A model generated the notes under the pieces. The model did no database searches, was not told where the DNA came from, and saw only the letters and a program-made list of their open reading frames with translations. DNA of 14,896 bases from an uncultured Deinococcales bacterium (GTDB taxonomy: Bacteria > Deinococcota > Deinococci > Deinococcales > JAAFIG01). The first letter of the stretch is position 1; every line of letters starts with the position of its first letter. Positions 1 to 14,896 of the stretch are shown here, piece after piece. Where the stretch lies: positions 1 through 14,896 of the forward strand of contig CAXTKV010000135.1 of the NCBI GenBank assembly GCA_964244895.1, given 5' to 3'. A program made the translations under genes and the position numbers.

Positions 1-435
1 CGAGGAATCCAGAAGTGGCAAACCGATGTAACTCTGAATGCCTCGGGCGAGCTCTTTGGGATAGCGTTCACCGACGTGCGGGTAAAAACAGACCTGACCA
101 TCCATGACGTTCTCGCACGGCACGCCGGACACGTCGTACTCGGTCAGGGGAACGAAGCCGCCACCTTCCCAGCTGGCCAGTTCGCGCACGCGCTTGTTGG
201 TGGCGTCGGTGCATTCCGTGACGAACGCGATGTGAACCTCGAGCGCCTGCGCGAGATGGCGCACCAGCGAGCGAAAAAAATCCTCGCCAATCACCGAAGC
301 CGTCCCCTCGGCGATCTCGCGAAGCAGCGACTCCGTCCAGCGGTCTCGAGGCTCGAGCCCCGCCACCTCGTCCGTGACTCGCGGCTCGGAGATTCCGTCG
401 CGAACGACTTCACGCGACTTGAACGTTTCGTCCAC
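1..435 (-). CDS. GAF-domain signalling protein, N-terminal 145 aa only (runs off the left edge); output domain unknown
   Basis: Hand translation of the minus strand from GTG at 435 is open to position 1: MDETFKSRE...LLREIAEGTASVIGEDFFRSLVRHLAQALEVHIAFVTEC...EYDVSGVPCENV...CFYPHVGERYP...GIQSYIGLPLLDSS. The pattern GEDFF.SLV..LA.AL....AFV.E / Y...G.PC..V / SY.G.PL.DS matches GAF domains of sensor kinases and sigma54-type activators. An in-frame stop at 451-453 bounds the start. Missing from the ORF track because its stop lies outside the window. Confidence 0.85.
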   Translation of the reverse strand, partial: MDETFKSREVVRDGISEPRVTDEVAGLEPRDRWTESLLREIAEGTASVIGEDFFRSLVRHLAQALEVHIAFVTECTDATNKRVRELASWEGGGFVPLTEYDVSGVPCENVMDGQVCFYPHVGERYPKELARGIQSYIGLPLLDSS

Positions 436-502
436 GAAAAAAGCCCCCAATCACCCCTGTACGCCGATGACGGCCAGATTACACCCGAATCCGCTCGAAC
501 TT

Positions 503-540
503 GAACGCTGAGGCCCGAACGTTGAGGCTCGAGGGTTGAA
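503..540. repeat. Short imperfect 14-bp tandem repeat (about 2.7 copies) in the intergenic region upstream of the GAF gene
   Basis: GAACGCTGAGGCCC (503-516) / GAACGTTGAGGCTC (517-530) / GAGGGTTGAA (531-540). Confidence 0.45.
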
Positions 541-620
541 ATCAGTGCGGAGGCGTGGATGATTTCGGTGCTTCCAATCGGTTGTCAGAAACCGTGTCGC
601 ACAGGGCGTTCGATCGTCTC

Positions 621-2168
621 TCACGCGTCGGGTTCGAGCTGCACGAACCAGTCTCGGGGCGTCACGGTCGGCGGCGGCAAGAAACGAAGCTGCTGCCCTG
701 GCCGAAGCTGCGCCACGGTCGGTAGGTCCCTGGGGTCAATCACGGCGGGTTTGGCGTAACCACCGATGCGACCACGGTCGTTCAGCAAGATGATCGGGTC
801 GCCGTCGGTGGTGATCTGCACGGCACCCATCGGGGTGGCCTCCGAGATCAATTCGCCGCCCGGTACTTTCGATCCCTCGAGGCGCACGCCCATGCGATCC
901 AGGCTGCCGACGGTAAATACGCCGTCGCAGAGCGCCGCGAGCGCCTCCGGGGTGGCTTGCGGGCCGGGCCGCAGGCGGATCGCGGTGCGTTCAAGAAGCG
1001 GCGCGGTGCGCACCGAAAAACCGGCTCGAACCCGGCGGGGTTGCGCCGCGCCGAGCAGGTCGTCGGTTCGCAGCGCCCGACCGATCAGCCCGCGCAGGTC
1101 GGTGCTGCGGCTGCCCAGGAACGCGCCGTGATCCAGGCCGCCCGCGACCGCCAGGTACGCCCGGACGCCGCTCGAGATCGGTCTGAACGAGAGTTCTTGC
1201 CCCGCCGCGACCTTGATGCCGACGCCCGCAGCTTGCAGTACGCCATCCACCAACAGCTCCATGCCGAACCCGGCGAAACCGATCACGGTTTCCTGAAGCG
1301 CCCTCAGCGTCGGCCCTTTGAGCGTCAACTCGAGCAAAGGGTCGTCGGGGCGGTTGCCGACCACGGCGTTGGCGATCCGGGCTGACCGCGAATCCATCGG
1401 CCCGCAAAGCGCCATACCGAAGCGCGAGGCCATCCAGCGCCCGCCGTCCACCACGAGATCCAGCAGGCCCGGCCTCTCAACCCGCAAGACCGGATACGAA
1501 GGTGTCTCGGGCAGCAGTTCCAGCACCCGCGCGGCAGGCAGCGCGGGGCCGTCCGAAGGCTGGAAGCGCACGCTGTCACCAGCCTCGAGCAGGAACGAGT
1601 TCCGGCGGTGCGGGTCGTAGGCGGCCTCGAGCGCCGCGCCCAGCAGATGCCAGCCGCCGGGCGTCTCGAGCGAGTAGATGCAGGTCTGCCCGACCGCTAT
1701 TGCGACCGCGTTGGCCGGAACCTTGCTGCGAGGCGTGGAACGGCGCGGCAAGAACAACGCCGGGTCGAGCGCGCCCATCATCGGCTGGCCCGGCACGAAA
1801 CCGACCGTGTAGACGCGGTAGCTTTGCGCCGCGTGCAGACGGATCACGTCCTGGACGCTCAATCCGGTCTGTTCCGCTACCCAGGCCAGATCCTGACCGT
1901 CGTAGCGCGTCGGGATCACCACCTGGCGTCCGTCCGGTTTGGGCTCGAGGCGATGCAGGTGCCGATTGACCCATTGGCGAACCTGATCGCGCGCGATCAG
2001 GTTCGCGTCGAATTCGATGTACAGGTTGACGTAGCCGGGGTACAAGTCGGTGATACCGATTCTCAGGTCGCTCAGCAGTCGGTCGCTGAGGGCGTGAATG
2101 CGGGCGTTCGCCTCCGGATCGAGACGCTCCGAGAACTGAACGTAGAGCCCTTCCAGGGATCGAATCAC
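621..2168 (-). CDS. pxpBC: Fused 5-oxoprolinase subunits B and C (PxpB-PxpC; KipI-KipA / allophanate hydrolase subunit 1+2 family)
   Basis: 515 aa. The N-half has PxpB motifs (IPTRYDGQDL, YRVYTVGFVPG, LPRRSTPR.KVPANAVAIA..QTCIY..ETPGGWHLLG, GDSVRF). The C-half has PxpC motifs (PGLL..VVD.GR, GPMD......AN..VGN, LELTL.GP, G.RAYLAVAGG, LGSRSTDL, DRMGVRLEG, GAVQI..DG.PIILL.D...GGY.K). Confidence 0.92.
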   Translation of the reverse strand: MIRSLEGLYVQFSERLDPEANARIHALSDRLLSDLRIGITDLYPGYVNLYIEFDANLIARDQVRQWVNRHLHRLEPKPDGRQVVIPTRYDGQDLAWVAEQTGLSVQDVIRLHAAQSYRVYTVGFVPGQPMMGALDPALFLPRRSTPRSKVPANAVAIAVGQTCIYSLETPGGWHLLGAALEAAYDPHRRNSFLLEAGDSVRFQPSDGPALPAARVLELLPETPSYPVLRVERPGLLDLVVDGGRWMASRFGMALCGPMDSRSARIANAVVGNRPDDPLLELTLKGPTLRALQETVIGFAGFGMELLVDGVLQAAGVGIKVAAGQELSFRPISSGVRAYLAVAGGLDHGAFLGSRSTDLRGLIGRALRTDDLLGAAQPRRVRAGFSVRTAPLLERTAIRLRPGPQATPEALAALCDGVFTVGSLDRMGVRLEGSKVPGGELISEATPMGAVQITTDGDPIILLNDRGRIGGYAKPAVIDPRDLPTVAQLRPGQQLRFLPPPTVTPRDWFVQLEPDA

Positions 2169-2308
2169 GGTTTAATTCTCGCGCATCGGAGGCCGGCGCG
2201 CACGCCTCGGTGGAGCTCGGGCGCGGCCCATGCGTGGATCAGTCCAACCTGCACCATTGCGTTCCTTTCGCTACTCGGGACGGCTCGAGCCTCGAAGCGT
2301 CAGGCTGG

Positions 2309-2350
2309 AAACACCGTCCCTGACGCATGGCCTTATTTGCGTGCTGGAGC
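2309..2350. promoter_or_regulatory. Paired inverted box, site 1 (25-bp spacing)
   Basis: AAACAC-CGTCCCTGACG (2315-2325), 14-bp gap, CGTGCTGGAGC (2340-2350). The function is inferred. Confidence 0.55.
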
Positions 2351-2425
2351 GCGAGTAGCCCGTCAGGTGCTGTTTTACGAGCAAGAAGCGCGAGTAGCCC
2401 GTCAGGTGCTGTTTGTTGATCAAGA
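2348..2425 (+). repeat. 39-bp tandem repeat, 2 copies; same family as 14760-14896
   Basis: AGCGCGAGTAGCCCGTCAGGTGCTGTTTTACGAGCAAGA (2348-2386) and AGCGCGAGTAGCCCGTCAGGTGCTGTTTGTTGATCAAGA (2387-2425). The first 28 nt are identical. Confidence 0.9.
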
Positions 2426-2521
2426 GCGGTGTGTTCGCGTTTGACCTCGAGAATCCGGCTTTTGGATGGGTCTATTCAATACCGTTTTCTCTCGAGCCCG
2501 AACGCCCACGAAGCCAGAATT

Positions 2522-2532
2522 CGTGCCAGACG
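2522..2532. promoter_or_regulatory. Single box upstream of the regulator promoter
   Basis: CGTGCCAGACG is identical to the right-hand box at 10882-10892. No partner is found 25 or 35 bp upstream. Confidence 0.4.
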
Positions 2533-2573
2533 CAGCCCTTGAAGTTCAGGAAGGTTCAAGCGCACATCGCCCC

Positions 2574-2579
2574 TAGAAT
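2574..2579 (+). promoter_or_regulatory. Putative -10 box of a leaderless promoter for the regulator
   Basis: TAGAAT lies 7 nt before ATG 2587 and there is no Shine-Dalgarno. A TANNNT box just upstream of the start codon is the known signature of leaderless mRNAs in Deinococcus-Thermus. Confidence 0.65.
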
Positions 2580-2586
2580 ACTGAAG

Positions 2587-5500
2587 ATGATCGAGTCAGC
2601 CACTCAAGAAAAGGGTGCGGGTTTGAGACGAGACGTGATCTCGGACGTCGCGCAGCAACTCGGTGCGGTCGTCTCGAAACGCGTGGGAATGCCCATCGGC
2701 CTCTGGGGCGAACCGGGCATCGGCAAGACGCACGCGGCGCGAGCGGTACTCGAGCGCGCGCTGTGCCATCACCTGAGCTTGCACGCCACCGCCAGCGGCG
2801 CGCAGATCGCGGCGGCGCTGCCCAGAGCCCGAACCGTGCCCGCCTGGGCGCAAGCGCAACTCGCTCGGCTCGAGCGCGGTGAGTCGCTGGAAAAAGAAGC
2901 CCTCACCGCCACGCTCGCGGCGGCGCTGGATTCGTTGGCGCCGTTCGTGCTGCACCTCGAGGATCTTCACGAGGCCGACCCGGAACGGTTCGAGTTGATC
3001 GAAGCTTTGGCCCGTATCGTCGCGCGCACGCGCGGCGTCGGTTTGTTGGTCACGAGCCGTGCGCCATTGCCAGAGCCCTTTCGCAACCACCACCTCGAGC
3101 CGTTGTCTTTTGAGCAAGTACACCATTTGGTGGCGCGAGAACTGAAGGCTGAAGCACCCGATGACGGGCTCGAATGGGTCTTCGGGCGCACGCGAGGCAA
3201 CCCGTTGTTCACGCTCGAATTCGTGCGCTACCTGACCCGGCAAGGCTTTTTGTGGAGCGATGGGCAGCGCTGGAACTGGCGACCCCCGCCTGAGGATTTC
3301 GTTCCGATCACCGTGGATGCGTTGATCTCGCAACTGATTTTGGGTTTGGCCGTGAATCCAGAAATTCTGGCGGCGCTCGAGGCCAGAGCGATCCTTCCCG
3401 GTGAGCTGCGCTCGGAACGCTTCGCGGCTGCCTGGGCCGAGGTCGCGGAGCTCAGCCGCAAAAGCTTGCGGGTTGCGGTGGTCGCGCTCGAACAAGCGGG
3501 AATCTTGAACGGTGAGCAGTTCGCACACCCGCTGTTTGCGGAGGTGATCCGGCGCGATATTCCCGCTGCCAGACGAACCATGTATGCGGCGCGCGCGGTA
3601 CAGGCGCTCGAGGTCTTCGACCCGGTGCTGGCCACAGGGTATTTCAACGAGGCGAAACTCGAGCCCTCCGAGGCGAGCGAACGCTTCGAGCGGGTTGCTC
3701 GAGGTTTGCACAGCCTCGGCGATGAGGTTCAAGCTGCACGCTTGCTGGCTCAGGCCGCCGAATGCTCCAGCGGTGAGCGACAGGCGGCGTTGGCGCTCGA
3801 GGCGGCTCGGTATCTTCGCAGGCGCGACGTGCCCGAAACCGAACGCCTGTCGCGGCTCGCGATTCAATCCTTAACGCTTCGCATCGAGGCCACCTTCGCG
3901 TGCGCTGGCGCCATTCAGGTCAGCGGGCGACACGATGAAGCCTGGAGCTTGTTGCAATCCCTGCCAGAAAACGAACGCGATGGGCTCCAGTGGTGGCAGA
4001 TGCTGCTGGAATTTCACGTCACAGCCGGACAAAATCGTGAAGCGGTGCGCCTCTGGGACGAGCGCCCGGATTTGCAAAAATCCGCTTCTGCCTGGAGTCT
4101 GTACAAGGTCATCAGCGCCCTGATTCACCTCAGCCAGACCGAACGGGCGAACGAACTGATTGACGTTACGCTCTCGCGCTCCGACATCAGCCCTGCGGAG
4201 CGGGCGCAGATCCTCGACCGACGAAACTTCATGCTCGTGCGCGAAGCGCAATACGAGGCGGTCGAACGCAACCTGACCGAACTCCTCGGGCTGATCGACG
4301 AACGCTCGTTTCCCTCGGATTGCGCCACGTATTACGTCAATCGATCCGTCGCCCGCACGAGGCTCGGCAAGCACGTCGAAGCCGAAGCGGACGCGGCGAG
4401 CGCCTGCCAACTGGCCCTGTCCACCGGTTCGTTGACGTACTACGCGATCTTCCCGACGGCGTTGGCGCTCGCCCAGATTTACCAGGGGAAGTACGAGCAG
4501 GCCGAACGGGTGCTGCTCGAGGTGACCTCGTTGGCGCAACTCCATAACCCCAGCGCGCTCTGGGATTGCTACGGACACCTGAGTTTCTTGTACCTGCGCT
4601 GGAACGCGCCGCTCGGCCCGATGCTGGCCCGCCGTTACGCTCGGCTCGCGCTCGAGATCGCGCGCGGTCTGGAACGCACCGATGCGCTGGTCAGCGCGCT
4701 CGAGGATTGCTGTCGGGCGGAATTTCAGAATCTCGCGCCCGAAGCCGCGCTCGAGTACGCCAGGGAACTCGAGCGGATCGCGCTGCGCACCGGGTCGAAC
4801 GAAGACCTGACATCCGGCTCCTACCAGATGGGGCGCGCGCACGCCGAACTGGGACAGCGCGATCTGGCGGTGCCGTACCTGCTGCGCGCCGCAGAACTCC
4901 ACGAGGCGCACGGCAATCGCGCCGAAGCCCTGAGCGCGCTGCTCGAGATTGACCGACTCGATAACGACATCGAGGCCGCGAGGCGCAAGCTCGAATGGTT
5001 CGAGGCGAACGGCAGCCATCAGCACGCGGCACGCGTCAGACGGTGTTTCCCGATGCTGGGGCTCGCACTTGAACAGCCCGCCTCGCGTTCATCGGCCCGG
5101 ATTCACGTCCTCGGCTCCGTCGGGCTCGAGCGCGATGGACGACCCATTCCCACGCGCGCCCGCAAACGCCTCGAGATCCTGACGCACCTCCTCGAAACCC
5201 GGATCTCGGGGCGATCCGAGGCGAGCGCGCTCGAGTTAATCGACGCGGTCTACCCGGACGCGCCCGAGCCCGAAGCCAGAAACACGCTCAAGCAGCAGGT
5301 CTACATGATCCGTTCGAGCCTCGGGGCGGAGAGCGTCGTCAGCACCCCGAACGGTTACGCGCTCGGGGCCGTCTCGAGCGATGCCGAGGAGTTCCTGAGC
5401 GCGGGCGATTCGGGCGTCTGGCGCGGCGCGTACCTGGAGGGCTTCCACGGGGGCTGGCGCTCGGAGGTGCGCGAGGCCTTGATGCTCGGTTTGCGTTCGC

Positions 5501-5730
5501 GCATCGAGACCCTCGGGTCGGGTGACGCGAAAGAGATTGCGCGGCTGGGTGCGATCCTGCTCGAGATGGAACCCTACGACCTCGACGCGTTGCGCTCGGT
5601 CGTTCAGGCGCTCGAAGCGGCGGGCGATGCGCGCGGCGCGCGGCGGTTGTTCCGGGATGGTGGCTCGCGATTGGAGCAGATCGGTGCGTCTTTGCCGGAA
5701 ACCTTCGAGGATTTTGTAACGGCGCGCTGA
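2587..5730 (+). CDS. Large ATP-binding transcriptional regulator: N-terminal STAND/AAA ATPase, TPR-like helical region, C-terminal winged-HTH + BTAD (SARP-like)
   Basis: Walker A GEPGIGKT (2707-2730), Walker B FVLHLEDLH, sensor VTSR and STAND GxP motif TRGNPLF. Ala/Leu/Glu-rich helical repeats follow. From about 5098: RIHVLG.V.L..DG, LEILTHLL, ELIDAVYPD...ARNTLKQQVYMIR..LG, GYAL, SDAEEF, W.G.YL, EPYD, typical of SARP wHTH/BTAD. Start moved from 2413 (inside the tandem repeat) to ATG 2587; 1047 aa. Confidence 0.88.
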   Translation: MIESATQEKGAGLRRDVISDVAQQLGAVVSKRVGMPIGLWGEPGIGKTHAARAVLERALCHHLSLHATASGAQIAAALPRARTVPAWAQAQLARLERGESLEKEALTATLAAALDSLAPFVLHLEDLHEADPERFELIEALARIVARTRGVGLLVTSRAPLPEPFRNHHLEPLSFEQVHHLVARELKAEAPDDGLEWVFGRTRGNPLFTLEFVRYLTRQGFLWSDGQRWNWRPPPEDFVPITVDALISQLILGLAVNPEILAALEARAILPGELRSERFAAAWAEVAELSRKSLRVAVVALEQAGILNGEQFAHPLFAEVIRRDIPAARRTMYAARAVQALEVFDPVLATGYFNEAKLEPSEASERFERVARGLHSLGDEVQAARLLAQAAECSSGERQAALALEAARYLRRRDVPETERLSRLAIQSLTLRIEATFACAGAIQVSGRHDEAWSLLQSLPENERDGLQWWQMLLEFHVTAGQNREAVRLWDERPDLQKSASAWSLYKVISALIHLSQTERANELIDVTLSRSDISPAERAQILDRRNFMLVREAQYEAVERNLTELLGLIDERSFPSDCATYYVNRSVARTRLGKHVEAEADAASACQLALSTGSLTYYAIFPTALALAQIYQGKYEQAERVLLEVTSLAQLHNPSALWDCYGHLSFLYLRWNAPLGPMLARRYARLALEIARGLERTDALVSALEDCCRAEFQNLAPEAALEYARELERIALRTGSNEDLTSGSYQMGRAHAELGQRDLAVPYLLRAAELHEAHGNRAEALSALLEIDRLDNDIEAARRKLEWFEANGSHQHAARVRRCFPMLGLALEQPASRSSARIHVLGSVGLERDGRPIPTRARKRLEILTHLLETRISGRSEASALELIDAVYPDAPEPEARNTLKQQVYMIRSSLGAESVVSTPNGYALGAVSSDAEEFLSAGDSGVWRGAYLEGFHGGWRSEVREALMLGLRSRIETLGSGDAKEIARLGAILLEMEPYDLDALRSVVQALEAAGDARGARRLFRDGGSRLEQIGASLPETFEDFVTAR

Positions 5731-5754
5731 CCCGGCCAAAAGCGCGGTTTGACT

Positions 5755-5806
5755 GAGGGCACCGCCCTGGACGCGAGATAAAAATTGCGTCCAGGACGGT
5801 GTTCTT
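5755..5806 (+). terminator. Hairpin after the regulator, formed by paired inverted box site 2 (25-bp spacing); possible intrinsic terminator and/or operator
   Basis: GAGGGCACCGCCCTGGACGC (5755-5774), 12-nt loop, GCGTCCAGGACGGTGTTCTT (5787-5806). This gives a 20-bp stem with one mismatch and three G-U pairs, followed by T-rich TGCATCTTTTGGCTTTTCTTT. Box cores are at 5763-5773 and 5788-5798. Confidence 0.6.
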
Positions 5807-5914
5807 TGCATCTTTTGGCTTTTCTTTGACCGCGTTGTGACCGAGCCCCCCGCATCATGACCTGGCGCTCGAGCGGATCGCTCGAGGGTGCAACTGGGGG
5901 AAAGGAGGCGGGTG

Positions 5915-6334
5915 GTGGAGGCGCGCGCGGATCATCACGATGACGGTCTGCCAGCGCTCGAGGAGGTCGGGAGCTCGAGCCGGGATGCGACTCGAAGCTC
6001 GAGCCAGGGTTTCGACGGAAGCCCTGAGCGCATCGCGGGACGTTTTTTTGCCCGACTCTGGGACATCGATTGCGTGCTCGAGCTGTGCCTGAACAACGCC
6101 GGTTGCGTCGAAGGCCGGTTGATCGCGGACGACGAACCGCTCGAAATTGCGGGCGGATCACCCGACCCGAACGGCGATGTTCGCGGCCTGATCCGCGCCC
6201 GCAGCCTGACGGAAGCCTTCGCCGCGTTCCAGGCGCACCTGGCGGAAGACGGTTTGTTCCTTCAGGTCAACCTGGCCGATGCCGAGACCGGCCTCGAGAT
6301 CGCTGCCGACGTGATGTTCGTGCGGCTGGGCTGA
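5915..6334 (+). CDS. Hypothetical protein (about 139 aa), paralogue of 6484-6816
   Basis: Strong SD AAAGGAGG (5901-5908) lies 6 nt before in-frame GTG 5915. The C-terminal ~100 aa align with the next ORF (DC.LEL.L..AGC..G...AD.E.LEI.GG.P...G.V.GLI...MF.R). Confidence 0.75.
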   Translation: MEARADHHDDGLPALEEVGSSSRDATRSSSQGFDGSPERIAGRFFARLWDIDCVLELCLNNAGCVEGRLIADDEPLEIAGGSPDPNGDVRGLIRARSLTEAFAAFQAHLAEDGLFLQVNLADAETGLEIAADVMFVRLG

Positions 6335-6483
6335 ACGCCTTTGCAAGACTGTTGATCGCCCCTTGACCCGCGCTGGGTCGGGATGCGAGCCGGACGCGTG
6401 CGCTGATTTTCGACTGAGATTTTTCACCCGAGAAACGCCCGAGCCGCAATTGCAGCTCGAGGGCCGAGGAGGATTGTCAACCG

Positions 6484-6816
6484 ATGACCGCAACACTGAC
6501 CCAGAGCTTGACCGGACAGTACACGACCAACATTCAGAATCTGGATTGCAGCCTGGAGCTGCACCTGGACGGCGCGGGCTGCCTGGTGGGCGAATTCGTC
6601 GCCGATGGCGAACGCCTGGAGATCATGGGCGGCGTGCCGAACGCCTACGGCGAGGTTTTCGGGCTGATCCTGGAACCCGAGGGCATCCTGGCGGTCTTCC
6701 GGGCCGCGCCGCAAGCCCAGGACCTGATCTTCGAGGTGGACGTTCCCGGCCAGGACGATCTGATGCAGCTTCACAACGCCGAACGCCTGATGTTCCGCCG
6801 TCGGGAAGCCCAGTGA
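6484..6816 (+). CDS. Hypothetical protein (110 aa), paralogue of 5915-6334
   Basis: SD GAGGAGG at 6466-6472 and strongly GC3-biased codons. Its stop overlaps the next start (GTGA 6813-6816). Shares a motif with the upstream ORF. Confidence 0.85.
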   Translation: MTATLTQSLTGQYTTNIQNLDCSLELHLDGAGCLVGEFVADGERLEIMGGVPNAYGEVFGLILEPEGILAVFRAAPQAQDLIFEVDVPGQDDLMQLHNAERLMFRRREAQ

Positions 6817-8195
6817 AACGCGCCGGACAGCACGCCATCGTGATCGGCGCGAGCATCGGCGGTTTGCTGGCCGCGCGCGTGCTGAGCGACCGCTTCGAGC
6901 GCGTCACGATCCTCGAGCGCGACGAATTTCCCGCACCCGGTCAGCCTCGCAAGGGCGTGCCGCAGGGCCGTCACGCGCACGGCGTGCTGGCCACCGGATG
7001 GCGCATCATGCAGCGCCTGTTTCCCGGCTTCGAGACGGAATTGCTCGAGGCGGGCGCGCAGATCGGTGATTCCACCGGGGACGGATTGTGGTTTCAGCAA
7101 GGCGGTTACCTGGCGCAGACGGACGGCGGGTTGCCCGTGATCTGCCTGAGCCGTCCGCTCCTGGAGGCTCGAGTGCGGGCTCGGGTGCTGGCCTTACCGA
7201 ACGTTCAGGCGCGGACGGGGGCGGACGTGAACGGGCTCCTGAGCCCCGACAGCACCCGCGTAACGGGCGTCAAGCTGACCGATGGCGCGAGCGATCGAAC
7301 GCTCGAAGCTGACCTGGTGATCGACGCCAGCGGTCGAGGTTCGCGCAGCGGCGCGTGGCTCGAGGCGCTCGGCTACGCGAAACCTGAAGTCTCACAGATC
7401 AAGATCGACCTGGCCTACGCCAGCCGGGTCTACAGCCGCAAAGCCAGCGATCTGGGCGGCAAGACGCACCTGGTCATGACCCCAAAAGCACCGCACAACA
7501 AGCGCAGCGGTGTGCTGCTGGCGCAGGAAAACGACTGCTGGATCGTGACCCTGATCGGCCTCCTGGGCGATCATTGCCCGACGGATGAAGCGGGTTTTCT
7601 GGAGTTCGCCCGGAGCTTGCCGACCCGCGAACTCTACGACGTGATTTCCAAGGCCGAACCGCGCTCCGAGATCACCCAGCACCGTTACCCCTCCAGCCAA
7701 CGCCGCCATTTTGAGCGCCTGACGCGCTTCCCGGAGGGCTTCGCGGTCTTTGGGGACGCGCTGTGCAGCTTCAACCCGGCTTTCGGGCAGGGCATGACGG
7801 TCGCTTCGCTCGAGGCGCAAGCGCTCGAGGAAAGCCTGACGGATGGCCTTTCGGGGTTGTGGCGGCGCTTCATCGGGCGCGCCTCCAAGATCGTGGACAT
7901 CCCGTGGACCCTCTCGGCCAGCGCAAACCTGGCCTTCCCGGAGGTGCAGGGCGAGCGCGGCCCGCAGGTCGGGATCGTCAACGCGTACATCGGCAGGTTG
8001 CTCGAGGTGGCGCACACCGACCCGAAGCTGGTCGTGGCCTTCCATCAGGTCAGCAACCTGGTCAAACCGCCGTCCAGTCTGTTCGCGCCCGGCATCGTCT
8101 GGCGCGTGCTGTTCGGTCAGAGAACCCGGCTCGAGTTTGCCGGGTCGCGGATCGACGCTGCCCAGAACGCCTCGAAGACCTTCGAGCGCCCATAA
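6813..8195 (+). CDS. FAD-dependent monooxygenase/oxidoreductase (UbiH-like / LasC-epoxidase-like family)
   Basis: True start GTG 6813, coupled to the upstream stop; 460 aa. Rossmann motif HAIVIGASIGGLLAA, ILERD, RKGVPQGRHAH, ADLVIDASGRGS and the second FAD motif FGDALCSFNPAFGQGM. Confidence 0.9.
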   Translation: MKRAGQHAIVIGASIGGLLAARVLSDRFERVTILERDEFPAPGQPRKGVPQGRHAHGVLATGWRIMQRLFPGFETELLEAGAQIGDSTGDGLWFQQGGYLAQTDGGLPVICLSRPLLEARVRARVLALPNVQARTGADVNGLLSPDSTRVTGVKLTDGASDRTLEADLVIDASGRGSRSGAWLEALGYAKPEVSQIKIDLAYASRVYSRKASDLGGKTHLVMTPKAPHNKRSGVLLAQENDCWIVTLIGLLGDHCPTDEAGFLEFARSLPTRELYDVISKAEPRSEITQHRYPSSQRRHFERLTRFPEGFAVFGDALCSFNPAFGQGMTVASLEAQALEESLTDGLSGLWRRFIGRASKIVDIPWTLSASANLAFPEVQGERGPQVGIVNAYIGRLLEVAHTDPKLVVAFHQVSNLVKPPSSLFAPGIVWRVLFGQRTRLEFAGSRIDAAQNASKTFERP

Positions 8196-8211
8196 ATCTG
8201 CGGTGCTGAGC

Positions 8212-8269
8212 CAAGACCGTCCAGCACGGTGTCTTGATGCGCCAAAAATCTGCGTGCTACGCGGTGTCC
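8212..8269. promoter_or_regulatory. Paired inverted box, site 3 (35-bp spacing)
   Basis: CAAGAC-CGTCCAGCACG (8218-8228)-GTGTC, 24-bp gap, degenerate CGTGCTACGCG (8253-8263)-GTGTCC. SD CCCGAAAGGA at 8281-8290. Confidence 0.65.
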
Positions 8270-8296
8270 AGCTGCGGATGCCCGAAAGGAATCCCC

Positions 8297-10831
8297 TTGA
8301 GAATTCGCCTGATCCTCGTACTGCTCGGCTTGCTGGCCGCCTGCACGAACACGTCGACCGCGCCGCCGCCTCCGCCAGCGCCGCCACCGGGTGCGCCGAG
8401 CATCACCTCGAGCGCGCCCGCCGACAACTCGAGCGGCATCGCGGTCGATACGAACCTGATCGTGAGCTTCTCCAGGCCGATGAACACGACCTCCGTCGGC
8501 GTCACCGCCTCGCCCAGCGTTGACCTGGGTGTGGGTGCGTGGAGCGATAGCGACACGACCTTGACGCTCAAACCACCTATCAACCTCGCGCCTGGGACGG
8601 CTTACACGCTCGCGCTCGAGGGCAAGGACACGACCGGTGCAGCCCTTACGGGCACGAAAACCATCGACTTCACGACCGCCCCCGCCGCCGACCCGCCCCC
8701 CGCCACGCCCATCAACCCCAACGCGAAACCCGGCGATGCGTCGGTCGCGGTTTCCTGGGATGCGAATACGGAAGCGGACCTGAAGGACTACACGGTCTTC
8801 TGGGGCACGTCTTCTGGTGCGCTCACATCTTCGGTCAGCGTGGACAAAACGCAGACCTCGAAGACCATCACCGGGCTGACCAACGGCACAGCGTATTTCT
8901 TTGCGATCAGCGCCACGGACACCGCCGGGAACGCGTCCTCAAAAACCGCGAGCATCAGCGCCACGCCCGTCAAACCATCATCCGGCGACACCACACCACC
9001 CGCCGCGCCGACCGATCTGGACGCGAGCGACAGCAACGGGGACGTGATCCTTTCGTGGAAATCGAACACGGAACCCGACCTCAAGGGCTACAACATTTAC
9101 CTGGGCACGACTCCGACCGCGCTGACCCTGGCGGGCTTCGCGGACAAGTCCCTCAAGAACAAGAAATTCAGCGGCCTGAGCATCGGAACCACGTACTACT
9201 TCGCGATGGATGCGGAAGACACCAGCGGTAACAAATCTTCCAGAAGCGCGTCGGTCAACGCCACGCCGAAAGACAACGTGGCTCCGAAGCTCGTCTCGAG
9301 CGCACCCACCGACGGTGCGAAGGATGTACCCGTCAACACCGATCTCGTCTTCAAGTTCAGCGAGCCGATGCGAACCGATTCGCTCGAGTTCAACCAGCTC
9401 TGCGCGGCCAGCGGCCCTTGCCTGATCTTCAACCTGCCCGTCTGGAGCGACGGTGACAAAACCGCGACCCTGAAACCCACCAAATTGCTCGATGGCAACA
9501 GGGAGTACGCGCTGACCCTGGGCGCGAAAGACAAGGCTGGAAACGCCCTGAATCCAACCTCGATCCGTTTCGCGACCATCGGGCCGAAGCTCGTCTCGAG
9601 CGCACCCGCCAACGGCGCGACGAACGTGAACGTCGACCTCGCATCCATCGCGTTCAACTTCAACGAACCGATGCAGCAGAATTCGCTGCAACTGAACTGC
9701 ACCTTCGTGGCGAACAACACCTCAATTCAGTGCGGCGCAGAGGGCTCCGGATTCTTTGACGCGCCGACCTGGAGCAACAACGACAAAACAGCGACCTTCA
9801 CCCGAAAAGGTGGCGCGTTCTTACCGACCACGCCGTACAGGGCAGAAATCATCAGCGCGAAGGATAAGGTGGGCGGCGCGCTGGCTCCCACATCGATCAG
9901 CTTCACCACCGGGCTGGTCCCCGATACGACGCCACCGACCGTGCTCGATTTCAGCCCGGCTCCATCGGCCAAGAATCAAAGTCTGGACACGAGCATCGAG
10001 ATCCTGTTTTCAGAACAGATGAACCAGGACAGCCTGCTCAAGAATTTCTCCGGCACGGTGGTGAACCTGGTGACGGGCCGCACCGGACCGCTGGTGATCT
10101 CGAGCCTGGGTGAAGTTCGAACCCCTCAAGGATTCAGGTACGTCTTTCAACCCGGCGCACCCTTCGATTACAACGATACCGTCGCGTGGAGGCTCGATTC
10201 GGGAGCGACGGATGCGGCCAGAAATCGCCTGGCCAATCCGATCGCGGGTTCGTTCAACGCGATCCGGCAGGTCACGCTCAACGCGAACGGAAACACCGGA
10301 GATGTGAGGCGATTCTGTCTGGGTTTCTGCACCAATACGGGCAGCGGAGGAACCAATCCAATGCGGGTTGGAACGAATGATGACGGTGGTAAAGCCATCT
10401 CGCGAGCCTACATGAGCTTCGATGACCTGTCGGCAGCCTTGCCATCGCCCATAGCGGCGATCACCAGCGCCGTGCTGACCCTCAAGGCGATCGGTACCGC
10501 CGGTAACCCATTCGATCCGAACAACCTCGGCACGATGGCCCTCGAGCGCGTGGACTACGGGCCGACGATTGACGGCGTTGACTTCGACATTAAACCCTTG
10601 AACTGCGACGGAGGCGTGTGTTCGCTCGACTTCTCGAGCCTGAACGAAGCCAATGGCGCGATTGACGTGCTGAAATTCGTGCGGGCGGACTACGCAGAAC
10701 GGGGCGCACATGGCGACAGCGCCCAATTCCGATTGCGGTTTGCCAACACCGATTCGCACAACGGAACGAAATTTGCGGTGATCGACTACGACGTTCACCC
10801 GACCCTGACCATTACCTATCTGGTTCCCTGA
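8297..10831 (+). CDS. Surface lipoprotein: Ig-like (Big_5/SbsA-type) x1, fibronectin type III x2, Ig-like x3, C-terminal beta-sandwich (DNRLRE/CBM-like, tentative)
   Basis: TTG 8297 follows SD AAAGGA and gives signal MRIRLILVLLGLLAA|C (lipobox LAAC) then a Pro-rich linker; 844 aa. Ig-like repeats P.(I/L/V)...P..G...V......F.F.EPM...S. Fn3 repeats (V.)SW..NTE.DLK.Y....G...GL..GT.YFFA..A.D..GN.S. An exact 24-bp repeat lies at 9284-9307 and 9584-9607. Confidence 0.88.
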   Translation: MRIRLILVLLGLLAACTNTSTAPPPPPAPPPGAPSITSSAPADNSSGIAVDTNLIVSFSRPMNTTSVGVTASPSVDLGVGAWSDSDTTLTLKPPINLAPGTAYTLALEGKDTTGAALTGTKTIDFTTAPAADPPPATPINPNAKPGDASVAVSWDANTEADLKDYTVFWGTSSGALTSSVSVDKTQTSKTITGLTNGTAYFFAISATDTAGNASSKTASISATPVKPSSGDTTPPAAPTDLDASDSNGDVILSWKSNTEPDLKGYNIYLGTTPTALTLAGFADKSLKNKKFSGLSIGTTYYFAMDAEDTSGNKSSRSASVNATPKDNVAPKLVSSAPTDGAKDVPVNTDLVFKFSEPMRTDSLEFNQLCAASGPCLIFNLPVWSDGDKTATLKPTKLLDGNREYALTLGAKDKAGNALNPTSIRFATIGPKLVSSAPANGATNVNVDLASIAFNFNEPMQQNSLQLNCTFVANNTSIQCGAEGSGFFDAPTWSNNDKTATFTRKGGAFLPTTPYRAEIISAKDKVGGALAPTSISFTTGLVPDTTPPTVLDFSPAPSAKNQSLDTSIEILFSEQMNQDSLLKNFSGTVVNLVTGRTGPLVISSLGEVRTPQGFRYVFQPGAPFDYNDTVAWRLDSGATDAARNRLANPIAGSFNAIRQVTLNANGNTGDVRRFCLGFCTNTGSGGTNPMRVGTNDDGGKAISRAYMSFDDLSAALPSPIAAITSAVLTLKAIGTAGNPFDPNNLGTMALERVDYGPTIDGVDFDIKPLNCDGGVCSLDFSSLNEANGAIDVLKFVRADYAERGAHGDSAQFRLRFANTDSHNGTKFAVIDYDVHPTLTITYLVP

Positions 10832-10840
10832 GGGTTCAGG

Positions 10841-10898
10841 GAACACCGTCCAGCACGATGTTTTTGTGAATCAAGGAATCGCGTGCCAGACGGTGCTC
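10841..10898. promoter_or_regulatory. Paired inverted box, site 4 (35-bp spacing)
   Basis: GAACAC-CGTCCAGCACG (10847-10857), 24-bp gap, CGTGCCAGACG (10882-10892)-GTGCTC. The next ATG is 47 nt after the right box. Confidence 0.75.
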
Positions 10899-10938
10899 CC
10901 ATAGGTCGCGCCTCGAGAACAACCCGAAAGGAAAACAC

Positions 10939-11067
10939 ATGCGAACCCGCCAAATCGCGTTGCTGCTCGCGCTCGTCACGATCCTCTTCGCCTGCGCGGA
11001 CACGCCCAAACCGCCCGCGACCGCCACCTGGGATCAATCGAACTTTGAAACCGCCACCTGGAACTGA
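10939..11067 (+). CDS. Small 42-aa lipoprotein with a C-terminal Trp motif (below the ORF-track cut-off)
   Basis: SD GAAAGGA, then MRTRQIALLLALVTILFA|CADTPKPPATATWDQSNFETATWN*. It has a basic N-region, hydrophobic core and lipobox LFAC. An internal repeat ACCGCCACCTGG occurs at 11020-11031 and 11050-11061. The stop is 11 nt before the fibre ATG. Confidence 0.85.
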   Translation: MRTRQIALLLALVTILFACADTPKPPATATWDQSNFETATWN

Positions 11068-11078
11068 AAGAGGTCACC

Positions 11079-12488
11079 ATGAAGCATTCTCCGGACATCA
11101 GAAACGTCGCGCTGGGCGCGATCCTGGCGGTGATCGGGCTGAGCGCCAACGCCGCCGTCAACCTGACGACCTTCGCGCCGAACACGCCGATCAAATCGGG
11201 TGAGGTCAACGCGAACTTCTCGAGTTTGAAAGCCAGCATCGAAGCGCTGCAAGCCCCAATCGGCGTCGGAAGACTGTTCATCAATGGCGATCCCGCCGAT
11301 GGAAAAGTATTGAAATTGCAGGCCGGGAACCTCGCCTGGGCGGATGACCTGACGGGCGGCACGGGCGGCACGGCCTACTCGGCGGGCGCTGGATTGGCGT
11401 TGACGAACGCGACCTTCAGCCTGGCGGATGGCGGCGTGACGATCAACAAGCTCTCGGCCACGGGCGGGTCGGAGGGCAAGGTCTTGAAAGTCTCTGGTGG
11501 CAAACTGAGCTGGCTGGATGACATCGTGGGCAGCCCCGGCAACACCTACAGCGCCGATGACTCGAGCCTGGCGCTCTCGGGCACGAAATTCTCCGTCAAG
11601 GACGGCGGTATTGGCACGATCAAGTTGTCCACCGGCGCCGTGACCCGAGACAAGCTCGCCGACGCCGCCGTCACCTCGAGCAAGATCGCCTTTCCGGTGA
11701 GCGCGGGCGGTGATTTTGGCACGAATGGTTTCACGGTTCAGAATTCCAATCCCAACGGACAGGCCATCGGTTTGCGAGGTATCGGCGGCGGATTCGCTGC
11801 CGTGTCCCTCAATCTTCCGATCGGCGTCCTGGGCGAAAGCCAGGCTGGTATCGGCGTGGCTGCCCAGAGTCAGGCCAGTTACGGCGTGTACGGGAAATCC
11901 ACCAGCGGCATCGCCGTTTCCGGCATCAGTTCCAGCGGCAGAGGCGTGTCCGGTGTGAGCGAGAGCGATGTTGGCGTGTACGGCACGAGCACAAATTCGT
12001 CAGCCCTGTTCGGCGAGAACAACACGAGCGCCGAGACGCTCAGGCTCACGCAGCACGGTGCTGGCGCACTGATAGACGCGCACGGCCCCAACGGGAACAC
12101 GGTCTTTTCGGTGGACAACAAGGGCAACGTTTTTTCGGGCACGAACTCGTACTCGAGCGACCGATTCCTCAAAACGAATTTCTCGAGCGTGAATCCGCTG
12201 ATGGTGCTCGAGCGGGTTGCGGCCATGCCGATGACGCGCTGGAATTACAAACGCGACGCGAGCAGCGTGCAGCACATCGGGCCGATGGCGCAGTACTTCC
12301 ACGCGGCTTTCGGCTTGAACGGCAACGACGACACGCACATCAACGCGGTCGATGCCAACGGCGTGGCGTTCGCGGCGATCAAGGGTCTGAACGCCAAGCT
12401 CGAGACCGAGAACGCCTCGTTGCGGGCCGCGCTGACCGCGCTCGAGGTGCGATTGGAAGCTCTCGAGAAAGCGGCCCGCCCGAAATAA
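11079..12488 (+). CDS. Secreted tail-fibre-like protein with a C-terminal intramolecular chaperone (peptidase S74/ICA) domain
   Basis: 469 aa. Signal peptide ends SANA|A, followed by TTFAPNTPIKSGEVNANFSSLK. Duplicated shaft units GKVLK...G.L.W.DD / YSA...LAL....FS..DGG....KL, VT..K(L/I) repeats and ~10-aa GV.G.S repeats. The C-terminal SDRFLK.NF...W.YK...HIGPMAQ.F..AFG...D..GVA.AAIK.L plus coiled coil starts at 12156. Confidence 0.88.
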   Translation: MKHSPDIRNVALGAILAVIGLSANAAVNLTTFAPNTPIKSGEVNANFSSLKASIEALQAPIGVGRLFINGDPADGKVLKLQAGNLAWADDLTGGTGGTAYSAGAGLALTNATFSLADGGVTINKLSATGGSEGKVLKVSGGKLSWLDDIVGSPGNTYSADDSSLALSGTKFSVKDGGIGTIKLSTGAVTRDKLADAAVTSSKIAFPVSAGGDFGTNGFTVQNSNPNGQAIGLRGIGGGFAAVSLNLPIGVLGESQAGIGVAAQSQASYGVYGKSTSGIAVSGISSSGRGVSGVSESDVGVYGTSTNSSALFGENNTSAETLRLTQHGAGALIDAHGPNGNTVFSVDNKGNVFSGTNSYSSDRFLKTNFSSVNPLMVLERVAAMPMTRWNYKRDASSVQHIGPMAQYFHAAFGLNGNDDTHINAVDANGVAFAAIKGLNAKLETENASLRAALTALEVRLEALEKAARPK

Positions 12489-12509
12489 GCCAACCTCAGG
12501 AGGAGCTTC

Positions 12510-12710
12510 GTGAACGACATGGAACTGGAATTGAGGGTCCGAGACCGCCGTGAGCGCATCCTGGCGGAGAGCGAAAACGACCACCTGGTCGGGCGGGCTC
12601 CGCCGGGCCAGGGGCTGCGGGTTCGGCTGGCCGATGCGCTGTTTGCCCTGGTCGTGAAGCTCGATCCGGCGAGATCGCGCTGGGTCACGACGCGATCTCG
12701 GGCGGTCTGA
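12510..12710 (+). CDS. Small hypothetical protein (66 aa)
   Basis: SD AGGAGGAG immediately upstream of GTG 12510, 21 nt after the fibre stop. Helical, Arg/Leu-rich sequence (RRERILAES...LRVRLADALFALVVKLDP). Confidence 0.65.
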   Translation: MNDMELELRVRDRRERILAESENDHLVGRAPPGQGLRVRLADALFALVVKLDPARSRWVTTRSRAV

Positions 12711-12802
12711 AATGGGTCACGAACACCGCTGAGTCTGACGCGATCCAGAAAACACCCTCCTGAAGCCCGAAGCCCTTCGCGCTTGACGGGTACAAACGCA
12801 GA

Positions 12803-12860
12803 GAACACCGTCTGGCACGGTGCTCCTGCGGGGTCAATATTCTCGTACCAGACGGTCTTC
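12803..12860. promoter_or_regulatory. Paired inverted box, site 5 (35-bp spacing)
   Basis: GAACAC-CGTCTGGCACG (12809-12819)-GTGCTC, 24-bp gap, CGTACCAGACG (12844-12854)-GTCTTC. The next ATG (12901) is 47 nt after the right box. Confidence 0.75.
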
Positions 12861-12900
12861 CCCAAATCACCAACCCGAGCCGCACCACGAAAGGAGATTC

Positions 12901-13050
12901 ATGCGAATGGACTGAAAGCCGCCGCTGACCGCGCTGAATAACGCAGACCGGATCGGTCTCGAGCCCGCAGAGGACAGACCCGAAAACGACGCCTGGAAAG
13001 CCCTCGAGACACCGCCCACTCAGATTGCAACACACAGGAGAACGCCGTGA
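12901..13050 (+). pseudogene. 4-codon minigene (MRMD*) or nonsense-interrupted 49-codon small ORF
   Basis: Strong SD GAAAGGAG precedes ATG CGA ATG GAC TGA (12901-12915). The same frame stays open to TGA 13048-13050, which overlaps the methyltransferase start (GTGA). Confidence 0.35.
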
Positions 13051-13865
13051 TGACCATGACACCGGAGATGGAAAGCCTGAAAACCCGACTCAAAACCACC
13101 TGGAATTCCGGCGATTACGCCACCTTCGCCAAACCGATGGAACCCGGCGCGCTCGAGTTCCTGGAGCGTCTGCGCGTACCGCCCGGAACCCGAATGCTGG
13201 ATGTCGGTTGCGGCGCGGGCCAGATCGCCATTCCCGCCTCGCGCGCCGGAATTGACGTGACCGGCGTGGACATCTCGCCCAACCAGATCGAACAGGCGCG
13301 CGCTCGAGCCAAAGCCGAAAACCTGAACGCGCGCTTCATTGAAGCCGACGCTGAAATGCTGCCCTACGCGGACGAATCCTTCGACCTGGTGGTCAGCTTG
13401 ATCGGCGCGATGTTCGCACCCAGACCGGATCGCGTGGCGGCGGAACTGGTGCGCACGTGCCGCAGCGGTGGGCGGATCGTGATGGCCAACTGGACGCCGG
13501 AAGGCTTCGTCGGGCAGATGTTCAAAATCATCGGCAAGCACGTGCCGCCTTCCCCGTTGATGCCCTCGCCGCTCCTGTGGGGCAAAGAAGACATCGTGCG
13601 AGAGCGTCTGAGTGACGGGATCGCGGAATTGCAGTTGGTCAGACGGCAGTACCCGTTCGCGTACTCGTTCGGGACGGCTGAAGTGGTCGGGTTCTACCGC
13701 GATCACTATGGCCCGACCAACCGCGCCTTCGCGGCGCTCGATGCGGCGGGGCAGGCGGCCCTGCAGCGCGATCTCGAGCAACTCTGGACGGAACACAACC
13801 GGGCCACGGACGGCAGCACGCGTTACGACTCCGAGTACCTGGAAGTGATCGCGGTTCGCGCTTAG
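13047..13865 (+). CDS. Class I SAM-dependent methyltransferase (UbiE-like fold, substrate unknown)
   Basis: 272 aa; ATG 13050 is an alternative start. SD AGGAG at 13036-13040. Motif [59 protein letters not shown]. Confidence 0.92.
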
Positions 13866-13876
13866 CAAAACCTGAG

Positions 13877-13893
13877 GGATACCGTCCAGCGCG
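13877..13893. promoter_or_regulatory. Single (left-type) box; partner degenerate or lost
   Basis: GGATAC-CGTCCAGCGCG (13883-13893), 18 nt after the methyltransferase stop. There is no convincing right box at +25 or +35. Confidence 0.5.
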
Positions 13894-13913
13894 GCCTTCC
13901 TCGGATTTCAGGA

Positions 13914-14165
13914 ATGAACGCAGAACGATATGCCTCGAGAAGTCCGAAACGAACTCTCGGGTCGAGCGACACGAGGAGCCGCACGGACACGAGCTTCCGC
14001 ACGACCGGAATGGATCGCGCCTTCACCAGCCTGGCCTCGACCTCGAGCGGATGCACGCTGCGCGTCCGCATCGGATGGCAAGACCTCGAGATCGAGATGG
14101 CTTCCACCGAAACGCTCGAGGGCGCGCTGCGAGATCTGCACGGCGAGACCCGCGACGCAAGATGA
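13914..14165 (+). CDS. Possible small hypothetical protein (start uncertain: 13914 or 14010)
   Basis: It fills the gap on the cluster strand, and the C-terminal half (CTLRVRIGWQDLEIEMAS...LEGALRDL) looks protein-like. No clear SD. Confidence 0.3.
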   Translation: MNAERYASRSPKRTLGSSDTRSRTDTSFRTTGMDRAFTSLASTSSGCTLRVRIGWQDLEIEMASTETLEGALRDLHGETRDAR

Positions 14166-14270
14166 CCGTCACCCTGAGCCAGACCCGCGCGATCTGCGCC
14201 GCCTGGAACGCCGCAATCAACCACCATCAACGTCCGTACTGAGAACATCCGCTCTGAAAAGGGGTTCAAC

Positions 14271-14672
14271 ATGAAAAAGTCAATCGCCGCCATCACCGCC
14301 CTGACCGCCCTGGCGCTCGCCCTCGGCGTGGTCATCGCCACCGACGCCGCGCCCTCGGCGCGCTGGGCGACGAGTTACGAGCACCTGAGCATGCCCGAAG
14401 ATTTCAAGGCCATGATGGTCGTGGTGGACTTCCCACCCGGCGCGGTCTTTCCGTTGCACTCGCACGGTGGGCCGGTGGTCGCGATGGTGATCGAAGGTGA
14501 GATCACGCTGGTTCAGAACGGGGTCAGCAAGGTCTACAAGGCGGGCGAGGGGTTCAACGAACCCCTCGGGCAGATCCACGAAGCCCGCAACAATGGCAAA
14601 ACCAAGGCGGCGGTAGCAGTCACGTACCTGCTGCCGAAGGGCGCCCAACCGGACATTTTCGTCGGCAAGTAA
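14271..14672 (+). CDS. Secreted cupin-domain protein
   Basis: 133 aa. Signal peptide MKKSIAAITALTALALALGVVIA. Cupin motif 1 FPPGAVFPLHSHGG...VIEGEI and motif 2 YKAGEGFNEPLGQIHEARN. SD-like AAAGGGG upstream. Confidence 0.9.
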   Translation: MKKSIAAITALTALALALGVVIATDAAPSARWATSYEHLSMPEDFKAMMVVVDFPPGAVFPLHSHGGPVVAMVIEGEITLVQNGVSKVYKAGEGFNEPLGQIHEARNNGKTKAAVAVTYLLPKGAQPDIFVGK

Positions 14673-14707
14673 GGCTCGGCTTGCGCGAATCGAAGACTGA
14701 ATTCAGG

Positions 14708-14762
14708 CGAGAACACCGTCCAGGACGGTGTTCTCGGGCCTCCAAAGGTTGCGTGCTGGAGC
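14708..14762. promoter_or_regulatory. Paired inverted box, site 6 (35-bp spacing); the left box is a perfect 29-bp palindrome
   Basis: CGAGAACACCGTCC-A-GGACGGTGTTCTCG (14708-14736; core 14717-14727), 24-bp gap, CGTGCTGGAGC (14752-14762). Confidence 0.75.
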
Positions 14763-14896
14763 GCGAGTAGCCCGATAGGTGCTCTTCCACGAGCAAGAAG
14801 CGCGAGTAGACCGGCAGCGATCCTGCCCGTGAGGTGCATGTTCAGGATCAAGAAGCGATCCTGCCCGTGAGGTGCATGTTCAGGATCAAGAAGCGA
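14760..14896 (+). repeat. 38-39-bp tandem repeat array running off the right edge; same family as 2348-2425
   Basis: A 39-bp unit at 14760-14798 and a partial unit at 14799-14815. Then AGCGATCCTGCCCGTGAGGTGCATGTTCAGGATCAAGA twice exactly (14816-14853, 14854-14891), and a third copy begins at 14892. Confidence 0.9.

Follow-up and report, generated by a model that had tools for sequence, protein, structure and literature searches.

Dense doublets between genes are a familiar type of repeat, and the issue they raise is whether they are selfish hairpins or platforms for protein. E. coli has 584 REPs, and its REP/BIME sequences are reported to be bound by IHF, PolI and gyrase, to insulate DNA topologically and to serve as targets of other mobile elements, with BIME-1 carrying an IHF site (PMC3333891, in its accessible text). 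In the CGTC-tagged REPs, an unpaired tag is followed by an 8-9-bp stem with a CCA tail; neither Deinococcus nor Thermus occurs as a word in the main text of that source (PMC3733652).

The present work concerns a 14,896-nt stretch of DNA (the window), contig CAXTKV010000135.1 of an uncultured Deinococcales bacterium (assembly GCA_964244895.1, the source genome). Paired boxes in this window belong to what we read as a lineage-specific, genome-wide intergenic twin-box repeat, likely spread by copying and likely kept as a protein platform on duplex DNA, a reading to which we assign a probability of roughly 55%.

Boxes and inserted units in the window

The first-pass annotation had listed 14 boxes, as six inverted pairs and two singles, around the core CGT-N5-ACG. 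Its core coordinates and spacings (25, 25, 35, 35, 35 and 35 bp) were all reproduced. The exact core is present in nine of these boxes and absent from the other five, and the bare core is unspecific, with 19 matches in the window and 8,521 in the genome. The motif is in truth about 18 bp long, (A/G)GAACACCGTCCWGSACG, and its inner side carries a mirror half, either weak or complete. When boxes were scored with a matrix trained on pairs from the whole genome, 11 of the 14 passed (9.6-29.9 bits), and those at 2522, 2340 and 14752 did not. The supposed single box at 2522 scores 2.6 bits and is no box by the matrix. At 2340 and 14752 the scores fall below zero, since a 39-nt unit has been inserted into what is in each case a genuine right box. 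The features are given below; boxes have no assigned strand.

2309..2325, no strand: left box of pair 1, core 2315, 17.9 bits
2340..2347, no strand: opening part of the pair 1 right box (25-bp class), which an insertion interrupts, with a degenerate remainder at 2426-2436
2348..2425, plus strand: two tandem copies of a 39-nt mobile unit inside the right box of pair 1, separate from the box element
2623..5730, plus strand: STAND-type regulator gene (AAA_16, TPR, weak BTAD), a neighbour and no part of the element
5757..5804, no strand: pair 2, cores 5763/5788, spacing 25, 14.0 and 28.5 bits, 27 bp past the regulator stop codon
8212..8269, no strand: pair 3, cores 8218/8253, spacing 35, 20.7 and 9.6 bits
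10841..10898, no strand: pair 4, cores 10847/10882, spacing 35, 28.1 and 19.8 bits
12803..12860, no strand: pair 5, cores 12809/12844, spacing 35, 25.5 and 19.1 bits
13877..13893, no strand: single box, core 13883, 16.7 bits, 12 bp past a methyltransferase stop codon, with no partner at 25 or 35 bp
14711..14733, no strand: left box of pair 6, core 14717, fully palindromic over 23 bp, 29.9/28.5 bits, able to form a 10-bp hairpin
14752..14759, no strand: opening part of the pair 6 right box (35-bp class), which an insertion interrupts
14760..14896, plus strand: 38-39-nt units, tandem and nested, up to the contig end

At 2348..2425 a related contig is shorter by about 38 bases, and at least 37 pairs genome-wide have a 39-nt insertion through a box. 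Elhai et al. reportedly described, in 2008, small dispersed repeats (SDR) of cyanobacteria that are tiny, structured and nested in themselves or in other repeats. The 39-nt unit resembles them in all of these respects; the cyanobacterial repeats differ in being longer and of another sequence and lineage, and do not describe the box pairs. With these insertion-split pairs and about 920 single boxes in the genome, single sites are dispensable, a point against the platform reading.

Abundance, spacing and placement across the genome

The source genome holds 1,918 pairs, which is 374 per Mb or one per 2.2 kb on average, and the element makes up 2% of its sequence. Boxes of at least 14 bits number 4,629 genome-wide against about 190 expected by chance, and 1 Mb of order-5 Markov sequence gave no pairs. 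The earlier picture of boxes that punctuate a cluster is thus misleading, as boxes occur at such density throughout the genome. The spacing is 25, 26, 35 or 36 bp in 1,789 of the 1,918 pairs (93%). We also see a minor ladder of distances between neighbours, whose peaks at 30/31, 41 and 52-55 are separated by gaps, and 30 of 63 same-direction box pairs likewise lie at 35/36. Element sequences are nearly all distinct (879/880, 152/152, 552/552 and 205/205), and the single boxes are more divergent than the paired ones (1.65 vs 1.24 mismatches).

The description of the boxes as intergenic holds for the whole genome, where only 38 pairs, and 363 of the 4,629 boxes, lie within called genes. In tandem gaps the pairs sit at a median of 21 bp past the stop codon. 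Convergent gaps are occupied more often than divergent ones (410/582 vs 235/625), and 242 pairs lie between divergent genes. One pair per gap is the rule, with 1,683 gaps holding one and 55 holding two or more, against some 340-375 expected. Pairs are absent from 46 of the 328 contigs, including some of 26-32 kb. Pair orientation is near chance with respect to the replication or coding strand (235/432, 153/284), and the genes beside 26 box clusters are unremarkable by eye. A tie to the CTCGAG excess was rejected: elements are two-fold enriched, but the Spearman coefficient across contigs is 0.07, and the excess is also present in family relatives that lack the element. Derivation from a DDE transposon, as a MITE, is not supported by target-site duplications, which show no excess at 8 boundaries × 6 lengths.

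At 10.5 bp per turn, 25/26 bp corresponds to 2.4-2.5 turns and 35/36 bp to 3.3-3.4 turns, so that by arithmetic the centres of the two boxes point to roughly opposite sides of the helix, and not to one face as first proposed. The preference in that proposal for protein on duplex DNA over an RNA hairpin is supported, in that spacing is held while the gap diverges. Arms of the 35-bp class show no coupling (4.19 mismatches vs 4.21 ± 0.04 permuted). Those of the 25-bp class are coupled by complementarity (3.06 vs 3.54 ± 0.03 mismatches), with diagonal mutual information up to z=32. This hairpin-like coupling counts against a duplex platform, as do the strong halves, which point outward in most pairs and are able to pair.

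How such a platform would work can be outlined from the build of the box, in which a strong half faces a mirror half, weak or complete, with apparent A/T patches at about 10 bp to each side of the centre. Each box of about 23 bp would bind one candidate protein dimer, and cooperation between two dimers may require a distance of about 2.4 or 3.4 turns from centre to centre; length would therefore be constrained while the gap letters drift. By analogy with E. coli REP/BIME, the role may be architectural, through DNA bending or by insulating gene 3' ends topologically, instead of gene-specific regulation.

Regulator, candidate partners and other carriers

The first-pass annotation had taken the pairs as the operator of the adjacent regulator. 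The C-terminal part of this protein does resemble a DNA-binding SARP domain (AfsR, E=5e-4; BTAD, E=0.0025), and pair 2 lies just past its stop codon. The genome scan nevertheless returned 1,918 pairs without a link to the regulator, compared to about 12 long paralogues, an outcome of the kind that the annotation had itself named as a refutation. A pair lies within 600 bp of 11 of the 12 paralogues, which is unremarkable given 1,230 of 1,627 (76%) for genes of at least 900 nt. The regulator and the element also have opposite distributions: each of 16/16 element-free family relatives gives 6-21 matches to the C-terminal domain, none of 12 regulator loci in relatives has a pair, and two element-free congeners of the second carrier, G202, give strong matches, whereas G202 itself has no close match and reaches only E=3e-5. 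The operator reading is therefore largely refuted, and we consider it very improbable.

Searches of the source genome and of G202 returned no binding protein or mobilising enzyme for the pairs, which counts against the platform reading; with the source assembly 91% complete, a cognate gene may lie outside it. There was no match to Y1_Tnp or to IS110 Transposase_20, and tyrosine recombinases gave 11 matches, one of which hits the G202 sample at 35%. Of the 153 ORFs next to G202 copies, the 91 annotated with Pfam proved to be ordinary genes, and comparison of 1,450 G202 genes (1.54 of 3.9 Mb) with the source genome gave mostly high-identity metabolic genes. HU paralogues were rejected as the binder: the source genome has three, as do element-free G001, G005 and G007, and G202 has one. 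DdrO recognises the RDRM motif, which has CGT-N5-ACG geometry and needs TT/AA flanks. It was rejected, since the geometry is alike but the box has its invariant A/T at other positions.

G202 is the sole carrier beside the source genome among 364 genomes of the phylum. Its spacing is 36 bp in 66 of 69 copies, and its boxes cannot pair (arm complementarity 0.45, mean fold -5.4 kcal/mol). Gap identity among copies is 76%, compared to 47% in the source genome, and a conserved interior with near-identical copies is absent from the source genome and partial in G202 (81-89% identical). The greater uniformity of the G202 copies suggests that the element may have spread as a unit. In syntenic gaps, G202 copies meet source-genome pairs in 3/7 cases vs 37/96 for other gaps, and thus the two carriers have no insertion sites in common. 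In a related species of about 80% identity, the element is kept at both of two orthologous sites, with arms and spacing retained (25 vs 25 bp with 5/14 gap letters shared, and 26 vs 25 bp), and the intergenic DNA nearby shows indels. Two of four metagenome hits (L022 and L023), with no nucleotide match to the source genome, were left out. Isolated boxes in relatives comprise one perfect pair in G005, one contig in G007 that is like the source genome, and otherwise singles; they were left uncounted, as the singles had been selected by the search pattern. No analogous motif was seen in a small sample of relatives (18 stretches of 1.7-20 kb from 17 genomes), and viral contigs gave 0 matches. A wider scan of genome contigs gave, among the matches listed, at least two, both unrelated. 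Motif strings found one unrelated ribozyme paper in a literature search whose scope held few subscription papers or supplements.

The pairs might instead be a REPIN-type non-autonomous element, in which a single-stranded hairpin is copied by an HUH transposase and 25/35 represents two founder lengths. This seems doubtful to us, if conceivable. Fixed-distance inverted doublets near stop codons with more divergent singlets fit the criteria in the accessible text of PMC3116915, and arm coupling in the 25-bp class, the higher gap identity in G202 and a RAYT-like gene in the source genome all favour it. Two founder lengths 10 bp apart could also reflect inheritance and not selection. That RAYT-like gene was rejected as the mobiliser because it belongs to another REP, GTAG-tagged and in 114 copies, by which it is flanked; no box pair flanks it, and RAYT-like genes also occur in 4/4 element-free relatives tested. 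No tag-plus-hairpin is seen in the boxes (GTAG or CGTC, left unpaired at the hairpin foot), the 35-bp class is uncoupled and the G202 form unable to pair, and the pairs are under-dispersed where REPINs are reported, in the same text, as randomly placed. An RNA element, whose 3'-end hairpin would stop transcription or make the mRNA more stable, is unlikely. The median distance past stop codons, the excess in convergent gaps and the 10-bp hairpin that fully palindromic boxes make beside a T patch speak for it. Against this, pairs oriented by transcription show no G-U preference (1,109 G-T vs 1,209 A-C) and no 3' T bias or T-tract asymmetry, and palindromic boxes do not favour the upstream position (183 vs 224). 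None of the window boxes was called terminator-like, Rfam gave no match for the element, many pairs lie between divergent genes, and an RNA would give no reason for a quantised loop length. No strand-specific hairpin with a U tract, the mark of an intrinsic terminator, was found.

Slightly less probable still is a recombination or DNA-uptake signal for exchange of gene modules between pairs, for which Neisseria dRS3 and uptake sequences are the comparison. Pair-free contigs, some of them 26-32 kb long, fit such a signal, as do two related contigs whose match to the window begins exactly at the left box at 12805, although homology that ends at gene boundaries is expected anyway. DNA uptake sequences are mostly single copies with many inside genes, a pattern the few boxes and pairs within called genes here do not follow, and no crossover core or target duplication is seen. 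Returning to the platform reading, we offer as a tentative extension, itself improbable, that the sites form a sequence-specific system of chromosome organisation: some 1,900 phased sites, present singly at the majority of gene boundaries, would be clamped by a putative protein pair, which would divide the chromosome into gene-sized topological units, and the element would move between lineages and have begun to spread only recently in G202.

Comparison with known systems

Across 2% of a genome, element length is quantised in helical steps while the gap drifts, and the two carriers among 364 genomes offer one late and one apparently earlier stage. Were a dedicated protein to bind, it would organise the chromosome sequence-specifically and at far more sites than do the matS and parS systems; if none does, this would be a REP-like family without a known transposase. 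The Fis-bound recombinational enhancer of Hin-type invertases has two dimer sites half-integral turns apart and tolerates insertions of +10 but not +5 bp. The pairs share its half-integral arrangement, an analogy of geometry only, whereas the enhancer is a single locus with a different consensus.

The pairs share with CGTC-tagged REPs the letters CGTC and a location mostly in tandem or convergent gaps near 3' ends, but here CGTC lies inside the palindrome (PMC3733652, main text). As in REPINs, inverted doublets occur at preferred distances and singlets are more divergent; unlike REPINs, as the accessible text of PMC3116915 presents them, a cognate RAYT was not found in our searches, placement is one per gap and not random, the 35/36 class is uncoupled, and the G202 doublet is unable to fold into a hairpin. 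The pairs do agree with REP/REPIN families in being inverted doublets of high copy number that lie outside genes and keep preferred distances. Judged by the accessible text of PMC3333891, they are closest to E. coli REP/BIME, especially BIME-1, with its hundreds of intergenic inverted doublets around a linker. They differ in that the boxes lack a GTAG tag and most form no hairpins themselves, the linker is unconserved in sequence and quantised in length, arrays almost never occur, and pairs number about 1,900 against 584 E. coli REPs. The best reading of the pairs is as a REP/BIME-like element.

Paired boxes in the window and across the genome

The 14 box positions of the first-pass annotation and the six spacings were confirmed in the window, but the CGT-N5-ACG core assigned to the boxes is exact in only nine of the 14 and inexact in the remainder. 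The genome scan that the annotation had called for was run on the source genome G000 (5.12 Mb in 328 contigs, 91% complete; the window is one entire contig, C135), and a matrix built from the window boxes returned thousands of matches at once. With a refined matrix and distances of 20-60 bp, we see 1,918 left-right pairs, 93% of which have their cores 25 (880 pairs), 26 (152), 35 (552) or 36 bp (205) apart. Boxes scoring at least 14 bits number 4,629, compared to about 190 expected, and zero pairs occurred in 1 Mb of order-5 Markov sequence. A matrix trained on the genome-wide pairs accepts 11 of the 14 window boxes and rejects the one at 2522; those at 2340 and 14752 score negatively because an insertion splits both.

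Gene positions were taken from our own gene caller (4,509 genes). Pairs lie in tandem (1,139), convergent (435) and divergent (242) gaps, with 38 of the 1,918 within genes and another 64 at the edges of contigs, and in tandem gaps the median distance from stop codon to pair is 21 bp. A single pair is found in 1,683 gaps and two or more in only 55, compared to some 340-375 under random placement; for gaps of at least 300 bp, the figures are 475 and 43. One pair lies between genes that, from their sequence, we take to be rpoB and rpoC. Pairs are absent from 46 of the 328 contigs. Five contigs of 15-56 kb (C36, C50, C130, C5 and C15) hold zero or one pair at normal CTCGAG density; they are probably plasmids or DNA of recent acquisition. 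No hexamer is commoner than CTCGAG, at 4.3 per kb in G000 and 2.4-8.3 per kb across stretches L003-L021 of family relatives; this HIP1-like excess does not depend on the pairs. The window also holds a secreted-looking module (8297-12488) comprising a Big_5/fn3 lipoprotein, a 42-aa lipoprotein and a protein with a Peptidase_S74 chaperone domain at its end.

Box anatomy and candidate readings of the pairs

The strong side of a box spans about 18 bp, with near-invariant ACCGT and ACG and a variable centre. On the inner side a box has either a complete mirror half or a weak one, the latter with a T patch 4-8 bp further in. Each box can therefore be read as a pseudo-palindrome of 23 bp, with A/T patches roughly one turn to either side of its centre. 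The elements are almost all unique in sequence, no target duplication was found at them, and pair gaps are 58% A+T, compared to 42% for intergenic DNA. The boxes had been placed on one face of the helix; at 10.5 bp per turn, however, the main classes equal 2.4-2.5 and 3.3-3.4 turns, which sets them on roughly opposite faces. Neighbour distances outside these classes have peaks at 30/31 (58), 40-43 (53) and 52-55 bp (11), or about 2.9, 3.9 and 5.0 turns, with intervening distances depleted.

The boxes had also been proposed as the operator of the adjacent regulator:

2623-5730, forward strand: STAND-type protein with a SARP-like tail

This gene is one of about 12 long paralogues in G000. A pair lies no more than 600 bp from 11 of 12 of them, but the same holds for 76% of long genes, and the paralogues are no special case. 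When position relative to homologues was checked, the family proved plentiful in all 16 element-free relatives, 12 of 12 regulator loci in relatives had no pair, and G202, the sole other carrier among 364 phylum genomes, gave no close match to the window regulator. Genome-wide background, family distribution and these pair-free loci all speak against the link, which we reject. Such STAND proteins of about 1,040 aa with a C-terminal SARP-like domain form a large expansion (6-21 matches per family genome).

Several results speak against an RNA element: with the pairs oriented by transcription we see neither a G-U preference nor a T asymmetry, the palindromic boxes are not placed upstream, and the boxes of the window drew no terminator or Rfam call. 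A hairpin gains some support from the 25 class, which shows coupling at complementary positions; this may be due to pairing, to hairpin-templated repair or to the descent of subfamilies. Against an obligatory doublet hairpin, the 35 class lacks arm coupling (one position only in a second analysis), and same-direction pairs also occur at 35/36 bp (30 of 63). In G202 the strong half of the right box faces inward (arm complementarity 0.45), so the arms do not pair; in the 1.54 Mb seen, 66 of 69 copies nonetheless have their cores 36 bp apart and three have them 35 bp apart, and spacing is thus kept without a hairpin. The pairs are real and are not the neighbour's operator. We take them for a new form of dispersed intergenic doublet, and double-stranded DNA is the form in which they are most probably read (roughly 0.55).

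Distribution and the unit within split boxes

Exact matches to the box number 1,482 in G000, 38 in G202 and at most nine in any other of the 364 phylum genomes; two of the 364 match the two-core pattern. The paired pattern was absent from 60 of 60 relatives searched. G202, from a different family, has about 170 intergenic copies of a roughly 100-bp element, which was absent from all four congeners tested. Its gaps are 76% alike between copies, compared to 47% in G000, and show signs of copying as a unit. The G202 copies (L027-L056, L116-L195) are embedded in heptamer-like repeats. On two metagenome contigs from a species with about 80% identity to G000, the element lies at the orthologous gap, with spacings of 25 versus 25 (5 of 14 gap letters shared) and 26 versus 25. 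G000-type pairs in L072 (G007:C526) and L088:1658-1705 (G005:C557), in relatives otherwise without pairs, may reflect transfer or mis-binning.

Split boxes contain a structured, mobile unit of 37-41 nt, always inserted at the same point and present as tandem and nested copies. Those in the window are:

2348-2425: 37-41-nt units
14760-14896: 37-41-nt units

In G000 we count 94 units, which are spread over about 69 loci and show compensatory changes in the stem, and 37 of 42 split boxes retain a partner at 24-26 or 34-36 bp. Across 2328-2431, a related contig falls about 38 bp short of the window. Besides the fixed point of the box, the unit inserts into itself and into other repeats; in all 18 family relatives (L203-L245, 1-120 pattern matches each) it lies in other repeats, and is therefore an independent hitchhiker. 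In genus g5, further intergenic elements present in multiple copies host it (L209, L210, L217 and L219). The unit resembles cyanobacterial SDRs.

Candidate enzymes and known repeat families

G000 gave no Y1_Tnp or IS110 match. A single RAYT-like gene was found, its score falling under the curated cut-off:

L026:1405-1971 (contig C12 of G000): RAYT-like gene

This gene carries a classic GTAG REP family of 114 copies, one of them inside the gene, and has no pair on it. HU paralogues, tyrosine recombinases and genes common to G000 and the sampled part of G202 yielded no candidate. The box motif strings turned up in no relevant paper, in a search that covered few subscription papers. By comparison with three papers (PMC3333891, PMC3733652, PMC3116915), the pairs work like REP/BIME elements; no tag, cognate RAYT or random placement was found, and they are therefore not filed among the REPINs.
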